In this document: piece after piece, positions 1-64,000 of the stretch
Position numbering within the stretch: position 1 is the first letter of the stretch
How the letters are laid out: every line of letters starts with the position of its first letter
DNA from: Podarcis tiliguerta
Lineage: Eukaryota
Reading direction: 5' to 3' (one strand)
Assembly (NCBI GenBank): GCA_965153285.1
Contig: OZ229111.1
Length of the DNA: 64,000 nt
Made by a program: the position numbers and the translations under genes
The notes under the pieces: generated by a model
Database searches by the model: none
Told to the model about the DNA's origin: nothing
The model's input: only the letters and a program-made list of their open reading frames with translations

Positions 1-278
1 TGGGTGGGGCTGGGATGGGGTAGGATGCATGAAGGTGTGAGAAGATCAGGGAACAAGGACTGTGAGTATATATGGGAGAGTGATGGATAGGTTGTGTGGG
101 AGAACTTTGCAAGCGACTGAACCAAGGACTTGGCTGTAGACTTTAATATAGCAAAGACTTTGAAGCAAAGAACCCTCTCTGAGCTCAGACAGAGAAGACT
201 ACTTGTAACATCTGTAAATAACGTGTGTATATACTGTTGTATGTTGGTGTTGGCCTAGTAAAGATAACTCTGCCAACA
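1..278 (+). mobile_element. possible 3' part of an LTR-like repeat running off the window start
   Basis: Purine-rich start, TATA-like tatata near 67, ends in ...tgccAACA like an LTR right terminus. The left end and TSD are not visible. Confidence 0.25.
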
Positions 279-813
279 GCTGTTTTCTTGGTGAGCTTAA
301 CCCCTTGACTGAGCTTCCTGCAGTGCATACAATCAACAATCCCAACAATCTCCACTTCTTGAAATATATGAAATAATTATCAAGGTAGGACTTGAAAACT
401 TCAGACTTTACAAACAAACTCAGTAAGGCCACAGCACTGACCACAGCTAAGCCTCCTTTATTTGGCATTAAAAAGCTGACACTCAGTAACATTAGGATCA
501 AGCTCTACTTTTTAACATTTTAGAAAGGCCAGTTATTTGCAGCAAATATAATCAATCTCTTAGATATCAAGACCACAGCTTATAGTGCTGGTATGGTTTA
601 TCGTAGGATTTTTATTTTAAATAACTTTAGGCTGCTTTTTAGGGGAAAAGCCTATTCAAAGCAGCTTACAAATTAAAAAATACAATACAATCCCAATTGA
701 ACAACATGCTTAATAAAATCCAGTTAAATTATAACACCCACACAACAACACATATTTAATAGCTCATATACGGATTAAAAAACATAAGCATACTCTCTTT
801 TCCTCCCTGAAAT

Positions 814-836
814 AGACACAGACACAGACACAGACA

Positions 837-887
<51 letters not shown>
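814..887. repeat. compound microsatellite (AGACAC)n-(AC)n-(AG)n
   Basis: Directly visible. Confidence 0.95.
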
Positions 888-890
<3 letters not shown>

Positions 891-1716
891 ATACTAAATA
901 TTCAGTCTTTTGAAAAAGATGACATAATGACAGTAAAGGGAGAGGTAATAAACCTAACAGAGTATAAGTAATTATAGTCCCAGCAGTTTATATAGTAAAA
1001 ATGCCAGACAGGGAGACAACTGGTGTCCTTATGTGTTAAAGGAACTTGGCTGTAGACTTTAATATATATACACATTCAAACTTTGTGGGCGACCACTGAA
1101 TTGTTGCTAAATGTCTCCAAGGAGCTCAGATTCAGAAGCAAACTAATAGTTTGTGACCTCCCCCCCTAAAATGCCAGTTATACTTAGAACCGTTGTTTAA
1201 ATTTTTATAGCACTAGAATAAAACCCATGGTCATGTTATCATAGTAATGAATAATTGACCAGGAACCGTATTTTTCAGCTTGTTATTGTTCATAGAAATT
1301 GGGGGGTGGGGAGAGGGAATCACTATTACTGATTTACACAGGAAGTCTGTACCTTTGAGGCCCAGTCCTGCAGATACTTGCTTCAAAGATTTAATATGGT
1401 TGAATGATTTGGAATGCTAGCCCTGAGCATTTCGAAACCACCCCCAGAAATATGAAGCATTGATTGCAAATATGGATCTTTGGTTAAAATTTTTGCCTGA
1501 GGCTGTGTCTCCACTAGCATACCTCCAATACAATCCTCCGTATTTTATTTCTCTGTTGTCCCAAAATAGCCTGGTTTGAAGAATGTGTGAAAGGCCATGC
1601 ATTTCTTCTGCCTACAAAACAATGTCTCCTCCTCCCATAGTATGTAGGCCTTTCATTCCACTTGTCAATGGACTCAAGCGTTGTTGTTTTTAGAGAGAGA
1701 AGGAACATACACCCAT

Positions 1717-2070
1717 CAGAACATAGAACAAGCCTGCTGGTTCAGGGCAATAGCCTACCTAGTCCAGCATCCTGGTTTCTCATTGGCCAACAGATGCCTG
1801 TATGAAGCCCACAAGTCAGACATAAGTACCATAGCACTCAGCCCACCTGCGACTCTCAACATACAGTCTCTGACAGTGGAGGTAGAACACAGCTGTTGTG
1901 GCTGGAAGTCATTGATAGCCATTTCCTCCATGAATTTGTCCAGTCCTCTTTTAAAGCCATCTACGTTAATGGCCATCGCTGCCTCCCACGGAAACCAGTT
2001 CCATAGTTTGACTATGTACTGCATGAAGAAGCACTTTTTTGTCTTGAACCATCAGCTTCATTGGATGTCT
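1717..2070 (-). mobile_element. CR1 LINE 3' fragment (ORF2 C-terminus + 3'UTR)
   Basis: The minus frame gives IVKLWNWFPWEAAMAINVDGFKRGLDKFM, the CR1 ORF2 terminal motif W-N-x-L/F-P...FK-x-x-LD. It is followed by the squamate CR1 3'UTR (ggatgctggactag...ccagcaggct...ttctatgttct). Confidence 0.85.
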
Positions 2071-2641
2071 ACCCACACAAGATTAAAAGTTTCATGGAGA
2101 AAATGTCACTGTTGTGTGTCCACTAGTCCCTTTCCCTATCCCTTCACCTCCATCCTTCAGCAGGGTTAGCCAAGATGTCTCCATCCTCATCTTGCTGAAC
2201 GACAATTCCCATCTTCCCTGACCATTTGCCATTCTTCCTGAGGGCAACATCTGGAGGGCACCACATTGGCTACTCCTGTCCTGTAGTAAGCCAGACTCCA
2301 GGAGCCAAAGGAAACTGGGTCAGTGGTGGAATGGGGAGGAAAGTGCAGCACCTGCATTTCCTTAATAATATGTGAAAGCAGCTAAGGATATCTGGTGAGA
2401 ACCACATTGAAACTTGCTCATGTGGGTAAGTATAAAGTGATGGCAAAGATTAGTCAAGGCACATTTTAGCCAAGTCACTGTAACCCTGCAATTCTAAGTA
2501 GGTTTCCTCCCTTGTAAATCCGATATGGACTGGAGTCTGAATTTCAAGTTCTACTAAATCCATACACATCTACTTCATTATAAGATCTGTGTTACAATCC
2601 TGATTTATAAGAGCTAAACTATATACAGTTTACCTTATATA

Positions 2642-2881
2642 CAGGTACCTCAGGTTACATATGCTTCAGGTTACATACACTTCAGATTACATACTCCGCT
2701 AACCCAGAAATAGTACTTCAGGTTAAGAACTTTGCTTCAGGTTGAAAACAGAAATTGTGCTCTGGCGGTGCAGCAGCAGCAGGAGGCCCCGTTAGCTAAA
2801 ATGGTGCTTCAGGTTAAGAACAGTTTCAGGTTAAGAACGGACCTCTGGAACGAATTAAGTACTTAATCCCAGGTACCACTG
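2642..2881 (+). mobile_element. non-autonomous Tc1/mariner (Tigger-like) MITE
   Basis: TA flanks, termini cag..gtacctc / aggtaccactg, internal repeats of ttcaggtta. Same family as 7391-7632, 7635-7859 and 54847-55088. Confidence 0.8.
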
Positions 2882-2906
2882 TATTACATGCAAATACAAG
2901 TAACCT

Positions 2907-3270
2907 GGGATGCGAGTGGCACTGGTCTAAAACACTGAGCCTAGGGCTTGCTGATCGGAAGGTCAGTGGTTTGAATCCCCGCGATGGGGTGAGCTCCCAT
3001 TGCTTGGTCCCAGCTCCTGCCAACCTAGCAGTTCGAAAGCACGTCAAAAGTGTAAGTAGAAAAATAGGTACCGCTCTGGCAGGAAGGTAAATGGTGTTTC
3101 CATGCACTGCTCTGGTTTGCCAGAAGAGGCTTAGTCATGCTGGCCACATGACCCGGAAAAACTGTCTGCGGACAAACGTTGGCTCCCTTGGCCAGTAAAG
3201 CGAGATGAGCCCTGCAACCCCAGAGTTTTTCGTGACTGGACCTAAGGTCAGGGGTCCTTTACCCTTTTTT
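2907..3270 (+). mobile_element. Sauria SINE (Squam1)
   Basis: tRNA-like head with B box (ggtttgaatccc), diagnostic core cctgccaacctagcagttcgaaagcacgtc, Bov-B-like 3' end and acctt-type tail. Confidence 0.92.
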
Positions 3271-3479
3271 TATGGCTGGAGGAACCTTTTTGTTGTTTTA
3301 AAAGCCGTTTTGGCATATTACAATTGATAGAACAGAGGTGGTTAGGAAGGGCTTCTTCTTTTCCCCCCTGACCTGCCATTGCTTTGTTCCAAATTGTTTT
3401 TTCCCAACGGCATGTAGGGCTAAACTCTTTGGAATTTGTAATGCTACTCTTAGAATGATACTACAAAAAGCAGTAGTAA

Positions 3480-3652
3480 TGCAGCAATGTTTCCTAATTC
3501 CAGTTGCCAAAAGCCACAGGACAGGAGACTATAGTTGTGCCTGGGTCCTGCTTGCTGGTTTCCCACACACATTTGGTTGGCCACTGTGAGAACAGGATGC
3601 TGGACTAGGTGGGCCACCGGCCTGATCTGGCAGGCATTTCTTGCGTTTTTAT
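3480..3652 (+). mobile_element. CR1 LINE 3'UTR fragment
   Basis: ttggttggccactgtgagaacaggatgctggactag...ggcctgatc matches the other CR1 3' ends in the window. Confidence 0.75.
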
Positions 3653-4585
3653 AAATTTCAAGTGAAACCAAACCCCCTTGATTGCTTTGGAACAAGTGGG
3701 GGAAATGGTGAGTAGGTAAAAAGTTATTGTAAATATTTCTCCCTGACTTCACCACTATCAATTGCACCTTCTTGAAGGGTATTTTAAGGAAAAAAGAGCC
3801 ATCAGGCAACAGACTTGTTTGCTACATATTTTCAGAATCTTGGATCACCTTAATGCTTTGGTTTATGTTCTCTGGTTTTTACAAAATTATAAGACACTCT
3901 TCAAAGCCATCAAAGTTTAAGCCATTTGTGAAATGTAAATCTCGCAGTCTTTACACACAAATATGCACCGCATTCCTTTTGTTTCTCCAGCATCCTCTAA
4001 ACAAAATCTAGCTCCCTTTTATATACACTAGAAGTAGAGTAATATGTGCATGTAAAGTGTTAGTTTCCCCGAGTCTATATTAAATTAAATATTTACTTAG
4101 GAAGCACTGTGTCATTTATTATTTATCTCACTCAATTGTGGGATTTATTAAAAAATTGATAAAAACGGCTAGTGGCATCAACCTACAGGTGTTGAAGTGA
4201 GCTCCCAGGCCAAGCCAATTATGAGACCAACAAGCCTATAGTTACTGTGAATTTGAATTTAGCAGTGGATGATATGTGAAAAATAACTTGCATGGGGGGG
4301 CAAGGACACCAGCATGTTTATAGAACTCACTTTGTGGATTTTCCTTTTGTCTGATATTTGCCAGACCTTTCTACTCATATCTGCCCTTTTTCTCTACTTG
4401 ACTTCTCATTTATTTCAATGAGAAATACTGAGAATTCCAGCACTGGAGTCTGGTCATTTTTCCTCTTAGTATTTTTAAAGGTATTTTAGTGGCGTTCATG
4501 CTTTCAGAGGTCACCATGACTGCACAATGATAAGACCTAAACCACCACAAGCCCAGGTTCCATTTCCAGGTTCCCTATCCTCGTG

Positions 4586-5019
4586 TGTCAGGGAACTGCC
4601 ATGGGAGCCAGAGGGAGAGGGAGGGCTCCAGAGGGATTCCGGAGAGCATTCCGGGAGGGAGAGAAGCAGCACATCTTCTGGGGAAGGAAATCAGCGTAGC
4701 ACCAGTGGAGGAGGGGGGCAGATGGGGGAATCGGCGAGGTGGCTCCAAGATTCCTCGCCGGGGACCAGCGGGGAGAGCACGGGTCTTCCAATGCCCACAC
4801 CCTCCCTGCGCAGAAGGCTTCCATGCAGGGAGAGTAGGCGAAGACTAGGCGTCAAAAAACTTTTATGCTGGAAGAAGTTCAAGAAACGCCCACTGACGGA
4901 TTCTGCCAGTGATTGAGACAGCCACGGGTGAGTGGCTGTCCAGACAGAAAGGGTTCACTCAGGCAACCCACCGAGGTGTGGCGCCGGTTTACGCACGAGC
5001 AGCCCCTAGAACCATTACA
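4586..5019 (+). mobile_element. solo LTR (434 bp), probably Gypsy-type
   Basis: TGTCA...TTACA termini and perfect 5-bp TSD TCGTG (4581-4585 / 5020-5024). It is a GC-rich island in AT-rich DNA with an open frame 4587-4916. Confidence 0.85.
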
Positions 5020-5455
5020 TCGTGTTTGTTTCTGTGGCTTGTATCCACCTGGATGCTTTCTAGTGATGGGTCTGAGCAGTTTTGCCTTTGCCTCCCCCCC
5101 CCAAAAAAAACACACTCTTTAGCACTAAATCAAAATGAATGACAATCCACGGAAAACTCAATTGCTTTTTGTTCAGCGGTAAAGATTGGGTTTCCCCAGG
5201 GAAAGCGATGGAGCAAATGGACACCTGGATAAGCCCTTAGTCATGTTCATTCATTTCAGTTAGTCTACTCTGAGTAAATCTTAGTTGGCTGCCATCCAAT
5301 GAGCACAAAATGCTAGTGGTTGTATCCAGCTAAGTCCTAATCAGGGTAGACCCATTGAAATGAATGAACTTATTTTAGTTCTGCTCATTTATTTCATTGG
5401 GTCTGTTCTGAGCAGGACCAGCATTGACTGTAGCCCTTTGACTATGCATAATGGA

Positions 5456-5811
5456 GGGACGCAGGTGGCGCTGTGGGTTAAACCACAGAGCCTAGGACTT
5501 GCTGATCAGAAGGTCAGCGGTTCGAATCCCCGTAATGGGGTGAGCTCCCGTTGCTCGGTCCCAGCTCCTGCCAACCTAGCAGTTTGAAAGCACGTCAAAG
5601 TGCAAGTAGATAAATAGGTACCACTCCAGCGGGAAGGTAAACGGCGTTTCCGTGCACTGCTCTAGTTCACCAGAAGCGGCTTAGTCCTGCTGGCCACATG
5701 ACCCGGAAGCTGTATGCCGGCTCCCTTGGCCGATAAAGCGAGATTAGTGCCGCAACCCCAGAGTCGGTCACGACTGGACCTAATGGTCAGGGGTCCCTTT
5801 ACCTTTACCTT
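5456..5811 (+). mobile_element. Sauria SINE (Squam1), full length
   Basis: gggacgcaggtggcgctgtgg head, B box ggttcgaatccc, (ACCTTT)n tail, 13-bp TSD tatgcataatgga / tatgtgtaatgga. Confidence 0.95.
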
Positions 5812-7390
5812 TATGTGTAATGGACAGGGCAGAGGAATCTTCCCCACCCAACCATCTAATCCAACACCAGATGACACATCCCTAATCCCTAGAAGTGAAG
5901 ACCTGCTGCCATCTTCAACATCTGCTCTGTTTTAAGCTCTTTCCATAGCCTTCCAGTCAGCCCTTTCCATTATAACTAGGCCATAGATAATGGGCCTCAG
6001 TCATCTTGGGATGAAGGGAGGACATTTGGTTTTCTGAAATTATGGCAAATTACTAGGGTAAAGCCCTCAACGTGCAGGTAAACCTTATTATCCAAACACT
6101 CATTAGTCAAATCCCAATTAGTTCTTGCTCAAGGTACAAATTTTGGTTAAAAATGTAAATCGGTTGCAGAGCAAAAACATGCTAATGCTACAAATCAACA
6201 CTGTCAACTGAAACACATACTCTATCGGTTAGCATTGGGCTTAAGCCTCCCACCATGCTAGAATGGAAAATTGAAAGGAAGACAAGAGACCCAGTAATTC
6301 AAATGACACAAGTAGCCCTTACTTGCTTTGCTGATGAAAAGGGGAAATCTGAAATGTGGAAACTGAGCAACCTCAGCAGAACGAAAGAGCCACCTTCACC
6401 CAATATAAGGCCTGCAATTTGCACATGCATGCAATGAAATGCCCTATGGGCAAACTATCTTAATTCATTTCATTATTAGAGCATCCCTCAAATGTCAGCT
6501 TCTGGCTTTATCGCCAAGGTTTCTCATAGCAACGAGGTGACTTCCATTCCAAAATAGGGCTCCCATTAACAGCAAAGTTCTTTTGTGAAGTCACCAGACA
6601 AGAGGAGGTAGTATTTTATTAGAAGAAAGCATATGTCAAAAAGATGAAAAGGGGAGTTCATCATTAAATGAAAATGTCCATCCTCAAGCTGCTGCTTCAT
6701 ACTTCGGCTCTGAGAACTTTGTTTGCTTCAGCATAAAACTTTGCTCTTCGTGTTGTTTGCTTTGTCTGGATCTCAGGAAAGCTGGAGCAAAGAATTATAT
6801 TTCATTGTGGCGCGGATATGGAAAAGAGTGATTATTTCATGTTGTAAATCCACAGCAGTGCCACAATTATGAATACCAGCAATCAAACATTAATGCTGTT
6901 AACATTAGAACAGCAATAATAGTTTTACAACTGCACATAAAGAGCTTTTACCCTGTATTAAGTAGCACAGATGGTATGTGACAGTCTCTCATTTTACTTT
7001 CTTCCTGAGTCTAGGTATGAAATCAACATATTAAATATTACAGATGCTCCTGGTGTGCTTTTGTGCTGCAGGTTTTATGAGCATAAGGGAAGCAGAAACA
7101 TAACACACAATGGGCTGTCCCAAGACGTTTTTCTACCTGAGGAGCAGAACAAGATGGCGCTTCCCTGCATTCCATGTACAGAAGCTGACCAGACCAGTAG
7201 TTGAATCTTCAGCAGTAGCAGTGCCGCAGAGCCCTCTATTGCGTCTCAGGGCAGCATGCTTGCTTAGGGGGCACAGGGTAGACAATGTGGTATACACAGC
7301 TCTGTCTAATTCCTGTCCTTCAGCATTTGCTGCCAGTGTTGTCTGCCTCACTCTGCCTCATGTTGGTGCCGACCCTTTCAGTTGTAAGTA

Positions 7391-7632
7391 CAGTGGCACC
7401 TTGGATTAAGAACTTAATTCATTCTGGAGGTCCGTTCTTAACCTGAAACTGTTCTTAACCTGAGGTACCCCTTTAGCTAATGTGGCCTCCCGCTGCCGTC
7501 ACACTGCCACCGCACGATTTCTGTTCTCATCCTGAAGCAAAGTTCTTAACTCGAGGTACTATTTCTGGGTTAGCAGAGTCTGTAACCTGAAGCATCTGTA
7601 ACCTGAAGCATCTGTAACCCGAAGTACCACTG
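7391..7632 (-). mobile_element. Tc1/mariner-type MITE
   Basis: TA|cagtggcacc ... gtaccactg|TA; reverse complement of the 2642 family. Confidence 0.85.
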
Positions 7633-7634
7633 TA

Positions 7635-7859
7635 CAGTGGTACCTCGGGTTGCAAACACTTCGGGTTACAAACTCCGCTAACCCAGAAGTAGTACCTCGG
7701 GTTGCGAACTTTGCTCCAGGAAGATAACAGCAATCGTTCGCCAGCGACACAGTGGCAGCGGGAGGCCCCATTAGTGAAAGCGCGCCTCAGGTTAAAAACG
7801 GTTTTGGGTTAAGAATGGACCTCCGCAATGAATTAAGTTCGTAACCCGAGGTACCACTG
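7635..7859 (+). mobile_element. Tc1/mariner-type MITE
   Basis: TIR cagtggtacctcgggtt / aacccgaggtaccactg with TA flanks. It shares the TA at 7633-7634 with the preceding copy. Confidence 0.88.
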
Positions 7860-7882
7860 TATTGTTTTATGTTGCATACAGC

Positions 7883-8393
7883 GGACCCTTCAAATGTCCC
7901 ATTTAATCAGGACATTCCGAATTTACAGAAGCTGGCCCGCCTTCTGAACTCAATCCAGGATGCCCCAATTTTCCCCAAAGCCGCTCCAGCCCACGCCTCA
8001 TCTCCCGACATGGCACGGGCTGGGGTGACCGTCCCGGAGAGCTGCTTTAGGCCTCACACCATTTCTGGCAGCAGCAAGGCCTCGTGGTGGCAAGGCATTA
8101 CGCAGAATTCCAGGGGGCACTCTAGCCTTCACACCATTTCTGGAGAAACGGGTGGCCTAGGGTGACTGGACCGAAAGTGTGCTGGCCTCTGCTGCATCGA
8201 GAGAAGTGATGTGACCTGCCGGAAGGCTATGCTGGTGTCCGTCTCATCCCTGGACTCTGTGCAGGAGGACGAAGACTACCAAGGTATTGGGGGATGGGCA
8301 GGTGGGCAGGCGAGGAAGGAGTCAGCGGCAGGAAGGAGCAAGGGACGCAGTAGGGGGTGCCCCAAATTGCCTTCCCAAAATGTTGGAAGGATG
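7883..8393 (-). mobile_element. non-autonomous hAT-like DNA element
   Basis: 8-bp TSD catacagc (7875-7882) / catacagt (8394-8401). Ends are homologous to those of 51200-51531, with subterminal ggaca/tgtcc repeats. Confidence 0.65.
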
Positions 8394-8618
8394 CATACAG
8401 TAGGAAGCCACATATCACATTTAACATCTCCAATACATTGAAGCCACATTTAACATATTCAAATCTATCAGATGCAGCTGGTTTATTATTGTTTTATCAG
8501 ATGTGGCTTAATATTGACTTTTACCAACTGAGATCATTAAGCATTTTTCATAGGAAATGCTCAATGTGGCAAGAAATATTTTGAGACATGGATTAGTACA
8601 TTTATCTCCTTCAGTATA

Positions 8619-8865
8619 CGGCCATACCTCGTGTTGCGTTTGCTTCACGTTTTGGCTTTTCAGGTTACAAACGTGGCAAATCCTGAAGTGTTTACTTCTG
8701 GGTTCATTGCGCGCGCGCACACAGAAGCAGTCTGTGAGCTTTGCACATGCACAGAAGCGCTCTATCATGCTTCGCGCATGCGCAGTGGTGGCACTCTACT
8801 TACAGATTTTCGGGGTGCGAACGGCACCCCAAAATTGACTGTGTTTGTAAGTAGAAGTACCACTG
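8619..8865 (+). mobile_element. Tc1/mariner-type MITE (second subfamily, gcgcatgcgcagaag repeats)
   Basis: TA flanks and right end gtaccactg|TA. The interior is similar to 24680-24959 and 50279-50453. Confidence 0.75.
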
Positions 8866-10149
8866 TACTATGCACAGTCTAATGAATGCTAGCACTAGGT
8901 CCCCACCCACAAGGCAACTTAGACGGCTTGCATACACACACAGAGCTATCAGGCTTCTGGGTGTGATGCTGAGATACATGTTCAAAACCGTACACCTGTT
9001 GCTGTGAAAGGAGAAATCAGGGCAGGGCATATTGGAAAAGAGGGTTCAGAAAGTACAGCTGCATTTCTGTATCTAAGGAACAGCATGGCAATGAAATGTA
9101 TACAAACCATGTACATTATCTGAATCTGAATGTTTTAAAAAGTAGTTTCCTCGAATGCTTTCTTGGTTTTTGTGTCGCTTAATTTGTAACTCATTCCTGT
9201 TTGTCACAACACCTAGAGGGGGAAAGTTACTCTATTGAACTGGAAACTCTGCATTCCACAGTCTGTAACCAAGTGGGGAAAGGCATTTGAATCTATTGAC
9301 TGCAACTTGTGATCATTCAACCATTTAGACCAAAAATTACTTCCCAAAAGCCATTAATGCTAAAAATGGCTGTTTCTATCCTGATCAATGGGACATTTCC
9401 TTGGAAGATCAGATTGGCAAGTATGGGTGTTTATTATTACTATTATTTCACATATTTTGAATGCTGGTTGACTGCAGTTCAGAAATGTCACACCTCTGGA
9501 GATTGGAAATTACACCCCATTATTACCTACATAAAATATATTCTGCCCATACTGAAGAAAGATAAAAAGGCATGGCTTTTCCATATGTGTTTCCTATTCT
9601 CTAATCACACTAGATGAAAAATAAAAATAAAAATGGGACTCTGATTTCATTAAATTCTAATTTTGCATCAGAATGTTTCTGATTCCTGATTCTTTTAAAG
9701 TTTGTTCTAACTTTGCCTGAAATTTAATTTCGTTCCTTATTTTCCATGCTGCACCTTACACAGAAGCAAGTGATTGATACTAAGCATTTTTTACCTCTAA
9801 GTGTTGTCTTTAATGGGATTGTTTATGATTTTTGTATTGCTGTCCACTGCCCTGATATTTTATGAGGGGGTGGTTTATAAACATTTAAATAAATAAATAA
9901 TTTCTGTATATAACTGCACATGACAACCAACTTAGGGATACTTGATTTTATCTGTTATGTTCCATCGTCTAATATGTTCACTATTAAGGACCAACTATAT
10001 TTTACTTTTAATCACTGGAACTTAAGGCACAAAGGGTGAGGAAGAAATGCCATAGTTGTAGAGCCTCAAAAACGCTTTCAAGGCACTTTCACTGTAGGAA
10101 ATGTAACAATTCCTCTCCGGAGTTGTACAGTTTCAAGCAGAAGAAACTG

Positions 10150-10440
10150 TACTGAAACTTTAAGAAAGCCTCAATGGATCAAAGGTCCATCTAGTGGGAA
10201 TTTGGCCAGTTTGATGCCTCCATGGCATAATGGCAAAAGAGGTCCATCCTGTTTGCTTTCTGGTGCCTGATATTTAGAGGCATACTTTCTCTAAACCTGA
10301 ACATTTTGAGGCCCTCAGTTCCATCAGTTTATTATGCATAGTTTGAAGAAGTATATTTATCACCTAAATCAACTGAGGTCACTTTCATTAGATGGCAATG
10401 AGTTCTAGTATTAAGAATAAGGAAAGAAACATGTTTTTCC
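10150..10440 (-). mobile_element. degraded CR1 3' fragment
   Basis: taagaaagcc...ggatcaaaggtccatctagt resembles the CR1 3' end; boundaries approximate. Confidence 0.45.
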
Positions 10441-10699
10441 AGTATATCCACACCGTTCATAATTCTTGCATAAAATCAGCTGATCATCAGAGTTTGCATA
10501 GTGTGTGCATGGTTTTCTGCATGTCCTGATAGCTGCTAGGGCTTCCATGCACAGCACTATGCAAAAATGGGTCATCTGACATCACTGTGATGTCAGGTGA
10601 TTGGAAAATGGGTGACTCTACACACCTGTCAAACTTGGCCTACAAAGTCAGTGGCGGGGGGCGCTAAAGAACCCGCTGGATTCCCAACCCTGCCTTGAG

Positions 10700-10830
10700 T
10701 GTCATCATTCTTTTTTCTAAGCACCACAACCTAAGCTCTTTAGCTTTTGATATAGACAACTGCTTGGTCATTTTAGATGTTCTTTTCTGTACTTTAAGGA
10801 CATCCTTTCTCAGGTGGAACAACATTATGC
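10700..10830 (-). mobile_element. degraded CR1 ORF2 fragment
   Basis: The minus frame HLRKDVLKVQKRTSKM...LRLWCLEKR resembles the CR1 motif P-x-x-K-K-D-x-x-x-LE-x-VQ-R-R-A-T-K-M...L-F-S-LEKRR. Confidence 0.55.
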
Positions 10831-13800
10831 CAAACTGCCAAGAAAATATGGTGATGCCCATTTTCCATCACCTCCATAACCCATGGAAGGCATGAAACGT
10901 GCCTTCTTTATACCGCACACTGAGTAGACATTTCCACTGAATTTACATATGAAATTGATATTTTCTTGTGCATCAGTACGTATGCTTTCAAACTCCCTGC
11001 TTCTTGATATTAGGCAGGCACCATTATACAGTTTTGGCACTTAGAAAAATGTTGATTTCAGCAAACCTATCCAGACAGATAATTCAGTCATATATACTTG
11101 TTTTAAAATGGTTGGTTTTCTCTGCCTTTTATTCACAGTCAAGCAGAGGCTGGATACTTCTTTTCTTTTCTTGGATGGGTTCCTACTTCATGCCAGCAGC
11201 TTAAATGGCCAGACTTCTTTGCATTTCTCATTAAAAACTAAAGGTTGCATTTTAGCTGACTGAAGACCTTTTGCTAAAGAGCAATGTGTACTAGCCACGC
11301 TATGAGCTAAAAAGCGGTGTGTGTCAGATGCTTTCTTCTCATTCAAATCACAGGACTTTTATTTGAGACAAGAATTTCCAATCCCATTCAGCAACATATG
11401 GAAATGTAGTTAATTCTGATTGCTTACCCTCGTGCATGCACCTAGGAAAAGAGTCCTTAAAAACTTTATAAGGAGGCCATGTATAATATGGTGTTCTTAA
11501 GGAATAGGAGGGAAATATTCTGTTCAGCTTTTCTTCTTTGGAGAGGCATTGAGAATATACAAAAGAAGTAAAGGATGAGATGGTTGTTAACAATGTCTCG
11601 TCTTTGTGGTATGAAAATCATGATTCAGACTTTCAAGGAAAATGCATGAATGAGGTGTTCGATGTTAAGAAACCAACATAACAGATTTGTAAAAGGATGT
11701 ATAAAATACAGATTTGGAGTGACTAAAAAGATGAATATTTCAAGAAACTACGAGCAAATATTTATATAGGTTAATGTAATGTATTTTACTTGCTTCTTTC
11801 ATATTTCATATTGAAAAGGGAGTATTCAGCATTGTATTATATATAGTGAAAGCTTCCAATTCAGTCCTGTAGGTTTCCTGTCTATTGTGTTCCTTACAAT
11901 GTCTCAGCTCATATGTCTTTAGGCACATTAGCTATTCTGTGGTATGAGCCTTATTGCTATGCAAGTACTTGAGAAAATAACTTATATCCAAGAAAGTGCT
12001 CAAATGTATACCATTGCTCAACATTATTCAACTAGGCAAAAGCACAAGGAATTGGAAGAAACAAAAATACTTGTAAATGATTTTTACAGAAGAGACTCCA
12101 GTTACATGGAAGCGAGCTCAAAGTCTTATTGCAATCATCAGTACAGACAAATCCTGACAATGGTTTATACAGACAGGTATAGCATGCTACAATAGGGCTC
12201 ATGTTAAGCAAATAAGGCAAAGAATCTTGGGTATCTTAAATAAGAGGCAGTGGGAAAACTTGGCAAGCAATTCCAAAAGTGGGTTCTATTGCAGGTCCTG
12301 TACATTATGATTATTCCAATGTAATTTGTAAACATAATTAAATATTTCAGTGGAAAAAATCAGACTCAGTTGTCATTGAATGAGGACATGCACATCAAGT
12401 CAACATCACTCTTTCTATTCTATCTTTCTAATTTCCTCCATGACCTAGTCAGTGCCATAAATGAATTCATAACAAATTGCTTCGGTTTTCACAAGTAATG
12501 TATGTTTTTTAATGTGTACTTTTCACCATAAGTGCACTTCAATAGCAATTGTTTTTGGAGCACCTCATATTTATCCCCCAGTTCTGTTTGCTCTATATCA
12601 ACGACCACAAAATTGTCTCCCGTGTCCCCATCTTTTCTTTCTTTTTTTAACAGTGCATTGCTACTACAATGCACATTTTGGATATTTATGAAGTTAATTG
12701 TTCCTGTCAAGCACATTACACACTTAATTTCTGCCATTTGGTTATCTTACTTGTCATTATTTAATGTACTTGCCCCTACATATTTCATGTGTCAGAAATG
12801 ACATAAGAGGGTCAGAAAAGAGCACATAGTCACAATTTATTATTAAGCAACGAGGAATGTTAAATTAGTAAGAAGGAATGTGGTACTGTTTTGCAGTGCA
12901 ACTGCATCAATAGAAGGGTTTCAACAATATAACAGAATAGCAGTTTTAAGCAACACTGCAAAATACCCGTAGATATTAGAAAGGTACAGAGATGGTAGGG
13001 GAATCACTGAGAATTGCTTTCCTTCCTGTTCCTCTGATGGAAGCCTTACTATTCATACAGACTGTTGCCCCCCTAGCAAAATAGAATATGGGCCTCATTT
13101 GAAAAAGCAGTCTGTAGCACACTGCGAATTGTTTTATTGGCATGCATGAAGTCCATCATTTCAGGAGTAAACAACTTTCTTGAGCCAATAAAATTTCCCA
13201 GTATGGGAGAAGAAGGAAATCCTAAATCTGATTCACTGGAAATTAAGCCAAGAGGGCGAGACCATCAGAAATGTTATTCTGACTGCCATTATTGAATTGA
13301 ATGCATTAAATACAATAGCTATCATGGTTTCTAAAGGCTTAAGAAGAGGCCAGCCCCCCCCCCCCCGCTTGATGCAATGTGCTCTAACACCAATACCAAT
13401 AAAAGTTACATTGTACATCATTAACTATCATACAGATTAAGCTTCTAACTTTTACCATGCCCAAAATGCAGTCAGCTGAGGCTTCATCCCATACCCATTT
13501 TAAAATCAATTGAACTTAGAGCTGAGTTCAGGATTGTGCTGTAAACAAGTTATTAAACCTGATTCAAAAGAAAAACAGTGAGCATTCCACATAAGCCATA
13601 GCGCCCATGGAGAATATGCTCCAGTATTATATACAAAATCGCTTCATGTGGCAAAATAAGTGCCATAGGTCCGTTTGGAAAGGATTTTTCTCCTATGGCC
13701 TCAGTTCTTGCAGGCACCTTTGGTATGTAAGATCTCATGCTGGCAGTATATTAAAAGCAAATGTTTGGCAATAATATTCAACATATTACCTTTGGCAGAA

Positions 13801-16425
13801 GGCTGAGGACATTAATGGAGGGAACATGGATGACAAATATCATAATAAAAAGTCAATAATAAGGATAATAACAACAGATGGACAAAGATGATAACATAAG
13901 ATGTCCGATGCAAAAGTGCCAATGAAAATGTCCCCACAAGGAAAATATGATTTCATTAATTTTATTTAATTTTAGTGTATGAGTGTCACACTGTCCAAAC
14001 CAATATATAAACTGAAATGCAGTTTTCTTTCAAAATTCACACTTTTCCAGCACTTGTGAGCAAACTAAAGACTGCATATGAATATGTGTCTGTTAGTAAA
14101 AAAAATAGATGCAAAATGCATGCTTGTGTCATTAAATCATCAAAGTGCATTCTGCAGGGGGGGGGGAGTGCTTATACTAGGCAATATACTAGGCAAAATT
14201 GTGAATAATTTTTATATATTTGGGGAAATGTGCACAAATTTTCTTGGGAACCTTTTCAGCTGCTTCTTTTTCTTTCAAAAAATATGCAGAAATTGGGTGA
14301 CCAGAACTTGAGAATGTAAAATTGAGAAACCAAAATTAGCAGATCCTTTTCTTTGTAGAAGTTTCTTACTGAAATTCAAAGCAACAAACAAAAATTAAGA
14401 TACCAAAATCCAGGAAGATGACATTTCCTAAAGACTCTGTGACAGTCCAAATATATGATAACCAATGGATAGTGAAAAGAAAGGGCAACATGCTTTTTGA
14501 CACAAGGAAGCGGAGGGGAGGCTTCATGGCTTCATTTGTTATGTGTTGCCTTTTAGCCTAAAGTGAAAAGCTCTCTCGGAGTCAGGCGGGGTCCAAGTTC
14601 ACAGTCACTTCAAACCAAGTTAAAGATGCATTCAGGCTCTGAGACATTATTCTCTTTCTCTCACACAATAGGTTTCTAATCTACCTTTTTGTAGCTTGGT
14701 GGATGAATAGCTATATAGGCTGTGGTTATAAATGTATGCAGCTCTTTTTTAAATCTCCCTAAACTCTTGGCTTAGTGATTTCTCATGGCTGTCAACTTCA
14801 GAAATCTCTTACAAGCCTCACAGAGTGGGGCATCCTTTGGGGCATCAGGTTTGATCTCAGCCAATTTCGCTGAGTGCCTCCCACCTTTTCATATTGTAGG
14901 CCTGGATTGGAGGCGGGGGTGGATTAAAGCGGCAGATCAGTGCATAGCACACTATCTTTTGTTGGGATATATTAGTCAGGGATTTATTTTGAAAAGTCAG
15001 GCACAGGAGGTTTGGAAGAACCCTTCCCTGCTTATTGTTTCATTATCAGCTGGTATCTCTTGATGGAGTAAGATTCTTCATGTTAATCTGCTTAGAATGA
15101 TTCACCCTCAGAGGCTGATTTATTCAGTATGATTTGCCCCAGATGGAATCCTGAGTGCCCTCTGGGAACTTCTACTTGACATAATTGGTGTTTGGGTTAA
15201 TGTGGGTCACTCTGTAGGACACGGAGACATAATCACTCCTAAGTAGCCTCCCCTACTTGATAGGGCTTCTTTGGCTCCTTGGAGATGGAAGAGATGTAGC
15301 AGATGAAATGATGGCTAGACTGTAATTAGTGAGAAAGTAAATCCAACTAAACCCAAATTTAAGTTCACTCTGCTCTGTGATGGTGGAGGAAGTTAGAAAA
15401 AGCACTGCACCATCAACACTGAGCATCTCCACAAGATCACTGAGCAGAGCTCTTTTGAGACAATGGCTGCTTAAGAGTTCTCAGTGCATTTTAAGGACAA
15501 AATCTATCCCATCCTTAGCAACTCAGATGCAGGGCTGTTATGAGAAATCTAGGGTTGCCATATTTCAAAAAGCAAAATTTCTGACACCTGCACAGTGAAA
15601 ATGACTAATATAGTTCAGTAAGCTACTCCTTTCTGGCCGGCAAGGTAACATCTTAACCAGTGAAAACTGTTGGGCTCTTTCTCTTTAAGACAGGGGTGGG
15701 AAACTTTAGGACTGGATCACCAATGTAGCCTTCTAGGACTGCCTTGTGCTCAGACCATACCCCACTTCCAAGGCTACACCCTGTCATTGCCCCTGCTTCA
15801 TACACAGAGTGTTTTTGCCTGGTTGGAAGGCATCCTCGAACACTGAGCATGCCTTTTGCTTATCTGGAGGGTAGAGAGGGGTGTGCAAAGGCAAAATTTA
15901 CATTTGTTGCTCCACCCTCCTTTGGCCTTGGCCCCACCTATCAATGGGATGTGGCCCTTAAAAGTGTCTGCTTCTTCTGAATCATGGAGGGTGGCAAGGA
16001 AATAATTGGCATTCTCAATAGTTTCTGACTGAATGGTGCTCTTCTTGGGAAGGTGTATCTGGTACCCACAGTAATATCTTTTCTTATCAGGACCAGAACA
16101 ATCCTGAGTCTAGATGGACCAGAAAAAAGACCTTGTAGTAGTTTCCACCCCCTCTTCAAGTCACGTTTGTTTTTCCCAGTTAGTTATATTCATAAATAGT
16201 TAAGTTTTTGGAACATGTTTGCTGTGGTTCTCAAAATTAACGATAAGGTCCAGGGCAGGATAGCAAATAAAAGTGAGGTGGATTTTTGAACACTTCCAAA
16301 CTTTTTTGGTGTGTATACTGGAAACAAGCAATACCACTGTCATTTCTGAATTTAACTTCATTGTTTAATTTTATCCAACAATCCACGGTCTCTAGACACT
16401 ATCTTTTTAAGGACTGAAACAGCTG

Positions 16426-16500
16426 CTCATGGATAAGTAGTTAATGAAATATAGAGTTGGATATCATCAGCATACTGATGACCCCGTAGCCCCAAATGAT
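16426..16500 (-). mobile_element. L2/CR1-clade LINE reverse transcriptase fragment
   Basis: The minus frame GLRGHQYADDIQLYIS is the RT catalytic YADD motif in its L2-type context. Confidence 0.75.
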
Positions 16501-18581
16501 CTCTCACTAGCATAATGGCAACTGGAGCAAGGCTCCATAGATCTGCCTCATTTGCTAAGCCATATAACCAAGCACGGTGCTGCAATACACAATTTGTGCT
16601 GCAGGAACTGAATTGGTTTTGTAGCATTTGAATGTGGGATGGTGTAAAAATCAGAACAGAATTTAGCAGGCTGGAATGGCCTACTACTAACAAAACTCAT
16701 GCCAGAAACAGTGGGATGTGCTAGAAACACTGAGAACAACATTTTAGAACGTCCAATATTGTCCTTTTATTAACACCTTCTCACTCTGAGCACATTCAGA
16801 GCTTAATGGAAAAGACTAGAATGAGTATTGTAGAGATTTTTCTTTTCCTCTTTTTGCAAAACAAGAGTGATGTGTGCTAAATACACATGAGAACCAAAAA
16901 AATCCATGCGTTATCAAAATTTTGTTAACTCTTTTACAACCAGAATGCATTTTTTAACACAAATAGTAGATCAAACCAACTAGTTCCAAAGCATCAAAAA
17001 TAGCCCATAATTGCAACCTTTAAGGAAGACAGAGCAACCATTTTTACCACCCACAAAATATTAGATGAGATTGATGCAATAAGTGACAAAACTTCCACTG
17101 AAACCAAATGGGCAATAAAGGTTAATCCAGAAAAAGCAGCCTGGAACACCAACTTCCAAGCTAGCCAAGCAAACCAAATTTCATAGGACACATTGAACTA
17201 GACAGGATTTATGTAGTAAGTCACAAACATTCCACATAATCCATGCTCCAGTACTTGTTCCATTCTGGCTTTTATGTTGCTTTTTATATAGCCCCCCTCC
17301 ATCTCTATCGCCATCATATTTCAAAGCTTAGTTCTGTTTTTGAGGCATGTTACACCTTTCAAGGTATGAGATGATGCAGTATCTAAAGTATGCAATTACT
17401 ACTGATTGATCTCAAACCTTCATAATATGATTATTAAACAGAAAGAGGAGCATTGACAATGCAAGCTTCTTTCTGTACATAGGGAGGAGAAAAGAGGGTG
17501 TCAGCTGCAACATAGAATCCTATTAGCCTTTGACTGCAACTGAAAAGTCTGCAGACATCTTAATTGAACTGTCTACAATTACCCCCAGATCTTATTTCCA
17601 GAGATATGTCAGCTAATTTGGAACACAGAAGCATGCATGTAAAATTCAAATTAGTTCTCCTAGTGTTTCATTACTTTGCATTCACCCAATTTAAATTCCA
17701 TCTGCCATTTAGTTGCCCAGTTGCCAAATTGAGACAAGCACTTTGTAGCTCTACAAAGCATCGTGTTGCTTTGACAACCATATTAATGGAAGGCATTTAT
17801 TAAGAACCACATCCTTGATGTGGGTACAGGATACAAATACAGATGACTTCACTACTTCACTTTGGAAAAAGTCCTGAGTCTGATGGATCATAGAAAACTA
17901 GCCACATTAAATAATATGGCAGACAGGTGTAACATTTATAAACTGGGGACAGGGCTCTTATTTTCTTGGATTTGTGTTGTTTTCTTTCTTTTGGAACAGT
18001 TTTATCATTGGAATGGTTTTATTTGGTTTTATAATTATATAATCTCTTGTTTCTTTCTTGCCCTTCACCATAAGATGCCTGGTTGGGTTACAACATTAAT
18101 AAATGTTTCCTCTTCTCCAGTGCTAGGGTCTAAAGAAACTGGCTCAGCAAAAGTTGAAAGATATGGAATTTCACAAGCAGTAAAAGCAGGTTCAATAAAA
18201 CTAGCAAAGAATATTTTTTTAAAAATTGCATATCCCTGAAACCAAATAAATGAAGACGTTTTAATGATATTACCCCACTTCTATAATAAGCTGCTACCTA
18301 GTCTTCTCTGAGACATCACTTTTTATGGTATAGTGTGAGATCTACTTCAGTTTAGGAATGGGAAATGATTCAATTTACTGCCAATCATTTATTTGCATTC
18401 TCATTGATTTGCTCCTATAATAGTACAGGTTATTCGGTGGTGTGGGTGTGCGCTATAGTTAGCGTACTTGTCCAAAAGAGCTCAGTCTTAAGATGTACTG
18501 CAAAGAACAATATGAAACGATCACCATGATATATATGAGGAGGGACACACACATACACACTTAGCAAATTTACCACATCCG

Positions 18582-18790
18582 ACATAAGAACGTCAGAAGA
18601 ACCTGCTGGATCAGGCCAATGACCCATCTAGTCCAGCATCCAGTGGCCTGTGGGAAACCAGCAAGCATGACCCAAGCCCAAGAGCGCTGTCCTCTCTTGC
18701 AGCTTCTGCCAACTGATAATCAGAAACATGCTTCCTCTAATCATGGAGGCAGAACATTGCTCTGTAGCCACAGCTACAATAGTGAGATAT
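18582..18790 (-). mobile_element. CR1 LINE 3'UTR fragment
   Basis: acataagaa...cctgctggatcaggccaatgacccatctagtccagcatcc. Confidence 0.75.
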
Positions 18791-19109
18791 TAGCATGCTC
18801 AGTGGAAAAAAAGAAAGAGAAGCAAATTCAAAAGAAGAACCCCTCCTTCCCCAGAGAAACCACTCAATGAGAAGTGAATATGTTCTGTGACTACCAGGGG
18901 CAAAGCATCTTCTGTCATCACCCGAGGTGGAATTTGGGCACACCAGGGGTGTGTGCACGAGCAAGGGTGTGCAGGGTGTGTCAGAGGCAGGGTGTGCCAC
19001 TGGGCCCGGCATGCTGGGGGGGGGGGGCACACTCATCTGCCAGAGTCCAGCAGACCAGAGGGGCGTGAAGCAGCCCCTCTTTTTCCTTTTTCTACCACTT
19101 CTGGCCCTG

Positions 19110-19612
19110 GGTCAGGCTTCACCCAGGAGTGGAGATACGGTTGGCTGGCGGTGTTGGCCTGTCGTGCAAGGAAGCTGCCTTTGGTGGCTCTCTCACACAC
19201 AAAAAGTTTGCGGGTATGGCAGAAGGAGATAGGCTCTGCCCATGCGGTGCCCACCTCGTGGAAACTCTAGCTCACATGGCCCTTAAATGTAAAACGCATG
19301 ATGATCTCCGCCAACAATTTCTAGACCATCTATGTATTCCAACATGGAAACCAGAGACAAAGGTTATATACTTCTTATTACAGGGGAGAGACCAGGAGCT
19401 CACCAAGACAGTAGATAAGTTCCTGTCCTTGATTTTTTGTCGCCAAAGTACACTACAGGATCCTGCCCTTGCTGGAGACCCACAGAGATGAAATAGATTG
19501 CCTCTTCTTCCCTTTGGCAAATGACTGTACTGTTGAAATGGCGACGAGATCGCACTGGCCTATTTATTCTGAATTTTTGTATGTGATGCCAATAAAGGTT
19601 TGATGATGATGA
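19110..19612 (+). mobile_element. LINE 3' end (RTE-X-like) with C-terminal CCHC knuckle
   Basis: DRLCPCGAHLVETLAHMALKCKTHDDLRQQFL...LLQG...TKTVDKFL is a non-LTR ORF2 C-terminal zinc knuckle. The 3'UTR ends AATAAA followed by a (TGA)n tail. Confidence 0.75.
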
Positions 19613-20428
19613 AAAAGTTGAATAGAACATTTCACTGGATATGCTGGATTATGCAAAATCATTTATTGAGTTCCACACCTATGATAATCAGCTTTCAAAG
19701 ATAATGCCTGTGTACAATGTGCAGAAACTTAAGCCACTTCATTTGGGCAGGATTATCTAAGAAGAGATTCTACTCCTACAAGAGTTGCACACTGCAACTC
19801 ACCCCTATGACTGGGGTGACAGTGAGCTCCCCTCTGGACCATATGAATGAAATTAATGTAACACTTGTGCATTATAGGTAGAAAACAGGTTTTACAGAGT
19901 AGCAACATGTTTACCTTGGAGTAGCAACATGTTTACTTTAGAACACCAAACATTTACTAAAAATAATATCCAATAATTATTTTTAATAGTTGTGTTTCTT
20001 TCCTGATCTAGTTTACTGGTGTGTGTTGCTTCCTTCTTCATTTTACTCTGTCACAGACACCCTGATAACACAAATGAAAATAGGTGTTTACTTTAGTCAG
20101 ATTGCTTCCAGCTTTAAGAAGAACATGAGAAATGAAAGAGACTTTCAGACTTCAGGTAGACCTAAATTCAAATCTCTCATCCTCAGTCTCCTTCTACGTC
20201 CCTCGCCAAGGATAAATCTGTCGTTAACATTTGTTACTTTCCAAGCTGTATATCTAACACAGCCCTCTCCCCGCCATTTCCAGGGCTCCTGAGCGATAGT
20301 GAGTAAAGCCAAGCAAAGCTGCTGGACATTGTCTTACGTCCTCTCTCTGATTGGCAGATCACAGAAAAGAAACATTTCCCATGAGCCTCTGTGTGAGGTT
20401 GTTACTAACTGATTGAGTATTCACTTTC

Positions 20429-20560
20429 NNNNNNNNNNNNNNNNNNNNNNNNNNNNNNNNNNNNNNNNNNNNNNNNNNNNNNNNNNNNNNNNNNNNNNNN
20501 NNNNNNNNNNNNNNNNNNNNNNNNNNNNNNNNNNNNNNNNNNNNNNNNNNNNNNNNNNNN
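20429..20560. other. assembly gap (132 N)
   Basis: Run of N. Confidence 1.
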
Positions 20561-21827
20561 GTGTCCTGGTATCTGACTCCCTTAATTGGCCCTGTGGTGC
20601 CTTGGGTGTTTGAAAATCCACTCACTTAAGAGTCCCCCCCCCCCTTTTGACTTGTTTTCCTGGAGCTGTTCATTAGTGCCTAAAATATTTGATTACATTT
20701 AATTGTGATGCCTTCAATTCAGTGCACCTGCTGCAATTTACATAGGGGGAATGGGAGCTTGCCGAAGCTTTTTTTTTTTAAAGGCAGTGAGATTGGGGAA
20801 TTAAATGTAAAAAGAATTCCCCAGTAAAGGGTAATTGGGGTTAAATACAAAAACAAAACTAACCTATAATACACTTTAGTTTTTGTTTATAATGACTACG
20901 GTTGGACCAAAAGGATTTATACTAGAACAACTTCATCTTTCTTTGTTTTTGCTAAAGGAAAGGGCCTCTTCCAATTCTTTCATCTTCTGTTGGCCATCTG
21001 CACTTTGTTTAAACCTAATCTTCAGTATTAGAAAGTCCACAGGTTGTCCTTCTTGATAGTCTGGCAGCTCTGAGGCCCAATTCTGCTTGGAGATTGTGGG
21101 ATTTGAGGGGGGGGGTGTTGGTTGGTCTATGCTGTCACCTCCAGCATGCTGTTGCTTCCCAGCAAGCACTGTGTACATTTCCGCACCCGCAGCCCTCTTT
21201 TGGCGCTAACAGGAATTAACTGCTTGGCAGAATGTTATTGGGCTGGGCAATGTTCTTCCAATTGACCACACTATCATTTAACAAGTTTTGAAAAAGGAGC
21301 TGAGAAAATGTGGGACCGTGCATTTTCAAAGGGGAAATATAGATCAGACTTCTGCCCTTGCTATTAAACCGCACAGCTTCTTTTCATTTATCTCCAAAGA
21401 GCAGTGTTGTAAACCTCTAAAACTGCCTTTAAAACAAGCTTTCATAAGAAAAGTAATTAGAGTGGTTTTAACACCCCTATAATGTTAGTATTGCCTAATA
21501 AATCTCTATTTGACCCTTGCAGTAGAAAGTAAAGGAGTGCAAAAGCACCATTTATTGTGGAATGAGAATAATGTGACCCATTAATATGCATTTCTCACAA
21601 ATGCCCAACAGCAGCCTCTCCAGGTTATGATTGAAGCAACAGCAGTTTCTGTTATTACTCTTCATTACAGAAAATTGCTAACAAGCTTTTGAAAAATGAG
21701 ACTTTACATTTCACTGTCAAAACTTGGCATGACATTTATGTCATGAAAGAGGTCAACATTCTAGAATTTCAGTTAGGGCAATTAATTAACTGATTAATTA
21801 ATTTACAGCCATGTATACCACACATAA

Positions 21828-22191
21828 GGGATGTCGGTGGCGCTGTGGTCTAAACCACAGAGCCTAGGGCTTGCCGATCAGAAGGTCAGCAGTTTGAATC
21901 CCTGTAACGGGTGAGCTCCCATTGCTTGGTCCCAGCTCCTGCCAACCTAGCAGTTTGAAAGCACATCAAAGTGCAAGTAGATAAATAGATACCGCTCCGA
22001 CGGGAAGGTAAATGGCGTTTCAGTGTGCTGCTCTGGTTCGCCAGAAGCAGCTTAGTCATGCTGGCCACATGACCTGAAAGCTGTCTGCGGACAAACGCCA
22101 GCTCCCTCGGCCTATAGAGCGAGATGAGCGGACAACTCCAGAGTCGTCAGTGACTGGACTTAACAGTCAGGGGTACCTTTACCTTTACCTT
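21828..22191 (+). mobile_element. Sauria SINE (Squam1), full length
   Basis: Same consensus with (ACCTTT)n tail and perfect 14-bp TSD tataccacacataa (21814-21827 / 22192-22205). Confidence 0.95.
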
Positions 22192-24679
22192 TATACCACA
22201 CATAAAAGAAAGGATCTAGCTGGTGAACTTAACATATCCATAAAGCAGCATGAAAATATTAAGGGCACAACCCAAACTCTGCCTCCTGCCTCCAGGCTTT
22301 TGTGCAGTGGTGGAGCTAATTCCATATCCACAGCACTGCTGCTCATGGCAGCCAAAGTGGAATGAGCGATGGGCAAGATAATGCAAATTCAATCACGATC
22401 CATTTGATGCTCCAGCTCTAGGCTGGCCTGATACCACTGTGCTTTGGCAGTGAGACCAACTTGGGATCTAGTGGATCTTGAACTAGCTCAGTCCTGACAT
22501 TTGCCCTCAGAATGCCCAATTTCAGGGCCTTTCACTGGCTACTGCACTCCTTCCCACACATTCAGCAGCTGTTGGGAGGCCAGATCAGTCAGGAGACCTG
22601 TGCAGAGGAACATAATCCATGCATGGGGAACCTCTGACCTGTGGGCTGTTTTGGGGAAGCTATGTTCACCTGCTCAACACACCTGGCATTCTTCATGATG
22701 CATTCTACAGTGCATTTTCAGAGGAACAACTGAGAGCTTGAAGTGGGCTCTCAGTTCCTCTCCCCAACTACCCAACAGCAGATGGGCAGTAGGAGTGTGC
22801 CTTACTAAAGGAGGTGGGAAAGTAAGGATTGTGTAACCATTTTGTCTTTATCCATTATATTATTATTAATATAATCACTCAACCTTTACCACAAGGTGCC
22901 AGGACAGGTTACAACAAAATAAAAATACGATATTAAAATCAGATAAGACCAGATTGAAATGATGTGTGTTTGTGTGGGAGGGGGCTAGGGTAAAGAGGTG
23001 TATCTTCAGCATCTGAATGCTATACAGTGAAAGTGGCAGACACAGATCTTAGCCTGGCCTTTGACACATAAGACAGTATATCTAAACTATGTGAACCCAC
23101 ACACTGAGAAAATTTTATGGTCTTTATATGTAATTAAACAGAAGGTTGGAGGAAGCAAGGCGACTAAGGGAAATAAGTCTTAATAAATGGAAGTCTACTG
23201 CAGTGATACAAACAACAATTTTGGAGATTATCTGAATGAGAATAATGTAATTGCACAAATAGGCTAAGTCTGGTTTGTGAGTCTAGGCAAATGAAAAGGA
23301 GAGAGAGAGGCAGCAGTCATGGTTCTTGTAGTTGGTGGCATGTGGTGAATAATTGATCATCCCTTCCTTCTGTCTGATGAGTTCACAAATTCTCTCAGTG
23401 CCGCACTTCTACAAGTGTCATGATCACTATTAAGCCAGCAGAGAAGCCCGACGAGCCTTTGAGAGTTCCAACCGTCAGAGATGTCTTTTAAATCTCTGAA
23501 TGAAAAATTAAGTGCACAAGGAAGAAAATGACTCTGAAAGCTTTACCTGTTCTACATGCTGTAATGTTACACTCAGCAGGCCCCTTAACCACATGCAAAT
23601 ACTGCACAACAGTTCACATAACCAACAACGGGGCAGCTACTGGGCAGGTGCAGAAATGCACACACTCCTCATGCACATTTTGCTTGGACAGTATGCAAAG
23701 CCTCAGCATTAAAAGGAAAAGTAGGCAAACATGCTTTAAAAGGACTTTGAAGTATATTGGTTCCAGTGAAGGTGGGAGATAGGCAAGCAAAGAATTTTGT
23801 ATGAAATGCATAGACACTGCAGAAATTCCCTGTGAAAAATCATGAATGTTTGCCATTTTCAAATACAAGAGAGACTAAAAACAGAGAATGGAGATGTCTG
23901 GGGCATGGTGGCGAGAGGAGAAATAAGAAAGTTGATCAGCTGCAAATGTGCATATTATATGTATAACATTCTGGTTGAAGCTACGAATAGATGAAAAGGA
24001 AATGTTTGCCAGATTACTTCCTTCTCCTTCTATGTGTGTAAAGTTTCCGGGATGCCCTCATATTATGTTTGTATTATAAACTACTGTATGCTCAAATTCA
24101 AAGGAAAAGAATTGAGTCTTATTATGCAAATGAAGATTTTAAACACACAGAGAGATGGACTGTTTTCATTTTCCAAAGTAGCTTTTACCTGGGCTGAATT
24201 GTCAGAAATTATTCGTCCGTATTTGGAAAATGCATTTCCTTCTATCTTCTCTGGACCACCCTCTCTCCCTCCCACCCAGTAGTCGTTTGGGGGTTTTTCA
24301 TTGAGAATTTAGGTTTCTCATTAGGAAAGCAGTACTAGCTACCGCAGCTTTTTGTTGGAGTAAACAAATCTTTGAGGAATTGTATTTTTGAAAAGTAATT
24401 CTATAGCGCTAAGTCTGAAGGTTTAACTGTGCACAGTGTTTCAATTTAATAGTCAGCCAGGGATAGAAAGCTATAAGAAAGGCACCAAAGTAATCTTACA
24501 CTGCTCTACAGCTTCTGGATGCAAAAAGGTATACGCTTTTTAAAGTAACAAGGGACTTCTTTGTAAGGCAAAGGTGTGTGTTGGGAAGCAACAACAACCA
24601 GGAAAAACTGGCCAAAGGCCTGCATCTTCATCATGGACAGGTTCACAACAGACTTTTAACTTCTGTTACAAGTCACATA

Positions 24680-24959
24680 CAGTGGTACCTCATGTTGCGC
24701 AACCTCCAGGTTACAGAATCTTCAGGTTATGGCTGCGGCAAACCCGGAAGTGTATACTTCCGGGTTCCGCCATGCACACATGCACAGAAGCGCTCTGCGC
24801 GCCACACGCATGCGCAGAAGTGCTCTGCGTGTTGCAAGCCTGCGCAGAAGCACTCAATCGTGCCACTTGCATGCACAGAAGGGCACCTCCAGTTATGAAG
24901 TTTTTGGGATACAGTCAGGACTCTGGAACGGATCCCGTTCATGACCGGAGGTACCACTC
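24680..24959 (+). mobile_element. Tc1/mariner-type MITE
   Basis: TA|cagtggtacctc ... gaggtaccact.|TA. Confidence 0.85.
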
Positions 24960-25024
24960 TATAAGCATCACACCTCCCTGCTGGCTGCTCTTGTGCAAGA
25001 AGTATGGGTTAGGTCTGCTGTGAC

Positions 25025-25154
25025 GAGGGTTGTCATATTTTGAAGAGCAAAAAAGAGGTCACATTTGCTGACTTCTACCTTTAACTATGGATCTCTATGA
25101 TGACTCTACCTGTGAAAAATGTGTCCTGGAAAAAGAGGACATGTGGCAACCCTA
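25025..25154. mobile_element. short hAT-like MITE (agggttgcca TIR family)
   Basis: agggttgtca ... tggcaaccct termini. Related ends occur near 15550, 33773, 44105, 61997 and 62687. Confidence 0.6.
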
Positions 25155-25314
25155 GCTTTGAAGGTGTGCAACAACAAAGAGCTGGAGTTGATGCTAGGGT
25201 TAACAATATATAGTTATTTAAATCTTGACAGCTTATGCACTTCAAATGTATCTGTGAACATCTAATGTTGTTTGTTTCCTGCTTTTTAAAATAAATGTTC
25301 TCATTGGCTAGGAT

Positions 25315-25598
25315 CAGTGCCGGATTTACATATAAGCTAAACAAGCTATAGCTTAGGGCCCCACTCTCTTGGGGGCCCCAAGAAAATTTAAAGGGGGGGG
25401 GGGAATTGGATGTACATTTCCAAAATATAAGATTTAAAAAAATGGCTTTAGATGCCTATTAGGTCCATAAATTACCATATAGCATATATTCAGCACGAAA
25501 ACAGCGAAAATTTGTTGTTGGCAAAGGACAGCTGGACATATAAAGGGCCCCATTACCTTCAGTAGCTTAGGGCCTCATTGAACCTAAATCTGGCCCTG
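25315..25598. mobile_element. hAT-like MITE
   Basis: TIR cagtgccggattta / taaatctggccctg; imperfect 8-bp TSD gctaggat / gcagggat. Confidence 0.7.
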
Positions 25599-27899
25599 GC
25601 AGGGATCCAGAGATGTCTTGCACAAGTGGAAAAGCACTATAACCCTAACTAATTTCTCTCACACACATCCCAAATCCTGCTACAATCCCAGCAGTGCTGT
25701 GATGGACATTTCACACATAATATTTTTTGTCCATATAATGAGTATTCGACCTTTTAATGAGAGCAAAAGGAAGTGGCCTGCAAGAAGTCTCTGTGTGCAG
25801 AGAGAAATTTCAGGAACTTCTGCTGCAAGGAAGGAGCCCAAAGGAACCAACTCCTAGGAGATGAAGTGTTTTTGCCCCCCAATAAAATATTTGAAGGGGC
25901 AGCCCCCTCCAAAGGTGATATGGATTGCTATTCAAATTGTATGCGTGCACAGCATCATGTGATCAATTATGCAGGGCGGGGCTTACCTTGGCCCCCAATA
26001 TTTTATTCAGGGTATGTCCTAACCACAATCAAGGTGTGAGATGGTCAAGTGATCTGTTCTCTTCTTCTTGTGTACAAAAGCCTTCTTCCACACACATGCT
26101 GCAAAGTTGGGCTCTTCTGGCAAAGTCTTCCATGCCAGCACTGCTTCCTACAATAACCATATGGTCACATAATCATTGTAGGATGTCTTGCGGCCATTTG
26201 AGCCTTTTGTCAGAAAATCCCCATGATGCTGTGTGTGAAGGCAGGAGAAGACTTTTTTGAAACATGACAGGGGAGAGACCACTTGGATGCTAAATCAGGG
26301 GAAATGGTCCAGAAGAGCATTAGCCCACCATGCCCCATCTCATGTTGTTTCAGAGGGCCTGTCAACTCTCAGGAATGCCATGGTGATGTGTATGTGTTTG
26401 CTGATGACTATAGATTGGGGGGAGTCAGAGAGCAGATCACAGTCCCACTCAGTCTCCTCTGGATCTAAACTAGTGTGTCTTTAGTAGTTAAAGTGCCTTG
26501 GAAATTCTGTATGGAACAGACCTACAGAAGTAAAGAAACTAATAGATAAACAACAAGAACAAGCCATGATGTAGGCTGTGACTAATTATGCCCATATTTC
26601 AGATGAGTCTTGGGAAAACTGAAGTGGGGATTTTAGAGGCTAGCTTAAGGGCACCTAGGGCAAAGCAGTCTGATCTGATGGACTAACAAGTGATGGGTGA
26701 ACTCTCCTCAGCTGAATTTGGAATCAGTTTTTCAATTGCAATGGCTTGCAACCCTTTAAGCTTCCTTTTTTGGGCCTTCCCACAATGCCACTTGGGAATT
26801 GTAGTGCAAGCATGGGAGTTATAATTGCTACCATGAGCAACGACAGAGAGCTGCTAGTAAATTCAATCATTGCTCCTTTCCAGACAAACACTCAAGGACA
26901 AGAGAGGGCTTTACCTCTGAATGGTGTTAGTATATAGGTCTCCTTAAAAGAAGTTATATTCCAAACTGAAGGGACACAAATAAAACTTTCTTGAACTTAA
27001 GAAGCCAAGAATACAGGAGGTGTGATTAGAGTTCTTTCCCCCCAACAAACTCATGAGGATCCTGATACAAAGGAATTGAGCGATGGAGAAAATGAACATG
27101 CCACAGAAAACAAGATTTATGTTCCCCAGACACTGATGATACTGCTACCAATAGATAAAAAAAATTCCAATATAAAGTAGTGACAGCATATCTGTACTTT
27201 TTTTTGCTTTGAGATCTATAGAAATCACCAAGTGAGCTTCTAAAAGATTATCATAAAGCACAGTGACTATTTGCTCACATTTGAAAATGGAATTTCTCCC
27301 TTAAATAACTTTCTTTTCATTCAAAGGTTTATTTTTAAAACATTTATTCATTTCACCTAATTCAATGCAAGCAACGGTGCTGCAATTAATGTTCTGAAAA
27401 CAAATGGGTTGTTGGAACATTCCGAGTCTGCTTCATCTGAATTTATTTGCAAAATGTTTCCGTTGTCTTTCTAAAGGCTGTGTGCTCCAAGGCAGCACAC
27501 AGTAACAACAAAAATGGAGCATAAGAAAAGACAAGGGCAGAATGAGTTTCCTGCATGTTCCAGACAAGAGACCTTTCATTCCACTGTAGTAAACTCTGTA
27601 TGAGTGCTCAGGTTGTGATGGAAAAATAGGGGAACCACAAGCTCCACCTTGAGCTTCCTCTATTTGGGCCGAATCAAGGCCACATTGTAAGTTTCTGTAA
27701 ACAGTGACCAAGAAGCAGAAGCAGCAAACAGAGGGACAATGCAATGCTGTGTTCACCAGGACATGAATGGGGTATGTGGTGGTTGACGTTAGGAGAGCAG
27801 CAGGCTGGTGGCACCAATGTCCTGCAAGGGCACACAGACTTGTGGGACATTTTTGCCACCAACCTAGAGCTCCCGGAGCCTCGCTTGTCCTGCCCTGTC

Positions 27900-27990
27900 C
27901 CCATGAGAACACCAGAATAACCCTGCTGAATCAGGCCTTGGCCTATCCAGTTCAACATCCTGTTCTCATGGTGGCCAACCAGTTGTATGT
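27900..27990 (-). mobile_element. CR1 3'UTR fragment
   Basis: ccctgctgaatcaggcc...catcctgttctcatggtggccaaccag. Confidence 0.65.
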
Positions 27991-28000
27991 AATTTGTATA

Positions 28001-28349
28001 AAAGTAAAGGTAAAGGGACCCCTGACCATTAGGTCCAGTCGTGGCCGACTCTGGGGTTGCGGCGCTCATCTCACTTTATTGGCCGAGAGAGCTGGCGTAC
28101 AGCTTCTGGGTCATGTGGCCAGCACGACTAAGCCGCTTCTGACGAACCAGAGCAGCACACGGAAACACCGTTTACCTTCCTGCCAGAGCAGTACCTATTT
28201 ATCTACGTGCACTTTGACGTGCTTTCGAACTGCTAGGTTGGCAGGAGCAGGGACCGAGCAACGGGTGCTCACCCCGTCACGGGGATTCGAACCGCCGACC
28301 TTCTGATCGGCAAGCTCTAGGCTCTGTGGTTTAACCCACAGCGCCACCC
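28001..28349 (-). mobile_element. Sauria SINE (Squam1), a few 5' bases missing
   Basis: Reverse complement of the 5456 copy; the tail reads aaggtaaagg on +. Confidence 0.95.
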
Positions 28350-30776
28350 TAGATTCAGTCAAATACCATATTTGTCTATACCTAAGTTAAAAGTTTGTTT
28401 AAAATAAGTGGTGCAAAAATTAACAAAGGCAAAATAAAATTTTGACGACCATGTGTTATGGAGGAATGTGTGCAAGTGATCTTCTGACTGCATTTCTCTT
28501 CTGTGATCACTCAGACAAATAAAAAAACTATACCCCCAATTGAACAAATGGTGCCAGTTGTAAGTATATTCATGCATCTATGGCAATTTTTTATTTTCAT
28601 AGGTGGCACATGTCTGTACTGCACTTGAGTTGGATGCCTAGTTTTTCATTAGCAAAGTGTGTCCTTCAAATGTGGGAAGGTCTTTTTTAATAGGTGAAAT
28701 GAACCTGACATTGGGTTTCATGGGGTGGGGTATGAATGACATCTTGAGTTCTACAGTGTACTTGAATCAAATGAATTATTTTCCTACCTGATTTCTAAAC
28801 ATTTGTGGTTACTTCTCCCATAGCAAATGACTTTCCATTGAGGGCATTCCAATGATTACATTTTATGCAGTGTTCCTTCCTTCCCTCTCCTCCCCTTAAA
28901 CATCCCAACCCAAAATGAAGGCTTTAAATATTTTCTTCATCTTTTATTTTAAATTAGAAAGGTTTGAATTACTGTGATAGACATCAGTATTACTCTCATA
29001 TTACTAATTAATAAATGATTAACAGCAATAACAAAAGGCAAGGGCAAAATGCACCCAAAAATGAGTATATTGCATTCCCATTGATGTGTCTGGGATTTAG
29101 TTTACTTTGCCTGGTCCTGTAGCCCTGTAGGGTTACCTACTGGCTCAGCCTCAGAAATTAACTTTGTTTTTGGTATTTATATTGGTTGATGAAACATGAG
29201 AAGAGGAAACCATGTGCCAAAGGACTACAGATAATATTGCAAGTGAATCCAATAGTATTTTTTTGCCTTGATGAGTTTTTCTTTCAAGACTGAGAAATAC
29301 ATTCTTAGCATAACACTCTGTTATCAAATACAAATACAAATTAAGGGGGGTGGGAATCAGTTGGCAGAGAGTGCAGTGAGAAGAAATGGGAGCCTCAAAT
29401 GGACTTGCAGTGCTCAGGTTCTCAGAGCCAAACTAGATGTTACTTTAATTACGCATTGTTAAATATGGTGGTGGTGGGGAACTATGATTATTTCATTATT
29501 ATGTTGTCTATTATTGTGCTTTGCATTATGCTTTTATTACTGTGGTCTGTAAAATATGTTTTTAACATTGTACACCACCCTGAGATGAAGGGTGGTATAT
29601 GAATTAAATTATTAATACTAATACTTTAACAAAAAATAAGATGATGGAAGAATTTAAGTTGGGACTTCAGCATGTGGGAAAGGAGATTTTACTATTCCTT
29701 CCATGGTCACGATCCCAACAGAAATTTCAACCAGCATTTCTTTCTAAAGCTCCTGTTTGTGCCAATGGAAGTTGTTTTGCTAACGCAAATAAGACTGATT
29801 GTCTTGTGCACTGCAATGTGCAATGTTTTAAAACCCAAAAAATAGGTGTGGTCACCAACAACACAATCTAGTTTTGCCTTATTAGATTTAAACAGTGCCT
29901 AAGATAGACAATATAAGGCTAGTACAGTGTGCTCATGGGAAGTGCTGAATGGTAGTGGAGGTTGGCCCTTTAAGAGCAAATGGACCACTTCCCCGCTGAC
30001 CTCAGCCTGGCCTAAGCCAGCCCCCACCAGAAAGAAAATGGATAGGGGGCATTTCTTTGAAATGGAGTGTATCCATTTTCACCTTTTATCTGTTTTATAT
30101 CACAAGAACGTTTGGGTTGTTGTTGTTGTGTTTGTTTTTTGGAAAGAGATCAATGCAATGTGATTGCATGGAGTTAGGTCCATCAGCCAGATACCCTACA
30201 GAGATTCCTTGACTACCAGGCAAGAAATGAACAGATGGACTTGTCATCCTCCATTTCAGAAAGGTTGACTCTAGTGATAAGATCTGCTAATAAGCTGATC
30301 TGAAGTACCCCTTAAGAAGTCAGCTAGCTATGGCATTAGAAATGAAAGACTAAATTGGGTTAGACATGCTCTTCTCAAGGTGCTCTGTAGGTCCCATAAA
30401 GGTAATAGCAAAATGGATTGGATATTCACTCTGCATCAGCTTCTTGGAAATGACCAAAGTATGTCAAAGAAACATTACACATGGCATGATCTATGAACTA
30501 AAAAGGAACCGAGTCAAAAATAGTCTCCGTTAGTGGACTACTATTTCCAGAAGCAATATCGACATGGTTCATTACCACAGTTGGATCAGGGAAATGACAA
30601 CTCTGAGGCTCTGCAAGAGTCTGAATGCATCCCACTGAATTCACTTGAATCTAGGTACTCCCTCATAAGTGTGCTTAAGACTAAAAATGCATCATTAAGC
30701 TTCACTCTGGATTCTACATGTGTCATCTGCTGCTGTGGGCTCCTACAGGAGGAAGAGTGGGAACTTAACTTTAATA

Positions 30777-31299
30777 TGTAAATAGCTAGCCAAAGAGAGA
30801 GAAAGAAATAGTCTGCGTTGGTGAAATCATGGGGAGAAAGACAGGAGAGCTAGAAAAGGCTATAGCATGGGATATATGGGATAAATGTGGGGTAAGCAGC
30901 CTCGTATAACCTACATGATTAAGTCAAATTAATGCATGAAGGGGTTAAGACCTTAGAGTAAGCTGTGCTGCCAGGCTTAGCTAGGTCACTCCCCCACAAC
31001 TTGGGAGGAAGACTTATTAAGCCTTTGTTCTTTCCATTCCATACCAGATAAGCAAGCCATCTTTGTGTTTCTATAAAAATAATTTAGAAACATCTACCAC
31101 CTTAGAGCTCAAGTTTTACTGCCTGACTTTTCTTATTGCTGTAGAGAAAAATACATGAATGTGACCTTTGAAGAGTTTGTAAGTAAGCCATTTTTAGCTT
31201 ACCCAATGTGTGGTCTTTTTCTATGCTAAGGGAAGAGGGGAACTTTTGAAGCACCTTAGAAGGGGATATTTTAAAGGTCTAATAGCCTATATTTCTACA
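30777..31299 (+). mobile_element. putative old solo LTR
   Basis: TGTA...TACA termini with loose inverted similarity (tgtaaatagcta / tagcctatatttctaca), ~520 bp. No clean TSD. Confidence 0.3.
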
Positions 31300-33149
31300 C
31301 TTTACTTTTCTACATATTTTGTGATTTTAAATCTTTGCTGAGGCTCTCTCGTCAAAGAGTACTTGCCCCAAGCCTGGATCTAGGCACCCAGGGAATAAAT
31401 ACTATCCTTTATTATACCTATATTTACATCACTGTTGATGTAAAATTTAACAGCCAGTCAGTTTACATTACACGTGGATTTGGGGGCAGGATGCCATCTT
31501 TTTCTTCACCCAAGGTTGCAAAATGATTTAATCGTATTACGTTATGTCCTGATTTTAATTTATGGGAGAGGGTTAGCTAACTTCTTATGAAAATTGCAGT
31601 GTTTCTTTTTAACACATAGCTTCCTACGTTTAATTTCCTCGTGATTCTTAAAAAGGCAGCACTTGCATTTGAGCCACAGTAAATTTAACCTAAATGTTTT
31701 GCAAATACTCCAATTCTTGTTTATTGGCGTCTGGAACTGGAACTCAAGAAGCACTGCTGAATGTTTGTGGGAACATAAAAAAAACCCCAGAAAGCTAATA
31801 GTTAGGCATATAATCTACAATTGTCTTTACATGAAAGAATAAAAGCTGGTCTGTTCACTGAGTCCCACATTATAAACAAAAGCAAACATTTTGTCAAGAT
31901 AATGTGTTTTTCCAGTACGAATTCATGAGTAGATTTTACTGTGTGGTTCATCTTGTATTATATTCTGCTCTGTAATGAAGAGTAATAGGATGTTCAGCAA
32001 AATGTTGGCCTTAATTGATACTTCATCTAAGGAAAAACAAACACAACATGATTTTAAAAATAAAACAGAACATTAGTGTTTATAATTCCTTAGAAATACC
32101 CCCTCATTGTTTATATATTCATGAATTTATGTAAACAGGCTGATAGCAGGAACGATTTATAAAATGCTAATAATTTGCAAAAGAAGCCTCACTCTCATTC
32201 TGTTTCTGCGGAGTAGGCACTTCTTGTAACTTATTTACTTAATCATCTCTATGCACATAGGCGGTTCTATTTCAGTGGTTAAACACAAATGAGCTAAACT
32301 AAAACACCCAATTACAGACAAAGTAAAATGGAAAGACTTTGAATTATGCTGTCTCCAGCTTGGATTTTGAATGGCTAGGGGCAGAATATTCCTTTCCCTC
32401 GTGTCTCATCAACTGTGGGACTGTTTGAAGACAGTAATAACAAAACACCCTTGCTTGCTTTTATGCAAGGTGTGTTGAATTTAGTAGAATACAATTCTGA
32501 TAAAAGCACAATGATCCTAATGTATTGCATACTCAGTAGATACTCAAAGGAAGTCATCTTGCCAATGCTGTGCAAATATATAACCTTTCCCCATTATTTT
32601 CATGGAAGGACCATATGAATTGTTTGCCCTAACTCTACCTGCCAGTAGCATATGGCATTAGGGATGTTCACTTAATACATTAAATAATAATAATGATAAT
32701 ATTATTATTTATGCCCCACCCATTTGTCTGGGTATACAGTGTGTAAAAAAAAATAGTTGATCTGTTCAAATCAGCAAGTGTATTGCATTTCTACCTTGTT
32801 CTAAAGGGGCTGTAGAGCACAAGTGGCTAACCCCTGTTACTGGACCCTGATATGCCCTACTCTCACCCACAAATTGATACGTGTGTGTATGTGTGTGTGT
32901 ACAGATATATAACTATCTAGATGCACACACCTGATGCATTAAATAGTTTTTTTCACCAAAGAGGTTTTCTTGTTTTAGTTGCTGCCTGTTATCTTCCTGT
33001 ATTCTGCTGCTTTGGGTAATTTAAAATGTCTTTGTTTTTAACTTCTTTTTAGGCACTCTGATCTTTTTTTAAAAAAGGGGCGATATAAATGTTGGAAATC
33101 AATTAGTTCCAAGCCAGGTACTTTTGGGAAGACCACAAACAGAGCATGA

Positions 33150-33350
33150 AGGCAATAGTGTTCGGCGGTATGCTTCGCTGCCTCTGAACTTTGCAATTTG
33201 ATTTCAACCTCATCGCAGATAGCTATTGATAAATTTGTCTAATCCCCTTTTAAAGAGAGCCAAGCAAGTAGCCATCACCATTCTAGTGACAGTGAGTCCC
33301 ACAAATTAATTACACCTTATATAAAGAAGTTCTTTCTTTCTCAGTCATGA
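33150..33350 (-). mobile_element. degraded CR1 3' fragment
   Basis: aatttgtctaatccccttttaaa...gccatcacca...gagtcccaca is homologous to 1930-2040. Confidence 0.6.
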
Positions 33351-33545
33351 ATCAACTGCTAATTAGTGACATAATTTTTAAATGAAGCTCAGGTGTTTCT
33401 GAGCTTTTTCCAAGAAATTGGAAAACCCAATCATCAGTTAGATCATCCCTTAGCCCTCCATGCCAGTTCCTCCTCCCAAGCAAACCACTTCATTAAAAGG
33501 GAAGTCCAAGTCCCTGCTGTGGACAAGAGAGGCCTTGTAGGCATC

Positions 33546-33771
33546 TGTCATGGACTAGCAGGATGCAGAAGAGTGATTGGAGGCACCAACTGGGGAACCC
33601 CCAGGGGAAGAAGGCTCAGAGCCAGGGCATTGGTGGTGGGATGAGGATGGGTGGTCAGAAGAAGAAGAGAAGGCAGTCTGTGAGGAGGAGGTGTCTGAAG
33701 CTTAAGAGGTAACAGGGTTTAGTGAGCAGGAAGAGGCTGGGGCAGAGAGCAGTCCAGAATCAGAAGTCAGA
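33546..33771 (+). mobile_element. 5' part of a Gypsy-type LTR, broken at a hAT-like MITE end
   Basis: Starts TGTCA and is purine-rich with a decayed acidic frame (V M D * Q D A E E * L E A P T G E P P G E E G S E P G H W W W D E D G W S E E E). It abuts tagggttgcca at 33773. Confidence 0.55.
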
Positions 33772-35514
33772 GTAGGGTTGCCACCTTTTCATTCAGCTTA
33801 AAAAAACAGTTAAAACAAAAATGTCCTCAGTTGTTTCCAGAAAATACGGACAGTGGGCACCTCTTGTCTATCACCCAGGATACTGCTCTACAAAACAGGG
33901 GCAGTCACACTGAAACCCCTGCTCCAAGATACTATAGAGTCAGTGATTTCAATGAGAAACTCTTCAGCAGAATGTTGTCACCTGTAAGGTGTAAGAAATT
34001 CTCTCAAACTGGTTCTGATCTTTATAGGGCTTTATATGTTAGTATCAAAACCTTGAACTTGGCCCTTGAATTAAGGTGAAAGGTGGAGGCAGAGAACCAG
34101 TTTTTACCCAAATCTTTGATTCTTCTTACCCCACTGCCAAGCTTAGATTCTTGGACTCTTGTTTTCATCACTAGCTGATCATGTAAGGGCAAACCTCACG
34201 TTTATAAATTAACATTTTTTAACAGTGAAGATGTTGGCTAAATGTGTTTCTTTCACCACGTTAGTGCTATCCTCTACTTAAAGTAAGCCTGGCCCTGAAG
34301 CTCAGAAGTGCTGAAATTCATTAGAGAATAATTTTGTACTTGAGCATGCTGCTGGTGTAATGGCAGCAATTTGTACATAATCTTCAATTTGCTAACTAAG
34401 CTGTGCTCCACCATATCATGTAAGAGGAATAATGGATCACAATCCTCATGCTAAATGTTTCAATTTATTTGCCACTTACCACTTCAGTACATCTGAGGTA
34501 TTAGAGACATTGTGATTTTTTAAGCTGCTCTTTTGACTAGGCTGAATGACAATACGAAACAGTGAAGAAAGCTTGCACTCTTTTAAGCAACTGTCCCAAT
34601 TAACTATTATTTATGGTTCTTATTGAGATCTTGCAACATTTTGTGAGTGGGAGAAAGTTTATTTTAATAGGAAATTGCAAACTTCTTCTTGACTCATTAC
34701 TCTCCTACCATTCCAACCCAACTTTAGTGATCACACCTACTCCACAACTCCTCCCAAGTCCTCACTCATCAGACAAATTGCAAACTCCACCCTAACCACC
34801 ACATCATCTTCTACATACTTGGTCAGGCATGGCTAGGCTTCCCTTTTCAGATCCAGTCCTGCCCCAGATTTAGCAAAATAATTGTGATACGTGGCAGGGG
34901 TGAAACTAAGGAGCTTAACTACCCCGTGTTTCATGGCAAGAACCTGTAGCCCTCCAAATATAGTTGGACTTTAATTTCCATCAATCCTGACAGACAGGTG
35001 TCCTGTCACTGCCATATAGAGTGGAGTTTGTATGGCTCCTAAGTTCAAGTGGGGTCTAGGTCATGCATGGCCATTGTATTCACAACTTGGAGATGCTCTT
35101 GGAACTCTAATGCAGTGCATACCATCCTTCCATTTCACTGGAAAAAACACTTTCTCTCTTCTTCCTACTTATAGCATCAGCCAGCTGGAGGGAGGGCATT
35201 CAAGCTGGTGAAAAAATTGAATCTAGATCTACCTTCTAATGCAGGGATGATGGACTGGTGGTCTGTGACTTACATATGGCCCCAAGATGGTTCATTTGGC
35301 CATCTAGCATCTTTCACGACAGAGGAACATGTGATGTTGCCTCTGAGCTGCCTGGCCAACCATCACCCAGTTTTTTTAGCATGAATGAATCATTGTGTGG
35401 CACTGCCCAGGCTCCTGGACATCTTCCCATCAGCACTGGGAAGTGCTCCCCTCTCCACCTATTCATTATGTTATGCAGGTTTATTGCATGAGCAGGGGCT
35501 TTTGATAGGACACA

Positions 35515-35704
35515 TTCTATCAGTAGCTCAGTGGCAGAGCATCTGCTTTGCATGCAGAAGGTCCCAGGTCCAGTCCCCATCATCTCCAAGCAGGACTGGG
35601 AATGTCCCTTGTTTGAATCATTGTAAAATCCCTGTCCATCAATGTAGACATTGGGAAGCTAGACAGACCAATGGTTTGACTCACTAGCCTCCAGTGTTCC
35701 TAAT
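35515..35704 (+). mobile_element. tRNA-derived SINE (Squam2-like)
   Basis: gtagctcagtggcagagcatctgctttgcatgcagaaggtcccaggt is a tRNA-Ala-like head (A box, TGC anticodon arm). The tail is gctagacagaccaatggtttgactc...tgttccta. Confidence 0.8.
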
Positions 35705-35984
35705 TGTCAGGGGTTCAGGAGCAGAGGCACAGGAGAGGGAGGAAATAGAGAGCGAGGGGGAGGAGTCCGAAGGAAATGTCAGCGATGACAGCAATCCGAG
35801 GTCTCTGAGTCTTTCCAGTGAATCGGAAGATTCACAGAAAGAGGCCCCCATGGTCAGGGCAAGGGGGGTGCCGAGGGGGACACCCCAGGAAGAAGGGGCC
35901 AGGGGGGACTCAGAGAGCAGCAGTTGGAAATCTGGACCAGCGTCCACACCAGAGTGGAGTAGAGGGGAGGAGTCCCAGGCATCG
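35705..35984 (+). repeat. truncated 5' LTR (first 280 bp)
   Basis: Matches 38509-38788 with one mismatch, then jumps directly into pol. Confidence 0.95.
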
Positions 35985-35986
35985 CG

Positions 35987-38900
35987 ATGCAGACAGCAGC
36001 CATTACCGGCACGCTCAGCTCCAAGAAGAAGAAGTTCATCTGGACGGAGCAAGTGGAGCAGTCCTTTCAGAACCTTAAGCGTCTCTTCTCGTCCGAAGAG
36101 CAGCTACTGCATGTGAATCCCAGCAGACCGATGAGAGTTGAAACGGACGCCTCAGACAGAGCCGTGGGCGCAGTCCTGTTGCAGCAGAACCCGCATGGGG
36201 ACTGGAGACCGTGTGCCTTCTACTCTAGAAAGCTCAGCAAGTCAGAGCAGAACTACACCATCTGGGACAGGGAGTTGCTGGCCATTCATGCAGCATTCAA
36301 GGCGTGGCGGCACTTCCTCATCGGAGCCAAACACACAGTGCAGGTTCGCACGGACCATAAGAACCTGGAGTACTGGCGTACGGCACGGTTCCTGAACCAG
36401 CGGCACATCAGATGGGCGGAGTTCTTTGCGGATTTCGACTTCCGGATAGAGTACATCCCAGGCGACAACAACATCATGGCAGATGCACTGTCCAGAAAGC
36501 CGCAATACCTCGAAGAGGCGGCACGAGCAGCGGCCAAGCACATTTTCGCACCGAAAGCGTGGGCGTGCGCCTCAGCAACCGTGGACCTGGATGCTGTCCG
36601 TAGAGCGCTGCAGGAGGACCCCTTCACACAAGCCAAGATGGAGGAGGTGCACAAGGGCACGGTGAAGGACGACGAGTTCCAGATACGCGACGGATTGCTC
36701 ATCCGCAGAGGGGCCCTCTACGTACCGGGAGACGACCTCCGCGCGAAAGTACTGCAGCAGTTGCACGACGCACCCACCGCCGGGCACTTTGGCAAAGAGA
36801 AGACGGCAGAATTAGTAGCCAGAGAGTTTTGGTGGCCCAAGATGCGGGGGGAAGTCGCGGATTACGTCTCGAGGTGCGACACCTGCCAAAGGGCCAAGTC
36901 AGTGCACAAACCACCGGCGGGACTGCTCGAACCGCTGCAGACACCGAGCGAACCGTGGGAGAGGGTGGCCCTGGATTTTGTCACGGATTTACCCAGCTCG
37001 AGGGGCAAGACGGCAGTGCTAGTGGTGGTGGACATGTTCACCAAAATGGCCCACTTCATTCCGTGCGCGAAGGTGGCCACGGCGGAACAGACCGCCAAAC
37101 TGTTCATAGACCACGTGTTCAAGGTTCACGGTCTGCCACGGTCTATCCTGTCCGACCGGGGGCGGCAGTTCATCTCGAACTTCTGGCAGAAGCTGATGGG
37201 TTTCCTGAACGTCAAGATCAACCTAGCGTCCGCAAGACACCCGCAGACCAACGGACAAGCGGAGCGAGTCAACGCAGTCATGCAGCAGTACCTGAGATGC
37301 TATGCAAATCAGCAGCCGGCAACATGGGTGGACTACCTGCCGCTCGCTGAGTTCGCCTACAACAACACGAAGCACGTGTCCACGGGGGTGACACCGTTCT
37401 TCGCCAACAACGGGAGGCATCCCAGAACCTTCCCGGGATTAGAGAGACTGGGGGAGGGGGAGCCACAAGCAGCGGAAGCCTTAGCGTCCGAATTGCAGGA
37501 AGTTCACGAACAGCTTTGGAGGCAGTTAGAACTAGCTAAGCACGCATACAAACTGCAGGCTGACAAGCACAGAAGGGTTGGGGAAGACATACAGGTGGGA
37601 GACTGGGTTTGGTTAGCAGCCCAGGCAGTGCCGACCAGATCGTTAGCGAAGAAGAAGCTCGGACATAGGCAGCTAGGACCTTACCAAGTCGAGGCTCAGG
37701 TCAATCCAGTGGCCTTCCGGTTGACACTTCCGGAGGGATCCAGAATGCACCCAGTGTTCCATAGATCAGTACTCACGCCCTACAAAGCACCTCACAGATT
37801 TCAGGAGCCGGGCACGGCACCAGACCAGCTCAGGGAGAAGTCCACAAGGCGGGGGTCGCCAAGAGGGGAACCCATCAACGAGGTCACAGAGATTTTAGAC
37901 TCGAGATGGGGGGAAGAGGGAGTAGAATATTTTCTCGCCAGCGAAGGTACCCCGGCCAGCGCCAACCGTTGGGTGCCGGACTACGCGTTGGACGCGCCTC
38001 TTCTCAAGGAAGAGTTTCATGCCTTGTTCCCGCAAAGGCCCATGCCAGCCGAGTATTTCGACGACTGGCTTTTCACACCCACGCTTTCAGCCAGCACGTT
38101 CCAGGGGTTCACCTCGGACGAAGAACCGGCACCAGACACACGTTCCCCGGAGGGATCGCCCTCGGGGTTTGCCTCAGACCGCTCTTTTTGGTGGGACGAT
38201 CGACCAGAGGAGGGGTGGAGCAGGAAGTGGCTGGGGGGTCCTTGGCAGGCAACGGCCCCAGAGGTGAACGGGGGAGAGATGGACATGGACGTGCTGGGGG
38301 AGGACCTTGGGTTCGAGCACGGCGGCACAGAGATGGAAGCAGAGGAAATTGAGGTCGGCGAGAGCACGGAGGACGAGCCGGACTTATCCGACTGGATGCA
38401 CGCCACGGGGGACGAACTGTATCCGCCATTCACCCCAACGACGGAGCACCCAGCACCCACACCTGCAGGAGGGGAGGGTGGAAGGGGGGGCTTAGAGGGG
38501 GGGATGGATGTCAGGGGTTCAGGAGCAGAGGCACAGGAGAGGGAGGAAATAGAGAGCGAGGGGGAGGAGTCCGAAGGAAATGTCAGCGATGACAGCAATC
38601 CGAGGTCTCTGAGTCTTTCCAGTGAATCGGAAGATTCACAGAAAGAGGCCCCCATGGTCAGGGCAAGGGGGCTGCCGAGGGGGACACCCCAGGAAGAAGG
38701 GGCCAGGGGGGACTCAGAGAGCAGCAGTTGGAAATCTGGACCAGCGTCCACACCAGAGTGGAGTAGAGGGGAGGAGTCCCAGGCATCGGGATCAGGCAGC
38801 GCGCTGACAGCGGGAGGACATGAGGCAGGAGTGGCCACGCCTCCATCGGAGAGCGAGGAAACGGTCGAGAGGAAGGTGGAAGGCTGCGCGCGCGCGCCAA

Positions 38901-39145
38901 GTTCAAATGTACAGGAGGGGGCAGCAGTTGGCAGCCCGGATAGGGAGCCAGGTCCTAAAGCCCGCCGAAGAGAGAGGGAGGAGTCAGGGGGGTCCACGTC
39001 TGTGTCGGAGGAATCCAGGAAGGAAGGGACCACGGGGGGTAGCAGGACCCAGAGGAGAAAGGAGAGACGGAAGAGGTGGAGTAAGGCTAGAGTCTTAAAC
39101 TGGTGTACAGGGGGCGGGGATTCAGATGGAGCTTCGCCGGTCTAG
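35987..39145 (+). CDS. pol: Gypsy Pol remnant: RT thumb/connection, RNase H, integrase (HHCC, DDE, GPY/F), chromodomain, long acidic/basic tail
   Basis: RNase H: ETDASDRAVGAVLLQ, RELLAI, TDHKNL, ADALSR. Integrase: LHDAPTAGHFG...CDTCQ, ALDFVTDLP, SDRGRQF, QTNGQAERVN, LGPYQV...HPVFH. Chromodomain: EVTEILDSR...EYFL...NRWVP. 1052 aa with no stops; gag, protease and the RT core are missing. Confidence 0.95.
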   Translation: MQTAAITGTLSSKKKKFIWTEQVEQSFQNLKRLFSSEEQLLHVNPSRPMRVETDASDRAVGAVLLQQNPHGDWRPCAFYSRKLSKSEQNYTIWDRELLAIHAAFKAWRHFLIGAKHTVQVRTDHKNLEYWRTARFLNQRHIRWAEFFADFDFRIEYIPGDNNIMADALSRKPQYLEEAARAAAKHIFAPKAWACASATVDLDAVRRALQEDPFTQAKMEEVHKGTVKDDEFQIRDGLLIRRGALYVPGDDLRAKVLQQLHDAPTAGHFGKEKTAELVAREFWWPKMRGEVADYVSRCDTCQRAKSVHKPPAGLLEPLQTPSEPWERVALDFVTDLPSSRGKTAVLVVVDMFTKMAHFIPCAKVATAEQTAKLFIDHVFKVHGLPRSILSDRGRQFISNFWQKLMGFLNVKINLASARHPQTNGQAERVNAVMQQYLRCYANQQPATWVDYLPLAEFAYNNTKHVSTGVTPFFANNGRHPRTFPGLERLGEGEPQAAEALASELQEVHEQLWRQLELAKHAYKLQADKHRRVGEDIQVGDWVWLAAQAVPTRSLAKKKLGHRQLGPYQVEAQVNPVAFRLTLPEGSRMHPVFHRSVLTPYKAPHRFQEPGTAPDQLREKSTRRGSPRGEPINEVTEILDSRWGEEGVEYFLASEGTPASANRWVPDYALDAPLLKEEFHALFPQRPMPAEYFDDWLFTPTLSASTFQGFTSDEEPAPDTRSPEGSPSGFASDRSFWWDDRPEEGWSRKWLGGPWQATAPEVNGGEMDMDVLGEDLGFEHGGTEMEAEEIEVGESTEDEPDLSDWMHATGDELYPPFTPTTEHPAPTPAGGEGGRGGLEGGMDVRGSGAEAQEREEIESEGEESEGNVSDDSNPRSLSLSSESEDSQKEAPMVRARGLPRGTPQEEGARGDSESSSWKSGPASTPEWSRGEESQASGSGSALTAGGHEAGVATPPSESEETVERKVEGCARAPSSNVQEGAAVGSPDREPGPKARRREREESGGSTSVSEESRKEGTTGGSRTQRRKERRKRWSKARVLNWCTGGGDSDGASPV
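38494..38508 (+). other. polypurine tract
   Basis: agagggggggatgga immediately 5' of the 3' LTR TG. Confidence 0.85.
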
Positions 39146-39271
39146 ACCCTAGACGTAGAGCTGGGGCGCTGAGGCTTGGAAATGGAAACTATACTTCAAT
39201 AAAGACTTTGTTACATTACTACCGGCTAGCGTTGGTCCTCTGTGAGCTGGGACCAGGAGCCAGCTCTGACA
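38509..39271 (+). repeat. complete 3' LTR (763 bp)
   Basis: TG...CA, terminal IR tgtcag/ctgaca, AATAAA at 39198-39203. Confidence 0.95.
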
Positions 39272-40503
39272 CTAATGAATGAGCTTTAGTCATTGCAGGC
39301 CAAGAATTATCCACACTCCATACCTCTCATGCTGTCTTGTGGTGTTTAATATAACAGATCCAGTGACAGGCAGTTATGTTGATGTTTCTGGTTCCATGTA
39401 CAAAAACAAAAAATGGAAGTCCAGCTAAAAGAAGAAAAGAGCACTCACATATTTCCTTAAATGACCCATTTGGGAATCGTGTGCAGAGCCACTGTCCTAC
39501 TGTTTGGTCTAGGGCTGGCAGCTGGTGCCAGAAGATCAGCAGTGATATGGTACCAGGGCTCATGTTCTGAGAGGTGGAATGCTAGACAATTTGACAATTG
39601 CCAGACTTCCTCTCCCCATTCCTAGTGGGGTCCTTCCATACATGTAAAATGTTTTCAGTGAAGCTTTTTCACAGGGAGATAAGAGTGATAGGAAAAGCTG
39701 CAGCTGAAGACATTTCAATGAGCTGTTACAAAACACTGAAAAACAGCAAGAAAACACAAGAAAACAAAAGTTGTCACATTTAGATGCAAGGGTTAGGTTA
39801 CTCATTGCTCTTTAGTTGATGCAATAAACATATGTGCATTTCCTATCCAGTTCATGCAATTGATACTTGTTCTCTATTTCCCAACAAGGAAAACCAGAAA
39901 TGCTGCCTTGTCTTAAATGCAGCCAGTAGTCTTTTAGCAGGGACAAAGGGAAGAAGGCATTTAACATTTCTGAAAGCCCTTGTTTTATTAGACTATAACA
40001 CTCAGTTTTGCAGTATTGACTGTTGAGATTTTCTGTGTTTGGGGACCAGGCACTGCAGTGACTCCATGTCACAGCCAGACTACGATGATGAAGTTGCATT
40101 CTGGCATACCGCTGACATTAAAGATCAATGGAGCAACTTATTTCTGTGAAATGGAAAATCCATTAGAATAAAGTATATTGATGAATGATCTGTTGACAAA
40201 TAAGCACTTATTCAAGTTACTCCAAAGACTATAACTATCATGTGCTGCCAGGTCTAATAAATATATTTATTTGGATGAGTTCACTATTGACTGGCTCCTT
40301 ACGCATACTAGCAATATTAGTAGTATACCATGAATATAAAAACAACATCTCATAAGTACAGTTTATTCATTTAATACAGTACCACCAACAGAAGGGCCTC
40401 TCTATTAAGATTCCCTTCTATATAAGGGAACTGTGCTATTGGAGGACTTTGAAAGATAAAGCTACTGGTACAGACAACACAAGTATTACTCAGGTGTTAC
40501 TAT

Positions 40504-41295
40504 TGTGTTACCAGGCGCGACAGCCCCAGCCCCCAGGGATCACAAGAAAGAAATAAAGACAACGTGTTATGGAATTAAAATTAGGCTACAACTTTATTCA
40601 AATTTCCAACTGTAGGCAGACCTTGGCTTAGGCCTTGGGCATGTATCCCTCCCAACCCCCCAGCCAGGGGAACTGGGGCACATCAGGGCAAGTGGGGTAT
40701 GGGGGTACTCTATGAGACGTAAGTGTAGCAGGCAGCCAAGCTCATATCCCCACATGAAGGGTAGTTCACTGACAGCCTTTCGGTGTATGGCCAGTGACAC
40801 CCATATATATAACCCCATTAAGAGGGACCCTGGGATCGCCGCCACAGGGGGCTGAGTCCCCACTTCACACACACCCCTGCCCCATTATAGGGAAGAAAAA
40901 ACTAAAGGATTCCACCCAAGGCCATAACCACCAAAGTTGTGACGACCTGCTACGGGGAAGACAAAACCTGCCAATGCAGGAAAATTTCTTCCCAGACCTT
41001 CAACAGCATCCAGTCAAAGACCACATCAGCACCCGCTAAATAGTTAACCTGCAAACAAGAAAACATTAAACAAAGGGAGGGTAGGGAGAGTGAACCTCCA
41101 AAGCAGACTGCCTGGCTGTTGCCAGCTCCACCCCCTATTTAAACTGGGGCTGGCCCCACCTCCCAGCAAGAAGCTTGATTACTGAGGCTGGGCATGAACC
41201 TCTGAATAATAACCGAGAAACAAGCCAGCCCCCTGTTTCTAGTAAATTCCCTGGGAACTGTAGCCTTGTGCGCAATCCCGCAAAGGGCACCCACA
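40504..41295 (-). mobile_element. ~790-bp structured repeat, copy A (possibly DIRS/Ngaro-related terminal repeat or unclassified solo LTR)
   Basis: Homologous blocks shared with 52960-53743 (cgtagca..c.tcacaactt; cctaagccaa; aataaagttgt.gccta). TTTAAATA box near the 5' end and an internal inverted repeat. The superfamily assignment is tentative. Confidence 0.6.
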
Positions 41296-41568
41296 TATAA
41301 AGTGTGAATGCTCATTATTACTGTTCTGAAAACACACACACACACTTTTGCAAAAGTTTTTCACCCTCTGCAAAAGTGCTGGTCATTTTGCAGCTGTTGT
41401 TGTGGGGTTGAGTAATTTCACTGAATTTATTTTGGGTGGTATTCCATGAGAGCATCCAGTCAATGCAAAGATTTTCATTTGCACAATGATATTTTTCCCC
41501 TTCTCTTCCCCTTGCACCCTTCTCAAATTTCCTCCAGAGGGTTGGAGGCACCTCCAGAACATATGTAC

Positions 41569-41766
41569 CAGCTGTATGCACACTATACCTTTCAAGTACA
41601 TTCAAAGCACATTCCCCCCCCCCCTCAGAGAATTCTGGGCACTATCATTCACCCCTCACAGAGTTACAAACCACAACAACCCTTAATAAACAACAGTGTG
41701 CCCAGAATTATTTGAGAGGAAGAATGTTCATTGAATGTGCTTGAAAGGTATAGTGTGTACAGAGCC
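41569..41766. mobile_element. palindromic MITE
   Basis: cacactatacctttcaagtacattcaa / ttgaatgtgcttgaaaggtatagtgtg long inverted arms. A similar element lies at ~47090-47290. Confidence 0.7.
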
Positions 41767-43019
41767 AGTGAGAGAGGCTGATCAAAGGCCATTCAGTTCA
41801 TAGATGAGCTCAGACTAGGGACTTTATAGCTTCTAGCTGTTATGTCTAACTCCTCAGATTGCTTTGGCACAGCTGTGAAATGGGTATGCTTAGCCTCTGA
41901 CAACATCAGGAAAGGTATGTGCATCTTTAGTGGATGTTTAATGTAAGAAATTTGTCAGAGAAAGGGGGGATTTAGTTTGTTCCGCAGTTTGGCTAAAGAC
42001 TCCTCAAAACAGTCAGAAAACCCCCGAGAATACTTCCTAAAACTGAAGCTGATGCTTTGAGTGTAAGAGGGATGAAATTGAATTGGATGCCTCAGTATCA
42101 TTTAGTTTCTCAACCACAAGTATTATCTGATATAAGGTGCTCATTCTACAAAACTAAAACACTTAGTGATTGATGCCTGTGCATTTTCATATGAACTGTT
42201 GTCACACTGAAAGAAAGCAACAGCTACTGTCAAGATTTTTGTGCCTTTCAATGCCATTTTCTTGAAACTCAACCCTTATTAGTGAAAATTAGGTGTGTTG
42301 CAGTCTACTATCAAGGCTTTCAGTTTTTTCTTTTATGTTGTTCTTCGAAATACCAGGTTTGCCAAGATGTTGCACAAACTTTTAAGGGCAATGTACTGAG
42401 ACCGTCAACATATTTTCAGTGTTAAAGGAGCTAATATGAATTGTAATGAAATTTAACAGATGAAAGGCTCCACGAAATTTTGTTTAGAAAGTGTTGTCCT
42501 AGCTTCAGTAGAAAATTCCTCCAGAAATCATATTCAGGGAGGCAGAAATATGACAGGAAACAGCGCAATAGAGTGTACCTAATTCATTCCAATTCACAGC
42601 GTAATGCATTTCAATTCACACAGTGATGCATTCCAGTCACCAACATGAGAATCCAATCAAGTTGATGTTTAGTAGAGTTGAAACAAAAATCACAGAAGTA
42701 GAAAGCTGACATTGTCTATTCTGCTAAATGGAGAAATACCAAAAAGGTGGTTCTTTGTCTTTAAATATGCACCCAGATTTATTTATTAACTTATTATTAT
42801 TGGACTGAATCCAGACTTCTGTCAAGTGGAATTCAGGAGACAGGATTTGCTCACTGGAAAAATGGGAGAGGCAACATTTTCAAATTATTTCTTCCCTCTG
42901 CTGCCTCCCCCTGCCCCTGAATACCCACTCCAGGGTTGGGGACCCTTCCAGAGCAGCAAAGGAGGAGCCATGGAAGAGCAAGTCTCAGACAAACTCTGCT
43001 ACTCCTTCTAGTACCACTA

Positions 43020-43118
43020 GTTGTAGGTTTGATCCTCATATGGGACAGCTGCATACTCCTGCATTGCAGGGGGTTGGATTAGATGATCCTCGGGGTCCCT
43101 TTCAACTCTACAAATCTA
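43020..43118 (+). mobile_element. CR1 extreme 3' end
   Basis: gggttggattagatgatcctcggggtccctttcaactc followed by a degenerate (TTCTATGA)n octamer tail. Confidence 0.8.
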
Positions 43119-46100
43119 TGATACTATGGTTCCATGATACTACTACTACTACTAATATTCCCACCAAATCCAAAATATTCTTAGGAAATATCCAAAGTCA
43201 GCAGAATCTTTATCAAAGTAATTTCATTTGTTATGACACTGCAAGTTTGAAATGCAGCATACTTGTCACTGGTAATCGAGACCCTTAAAAACATTAGACT
43301 GACATTTACTGAGAATACATAGTGCAAATGAAGAAAATATATGGGGGGGGGAGAGCAAAATGCTATATTGAAGTGGGGCAGGTGCTCAGTTCACCATCCT
43401 TAGGACAGAGCTGTTCACAAACCCCCCATATTTTCCCTATGGCATATTGCAGCACATGAGATTAGTAAAGAAGTTTGAATGGGAATGTTTGACAAAACAA
43501 CCATGTCTATAATCCCTCTGTTTGAGAGCCGGAAGGGGCCTCAAGGGTCATCTAATCCAAATCCCTTCACTGAAGCAGGGTTCACTAAATGATCCCTGAC
43601 AAATGCTTATCCATCATGCCCTGGAAACCCCCTGCAACTGAGGAGGTGTCACTGTTTTCCAAGGCCACTTTTGGCCTGCCCAGCTATTTTCAGTTATCAT
43701 GTTTTCCACCCAGTGTATTAAAAAAATATATCTTTAAATTGAACTCTGTTATCTCTTTGCTTACTTTTTTTTATATGAGTTAGCTAGCCCCACAACATCT
43801 AAACATGGGCAATCTCTATTTAAAAGAGCATTAAAGAGCTCTAAAGATGAAAAATTTTAACCCCCATCTATTACAGCCACCATCTTTTGAACTGTGGGAG
43901 GAATATGATAGTTTTGCATTTATTTGAGAATTTTTGACAACAGACAGTTCAAGCAGCATTTGAAAAAGCAGAATGCCAGCCCCTTGTTACTACTGCCACT
44001 TGAAATTGTTACCTTTAAAAAAGGGCGGTGGTAGGTGGAAAATGCTGGGTGAAAGCTTCATTTGCTAGCGGTTATAAAAGCCAAAAGAAACAGCCAATAA
44101 AAATCTGGCAACCCTACTTCCAGCTTTATTAAAGAACAAAAGAAGGTAAGAGCCCTGAAGGATCAGACCGAACACTTATCTAGGCTAGCCACCTGATCTC
44201 AAGAGTTGCCAACCAAGCACCTTACGAAGCTGATGAGAAGGGGATGTGGGCAGCAGTTCAGTATGGTAAAAACAAAAAGGAGTGTCATACCTCATCTTTT
44301 AAAGCTGTGTGGGGTGAGTGGGACTGTTGCAAGTAAACACTTGTTCTGTCTCATGGATATGCCAATCACCCACATGAGACCACGAGTGAAAAAGTAGTCC
44401 AAAGTATTTATTTATTTTCTGTACAGAAAAGGACCAGCAGGGATGCTTTTCCCAAATCAGCTGGTCGTTGGACAAAGCGTTCCAAACAATTTTATACATT
44501 TGGCACAAATTCCACACATTCCATTAAGTTCTAATTTCCTATCCAATCAAAATACCGAGTTTCCCTCACCCCATTTCAAGGCACTTTAAACTTACACCAT
44601 GCTTTCCCCCTATGATTGGTCCAGATTACAAACAGTGTGAGCATGTGTACTATCACCTTAAACAAAGAGAGCATTGTGTGATTGGCCAATAGCTCAGGCA
44701 AAGGGAGAATTGTGCGACTGATCACCTTTACCAAATTCTTTGGGCATGCTCAGTACGCCAGGATCTTATTTCGTAATTCTACTTCAGGACAACTGTTGTG
44801 GCATCTTCATGGTTGGTTTTCTTTATCAGATAGAAACAAGCAAAGTGATGCATACATACATGGGCTAATTCAGGACGCTTCTTATGTTCACAAGACAAAG
44901 CTGTCATGATAAAGTAGTCTAACTTCAGGAAAGGAATATAGCACAATTCTAGCACCAACTTCGTTAGTAAATATGATGTTTGCCTCTTGTCTGACAGGAA
45001 GCCAAGAGGAGGATCCTTTTCAATTTACAACTTCCCTTCTCTGATCCTGGAACACCCACACCCTCTTCTGATGGATATGTCCCTCCGCCTCTTAACATTT
45101 TCCCAATAGGTTTAGAGAGCATCATTTTGTTTCATTTGCCCTAGGCAGACTCTGCCTCTTCCCTAACACAATGGAACTCATTATGTGCAAAGGAATGCTA
45201 AATGTTTACATGTAAGTTACTCAACCAATTTCAAATTCTATATGCAATGTAAGGACTAGTTGGGGGGGGAGTTTGTTTTATTTCAATACAATTACTAGTG
45301 TCACTTGCTTTGCTCTTGAATCTTTAGTAAATATATTAAATTGGAAATCTGGAATTGAGTAACAAGCTTTTACTTGGATGATCTCACACTCACCAAGTGT
45401 CCTGCTACTTAATTGTGTGGAGGCCTTAACATGGTTTCCTTTTCCTATTTAAGATGCCATAGGTTTGAATTTCTTTGCGTTCAAAGATATTAAAATGTGG
45501 AAGGTAGTGGTCTATTCAGATGTCAGTTATATTAGTGGCACTTTTCAATTATCCTATTTTGCAAGGGAGGCAGAGAAAAATGTATCTATTGGGGAAATTG
45601 TTTTCTTTTGAAAGGTATGCAGAAAACATAGAATTATTTTCTGATTCCTCATATTGCAAAGCAAGGTTAAGGTTCTTTGTTACAGGTTTTATGGTATTAG
45701 AAGAATAAATATTAAAACTAAAGGAGAGCAATTTTACAATAAGGATAAAAAATTAAATGATGGTTTAGTTACTTCAGCTTTTATTCTTCCACAACCTTGA
45801 AGTATGTTTCTATTATGTAATAATATTCTGAAGTATGTAGTTTTAGTAACATAATATTTACAGGCCAAAGCTGTTAGAGCGCCTGCTATAATCAGAACTC
45901 TGAACTCACTTGATCTTAAACTATTGTAGTGTGGGTCACAAGTGTGACAAAAAAAATGAGATTCACCTTGAATATTACCACATTGCCACCTCTTTTTTAT
46001 GACCTGACATTTTAGCAGCACAATCTAAATGCTATCAGTAAGTGTTAGTGGAAGTGTATCCTTGATCTGTGCTTATTTTAGTTCACTAGAGGTCCCATTT

Positions 46101-46736
46101 GTTTTTATTGAGGTTAATGGATCCATGAATACAAATCCATTAACCTCAGAATTTTTAAATGTTAAATCAGCAGCTTTAAATAAATGTTAACGTGAAGCGG
46201 CAATTACTGATACCGCAATACCAACTAGAGGGCAAGGTCTGGAGCATTGTCTACTAAGAATATGGTAAATTACAGGGGAAAGGAAGTAGAGAAGCAGACA
46301 CTAACAACTGGGAATAAACAGGCCATAACTTTAATAAAGGATTGTAGTATAACATGCGAGCTATCAAGACCAGTGTGGAGAAGGTAGTCATAATCTTCTC
46401 TGTTGGGCTACTAAGTGGGACTGCTCAAGAAGCCTCCCTGAACCTGCATTTGATAAACCAGTGGTGGGGAACCTGTGGTACTCCAATGATCACTGGTGAG
46501 GGATAATGGAACCTGAAGTATCTGGAAGTATCTGGACAATATCTGGAGGTTCACAGGTTTGCAACCACCACGATAAAGCATCCTTGCAAGGAGCAGTGCT
46601 TTTCTTCTAGGGGAAAAAAAGGTGCCAGTACTGCATAGCCCTGCATCCCCCCAGGGTGGGGAGGGAAACACTGGCTAGGAGCAAACATGAGAGTGATTTT
46701 TTTCATTAGAGCCACTGTATTTACATTTCTATACTA

Positions 46737-46944
46737 CAGGGATGTCCAACCAGGGTGTTCCTGATTGATCACAGGGTGTTCCTGATTGATCCCGGTCAAT
46801 CACGTGATCCTGATGGATCCCTCCAAAAAACAACTTTGCTGAAGCCTCTCCCATATAAGCAAACAACTTTGGTCAATCCAATGGGACTGCCACTGTTTTT
46901 ATAGTGGGAGTAGATCACAGTCTCTTGGAAGTTGGACATCCCTG
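46737..46944. mobile_element. hAT MITE
   Basis: Perfect 14-bp TIR cagggatgtccaac / gttggacatccctg, 8-bp TSD ctatacta / ctatactt, and an internal ~21-bp tandem duplication. Confidence 0.9.
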
Positions 46945-47502
46945 CTATACTTTAACTAGCAGAGTCAGCATTTCCACTATTGAGCCTTGTGGGTGTTCAG
47001 CTATGCTCAGCTGGAAGAGCCCTTCTAGGAACCATCCATACTTTTCCCGTTGCTAACTTTGTGATGAAAACAAAACAAGCATTTAGCTAAACCATCAAGT
47101 CCACATCAACACCATACATTTAAAGTACTCGTATAATAGTTTAATCGTCGTGGCTTCTCCCAAAGAATCCTGGGAACTATTGTTTGTTGTGTGTTAGTGT
47201 AATTGTACCTTGGTGACAAATAAACTACAGTTTCCATAATTCTTTGGGAGAATCCATAACGTAAAGCCCTTTAACAATACATGGTGAGGTTATAGCCGGG
47301 TTTAGGGAACTTCTGGCTTTCCAACTGTTGCTAAACTACAACTTTGAATAGCCCCAGAAAGCATGGCCAATACCAGGGACAGTGGGAGTTGAAATGCAGC
47401 AAAAACTGGAGGACCCAAAGTTCCCCACACCAATCTAGCTGTTGTTTGTTATATCAATTTCCCTCCTTACCCCATAGTGTTCATTTACAATTAAACATAT
47501 TC

Positions 47503-47874
47503 TGCTGCATTTCAAGACCCTCAAGCCAATCCCCATTAGAATAAAGAAATTCACACTGACGCAGAATTTTGGTTTAAGGTTAATGGGCAAAATTTAGGCC
47601 ACAGCTTTATTGATTACGGCAAATGTGAGCGGTATTGGCTTAGGCATTGACAAAAGACTATATCAGACTCCTGTCCCCTTTGCAGGAAGTCAGTAAGGGT
47701 AAACCACCAGAAGAGGGAGATGCTCCGCTGCATCTCCCCCGGTGTTCCCAGAGGCCTGGCATGGCCCTAGCCCCTCAACCAGACTTTGGACAGGATCCAG
47801 GCCCCGGATTCCTTTAACGGAATACCCTTGGACAATGGAGGGGTATTCAATCATCAATAAGCCAATGCCTAACC
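47503..47874 (-). mobile_element. structured repeat, copy B (5'-truncated)
   Basis: Its reverse complement aligns block-wise with 53347-53743 (caatgcctaagccaatacc.ctcacatt...aat.aag.tgtggccta.attttgccca). Confidence 0.75.
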
Positions 47875-49216
47875 ATATCAGTTTCCCTCTTTACCCCATA
47901 GTGACCATTTACAATTAAGTATATTCTGTTGCCATAGTTCTTGAGGGAATTGTGCTGATAGTCTGCATGGAAATTGGACCTGTGTGCAGCACAAATTATA
48001 AAATGGATGGGGTGAGTCATGAGGTTTCCACATACCTAAATTGGTTTGCACCATTAACACCATGTCCCAAATCAGAGCAGGGACTACCTAAACTCCTGAG
48101 CTGTTCTGTGAATTCGTGTGCTCAAAATCCATTGCATTTTGCCATTTAAAATAAAGCAATTGCTGCATTAAAAAAACAAAACCAAGCTGATTAGGTGACT
48201 GCCCTGAACTCATGGGGGAGGGGATGCAGAGGTGGTAATGGGGAATCTTTCATTTTGATGGACGGGCCTAGGTTTTAATCACTTTCCCAATGAACTCCAA
48301 TCATAGCCATTTGAGGAAGGGATGTTTCATGTGATATACCAGTATGTGTTCCTTTTATTCTAATCCCTTTTCGATTTCCAACAAGCAACACCTACCTTAA
48401 TTGCTTTCCAACAAAAACACCTACTTTAATTATTTGTTTTTCATTTTGTTTGCTTCCTCTTATTTTTCCTTCTGTTTGTGCAAACTTTTCTCAGAGTTCT
48501 CCCCATCCTGCTGCTGCTGTGTGGGCGCATACTGGTTTGTTGCTTTTTACTCAGGATTTCCCCCCCTCTCCGTTTTAGTTTACTTTTATCCTTCTCCCTT
48601 TAGTTTTATGATTATGTGATTTCATTCTTTTGAATTCTTGCCATTCAGTATTATTAATATGTTTTTATAGTGCCCTCCCCCACACAGCTAAGCCTACTTT
48701 TCTTTTAAGAAATATCCCAGCTGTGTTCCTCTCTGCCAGTCTTTCATTGCCCACTTACTCATGGGCTCCTTCCAAAGATCACCAGTTTTCAGACTGATTA
48801 CCCACAAAACCCCAGAGAGGATTAAGTGATTTCTACCCACTCCAAAATGGTAAAATCTGTCCTTGCAGGAGGAAACATTGCACCTATTGCTCTGAAAGTT
48901 TGCAGATTTAATCTGCTCAGAAAGAACAAACTGCTTGTATACTGCATTCAATTATGGAAGAAAATAAAAGAGACATTTGTTCTTTTTAAAAATAAAATCT
49001 AAATGCTCCCTGAGTGAAAACATCTGGATGGATCCACCAGTAATTTGGCAGATTTAACTCACTCTGAAGAAGTTCCTTGGCCTGCAAATTTCACCCACTT
49101 CTGTGAATAGGTGAAACAATGCTGTTTTTACATTCCCCATTACATTCCATAGAAGGCAACAGAGCCAAATTGTAAAGACACAGAGAAGATCTGAAACAGA
49201 TTGCATTACTTCCTTG

Positions 49217-49278
49217 AGATACAGATACAGATACAAGTTTAATCTTTTGGTGGGTAGATAGATAGATAGATAGATAGA
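49217..49278. repeat. (AGATAC)n and (GATA)n microsatellites
   Basis: Directly visible. Confidence 0.8.
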
Positions 49279-49506
49279 CCCCTATTATATAGCTCTGCTT
49301 TCAAAACCTCAGGCCAAATCTTGACTATGGCAAGACTTTGGAGGATATAAGCCTGCAGCTTTGCTATGTGATATTCTTCCCAGGTCACTTCTTCATCCCT
49401 TCCTAACAATCTTCCCACTACCACCACACTTCAGAATCTTAGCTGCAAGGCATGGAGGAGAAGGGCCAAGCTGAGAAAACAAACTACTACTGTTCAACCG
49501 CATATA

Positions 49507-49700
49507 CAGTGGAACCTCGGTTTTCGAACATAATCTGTTCCGGAAGACCGTTCGACTTCTGAAACGTTTTAAAACTGAGGATCAATGGGTGGTCGGCAAA
49601 TTCCAGTGAATTTGAAAATGGAAGCAATTTCTTCCGGGTTTTCAGAGTTAGGGTTCCAAATTGTTCAGCTTCTGAGACGCTTGAAAACCGAGGTCCACTT
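49507..49700. mobile_element. Tc1/mariner-type MITE
   Basis: TA|cagtggaacctcggttttc ... gaaaaccgaggtccact.|TA. Confidence 0.8.
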
Positions 49701-50278
49701 TAACAGTTTGTTGGCAATTTTCTAAAGATTAGCTACTCCTACATATGAACCCTGATACGGTATACTGTTAATGCTGCCAACTCTGACCAAAATTAGATGC
49801 AGCAATTGAATGTCTATGCATTTCAATTAGATTCATCTTCACTCTGCAGCTAGTTCTCTGTGTTAAGTGACATTTACTTTTGAGTAATTGTGCAGAGGAC
49901 TGCAGCTGCAGACTGAATAAGTCCCACGGAGCTCAACTGGGCTTTCTTCTAAGTCAACATTCTATGTAAGAGTCATGCTGCATAAAATCAATTTATACAC
50001 ATTCTACACATTTGGTTAGGAAGGTTAGCTTCTAGATTAGCATATCAGCCTTCACCTAAGGAAAAAAAGATTTAGTTTCAGCACAGTGATTATAATTTAT
50101 AAGACAAAATATATACACATTCAGATCTAGGCTTTGTTGGGTCACAGGATCATAAAATTGTAGAGTCTTCATAACAGCAACATTTAGGTCACCACTGTGA
50201 TGATCACTGGGGGTCAGTTTAAGCCTTGACAGTATCTTTTGTGGGGGAGTGAAAGTGCCTGTGCTTCAAACACATGTA

Positions 50279-50453
50279 CAGTTGACCCTCTGGATATGAA
50301 CTTAATTCATTCCGGGGGTCCGTCCACAACCTGAAAAGTCCATATCCAGAGGCACCGCTTCTGTGCACACATGCAGCGCGATAGAGCGCTTCTGCACATG
50401 CGTGCACGTTTGCCACATTCACAAGCTGAAGTTTACGTATCCGGAGGGATACA
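50279..50453 (-). mobile_element. Tc1/mariner-type MITE
   Basis: TA|cagttgaccctc; the interior is the reverse complement of the 8619/24680 type. Right end approximate. Confidence 0.65.
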
Positions 50454-51199
50454 TAGGTAGGGGTACAGTCATATACCACATGTATAATTTTTACATTGCA
50501 GGCAAGCCTCACATCAGAATCACCTGACACCAGAGATACTCCCACAAATTTTTGAAAGAAGGATTGTGAAACTTACATATTGTGAAATATACATATTAAT
50601 AGCTGATTTATACGGAATATGCCTATGGGTGGTATTTTAATGAGCTGCATCAATGTAAGGATCTCTGCTTGAACAAGTCTTTCCCTGCTGCAACCCTTGC
50701 ACATATCTGCTCCATAGAGTTGGGAGAGCCCTTAAAACGAATTGGAGGGTATGCAAAGGGTGACTATTCTGTAACACAGGTAAAAATCCTTGTACTGATA
50801 GAATGATTGCCCTATAACTACATTGCATTTCACCCTGTGTTTGTGGGGTATAGGGCTGTACCACATGCAGAATATTTTTACTAAGAATGTCTTTTCACAG
50901 GCCCAAGGAAAATGCCTGAAGCTTTATTGCCTTAGTCATCACATTATTCTCACTGGTCATCATTCCCGTCACCTTGTTCCACATTTCTCTGTTCCACATA
51001 TAGCTTCCTTTTTATTATATCCACATTGGTTAGTGTAGGTGTTATGTTTAGAAAATACCCTAATCCTCATGAAAATTCATCAGCTTTTCTTTTCTTTTTT
51101 TTACAAATTTCTCCTACTATAGACATGCCATTTTGCCTATTATACAGTTCTGTTCAGCAATTCCCCTTGCTAGAATATATTTTTTATTCTTATTTTCAC

Positions 51200-51531
51200 C
51201 ATACCCGCCAATATTTCTCCAATGAAAATAGGGATGTCCCATTCCATAATTTTACTATTTATACCCCAGACATCTTACCCAAGCCACCTTGGGCAACTTC
51301 CAACATATATATAAAAATATAATAAAAAATTATTTTTTTAAGAAACCTTCCCTATACAGGATTGCCTTCAGATGACTCGGGGGTCGGATAACTCCATACC
51401 CTCCAACATTTCTCCAATGAAAATAGGGATGTCCTAAGGAAAAGCAGGACATTCCAGGATCAAATCAGAAATCGGGATGGCTTCTCTAAATCAGACACGT
51501 CCCTGGAAAATAGAGACACTTGGAAGGTCTG
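51200..51531 (+). mobile_element. hAT-like non-autonomous element with duplicated left end
   Basis: Flanks ttttcacc on both sides. The left-end motif catacc..ccaa.atttctccaatgaaaatagggatgtcc occurs at 51200 and 51395; the right end is acacttggaaggtctg. Confidence 0.7.
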
Positions 51532-52959
51532 TTTTCACCAATATACACATTTGTATGCACACTATACGTCAGTAAACATTGCTTGGCTGGAGAAATACAC
51601 TGCAACATTTAAGTGCAAATTTTGAAGATACCTGCATTTCAGTTCATTTATTGTTTTAGACAAATGCTAATTTGCCTTTAGATGCAAATTGAATCAAATT
51701 TCTCTCCCTCCCTACTTCTGGGTAAATGAGTTGGTGGTGGGTCTTGTGCCAAGGGAACTCACAGATATTATGAAGGCTATGCCTCTCATCAGACCCCAGT
51801 TGGATAATTTGAGGCACAGCAAGTTGATACTAACAGAGCAGAGCTTGCAAGGACTAAACTTGTATTAATTGCAACAGGGAGCTACTGTAGTATATCTTCT
51901 TTTTACATGCTATGTAGGTAGTTTCGATAATAAATCAAATAAAATTAATCACACCCAAAAGCCATATGCTGAATCAGTAATTTAAGAGCGATTCAAATTG
52001 AAATTCAACAGCATTTTAATTATCACAGCCTGTCAGCCAAAGCTAAAGAGCAGTTTAACATGTTGCCTTTGGTTCATTCCAGTATGGTACAGGATCTTGC
52101 TCTCTCTCTCTCTCCCTGCTCTACCCTCTCTCACATGCATGAGAAAGAAGAATCAGGCCCTAATGTTTTACTCTGGCCAAAAAGAAACAAAAATCTAAAC
52201 TGAAACTGGGCAATTTCAAGATGCATTAAGGGAACAGAAAGAGCAAATTTGACACAAATGAGCAAGATTTAGATCTTGCCAAGCCCTTTGAGTGAGATGA
52301 ACATGCACAGAGAATTCTTCTACTGCAGTGTTAATTGCTGACATTCATTTACCACAAGTAGACTTGAGGAAATGCAATGTGTAATAACCATCTTCCTGGC
52401 TAAGATTAATGCTTCAGTAAACACAGAATCTTGGCTGTGATGCTGGACAATTCAATGCAATGTACGAGCAATGAAACAAATATAAAACGATTCCTTTCCT
52501 GCTCTTAATTATTGGGTTTCAGCAGTACACATTTCGGGGCAACTTGATTGCAAGTTTGCAGCCTGACAAAACTTAGCTAGGGACATGTTGATATATGCAT
52601 CTTTTATCAGTATGGTGTGTATGTAATTTCCAGGGCTTTGTGGCTGGCTAGGGAAGAAAAACAATTTGCCAGACAAGTGCACATGCTTTCTTAACATTTC
52701 AGTGTTTAAAATACCTCATGCACTAAAATGAGCTGTATTTCAGGGTGTTGCTGTTTGCAATTTCACAGAAGCCATTAAGCTTGGGCCACAAATAGAAATA
52801 AAATATATTCTTAACAAGATATTTGTCACCGTATCAAGGCATATCATTCAGCTTCCTTCACACGAATGTCAAACATGTAAACAAAAGAGAAATGGCCAGC
52901 AACTGTGTTTCTGGTCTGCTTTCAAGCATTCACTTAACAGTGTGTTTGTGGGGTGTGTG

Positions 52960-53743
52960 TGTGAAATCGGATCCTCTTCAAGGTGGGTACGTGTTGTGCT
53001 CGGGCCCCCAAGCATCTCCCACCTCCTGGTGTGGTCAGGGCTATGCCCTGCTCCACTCTAGTTGGTTGTTTCATGGTCACTTGGACCCTAAAGCCAATGG
53101 CTTGGCTTGGGGGACGGCCGCAAAACATTGTTTAATCCCTGCGCAATGTTTGCTAGACCTCTTTGCCTTTGCGCAGTGGATCACCCACCCCACCCCTTTA
53201 TCTGGTGTGTTGGCCTTCCTATGGATGTTGTTGGTCGCCTGTTTTGCAATGGGGACCTGGTAGGAATTTTTCCATCTGGCAGATTGGTAGAGCCATTTGG
53301 TTTTTGCCTACCGCGTAGCAATCATCACAACTTCGTAAGGTTTGGCGGTTAGGCATTGGGTCAGCAATGTGTGGGGAGGGGAGGGGAGGTGCGGCCATCA
53401 CCTGCCCCTCCAAGCTCAATGGTATTCTATTAAAGGGGTCTTGTCTGAAACCCCGCGGTAGGGGCCAGGGCCATACCAGGACCCCACAGGGGCACCAGGG
53501 GTGAGCTTGAGTTGGTTCACATCAGCGGGGCTCCCTCTGGCAGTGTTTCACCCTTTTATCAGATCCTCCACGATGCGGGTGGGAGTCTGATATAGTTTGG
53601 ATGATTCCAATGCCTAAGCCAATACCACTCACATTCTGTATTCAATGAAGTTGTGGCCTACATTTTGCCCAATAACTTAAACTAAAATCCCATGCCACTG
53701 TGTCTTCATTTTGGGGGGTGGTTGTGGGTCTCGAAGCGCAACA
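52960..53743 (+). mobile_element. ~785-bp structured repeat, copy C
   Basis: Homology to copies A and B. CCAAT and tttaa boxes, cccacccc tract, inverted repeat 53347-53359 / 53607-53620, ends gcaACA. Left boundary approximate. Confidence 0.65.
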
Positions 53744-53825
53744 TGCCTTATGGCACAACACCTAATCATATACTTTGTATCTCTATGAACTTTTGGGTAG
53801 CAGTTCCAGAGAATATTAAAGGGGA

Positions 53826-53828
<3 letters not shown>

Positions 53829-53862
<34 letters not shown>
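53829..53862. repeat. (TG)n microsatellite
   Basis: Directly visible. Confidence 0.95.
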
Positions 53863-53863
<1 letters not shown>

Positions 53864-54669
53864 AATTAAAAGTATATTTAAAAAAATTAACACCCCATAC
53901 CTCTTTGTTACTTAATGGTGTTATGATTGTAGGCACGATTCTATCACCATTCTTTTTTGTATAAAGCATTTTGACAGATTAACTGAAGATTCTTAAAGCG
54001 ATGAAGAATGTCCGCCTGTTCTCTTTAGTGATAAAGAGCCTCCAGCAAAACAGAGCCTCCAGCTAATCTATTAAGTTCATTATTTAAGATCGTTTGTACC
54101 TGAAATTCTCTCTTATATAAGAGATTCAACTGATTACATAAATAAATTTGATATCCTTGATAATATATGAACTGGAAAAACTATAGTGTCCTTGCATGTC
54201 AGATCTTTGTACATGAGTGTTCCCTATCAGGAAGCTCTGAGGGTAGTAAAGATGACTCAGGATAGATTTTAAAAAACTGTACTTTTCCCCCTATGGCAGA
54301 AATAGCCTTATTTTATTTATTTATTTCCATTTCCTTGTTTTATTTTTAAAAGTTCTATCCCATGTTACAATTGTAAAAGTGTGCCTTATATCTCTTTTAT
54401 TTTATAGATAGAAATTCACATGTTGGTATGTGGATGTAGCACACTAGCTAACACAAAAAGGCTAACACAAAAGAGCCTTTCCTAATTCAATTCTCGTAGT
54501 ACCATGAGTTTTCCACCTCAGTGTCCTCCCCCCTTGCTCTACTCAAACTTCTACCATTGTTAAGAATCACCACTCCTCCCCCCCTTAGCGCCACAGAATA
54601 TGCAAAGCTTTCTTCACACTATTGGAAATTCAGCTTATTTATATTCTAGGCTGCTCATATAGCTAGAAA

Positions 54670-55138
54670 TCAACTGTGTCGTACTGGTTAGGGTGTCAGG
54701 GTAGGACCTTGGAGACCAGAGTTCAAATTCTTGCTGAACCATGAAGCTCATTGAAACTTGGGCCAGTTACCATCTCTCAGCCCCATCTTCTTCACTGGGT
54801 TGTTGTGTGGGTAAAACCAAGAGGTGGAAGAACTATATACAATATACAGTGGTACCTTGGGTTACATACGCTTCAGGTTACATACGCTTCAGGTTACACA
54901 CTCTGCTAACCCAGAAATAGTGCTTCAGGTTAAGAACTTTGCTTCAGGATAAGAACAGAAATTGGGCTCCGGCTGTGCGGCAGCAACAGGAGGCCCCATT
55001 AGCTAAAGTGGTGCTTCAGGTTAAGAACAGTTTCAGGTTAAGAACGGACCTCCGGAACAAATTAAGTACTTAACCCGGGGCACCACTGTATTGAGCTCCT
55101 TGCCGGAAAGGCAGAATATAAATGTAAGAATAAATAAA
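54670..55138 (+). mobile_element. Squam3-like tRNA SINE interrupted by a mariner MITE
   Basis: B-box gagttcaaatt, ccatgaagctca...ttgggccagt...ctctcag...gggttgttgtg. It resumes after the MITE with ttgagctcctt...(TAAA)n. Confidence 0.7.
54847..55088 (+). mobile_element. Tc1/mariner-type MITE
   Basis: TA|cagtggtaccttgggtta ... taacccggggcaccactg|TA; same family as 2642. Confidence 0.88.
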
Positions 55139-56364
55139 CAAATCTAGTGCTTTAGTCAATATGTGGTGCACACTTTGGGCTTGCACTACATTCAAAAAAT
55201 ATTATTTTGACTCTGTTTAGAAAGGCAAATGTGAACTCCTAACCATCTTTGCAATCCAATATGCACCTTCTGATGAGTCAGTCCCATTAAAAACTTTGTG
55301 AAACCTACTTCCACATAAATGCACATAGATGCGGGAAGTGAGATTTTATCTGTATATTTCTCTGCATATATTGCATTTTTTCCTTTCTTTTGAGTGCCTT
55401 TAAAAAGATACGACACAGCAATTCAGCTACAGAATCAGCTAAATGAGCGGCCCTGGCGTTTACTTTATTTTAGCCACAAATAGTGCAAGTACATCTACAG
55501 CTTTGTCAAGGCTATACTTTCAAAAAGGTTCAGCATTATACTTGAGGTCTCCCACTGTGCTAGCTTTTGATTCCATTGTGGTGGTTAGCATACATACTGA
55601 TGGCAAGCTGTGTGCAGCAGGACCACAGTTATTCCTACATGTATTACACACATCCTCAATTGTCCAACAAATCCGGATCAACTCTGTGGTTTTATTCTCC
55701 TAGTGACATAGTATAATTTGTGGGAGCGTCACATTTTGTCAGAAGCTATAGCTGCAGTTGCGGGCAGGGGGCAGACACCAATTCCCTGGCTTTTTGAAAG
55801 CAAACAATGGCCATGTCTGAATGAGATTAGAACAAGCTCTTTTCCCTATGCAGGCAGCCATTTTGCTCCTCCCACTGCGCAAAGCATGATCAAAGCCTCT
55901 AATACAGGTGAGGCTGTCCCTCAGGGGCACAGCTGCAGCAATAATCTCCCAACAGCGGCATCGCTGCCACTTTCTACTACTCTGCCGGTGTACCACACGG
56001 ACCCAGTCTCATTGCCACCTTGCCCATCTACCCCTGGTAAGTGGCAGTGTCACTGCTGCCAGAAGGCAGTCACTGTAGCTCTGCCCCACTCCACTTCCGA
56101 TCTAAATAACTATTGTTTTCAATTTTGTCTGAATTGGGCTAATATGGCTACCAGCTTCAGAACAAGCCAGAATATTAAAATAATTTCAAAATATGCTTTG
56201 ACATCATGGCTTATTAACCATATGGCTTACTCTGTCTATATGTGTGGAATGAAGAAATGACTGGGCTGGATTTTGAAGCTCCAGCTCATTAAGTGTGCAA
56301 AGTTCTTAAGTTGAGGAGGTGTTAGGAATTCCGTCATAAGGCAGTTACAAATTGCAGGGTTTAA

Positions 56365-56435
56365 TATACTGACGAACTGGAACGGCAGCAGAGGAGAGCA
56401 ACCAAGATGATCAAGGGTCTGGAAACTAAGTCCTA
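56365..56435 (+). mobile_element. small CR1 ORF2 fragment
   Basis: Translates as DELERQQRRATKMIKGLE. Confidence 0.65.
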
Positions 56436-56972
56436 ATACGACTATTTGTACCGACAGAAAATAGGGCTTGGTATACCTTCTGAAACAGAAAGACCTTCAT
56501 TACTAAGTGATATTCTAGTTAAACCAGAGGAAGTCTCAGTTTTATCTAGTTATTTTTATCTAGTTTTGGTTCCCTACTTGCTCATAATTCAATAAAGTTC
56601 TTCTGAACACACTGCCAAAACAAAAACAAATAAAAAAACCAACATATCCTGGTTATTTCATTTATGCCATTTACCCATGGTGTTATTGCTTTTACTTCAC
56701 ATATTTATCACATTCCCCGGAGATTCTGTAAAACCCTTCTTACTCTTTATCAATAAATGCAACTAGTAATAATCAAAAACAAAGTCATAAAGTTAAAACC
56801 ATTTAATCCAGTTAAAGCCTCATCACATCAAAACAGTATTGAAAAGGTAGGCATTTCCTCCCTATACTCTCCGCTGCCTGCAAATCTTCAGCTCACAATG
56901 TTCACAAGGTAATTAGCAACTTGTGCAAGTTGTTGAATAGGCAATTGCTCACTCTCTTCCCAGGAAAGCAAC

Positions 56973-57313
56973 TACACCATTGGCCTGAATATAAGCCTCA
57001 CTTTCCCCCCAAATTCCGACCATGAAAAGTCAAAGTACGGCTTATATTCATGACCTTATGGTAAGCAGCCAGGAGCACGGGGCAAACAGGAGCAGGAGTG
57101 TGGCAAAGCGGTGCCTGCCCCATGCATAGTCCCCCGTCCTCTCCCCCAAGGCCAGGAAAGGAGAGAACAAGGAAGGGGAAAGGCCACCGGCAACACAGTG
57201 TGGCTCTCCCCACCACTGCCCAGTGTGAGCAGCGAGGAATGGAGCGACTTATATTCAGGGTCCCCCCCCCCTCCAATTTTAAAGGTGTGGCTTATATTTG
57301 GGCCAATACGGTA
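56973..57313. mobile_element. Tc1/mariner (pogo/Tc2-like) non-autonomous element
   Basis: TIR attggcctgaatataagcc / ggcttatatttgggccaatacgg|TA, with the subterminal motif cttatattc repeated. Confidence 0.65.
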
Positions 57314-58644
57314 ACTCTCACCACCTTAGGTGTCTTGAACTGCCACTGACATCAGTGGGGAACGCAGTGCAATCATAAGCAAATTTACCCAGAAGTCCCC
57401 ATTAACTTCAATGGGACTTGCCATGGAGCACGTTTGCAAGGGTATGCAGACAACAACAGTATGCAGATTTATTTTTTTGAATCCTCATGAGAATTCATTA
57501 GTGTTTTAGTGCAAATTTGTCCTAATAAGCAGTTTTGACACATGTACACATTTTTGCAAGCATATAATGCATCCATGTATGCTGTCTTCACTAATATATT
57601 TCTTGTATGCCCACTTTCTCCTAACATATGCATATTTGTAGACATTGTTTGGTTGATGAACAGCCGCAGGGAACTCGGCACAGAATTCATCCAGCAGGCT
57701 TGAAGTTACCATCTATTAGCTGACCTGTAGGGATCAGCAGGGTGATCAAGTTCTCATTAGGGAAGTCCGTTGTGCAGCTGACGTGGTGGACATGGTTTGC
57801 GGAAAACACTATTGGGCGTCAAATTTGGCCCTCAGGACAGATGTTTTCCACCTCTGCCATAATAACTAGATAACTTTTAATCAACTTGATGAGATTCCTA
57901 TATGTTTATGCCTCTAATTGTAGAGCTGTGTCTATATTCATATTAGTAGAAACATTTTATCAATCATTGCCATGAGCCCATATTACATCTATCGTTTTCT
58001 TATCTTAGCTAAAAACATGTGTTCTTTCTGCCAAGGTTAGTTCTCATCATCAAGGAATTCTACTGAAGAAAAATCAAAGACAGAACTCTACTGGGCATCA
58101 TCAGTGTCCTGCATGCAGGAGATCCTCCCTGTATAGAGGATAATCCCAGTTATGGTCCAAGGTATTTTACTTATCTTTGACTTAACTGAAGGCCAATGAA
58201 TTAAAAGATGTTTAGGGAATCCTTCCAGAAGTCTAGTGTCTTATGCAAAATAACTTACCATAAACCAATAGTGTTTGCAGAGTTATTGTGATCTGTCCAA
58301 GAGCAATAGAAAGGTGCAGGACATGGTTGTTGTAACTTGAGATAATAACAACATATTGTGAATCTGTGGGAAGTGAATGGATGACAGAGGCGTGCCATAC
58401 TGCACCAAGCAATTTTGGCACTGACTAACTTGTTATCCCTTAATCCCTTCAACCTCAGATTGTTCTCTTAATAAAGCCATCTGGTTCATTACTTCAAGAA
58501 GTGTGCGCACGCTTAGTGCCACTTCTTTTCTCATCTTTAAGCATGGGATATATAAAAATAAAGGGGGTTTTTTTGCCCAAGAAATCAAACCTTAGGAGAC
58601 ATTAATCAGCCTTTGTGTAGTCTGTGTCTTCCCACTCTTTAGAA

Positions 58645-59138
58645 CAGTGGTTGTCAACCAGTGTGCTGAGGTACCCTAAGGTGTCAGGGGTGCCATGGTC
58701 AACATTGGCCTCTATCCCTCTTCCCTTCCCTTCCTCCTCTGATGTCCTCTTGTGTCTTCCTCACCAGGGCTTGCTCAGCTGTTTGTTGCAGCAGCCTTGG
58801 CTACAAGCTCTTCAGGTGAATGGTGCCTCCGGGGCTGGCCAGGGGGTGCTTTCCAGGCCCCTGTGGGCCACTGTGAGGAGGCATCTCTCTTTGGGGCAGA
58901 GGGGCAGCTCAGAAACCAGGGACAACAGCTGCTACTGCCCAGAAGACTCCCAAGGAGAGGGGAGAGGAGAGGAGGCTGAGGAAACACTCCACAAGGGAGG
59001 GTGTCCAAAAAAGGGTGAGAGGTTGCCAGCTCCGCAGTCAAGGGGTGATGTAACTGGGCTCCTCAGTCCCACAGGGGTGCCGCAGAAAGAATGTAGTTGG
59101 TCAAGGGAGCCATGGACTCATAAAGTTGAAGACCTCTG
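58645..59138. mobile_element. hAT-Charlie-type non-autonomous element
   Basis: Perfect 8-bp TSD CTTTAGAA (58637-58644 / 59139-59146, close to the NTCTAGAN Charlie target); TIR cagtggttgtcaac / gttgaagacctctg. Confidence 0.88.
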
Positions 59139-59140
59139 CT

Positions 59141-59360
59141 TTAGAACATAAGAATGACCTTGCTGAATTAGATCAAAGACTTACGTAGTCCAGCATCCTG
59201 TGGCCCATGGTGGCCAATGAGATGACTCTGGAAAGCCCATAAGCAGAATATGACACTTCTGAATTAGCCCTGTCCCACTGCTGATCCCTAGCAACTGGTA
59301 GTTGGAACCATGGTCTCTGATCCTGGAGGTAGGCAATAGAAAGCCATCATGACTATTTAT
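59141..59360 (-). mobile_element. CR1 3'UTR fragment
   Basis: agaacataagaa...tagtccagcatcctgt...ggtggccaa. Confidence 0.7.
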
Positions 59361-60170
59361 TTATTTAAAATGTTTGCAGACCCTTTATCTTAAGATCTCA
59401 GAGCAAGGGGAATAAAACAGATAAAACTGACATCATAAACTATGAGAAATTTGGAACTTCTCAAAATTCCAGCTGAACCTTGAAAATTGGGGGGGGGGGG
59501 TAAATGTATCAAACTGGCATCTAAATGAAAATGAAGAAGGCAGCAGCTGAATTTCAAAAGGGAGGAAATTCCATAATTGGGGCACCACCAAAGAGAAGGC
59601 CCTATCTCATATAATTCCATAATGGATAACATTGGAATGAGCAAGTGATTCGATTCAATTTTGCTTTCACCACCACTCATCATAGGAGCATTCTGTCTCA
59701 TTCCATTCCCTTGCATGCCATTCCACCCAGTTTAAACCCCATTCTACCCATTTTGTTCTGTTGTATACATTTTGTGCACACTTCTGTGTAAAATGACACT
59801 TCTCAGTGCACTCAGTAGTAAAATATGCAATTTTATGCATGTTTTAAATGCAAAATTTGTATTTTTGGTGTGAAAACAGATAAAAAGCATTGCCAAATAC
59901 AGAAAAATATATGACTTGGAACTGTGTTTCAATCTGCACATAAAGTTTGTAAATGTCAGAGTGGATCAGTCCACTGCGAAGAGCAAACACATTCTCTCCC
60001 CGCCCCCACAACCCCTAGTGGCAGGACACACAGAAGGGCCTCTCTGGAAACCCTTAACACCCAGGCAGAAGTGCATAGGGAGAGTCGCTCCTTCACTTAG
60101 GCAAATGCCAAGTCTTTCATTTGCCACCTGTTGCTGGCCATCACTCAGATAAGTGCCTTGGTTCTGAATA

Positions 60171-60410
60171 GAAGAAGAGTTTGGATTTGATATCCCGCCT
60201 TTCACTCCCTTTAAGGAGTCTCAAAGCGGCTAACATTCTCCTTTCCCTTCCTCCCCCACAACAAACACTCTGTGAGGTGAGTGGGGCTGAGAGACTTCAG
60301 AGAAGTGTGACTGGCCCAAGGTCACCCAGCAGCTGTATGTGGAGGAGCGGAGACGCGAACCCGGTTCCCCAGATTACGAGACTACCGCTCTTAACCACTA
60401 CACCACACCA
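60171..60410 (-). mobile_element. Squam3-like tRNA-derived SINE, young copy
   Basis: The minus strand begins tggtgtggtgtagtggttaagagcgg (A box), has a ggttcgcgtc B box and gctgggtgaccttgggccagtcac core, and ends in a (CTT)n tail. Confidence 0.85.
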
Positions 60411-61996
60411 CATACTGAATCTTTGTCAATAACTCGAAATGGAGGAGGAAGAATATAAAATGTTGCTTACAGTTTGCTAAACTCCCTCTGAAGGTACCTT
60501 CTAGAACAGGATACATTCCAGAACAAAAAGATCTACTGATTTATAATACTCCTTGCGAATGCTGTGTTGACCAAATGTGAACACAGTCTATTTAATTCTA
60601 AAGCCATGGGCACTACAATTGCAATAATGAAATAGATTTGGAAATGTGCCTGTTCTGCAGGCATGTAAGCCCTTCTTAGAGGGAAGCCAATTAAAATGTT
60701 GGCTTTGTCCTTGGAGGTTAATACACACTTGGCTGCTAAGGAAGTAGCCTACTTTCTTAGCAGAAATAATGAGTGGACAGGAGACAAAGGATTAATGAAT
60801 TATCCTAATCTCTGTTTGTTTACAAATGTACCATTCCAGCAGATGGCTTTGAACAGCAATTGAGTTTAACAGCGACATAACTCAAGCATCCCACAAAGTG
60901 ATTATCAGCCAAACCCCCTTTTCTCCCTTCACACAAGTCAATCGTTTTAACTCTATGCTTCCAAATTCAGACTAAAGCTCCCAAAAACATTTTTTTCTTC
61001 CACACCCAGAACAGAGAACCAAGCCTGTAAAACTTACTTGCATTGTCAAGCTGTCGAAATTGCTATCTGCAACACCTTGATTCCTAAGAGAAAATGCCTC
61101 CTGACAACTGGCAAAGGCAATTAACCTGGAGAGAGGCAAGTTTGAAAAGAAACAGATGTGAAATCCTCTCCTAAAGTAACAGGAAAGTTGAAAGGCGTTA
61201 CAGGATGCCTTACATCAGAGAAATATTCTACTGGCCAGCTAGGCTGGTTGAGCAGGAGGAAATTATCATTGTAGCGAAACACCCACCATTATTATAGATA
61301 AGTCAAGTGTAGAAAGAGGCCCTGTAGACTGCAAGAACATCTGGCACCAGGATGGCCAGATGCAAAAAAAGAACAGGGCTCCTGTACTTTGAAGATGGAA
61401 CTTTAGCTACTTTTCATAGCATTGTCTTTTTTTTTTTAATCATCTTGCCATCCTACCTCTCTTGCCATCGTGTGTGTGTGTGTGTGTTTGTGTATGTGTA
61501 TCTGCACAACCGTAGGTGCATTTCACTTCACACAGTGCATCTTGGTGGAGTTGGGCCACCAGATTTCTGAGGTGGTGGGAGGATTTTGCTCCAATAAAGT
61601 CCAAATTGGGAGCAAGATTGGCCCCGTCCTGGCAAGCACAGGATGTGGGGTTTTGTCTCTCACTCCATTCCATATGGCAGCAATATTTTTAACCATATAT
61701 AATTCAGTGGGGATTCTCAGAGAAACTAACTGGAGATGCCACACTGACTAGAAGAACCTGACCTCAGGAAGCCATTACGCTCTCAAAGTGAAATGGAAGG
61801 GATTAAATTTCGCAGCACAGCAGATCAACAGACCAGATGAGGGCACCGAAAGAATCATCTTCTCCACCACAGTCCATTTTAAAATACCTTATTGGCTGCC
61901 TGGACTGACTGCAGTATTGATACTGAACCTTCTATGAAAACATTTGCCAGTCCCATGTGTAAAAGCTACAAATGGTCCCAAGATGTGAATCTTTAC

Positions 61997-62131
61997 TAGG
62001 GTTGCCATATTTAAAAAAGTAAAAACCAGGACACCCTGGTTGGATTTACTTGCCTAAGATCCAGGACAAAGCACAAATGGACATCAATTCTGCCTTTGAA
62101 ATCCCAGTAATCCAGGTGTATCGCAGCCCTA
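61997..62131. mobile_element. short hAT-like MITE (tagggttgcca family)
   Basis: tagggttgcca ... cgcagcccta. Confidence 0.55.
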
Positions 62132-62770
62132 TCTTTACAGAAAATTAATCTGCATATTTCATTGGTGTCATTTATGTTGCCATTATTTCAATATTACAAA
62201 TTGCTCACTTCAGTTAATAGCTTTGGATCGTTTTGTATATATAAGTTTTTCACACTGCATCATGGGTTTGAAGCCTTCACAATATGCATTCATTATCATT
62301 TGTCTGTCTCCAATGAATGTGAAAGTATTACAATATTTCATGAATATACTTCTTGTTATGCATGTACGCTTTGCTCATGAGAATGAATGTGATTTGGTAT
62401 GAAAGCGTTCAAATATTGTGAAAAAATACTTTGGACCTCAAAAGGGCTTAAAGACATGAGAAGAATGTAGGTGGTTTGGCACAAGCAATGAAATGTGAGA
62501 CTGCAGACATAACGGCAATGCATACTATTTATGTGCAAGCATGGTTCCAAAGTAAATGTATTGAACATAATGGTGGATTTTGGATTGGGAACCAGAAATT
62601 TGGGATCATGATTCCAATGGGACACAATTACAATATTTGGCCTGCATACTTTGGTTTCAAAGGCAAATCAAAAGATACCTGTGTGCTAGGGTTGTCACAT
62701 TTTGGAGAGCAAAAAAGAGGACGCACGATGACTCTTATTTTAAACACTCCTACTATATGTAGGCTATAGA

Positions 62771-62899
62771 TGAGGGATAGGCAAACTTGACCCTCCAGCT
62801 GTTTTGGGACTACAACTCCCATCATCCCTGGTCCTGTTAGCTAGGGATAATGGGAGTTGTAGTCCCAAAACATCTGGAGGGCTGAGTTTGCCTATGCCT
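62771..62899. mobile_element. palindromic hAT MITE (ggactacaactcccat family)
   Basis: Near-perfect hairpin: ataggcaaact..ccctccag.tgttttgggactacaactcccat / atgggagttgtagtcccaaaaca.ctggaggg..agtttgcctat. Decayed relatives lie near 2160, 34940, 46460, 47300 and 63115. Confidence 0.85.
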
Positions 62900-64000
62900 A
62901 TTATAGAAGCTGTGATGCATTGCTGAGGGTGGCAGGAGAAGAGAAGAGGAAAGCAAGTCTTCAACCACCCGTTATGTCTACGTCTCAGCCAAAAAGTATA
63001 GCCATAGACATTTTGGCAAATTTAAAAAAATCCACCCATACAGAAATGTTACCCCTGAAAAAGAGTGTGTGTTCGGGGAAAAAGAAGATACATGTGCAGA
63101 AAGCAATCTCTAAGGCAGGGGTGGAGAGCCTCTCATTGTTGTTGGGTTAGAATTCCGATCAGCCTCAAGCAGCATGGCCAATGGTCAGAGATGATGAGAA
63201 CTGTAGACCACAAGTTCTCCAATCCTCATGTATGGCAATGTATCTATGCACACTCAAGTATACATTTTTTAAAAATCACAAAAAGGAAATGTTCATGGTG
63301 TAAAAGTGAAATCAGAACAGCAACCTCTTATCTCACCTACATGTGTTCACTAGATTGTCTGTACTAGATTGTACCTACATGTGTTCACTACATTGTCTGA
63401 ATGTGTAGTGAATGTGTGTACGTAGGGACCAGGCATGCTGCCATTTGAGCCCTCTCCTTACATGTTTGCTGTACATGCAATTGCTTTGTGAACAGTGCAT
63501 CAGTTTTAGGGCTAAGTACCCAATGGGTATCCTATCGTTTATAACTAGTTTTTTTTAAAATCTTTTTTATACTACAGTTGATTGGAGTCACTGGATTCAT
63601 CCAACTCATTATTATTAAGTGGATATTCACTGAGTAATATTTCACAAGAAAAAAAAATGAAAATTAATTAATTTAGTTTGGTGGACTGGAAATATTATCT
63701 ACCCAGCTCTACTAGTATGTCTGGGCTTACTATAATTTGATAAGTCATAATTTGCAAACAAAATAAAGACAACTCTATTGAAGAATGAGTCTCCAGAACA
63801 GAAATGTATGAGTTTGATCATGATAGGAAAAATATATCATTAGATTAATTAGGCAATTAGCAAAATTCACAGCTGCACTCTTTGACAACTGATTCAGCAG
63901 CTCTGTATTAATGAGGCAAGTCTATATACTTTTTATGAACAAAAAGTTTAGGGAAGCAATAATTCCTTTCATGTTTATCATAAAAGCTAGCAAAAAAGGA

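Follow-up and report, generated by a model that had tools for sequence, protein, structure and literature searches.

Coding sequence that doubles as the U3 region of a long terminal repeat (LTR) is familiar from HIV and SIV (nef), MMTV (sag) and the spumaviruses (bel/bet), and integrase tails with motifs of their own are familiar from Ty1 (a bipartite nuclear localization signal, NLS, with a long spacer), Ty5 (a targeting domain) and MLV (an IN tail that binds BET proteins). The retroviral genes are distinct accessory ORFs, expressed from starts or spliced mRNAs of their own. The closest described arrangement comes from plants: in group A of the CRM elements (CRM, Beetle) and in some Galadriel-clade elements (Bingo1-4, 7) the gag-pol or pol ORF itself crosses the polypurine tract (PPT) and enters the 3' LTR (PMC3059260, PMC3605345). 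The CRM LTR codes for the CR motif, which is derived from a chromodomain and is found downstream of the PPT. Searching the literature on LTR-encoded pol ends, outside Repbase and subscription journals, we found this plant precedent and nothing for reptile or vertebrate chromoviruses.

Here we analysed 64,000 nucleotides of Podarcis tiliguerta DNA (the window), in which a lizard Ty3/Gypsy element resembles plant CRM and Bingo in having an LTR-encoded integrase C-terminus. In the lizard family, however, 155 codons separate the chromodomain-like fold from the PPT downstream of it, and what the LTR encodes is a 212-residue acidic/basic low-complexity tail without a Pfam match. The host is a lizard and not a plant, and the closest relatives of the element are animal and fungal chromoviruses rather than the CRM clade, making this a CRM-like layout without CRM-clade membership. 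Unlike nef, sag and bel/bet, the overlap is the uninterrupted end of pol/integrase. The predicted tail may be likened, by pattern, to those of Ty1, Ty5 and MLV, as a putatively disordered integrase C-terminus with short basic or peptide motifs, but those tails are encoded upstream of the LTR, whereas the last part of the lizard tail lies inside it. In RNase H, integrase and SH3 domains the element is closest to canonical fungal and vertebrate chromoviruses (Tf1/Tf2-like elements, and Anolis and amphibian Gypsy elements with PF00385; 35-52% identity); these have a Pfam-positive chromodomain with a median of 12 residues after it, whereas the lizard family has lost the aromatic cage and added 367 residues.

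Structure of the element and its pol frame

All features described here are on the + strand. The Ty3/Gypsy-type element (35705-39271) is flanked on both sides by the same 5-mer target site duplication (TSD), CTAAT (35700-35704 and 39272-39276), and has the Ty3/Gypsy hallmark of direct LTRs ending in TG..CA together with a short TSD. The 3' LTR, defined by the repeat and the TSD, spans 763 bp (38509-39271, TG..CA). Only the first ~280 bp of the 5' LTR remain (35705-35984), as a direct repeat of 38509-38788 with one mismatch to the 3' LTR in 280 positions, and the homology runs out at LTR position 281-284. At 35985-35990 this remnant is fused to pol just upstream of RNase H, where the sequence reads ..GFA|MQTA.. 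and full-length relatives have ..FIKGFAMQTAAIT... The deletion extends from LTR position ~281 to the RT/RNase H junction and has removed the remainder of the 5' LTR along with PBS, gag, protease and most of RT. The copy is thus a dead deletion derivative of a Ty3/Gypsy element and is not autonomous and, since the 5' LTR is fused to pol/RNase H, the ATG at 35987 encodes a Met internal to pol. The stretch would represent the 3' end of a young, internally deleted lacertid (Podarcis-type) Ty3/Gypsy chromovirus-like element. Contig depth, under three species labels, goes up at 38508 and is near zero after 39305; no further DNA copy of the LTR was found within the window.

The open pol frame is continuous from 35987 to 39145 (1052 codons and a stop). 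It encodes RNase H (36116-36436; Pfam PF17917, E 5e-35), the zinc-binding (H2C2) domain and catalytic core of integrase (36731-37243; PF17921, E 4.6e-22; PF00665, E 8e-10) and an integrase SH3 domain of the Tf2-1 type (37598-37783; PF24626, E 4.6e-15). The order RNase H, H2C2, rve, SH3_Tf2-1 is that of Ty3/Gypsy pol, and in full-length relatives, such as P0003, RT and protease lie upstream. Next in the frame is a chromodomain-like fold without an aromatic cage (37874-38041), suggested by a sub-threshold match to Pfam Chromo (17 bits, cut-off 25.1; E 0.0055) and by alignment to HP1/CBX chains (E from 1e-3 for CBX5 to 4e-2). A preliminary description of this DNA had called the segment a chromodomain; the score is below threshold, and all three cage residues by which group I chromodomains such as CBX5 bind methyl-lysine are replaced (Y20 by N, W41 by S and F44 by T). 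The cage-less state is invariant across all family members, and PF00385 was detected in none of the seven clusters of the family, as against nearly all of the next relatives listed.

The LTR-encoded tail

Beyond the chromodomain-like fold, pol appears to continue for 155 codons, through the PPT and on across bases 1-634 of the 3' LTR. The pre-LTR part (38042-38506, 155 aa) is acidic; two Trp/Phe-rich motifs in it, ..FDDWLFTPTLSASTF.. and ..WWDD.PEE.W.RKWL.., are invariant. The PPT (38494-38508) abuts the LTR start and is translated in frame as ..EGGMD, a peptide that is invariant in relatives, and the frame crosses it as ..GGMD|VRGS... The LTR-encoded part (38507-39142, 212 codons) consists of an acidic, Ser/Gly-rich stretch and then a basic end. 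As there is no pol stop before the LTR, the integrase would end in a tail of 367 residues, the last 212 of them encoded by the LTR. The read-through of 211 codons (~636 of 763 LTR bases) and the ~370-aa post-chromodomain tail of the preliminary description thereby hold up (LTR bases 1-634 are open and 155 + 212 = 367 residues), and the features it had listed, namely an acidic/Ser-rich stretch, PKARRRER, RRKERRKRW.. and LNW, are all present. The pol stop, TAG (39143-39145), lies 53 nt upstream of AATAAA (39198-39203), which is the single polyadenylation signal of the LTR and falls in its non-coding last 126 nt; because the stop is upstream of this only AATAAA, genomic RNA would hold the whole frame.

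Basic cluster 1 (PKARRRER, 38954-38977) belongs to a block, PG.KA.RR, that is conserved between sublineages and kept in every sublineage reaching it except P0004, in which it is degraded to GLGARS. Basic cluster 2 (RRKERRKRWSKAR, then V-L-N-W-C; 39053-39106), which includes RRKERRKRW.. (39053-39091), is among the better conserved LTR-coded blocks. The pattern of PKARRRER, a 25-aa spacer and RRKERRKR at the extreme C-terminus is conserved. Composition of the tail is 73% E/D/S/G/P/K/R/Q and 11% hydrophobic, with a pI of 4.3 in the acidic part and 11.1 at the end. A Pfam search of the tail at E <= 10 returned no match and a search of the ESM Atlas no usable one, and AlphaFold2 modelling of the chromodomain-like part plus tail from an 11-row alignment gave a pLDDT of 38 throughout, even over the chromodomain-like part.

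Within the LTR, the pol frame has no stop over 634 nt and then four in the last 129 nt; the two remaining + frames are interrupted by 8 and 9 stops. Resamples matched in composition (Markov-1) stayed open as long in 117 of 20,000 cases. Codon-position composition was heterogeneous in the LTR-coded part (p = 0.0014) and not in the flank (p = 0.99). In simulations of neutral divergence to 81, 74 and 54% identity, the frame was still stop-free in 8%, 3.6% and 0.45% of runs, respectively. The tail evolves at ~3 times the rate of the integrase core, in line with the fast-evolving module that had been proposed. Measured against neutral expectation, amino-acid replacements were marginally conservative in the LTR-coded part (z = 1.68) and clearly so in the integrase core (z = 5.75); given these near-neutral replacement types, selection at the level of residues would be weak outside a few motifs. 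What is preserved in the tail, as far as the alignments tell, is the frame, the stop and a few motifs, with residue choice weakly constrained. T makes up 14% of the LTR. An open frame of 338 codons likewise runs antisense over this DNA; since the sense codons able to close it (Tyr codons, or T-ending codons before Gln or His codons) are rare here, this openness would be a by-product.

Conservation among relatives

Fifteen relatives (12 P. muralis proteins, 2 Logan ORFs and 1 P. lilfordi protein) end at the homologous residue; these represent at least five sublineages with 50-81% identity in the LTR-coded part, and they are predicted proteins from databases that favour long open copies. In the window DNA the frame crosses the PPT and ends inside the LTR, as in CRM, and by homology it would do so in the fifteen; no intervening stop sets off a separate ORF of the nef or sag type, in the window or in relatives. 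P0004 stops ~3 residues short of the common end, and P0011 is cut earlier. At least 10 distinct indels separate the lineages; all of them are in frame, and conserved blocks downstream stay in register. The decayed copies P0029, P0036 and P0040 have frameshifts, as expected for dead DNA. This points to an inherited arrangement that selection maintains in active lineages: the ends coincide, every indel preserves the frame and stops do not occur despite 20-50% amino-acid divergence.

Contigs of the family carry 1-nt indels just past the stop, at 39146 and 39150, at 17-39% of depth. Inside the tail, the 1-nt indels listed from DNA runs are at ~10% or less except at 38919-38924, where a cluster reaches up to 20% in run X1 and 27% in the small run X17 (its RNA label is a guess, none of the listed runs being recorded as RNA); 3-nt insertions inside the tail are at 14-20%. 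The +1 and -1 calls at 38919-38924 seem to stem, in part if not wholly, from misalignment around clustered substitutions: in X17 both occur on one contig, and one X1 variant is of equal length. The depths of the +1 and -1 calls in X1 are unbalanced.

A phmmer search of the tail against 1.84 billion representatives gave five matches, all of them Podarcis or Logan contigs; repeat masking in other annotations may account for the absence of matches elsewhere. An exact scan of metagenome contigs for the 22-mer at the PPT/LTR junction gave no match.

A second family with the same arrangement

A solo LTR at 4586-5019 (TSD TCGTG), which starts TGTCAGGG, belongs to a second Podarcis chromovirus family. 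Its frame at 4587-4913 encodes the C-terminal tail of P0044/P0045 of that family (tblastn of P0044 tail residues 90-204, E 9e-19; BLASTP, 56% over the last 57 aa, E 1e-13), and coding begins at LTR base 2, in the same register as in the main element. This second family has a canonical chromodomain and the same LTR-coding arrangement, and its end block, RRR..LLCW, is comparable to basic cluster 2 plus L-x-W of the main family. BLASTP of the tail of one family against that of the other was not significant; in tblastn the P0043, P0044 and P0045 tails align weakly across the PPT of the window (E 3e-6 to 2e-3). Taken alone, the solo LTR shows no codon-position signal (p = 0.86).

By comparison of these sequences, read-through is conserved in two element families or more. 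The preliminary description had inferred a lineage-wide system from LTRs at 4586 and 33546; the former extends the arrangement to the second family, but at 33546 the pol-continuing frame is closed after 3 codons, there is no tail match, and a TSD-bounded end was looked for and not found. Breadth across squamates, also implied there, stands for Podarcis-type lizards only. Other chromovirus relatives (n = 97) end at a median of 12 aa past the chromodomain and squamate chromovirus relatives at 117-214 aa past it; in Anolis relatives, from proteins alone, the post-chromodomain tail is 117 aa with a purine-tract-like peptide.

Interpretation of the tail

We consider it probable that a selected, LTR-encoded integrase tail in a lacertid chromovirus-like element explains the locus; that the extension is really coding and selected appears very probable from the sequences. 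The opposite reading, by which a T-poor, purine-rich U3 is stop-free by luck or pol lost its stop in one copy, draws on the low T content, on the open antisense frame and on the solo LTR at 4586, which by itself is just marginally improbable. We regard it as extremely unlikely, since it does not account for fifteen relatives from several sublineages that are co-terminal at one residue (which contradicts the private stop loss that had been raised at the outset), for the in-frame indels, for the rarity of such frames in resampling and neutral drift, or for the same arrangement in a second family, and the antisense openness is explained as a by-product of rare closing codons. It is also quite improbable that the frame is translated but its LTR-coded peptide lacks a function of its own, with U3 DNA (enhancer/promoter) being what is conserved and the frame a tolerated by-product. 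Near-neutral replacement types and a tail without a known domain agree with this, as does the position of the best conserved block next to AATAAA and the presumed core promoter, because of which part of the conservation of the terminal block could be at the DNA level. Constraint on DNA nevertheless leaves unexplained that 10 or more indels all have lengths divisible by three, that no stops occur at such amino-acid divergence and that the stop keeps its place although the sequence between the motifs changes; an early stop would then do no harm, yet the sublineages are open almost to their common end.

A selected tail may still have a role other than import or tethering, either as a cleaved accessory protein or with an Arg-rich end for RNA binding or nucleolar localization (Rev-like). 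At 367 aa the tail is long; it is modular and looks disordered, RNA-binding motifs also typically have Arg-rich clusters, and nef and sag, which overlap U3 in retroviruses, encode accessory proteins. We nonetheless think such a role unlikely, as the frame has no start of its own and runs on uninterrupted from integrase in all relatives, neither splice-signal nor protease-site evidence was obtained, and integrase C-terminal NLS or tether tails (Ty1, Ty5, MLV) are the commoner precedent among LTR retrotransposons.

The selected integrase tail that we favour would comprise a disordered acidic region and a terminal module in which two basic clusters, 25 residues apart, precede L-x-W. By analogy with known integrase tails, this module may serve nuclear import and/or the tethering of integrase to chromatin or a host factor, a role that is plausible but falls somewhat short of probable, and in this family the module may take over the methyl-lysine reading that the cage-less chromodomain has lost. 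Since both ends of the element receive a copy of the tail-coding DNA, this DNA would also provide LTR functions and be under dual constraint; the label U3 for the coding part of the LTR is an assumption. On a broader and doubtful proposal, a vertebrate chromovirus lineage would have shifted targeting or import from a cage-less chromodomain to a fast-evolving, U3-encoded disordered tail with a conserved basic/L-x-W end, the same bases being selected as promoter and as protein, and thousands of lacertid solo LTRs would hold an open frame that host transcripts could capture.

The locus offers a vertebrate counterpart of the plant CRM arrangement, with at least two lizard chromovirus families having an LTR-encoded integrase C-terminus, and a concrete system for combined coding and regulatory constraint on U3. 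With it one can ask whether nuclear import or target choice of animal chromoviruses depends on integrase tails instead of chromodomains. The suggestion that each solo LTR supplies the host with a ready-made acidic/NLS cassette was not borne out, as we found nothing for it beyond automatic gene models. The arrangement does account for spurious or chimeric Podarcis gene models, among them LTR-only "hypothetical proteins" and integrase fused to receptor genes.

Structure of the element and its reading frame

The window holds a single copy of the main element, a lizard Ty3/Gypsy chromovirus-like element, at 35705-39271 on the plus strand, recognized by its LTR repeat and by the 5-bp target duplication CTAAT found before it (35700-35704) and after it (39272-39276). 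Its 3' LTR occupies 38509-39271 (763 bp, TG..CA); the sole other piece of that LTR in the window is a 5' remnant of the first ~280 bp (35705-35984). Between the two pieces there is a single difference over 280 positions, and their homology ends at LTR position 281-284, past which the sequence goes straight into pol; across this deletion point, full-length relatives read ..FIKGFAMQTAAIT... Since the LTR pieces differ so little and the remnant joins pol directly, we read this copy, from its sequence, as young but dead: a deletion after insertion took the remainder of the 5' LTR together with PBS, gag, protease, and the greater part of RT. The pol ORF that is left (35987-39145, plus strand; 1052 aa) starts at an ATG at 35987, which is an internal Met of pol, and contains RNase H, integrase H2C2 zinc-binding, integrase catalytic core, and Tf2-type SH3 domains. 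Alignment of Logan contigs (assemblies of public sequencing runs; three species labels) on the window confirms the LTR limits family-wide, with depth rising at 38508 and near zero past 39305. In one sequencing run (X1), two contigs join 39271 to 38509 with exactly 5 other letters between (ACACG, GTAGT), that is LTR, 5 bp, LTR, and in several contigs the LTR start (38507-38509) follows straight on from positions inside pol; these joints point to recurrent deletion or tandem forms within the main family.

The preliminary description proposed that pol has no stop after the chromodomain and crosses the purine tract (PPT) into the 3' LTR, and this was confirmed. From the chromodomain-like segment (37874-38041), the frame continues through 155 further codons before the LTR, crosses the PPT (38494-38508, plus strand), takes in LTR bases 1-634, and stops at 39143-39145 (plus strand), 53 nt upstream of the only AATAAA in the LTR. 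Because the stop precedes AATAAA, the genomic RNA (R-U5...PPT-U3-R) holds the entire frame; we assume the LTR-coded part to be U3. In the 3' LTR, the pol frame has no stops over 634 nt and 4 in the final 129 nt, and the other plus-strand frames have 8 and 9. A 338-codon antisense ORF (38017-39033, minus strand) lies over the tail (the integrase C-terminal part after the chromodomain-like segment) and the LTR. A stop in its register would require a sense Tyr codon, or a T-ending codon followed by Gln or His, and such codons hardly occur here; the ORF therefore looks like a side effect of sense composition.

Upkeep of the frame among relatives

A word search with the tail returned four Podarcis muralis clusters; their members and a full HMMER scan (1.84 billion representatives) gave ~40 proteins from P. 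muralis, P. lilfordi, and Logan contigs, all of them predicted and subject to ascertainment. In fifteen relatives from at least five sublineages (12 P. muralis proteins, 2 Logan ORFs, and 1 P. lilfordi protein), the C-terminus falls at the position matching the final codon of the frame in the window, so the read-through is not a private stop loss. In the LTR-coded part, the identity of these sublineages to the window or to one another is 50-81%. Between lineages, the LTR-coded part carries at least 10 distinct indels of 1 to 18 residues, all in frame and with the downstream conserved blocks in register. Frameshifts or early ends occur in evidently decayed copies (database proteins P0029, P0036, P0040, and P0002), as expected for dead DNA. 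In one copy, the P. muralis protein P0001, 35 residues of the pre-LTR tail around the ..DDRPEE.W.RKWL.. motif are duplicated in tandem and in frame, indicating that the tail tolerates large in-frame length changes. Logan contigs add supporting evidence, not an indel spectrum, with only the best-supported indels listed; among these, single-base indels reach 17-39% of depth directly after the pol stop. Within the tail, those listed stay at about 10% or less in DNA runs, except for a +1/-1 cluster at 38919-38924 (up to 20% in X1; 27% in a small run guessed to be RNA) that looks partly like a substitution-cluster artefact, and listed 3-base insertions reach up to 14-20% of depth.

Against chance as the source of the open LTR frame, Markov-1 resamples of the same composition were open equally long in 117 of 20,000 trials, and random substitution of the window's LTR frame to 81, 74, or 54% amino acid identity left it stop-free in 8%, 3.6%, or 0.45% of runs. 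Constraint on the LTR-coded stretch at the DNA level only is a further, unlikely rival. The codon positions differed in composition in both parts of the tail (LTR-coded, p = 0.0014; pre-LTR, p = 0.0003), and not in the flank (p = 0.99). When observed single-step replacements were compared with the expectation from random mutation of the window's codons, conservatism was clear in the core (z = 5.75), marginal in the LTR-coded part (z = 1.68), and similar in the pre-LTR tail (z = 1.28). Taken together, comparison of the relatives shows that the main-family frame into the LTR is kept by selection in active lineages.

Evolution and possible role of the tail

Identity between sublineages was ~90% in the RNase H-integrase core, 84-95% in the chromodomain-like part, 56-85% in the pre-LTR tail, and 50-90% in the LTR-coded part, with the tail changing roughly three times faster than the core. 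What the tail keeps is an open frame, a fixed stop position, its composition (73% disorder-type residues; pI 4.3 in the acidic part and 11.1 in the end that follows), and a handful of short blocks, including ..SLSSESEDSQK.., ..RKV..APSSN.., ..PG.KA.RR.., and the terminal ..RKRWS..L.WC..DS... Judged from these alignments, the tail evolves in the pattern of disordered sequence in which short motifs are set.

The integrase produced would end in a long disordered C-terminal tail, whose two terminal basic clusters, 25 residues apart, may direct nuclear import and/or tether the protein to chromatin or to a host factor, by analogy with the integrase tails of Ty1, Ty5, and MLV. The need to reach this terminal module would account for the frame staying open through the LTR while most of the tail drifts, in DNA that would also have to double as LTR. 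The tail could alternatively be a separate accessory or RNA-binding product, a reading to be set beside the uninterrupted frame that leads into it from the integrase domains.

The chromodomain-like segment of the main family is sub-threshold in Pfam (17 bits vs. a cut-off of 25.1), and alignment to HP1/CBX5 places N, S, and T, invariant across the family, at the aromatic-cage positions. PF00385 was present in 0 main-family clusters and, among the matches listed, in nearly all next relatives. Loss of the cage and the longest tail occur in one and the same family; as this is a single case, a tie between the two would be only a lead.

A second family and other chromoviruses

Searching with the integrase/chromodomain region brought in other Podarcis chromovirus families, represented by proteins P0043, P0044, and P0045. 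The second family (P0044 and P0045) is about 49% identical to the main family in integrase and has a canonical Pfam chromodomain. A solo LTR of this family lies at 4586-5019 (434 bp; starts TGTCAGGG, ends CA; TSD TCGTG), and, read from LTR base 2, the register of the main element, its frame has 109 codons without a stop. Taken alone it is weak (BLASTP to the main tail, E 0.3), and a codon-position signal was not found in this frame. An accidental ATG (4527) sits in the host flank. Over its last 115 residues, P0044 aligns end to end with 4587-4913 (tblastn E 9e-19), and BLASTP of the solo LTR frame against P0044 gave 56% over the final 57 residues to the C-terminus (E 1e-13). Since the match starts directly past a purine-tract-like peptide (..GGPGGEVD followed by VREL..), the second family, by these alignments, also reads from the PPT into its own LTR, with the solo LTR frame as the C-terminal tail of P0044/P0045; the earlier proposal that the LTR at 4586 belongs to the same coding arrangement thus holds. 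The C-terminus is comparable as well (basic cluster, LLCW, DS.S.). Weak alignment of the P0043, P0044, and P0045 tails with window 38012-38689 across the PPT (E 3e-6 to 2e-3) suggests that these tails and that of the main family are distantly homologous.

Proteins of 97 other chromovirus relatives (mostly from metagenomic or Logan assemblies, the others being named entries from fungi and amphibians) terminate a median of 12 residues past the chromodomain; in squamate chromoviruses (Podarcis, Anolis) 117-214 residues follow it. LTR encoding of the tail in Anolis is only suggested, by a purine-tract-like peptide and then ..SVM... The stretch at 33546-~34300 (starting TGTCATGG) had been assigned to the same system, and this did not stand: the pol-continuing frame shuts after 3 codons, comparison with the tails revealed similarity to none, and a search for a TSD-bounded end found none. 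It could be an old LTR, since decayed, from a different family.

Precedents and other features of the window

In retroviruses, nef and sag are genes of their own that overlap U3. In plant CRM group A elements, the pol ORF runs on into the 3' LTR, where the CR motif is encoded, and the pol ORF of Beetle and several Bingo elements of beet does likewise (PMC3059260; PMC3605345). The layout and principle of an LTR-coded pol end are therefore already known and shared by the main family, which differs in host group, in the nature of the LTR-coded peptide, and in its position relative to the chromodomain. A literature search, with Repbase and subscription journals outside its reach, found no such extension in reptile or other vertebrate chromoviruses. 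The idea that solo LTRs supply coding cassettes to the host found no support beyond automatic predictions, namely LTR-only 'hypothetical proteins' (P0034, P0036, and P0037) and chimeric gene models (P0011, and P0046, in which integrase is joined to a vomeronasal receptor model). Of the sequencing runs that match the element's stretch, none is recorded as RNA. Gypsy integrase/SH3 (and chromo) domains occur in P0046 (P. muralis; named vomeronasal type-2 receptor) and P0066 (Rhineura floridana; named TM9SF2 isoform X2), which are either annotation chimeras or exonised retroelement parts.

Two dispersed repeat families, both probably SINE-like and unrelated to the pol-LTR frame, were also observed, one at 2631-2885 and 54838-55092 and the other at 2988-3167, 5538-5717, and 21909-22088, each with 89-90% identity between copies. 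A run of 132 N at 20429-20560 marks an assembly gap or masked stretch.

Follow-up and report, generated by a model that had tools for sequence, protein, structure and literature searches.

The question raised by this locus is what kind of sequence can keep a pair of complementary arms while the ~275 nt between them change beyond recognition. In the 64-kb stretch of Podarcis tiliguerta DNA analyzed here (the window), the arms close a domain of ~305 nt in a repeat copy, denoted A, and recur in two further copies, B and C. The original prediction was that the whole domain is a structured RNA with a fold conserved above its sequence; the analysis below retains the closing stem (P1), abandons the fold of the interior, and places both in an abundant lizard repeat. 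Coordinates of the features are collected in Table 1, and copy A is read throughout on the minus strand unless indicated otherwise.

Table 1. Features of copy A and the related copies B and C, with positions in the 64-kb window
Feature	Position	Strand	Basis or remarks
Copy A, LTR-like unit (U3-R-U5), ~801 bp	40514..41314	-	contig depth jumps at ~40520 and ~41315, four species
Conserved block upstream of the 5' arm	40930..41012	-	alignable with C 53252-53346 (nhmmer); highest family depth
P0 5' strand (possible), CACAACTTT	40933..40941	-	overlaps the alternative helix ACTTTGGT/GCCAAGGT
P1 5' arm, GGTTATGGCCTTGGGT	40914..40929	-	core helix pair probability 1.0, 744-nt context
Variable interior, specific to the A-type subfamily	40641..40913	-	no significant structure; no similarity to B/C; high-copy
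TATA-like motif, TATATATA	40797..40805	-	~200 nt upstream of AATAAA; putative promoter
P1 3' arm, GCCCAAGGCCTAAGCC	40625..40640	-	core helix pair probability 1.0, 744-nt context
Poly(A) signal AATAAA	40593..40598	-	sequence
P0 3' strand (possible), AAAGTTGTA	40587..40595	-	overlaps the last three A of AATAAA
GU/U-rich tract, GTTGTCTTTATTTCTTTCTTGTG	40540..40564	-	~31 nt after AATAAA; read as downstream element, i.e. U5
TGG-initiated stretch after the unit end, possible primer-binding-site remnant	40488..40513	-	match to family continuation
Copy B, 366 bp	47509..47874	-	5' arm 47874-47860, 3' arm 47652-47637, AATAAA 47611-47606
Copy C, ~819 bp	52922..53740	+	5' arm 53347-53361, 3' arm 53605-53620, AATGAA 53644-53649

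A high-copy lacertid repeat with LTR-like anatomy

Family depth was measured with contigs of four runs, from four related lizard species, placed on positions 40300-41600 at 80% identity or higher. At this threshold, 1384 to 1901 contigs per run fell on 40520-41315, the interior included, and the summed depth over the element (~40520-41315) was 700-40000 in the four runs, compared with single contigs and a depth of ~12-43 in the flanks. Because this multi-copy depth is bordered by single-copy flanks, copy A, with its interior, is one member of an interspersed repeat that lacertid lizards carry in high copy number, a sharp-ended, dispersed unit as expected of a long terminal repeat (LTR). The left junction of copy A is spanned by flank-reaching contigs in runs X1 and X13, so that the insertion is fixed and older than the split of these two species. 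Depth reaches its maxima over both arms and over the block that precedes the 5' arm (40872-41003), and the segments that peak are the parts common to A, B and C. Furthermore, depth tends upward toward the minus-strand 3' end, and the last ~25 nt, with a single common stop point, are present in nearly all family copies. Beyond copy A, at 41488-41575, lies another repeat, of lower copy number, with a depth 10 to 25 times that of the flank in all four runs.

The layout of the unit resembles that of the LTRs of retroviruses and LTR retrotransposons: ~800 bp long and present in high copy number, it starts with TG, carries a TATA-like motif, AATAAA, a CA (40571-40570, at +22 from AATAAA) and a GU-rich tract, and ends ~85 nt beyond AATAAA (~40514). 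The putative promoter motif, the poly(A) signal and the presumed downstream U5 all fall inside the unit, as they would in an LTR. As originally described, the domain is located upstream of the poly(A)-like AATAAAGTTGTAGCC, which starts 26 nt past the 3' arm of A. Copy C contains a TATA-like sequence of its own, CTATTAAAG, ~215 nt before its poly(A) signal, and in both B and C, a GU-rich tract occupies the corresponding place, in the same layout as in A. The 5' end of A, TGAGCATTCAC (41314->41304), has the 9-mer AGCATTCAC in common with C (52925-52933). As for the termini, A begins TGAGC and ends GCGCC, C begins TCAAGC and ends GCGCA, and B ends ATGCA; hence, unlike an LTR, copy A does not end in CA.

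Beyond the 3' end, ~4% of the depth of the unit persists over a stretch that starts with TGG, which is consistent with a minority of junctions between a 5' LTR and a primer-binding site (PBS) among mostly solo LTRs and is a further point of similarity to LTRs. Copy A agrees with the family continuation in run X13 (place 40517) at 15 of the final 18 letters. No convincing match was found between this stretch and the tRNA sequences with which it was compared. In contrast to a complete LTR element, no paired LTR, internal gag-pol region, polypurine tract (PPT) or clean 4-6-bp target duplication could be shown for A, B or C in the window; the target-duplication candidates beside A and C are weak, whereas B is flanked by 58 bp, which is also unlike an LTR. 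A 13-bp candidate around copy A (40497-40509 / 41315-41327) was rejected because its left copy matches the family's own continuation. There is no transposable element protein near A, B or C, and the tyrosine recombinase or reverse transcriptase partner anticipated by the original prediction gains no support.

Copy B merits separate consideration. Its 3' end is the normal one of the family, and its 5' end falls exactly at the 5' arm, that is, at the base of the stem; around it, there is a direct duplication of 58 bp that is ~87% identical (47451-47508 / 47875-47932). Together, these features look like target-primed insertion, or break-repair capture, of an R-U5-like fragment and are unlike an integrase product. 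They also fit the view that the whole family is an ~800-bp non-LTR, SINE-like or Penelope-related retroposon, in which the stem and the conserved blocks would be recognized by the reverse transcriptase during target-primed copying. Apart from the 5' truncation of B and the long duplication around it, this view accommodates the rise of depth toward the 3' end, the single stop point of nearly all copies, and the failure to find an LTR pair or an internal region. Nevertheless, the 3' end of the element carries no poly(A), microsatellite or LINE-like tail, A and B boxes are not evident, no hammerhead or HDV-like ribozyme was found, and the copies extend ~55-85 nt past the predicted cleavage site, including a GU-rich element that would be absent from a processed Pol II RNA. 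We consider such a retroposon rather unlikely.

A polyadenylated RNA that is retroposed would be devoid of the downstream element, whereas an LTR regenerates that element as U5. Given that the DNA copies carry 55-85 nt past the predicted cleavage site, an LTR with the order U3-R-U5 fits better than a retroposed RNA. On balance, therefore, we lean toward reading copy A, an old and fixed member of this abundant lacertid repeat, as most likely an LTR of the retroviral type, be it a solo LTR or a 5' LTR that retains a PBS stub.

The window contains several other repeats. At 35987-39145, on the plus strand, there is an intact open reading frame (ORF) of 1052 amino acids with Ty3/Gypsy RNase H, integrase zinc-binding, integrase core and SH3 domains and a long acidic, Ser-rich tail, in an island of 53-58% GC. 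A 284-nt segment of the tail of this ORF (38509-38792) is repeated, at 99% identity, directly before the ORF start (35705-35988), which suggests a young element, rearranged or deleted at its 5' end, in which the pol tail enters LTR-like sequence. Copy A was considered as the tail of this neighbor and rejected, given that the element ends near 39270 and the two have no sequence in common. A squamate SINE-like repeat (ATACAGTGGTACCTC...) is present in several copies, including 2631-2885, 7389-7639 and 54838-55092, in both orientations and at 78-92% identity. A run of 132 N (20429-20560) represents an assembly gap or a masked stretch.

The closing stem P1 and its pattern of change

Copies B and C can be aligned with each other over ~340 nt, at 66-75% identity. 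By contrast, A can be aligned with B/C only in two collinear blocks, namely, A 40577-40638 with C 53607-53666 (63 nt, 71% identity) and A 40921-40966 with C 53302-53346 (46 nt, 74% identity), so that the A-type and B/C-type subfamilies have only ~110-150 alignable nt in common. Outside the element ends, the flanks of A and C show no significant similarity. With nhmmer profiles of both frames, A, B and C were the only copies detected in the window; a weak match at 57280 belongs to a different repeat. No family copies were found in metagenome and viral contigs searched with the frame pattern, and six metagenome contigs that matched a 20-mer of the deepest block turned out to contain only chance matches of 20-22 nt. 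No protein shares words with the translation of the 92-amino-acid ORF in the domain, and a string search of the literature with the family motifs returned no papers.

The arms of copy A read GGTTATGGCCTTGGG(T) (40929-40914) and (G)CCCAAGGCCTAAGCC (40640-40625), and those of copy C read GGTTAGGCATTGGGT (53347-53361) and TTCCAATGCCTAAGCC (53605-53620). Between A and C, the arms are ~89% identical and the adjoining blocks 71-74% identical, whereas similarity is undetectable in the interior. The core of P1 is a helix of 9 bp, namely, GGCCUUGGG/CCCAAGGCC in A, GGCAUUGGC/GUCAAUGCC in B and GGCAUUGGG/UCCAAUGCC in C. At core position 4, C-G in A corresponds to A-U in both B and C, which is the compensated double change on which the original prediction was built and which is present as described. 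The case is strengthened by a second, independent compensated pair at position 9, where the G-C of A corresponds to C-G in B and to a G.U wobble in C. In copy B, position 8 is a wobble as well (G.U); all one-sided changes in the core are of the G.U type, and every core pair is intact in all three copies. When A and C are folded at full length (744 and 759 nt), the pair probability of the core helix is ~1.0, although the outermost GGUU/AGCC register originally proposed is displaced by an alternative helix.

Over the 22 pairs of P1 and a less certain outer helix, P0, copies A and C show six differences, which make up two compensated pairs, a single G.U and a single break. When substitutions were placed at random, two or more compensated pairs accompanied by no more than one break arose in 0.1-0.4% of trials; overall, the simulation of neutral substitution over both helices gave P ~0.001-0.006, a value to be read with the caveats that the sample consists of three copies and that the helices were defined post hoc from these same sequences. 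In the MAFFT alignment, the 5' arm of A falls in other columns than the arms of B and C, and the pairs were accordingly counted by a script. The window contains 206 exact 9-mer inverted pairs at this spacing, such that an inverted repeat of 9-11 nt is not rare on its own, and the evidence for the stem is its positional conservation together with the pattern of change.

The same arms could, in principle, be a feature of the DNA that has no role in RNA, such as the terminal inverted repeats of a small nested DNA transposon, the remains of a palindrome, or paired protein-binding sites. Arms of 13-22 bp around ~250-275 bp are of the size expected of a MITE, they persist in two subfamilies in which the interior is wholly different, and those of B and C carry inverted CCAAT pentamers (ATTGG...CCAAT). 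However, there is no target duplication beside the arms, as there would be for a MITE, the arm motif occurs elsewhere in the 64 kb only at the chance level, and the interior is no more abundant than the surrounding frame. Moreover, the double change in A abolishes CCAAT in both arms and keeps their complementarity, and the non-Watson-Crick pairs of the core are all G.U when read on the minus strand and would be A.C mismatches on the plus strand, a bias that is not predicted by DNA symmetry. A purely DNA-level origin of the arms is, in our assessment, unlikely.

Thus, it is the complementarity of P1, not its sequence, that has been kept across two subfamilies. The ~1.0 pair probability of the core helix in the full-length folds of A and C indicates that the closing stem is probably constrained, that is, kept by selection, as far as can be judged from comparison of the sequences. 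Because this complementarity is retained in two otherwise divergent subfamilies, P1 probably works at the RNA level, as a helix on the sense strand of the element; a helix in single-stranded cDNA is less likely.

Adjacent to P1, the outer helix P0 could form over 9 bp (CACAACUUY with RAAGUUGUG), overlapping the poly(A) signal; in copy C, the corresponding strands are 53326-53334 and 53647-53655. The pair probability predicted for it is ~1.0 in C, whereas in A, it is 0 and an overlapping helix, ACUUUGGU/GCCAAGGU, prevails. We therefore did not accept P0 as a feature common to A and C, and it is included in Table 1 as a possibility only. In the conserved block upstream of the 5' arm, positions 40960-41003 form the deepest bin in all four runs. 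On the minus strand, this segment folds into a local hairpin, GGGAAGA...UCUUCCC around CCUGC/GCAGG, and the equivalent in C is GGUAGG...CCUACC, with weak support from RNAalifold on the two sequences.

The enclosed interior

The original prediction extended the conservation of structure from the arms to the ~275 nt that they enclose, and here, its parts have to be separated. The lack of similarity between this interior and B/C was borne out, with 301 of 500 and 233 of 500 shuffles, respectively, scoring as high. The rod-like nested pairing proposed for it (ggggca/tgcccc, aagtgggg/ccccactt and others) did not withstand the comparison of folding energies with dinucleotide shuffles. On the minus strand, the interior of A alone yielded z = -0.46, with 88 of 300 shuffles folding as well, and on the plus strand, z = +0.62; for the whole ~305-nt domain, the values were z = -1.70 (7 of 100 shuffles as good) and z = -0.62, respectively. 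Folding no better than shuffled controls was the outcome that the original prediction itself had named as refuting it. The domains of B and C do have a moderate advantage over shuffles in folding (z = -3.5 and -2.9 with the arms, -2.2 and -1.5 without them), and this advantage is also present on the opposite strand; the minimum free energy (MFE) structures of both are multi-hairpin shapes different from that of A.

Variation among the family copies points in the same direction. At seven places in the interior, the letter in A differs from that in nearly all other copies; four of these seven private letters are paired in the MFE structure of A, and two of these four pairs would be lost with the majority letter, so that half of the testable interior pairs require letters private to A. 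Skips and replacements within the interior are numerous among the family contigs (for example, 40664->40763, 40687->40886 and 40804->40880), and depth dips at 40652-40695 and 40828-40871, with the segments directly inside the arms being the lowest. The interior of A is not a conserved RNA structure, and its nested pairs are a chance product of a sequence rich in runs of G and C. Of the claim that structure is conserved while sequence is not, then, the closing stem stands, by virtue of its covariation, and the interior falls. An exact 11-nt inverted repeat, ACAGGGGGCTG / CAGCCCCCTGT (40844-40854 and 41226-41236), connects the interior of A to the upstream, U3-like part; being located in the family bin of the lowest depth, it is probably a chance repeat or one confined to A.

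These observations bear on the possibility that the ~305-nt domain is a functional structured RNA, self-cleaving as in retrozymes or rod-like and circular, with a fold that is kept while the sequence drifts. The covariation of the closing stem is what such an RNA would display, copy B starts exactly at the stem base, as would an RNA cut or initiated there, and the folding of B and C is somewhat better than that of shuffles. The resemblance to retrozymes and to Penelope-like elements with hammerheads extends to a non-coding, high-copy repeat with a stem and variable flanking duplications, as seen around copy B. In these elements, however, a hammerhead is present, whereas searches of Rfam 15 yielded nothing relevant and no ribozyme in the whole window at the gathering threshold and, for A, B and C, no ribozyme even at E <= 10, only six low-scoring matches far below the gathering scores. 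Combined with the z values for A, which come close to refuting this possibility, the different MFE shape of A, the many one-sided skips and the dependence of interior pairs on private letters, this makes a self-cleaving or circular RNA very improbable.

A possible role of P1 at the RNA 3' end

If copy A is an LTR, as we favor, the position of P1 within it allows a specific, if speculative, role to be formulated. The core helix and its extensions bracket the most variable part of the LTR, which we read as the promoter and R. Assuming that transcription starts after the interior TATA-like motif, the 5' arm would belong to U3 and the 3' arm to R; because the 5' arm would then be located upstream of the start, P1 could form only in the 3'-terminal LTR copy of the element RNA. 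There, at the RNA 3' end, ~275 nt would be looped out, bringing the most conserved block of the family to within ~30 nt of AAUAAA, and 3'-end processing might, as a result, be favored at the 3' LTR only. P1 and the upstream block would, under this scenario, constitute a cis-acting RNA switch that operates in the 3' LTR only and sets poly(A)-site use or RNA stability, a proposal that we regard as a long shot. Alternatively, R might begin at the 5' arm, in which case B would be R-U5 and the domain a structured R comparable to TAR or RxRE; the absence of a TATA-like motif upstream of the 5' arm counts against this arrangement.

The nearest documented analogue of the proposed role would be the Rex-responsive element (RxRE) of HTLV-1, which is located in U3/R of the LTR and forms a 254-nt stem-loop. 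In both cases, an LTR segment of 250-300 nt is looped out by a long-range helix beside the poly(A) signal, and in both, the structure would be complete only at the RNA 3' end if transcription starts inside it. The differences are substantial as well: there is no sequence or Rfam similarity between the two, and in HTLV-1, the structure separates AAUAAA, on its upstream side, from the cleavage site, on its downstream side, whereas in copy A, AAUAAA, CA and the GU tract are all downstream. Given that the poly(A) signals of A, downstream of the stem, are already normally spaced, a rescue of spacing would be unnecessary, and the mechanism would have to differ from that of HTLV-1. We also know of no Rex-like protein for the element to which copy A belongs. 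In HIV-1, the TAR and poly(A) hairpins are structured RNAs of the R region that involve or adjoin AAUAAA, with a fold conserved above the sequence; these hairpins are short and local (~50-60 nt), in contrast to the 275-nt loop and the 9-13-bp closing helix of copy A.

Copy A is, to a large extent, ordinary: it is a copy of an abundant lizard repeat rather than a novel RNA with a conserved fold or catalytic activity. The point that retains interest is that the complementarity of one short helix has outlasted the complete turnover of the 250-275 nt that it encloses, directly before a poly(A) signal. Should the helix prove to have a function, an LTR element from a non-model vertebrate would join the examples in which RNA structure controls 3'-end formation. 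If the proposed switch is real, it would represent a structural solution to the choice between the 5' and 3' poly(A) sites of a retroelement, one that is unlike the mechanisms of the HTLV-1 RxRE and of HIV-1.
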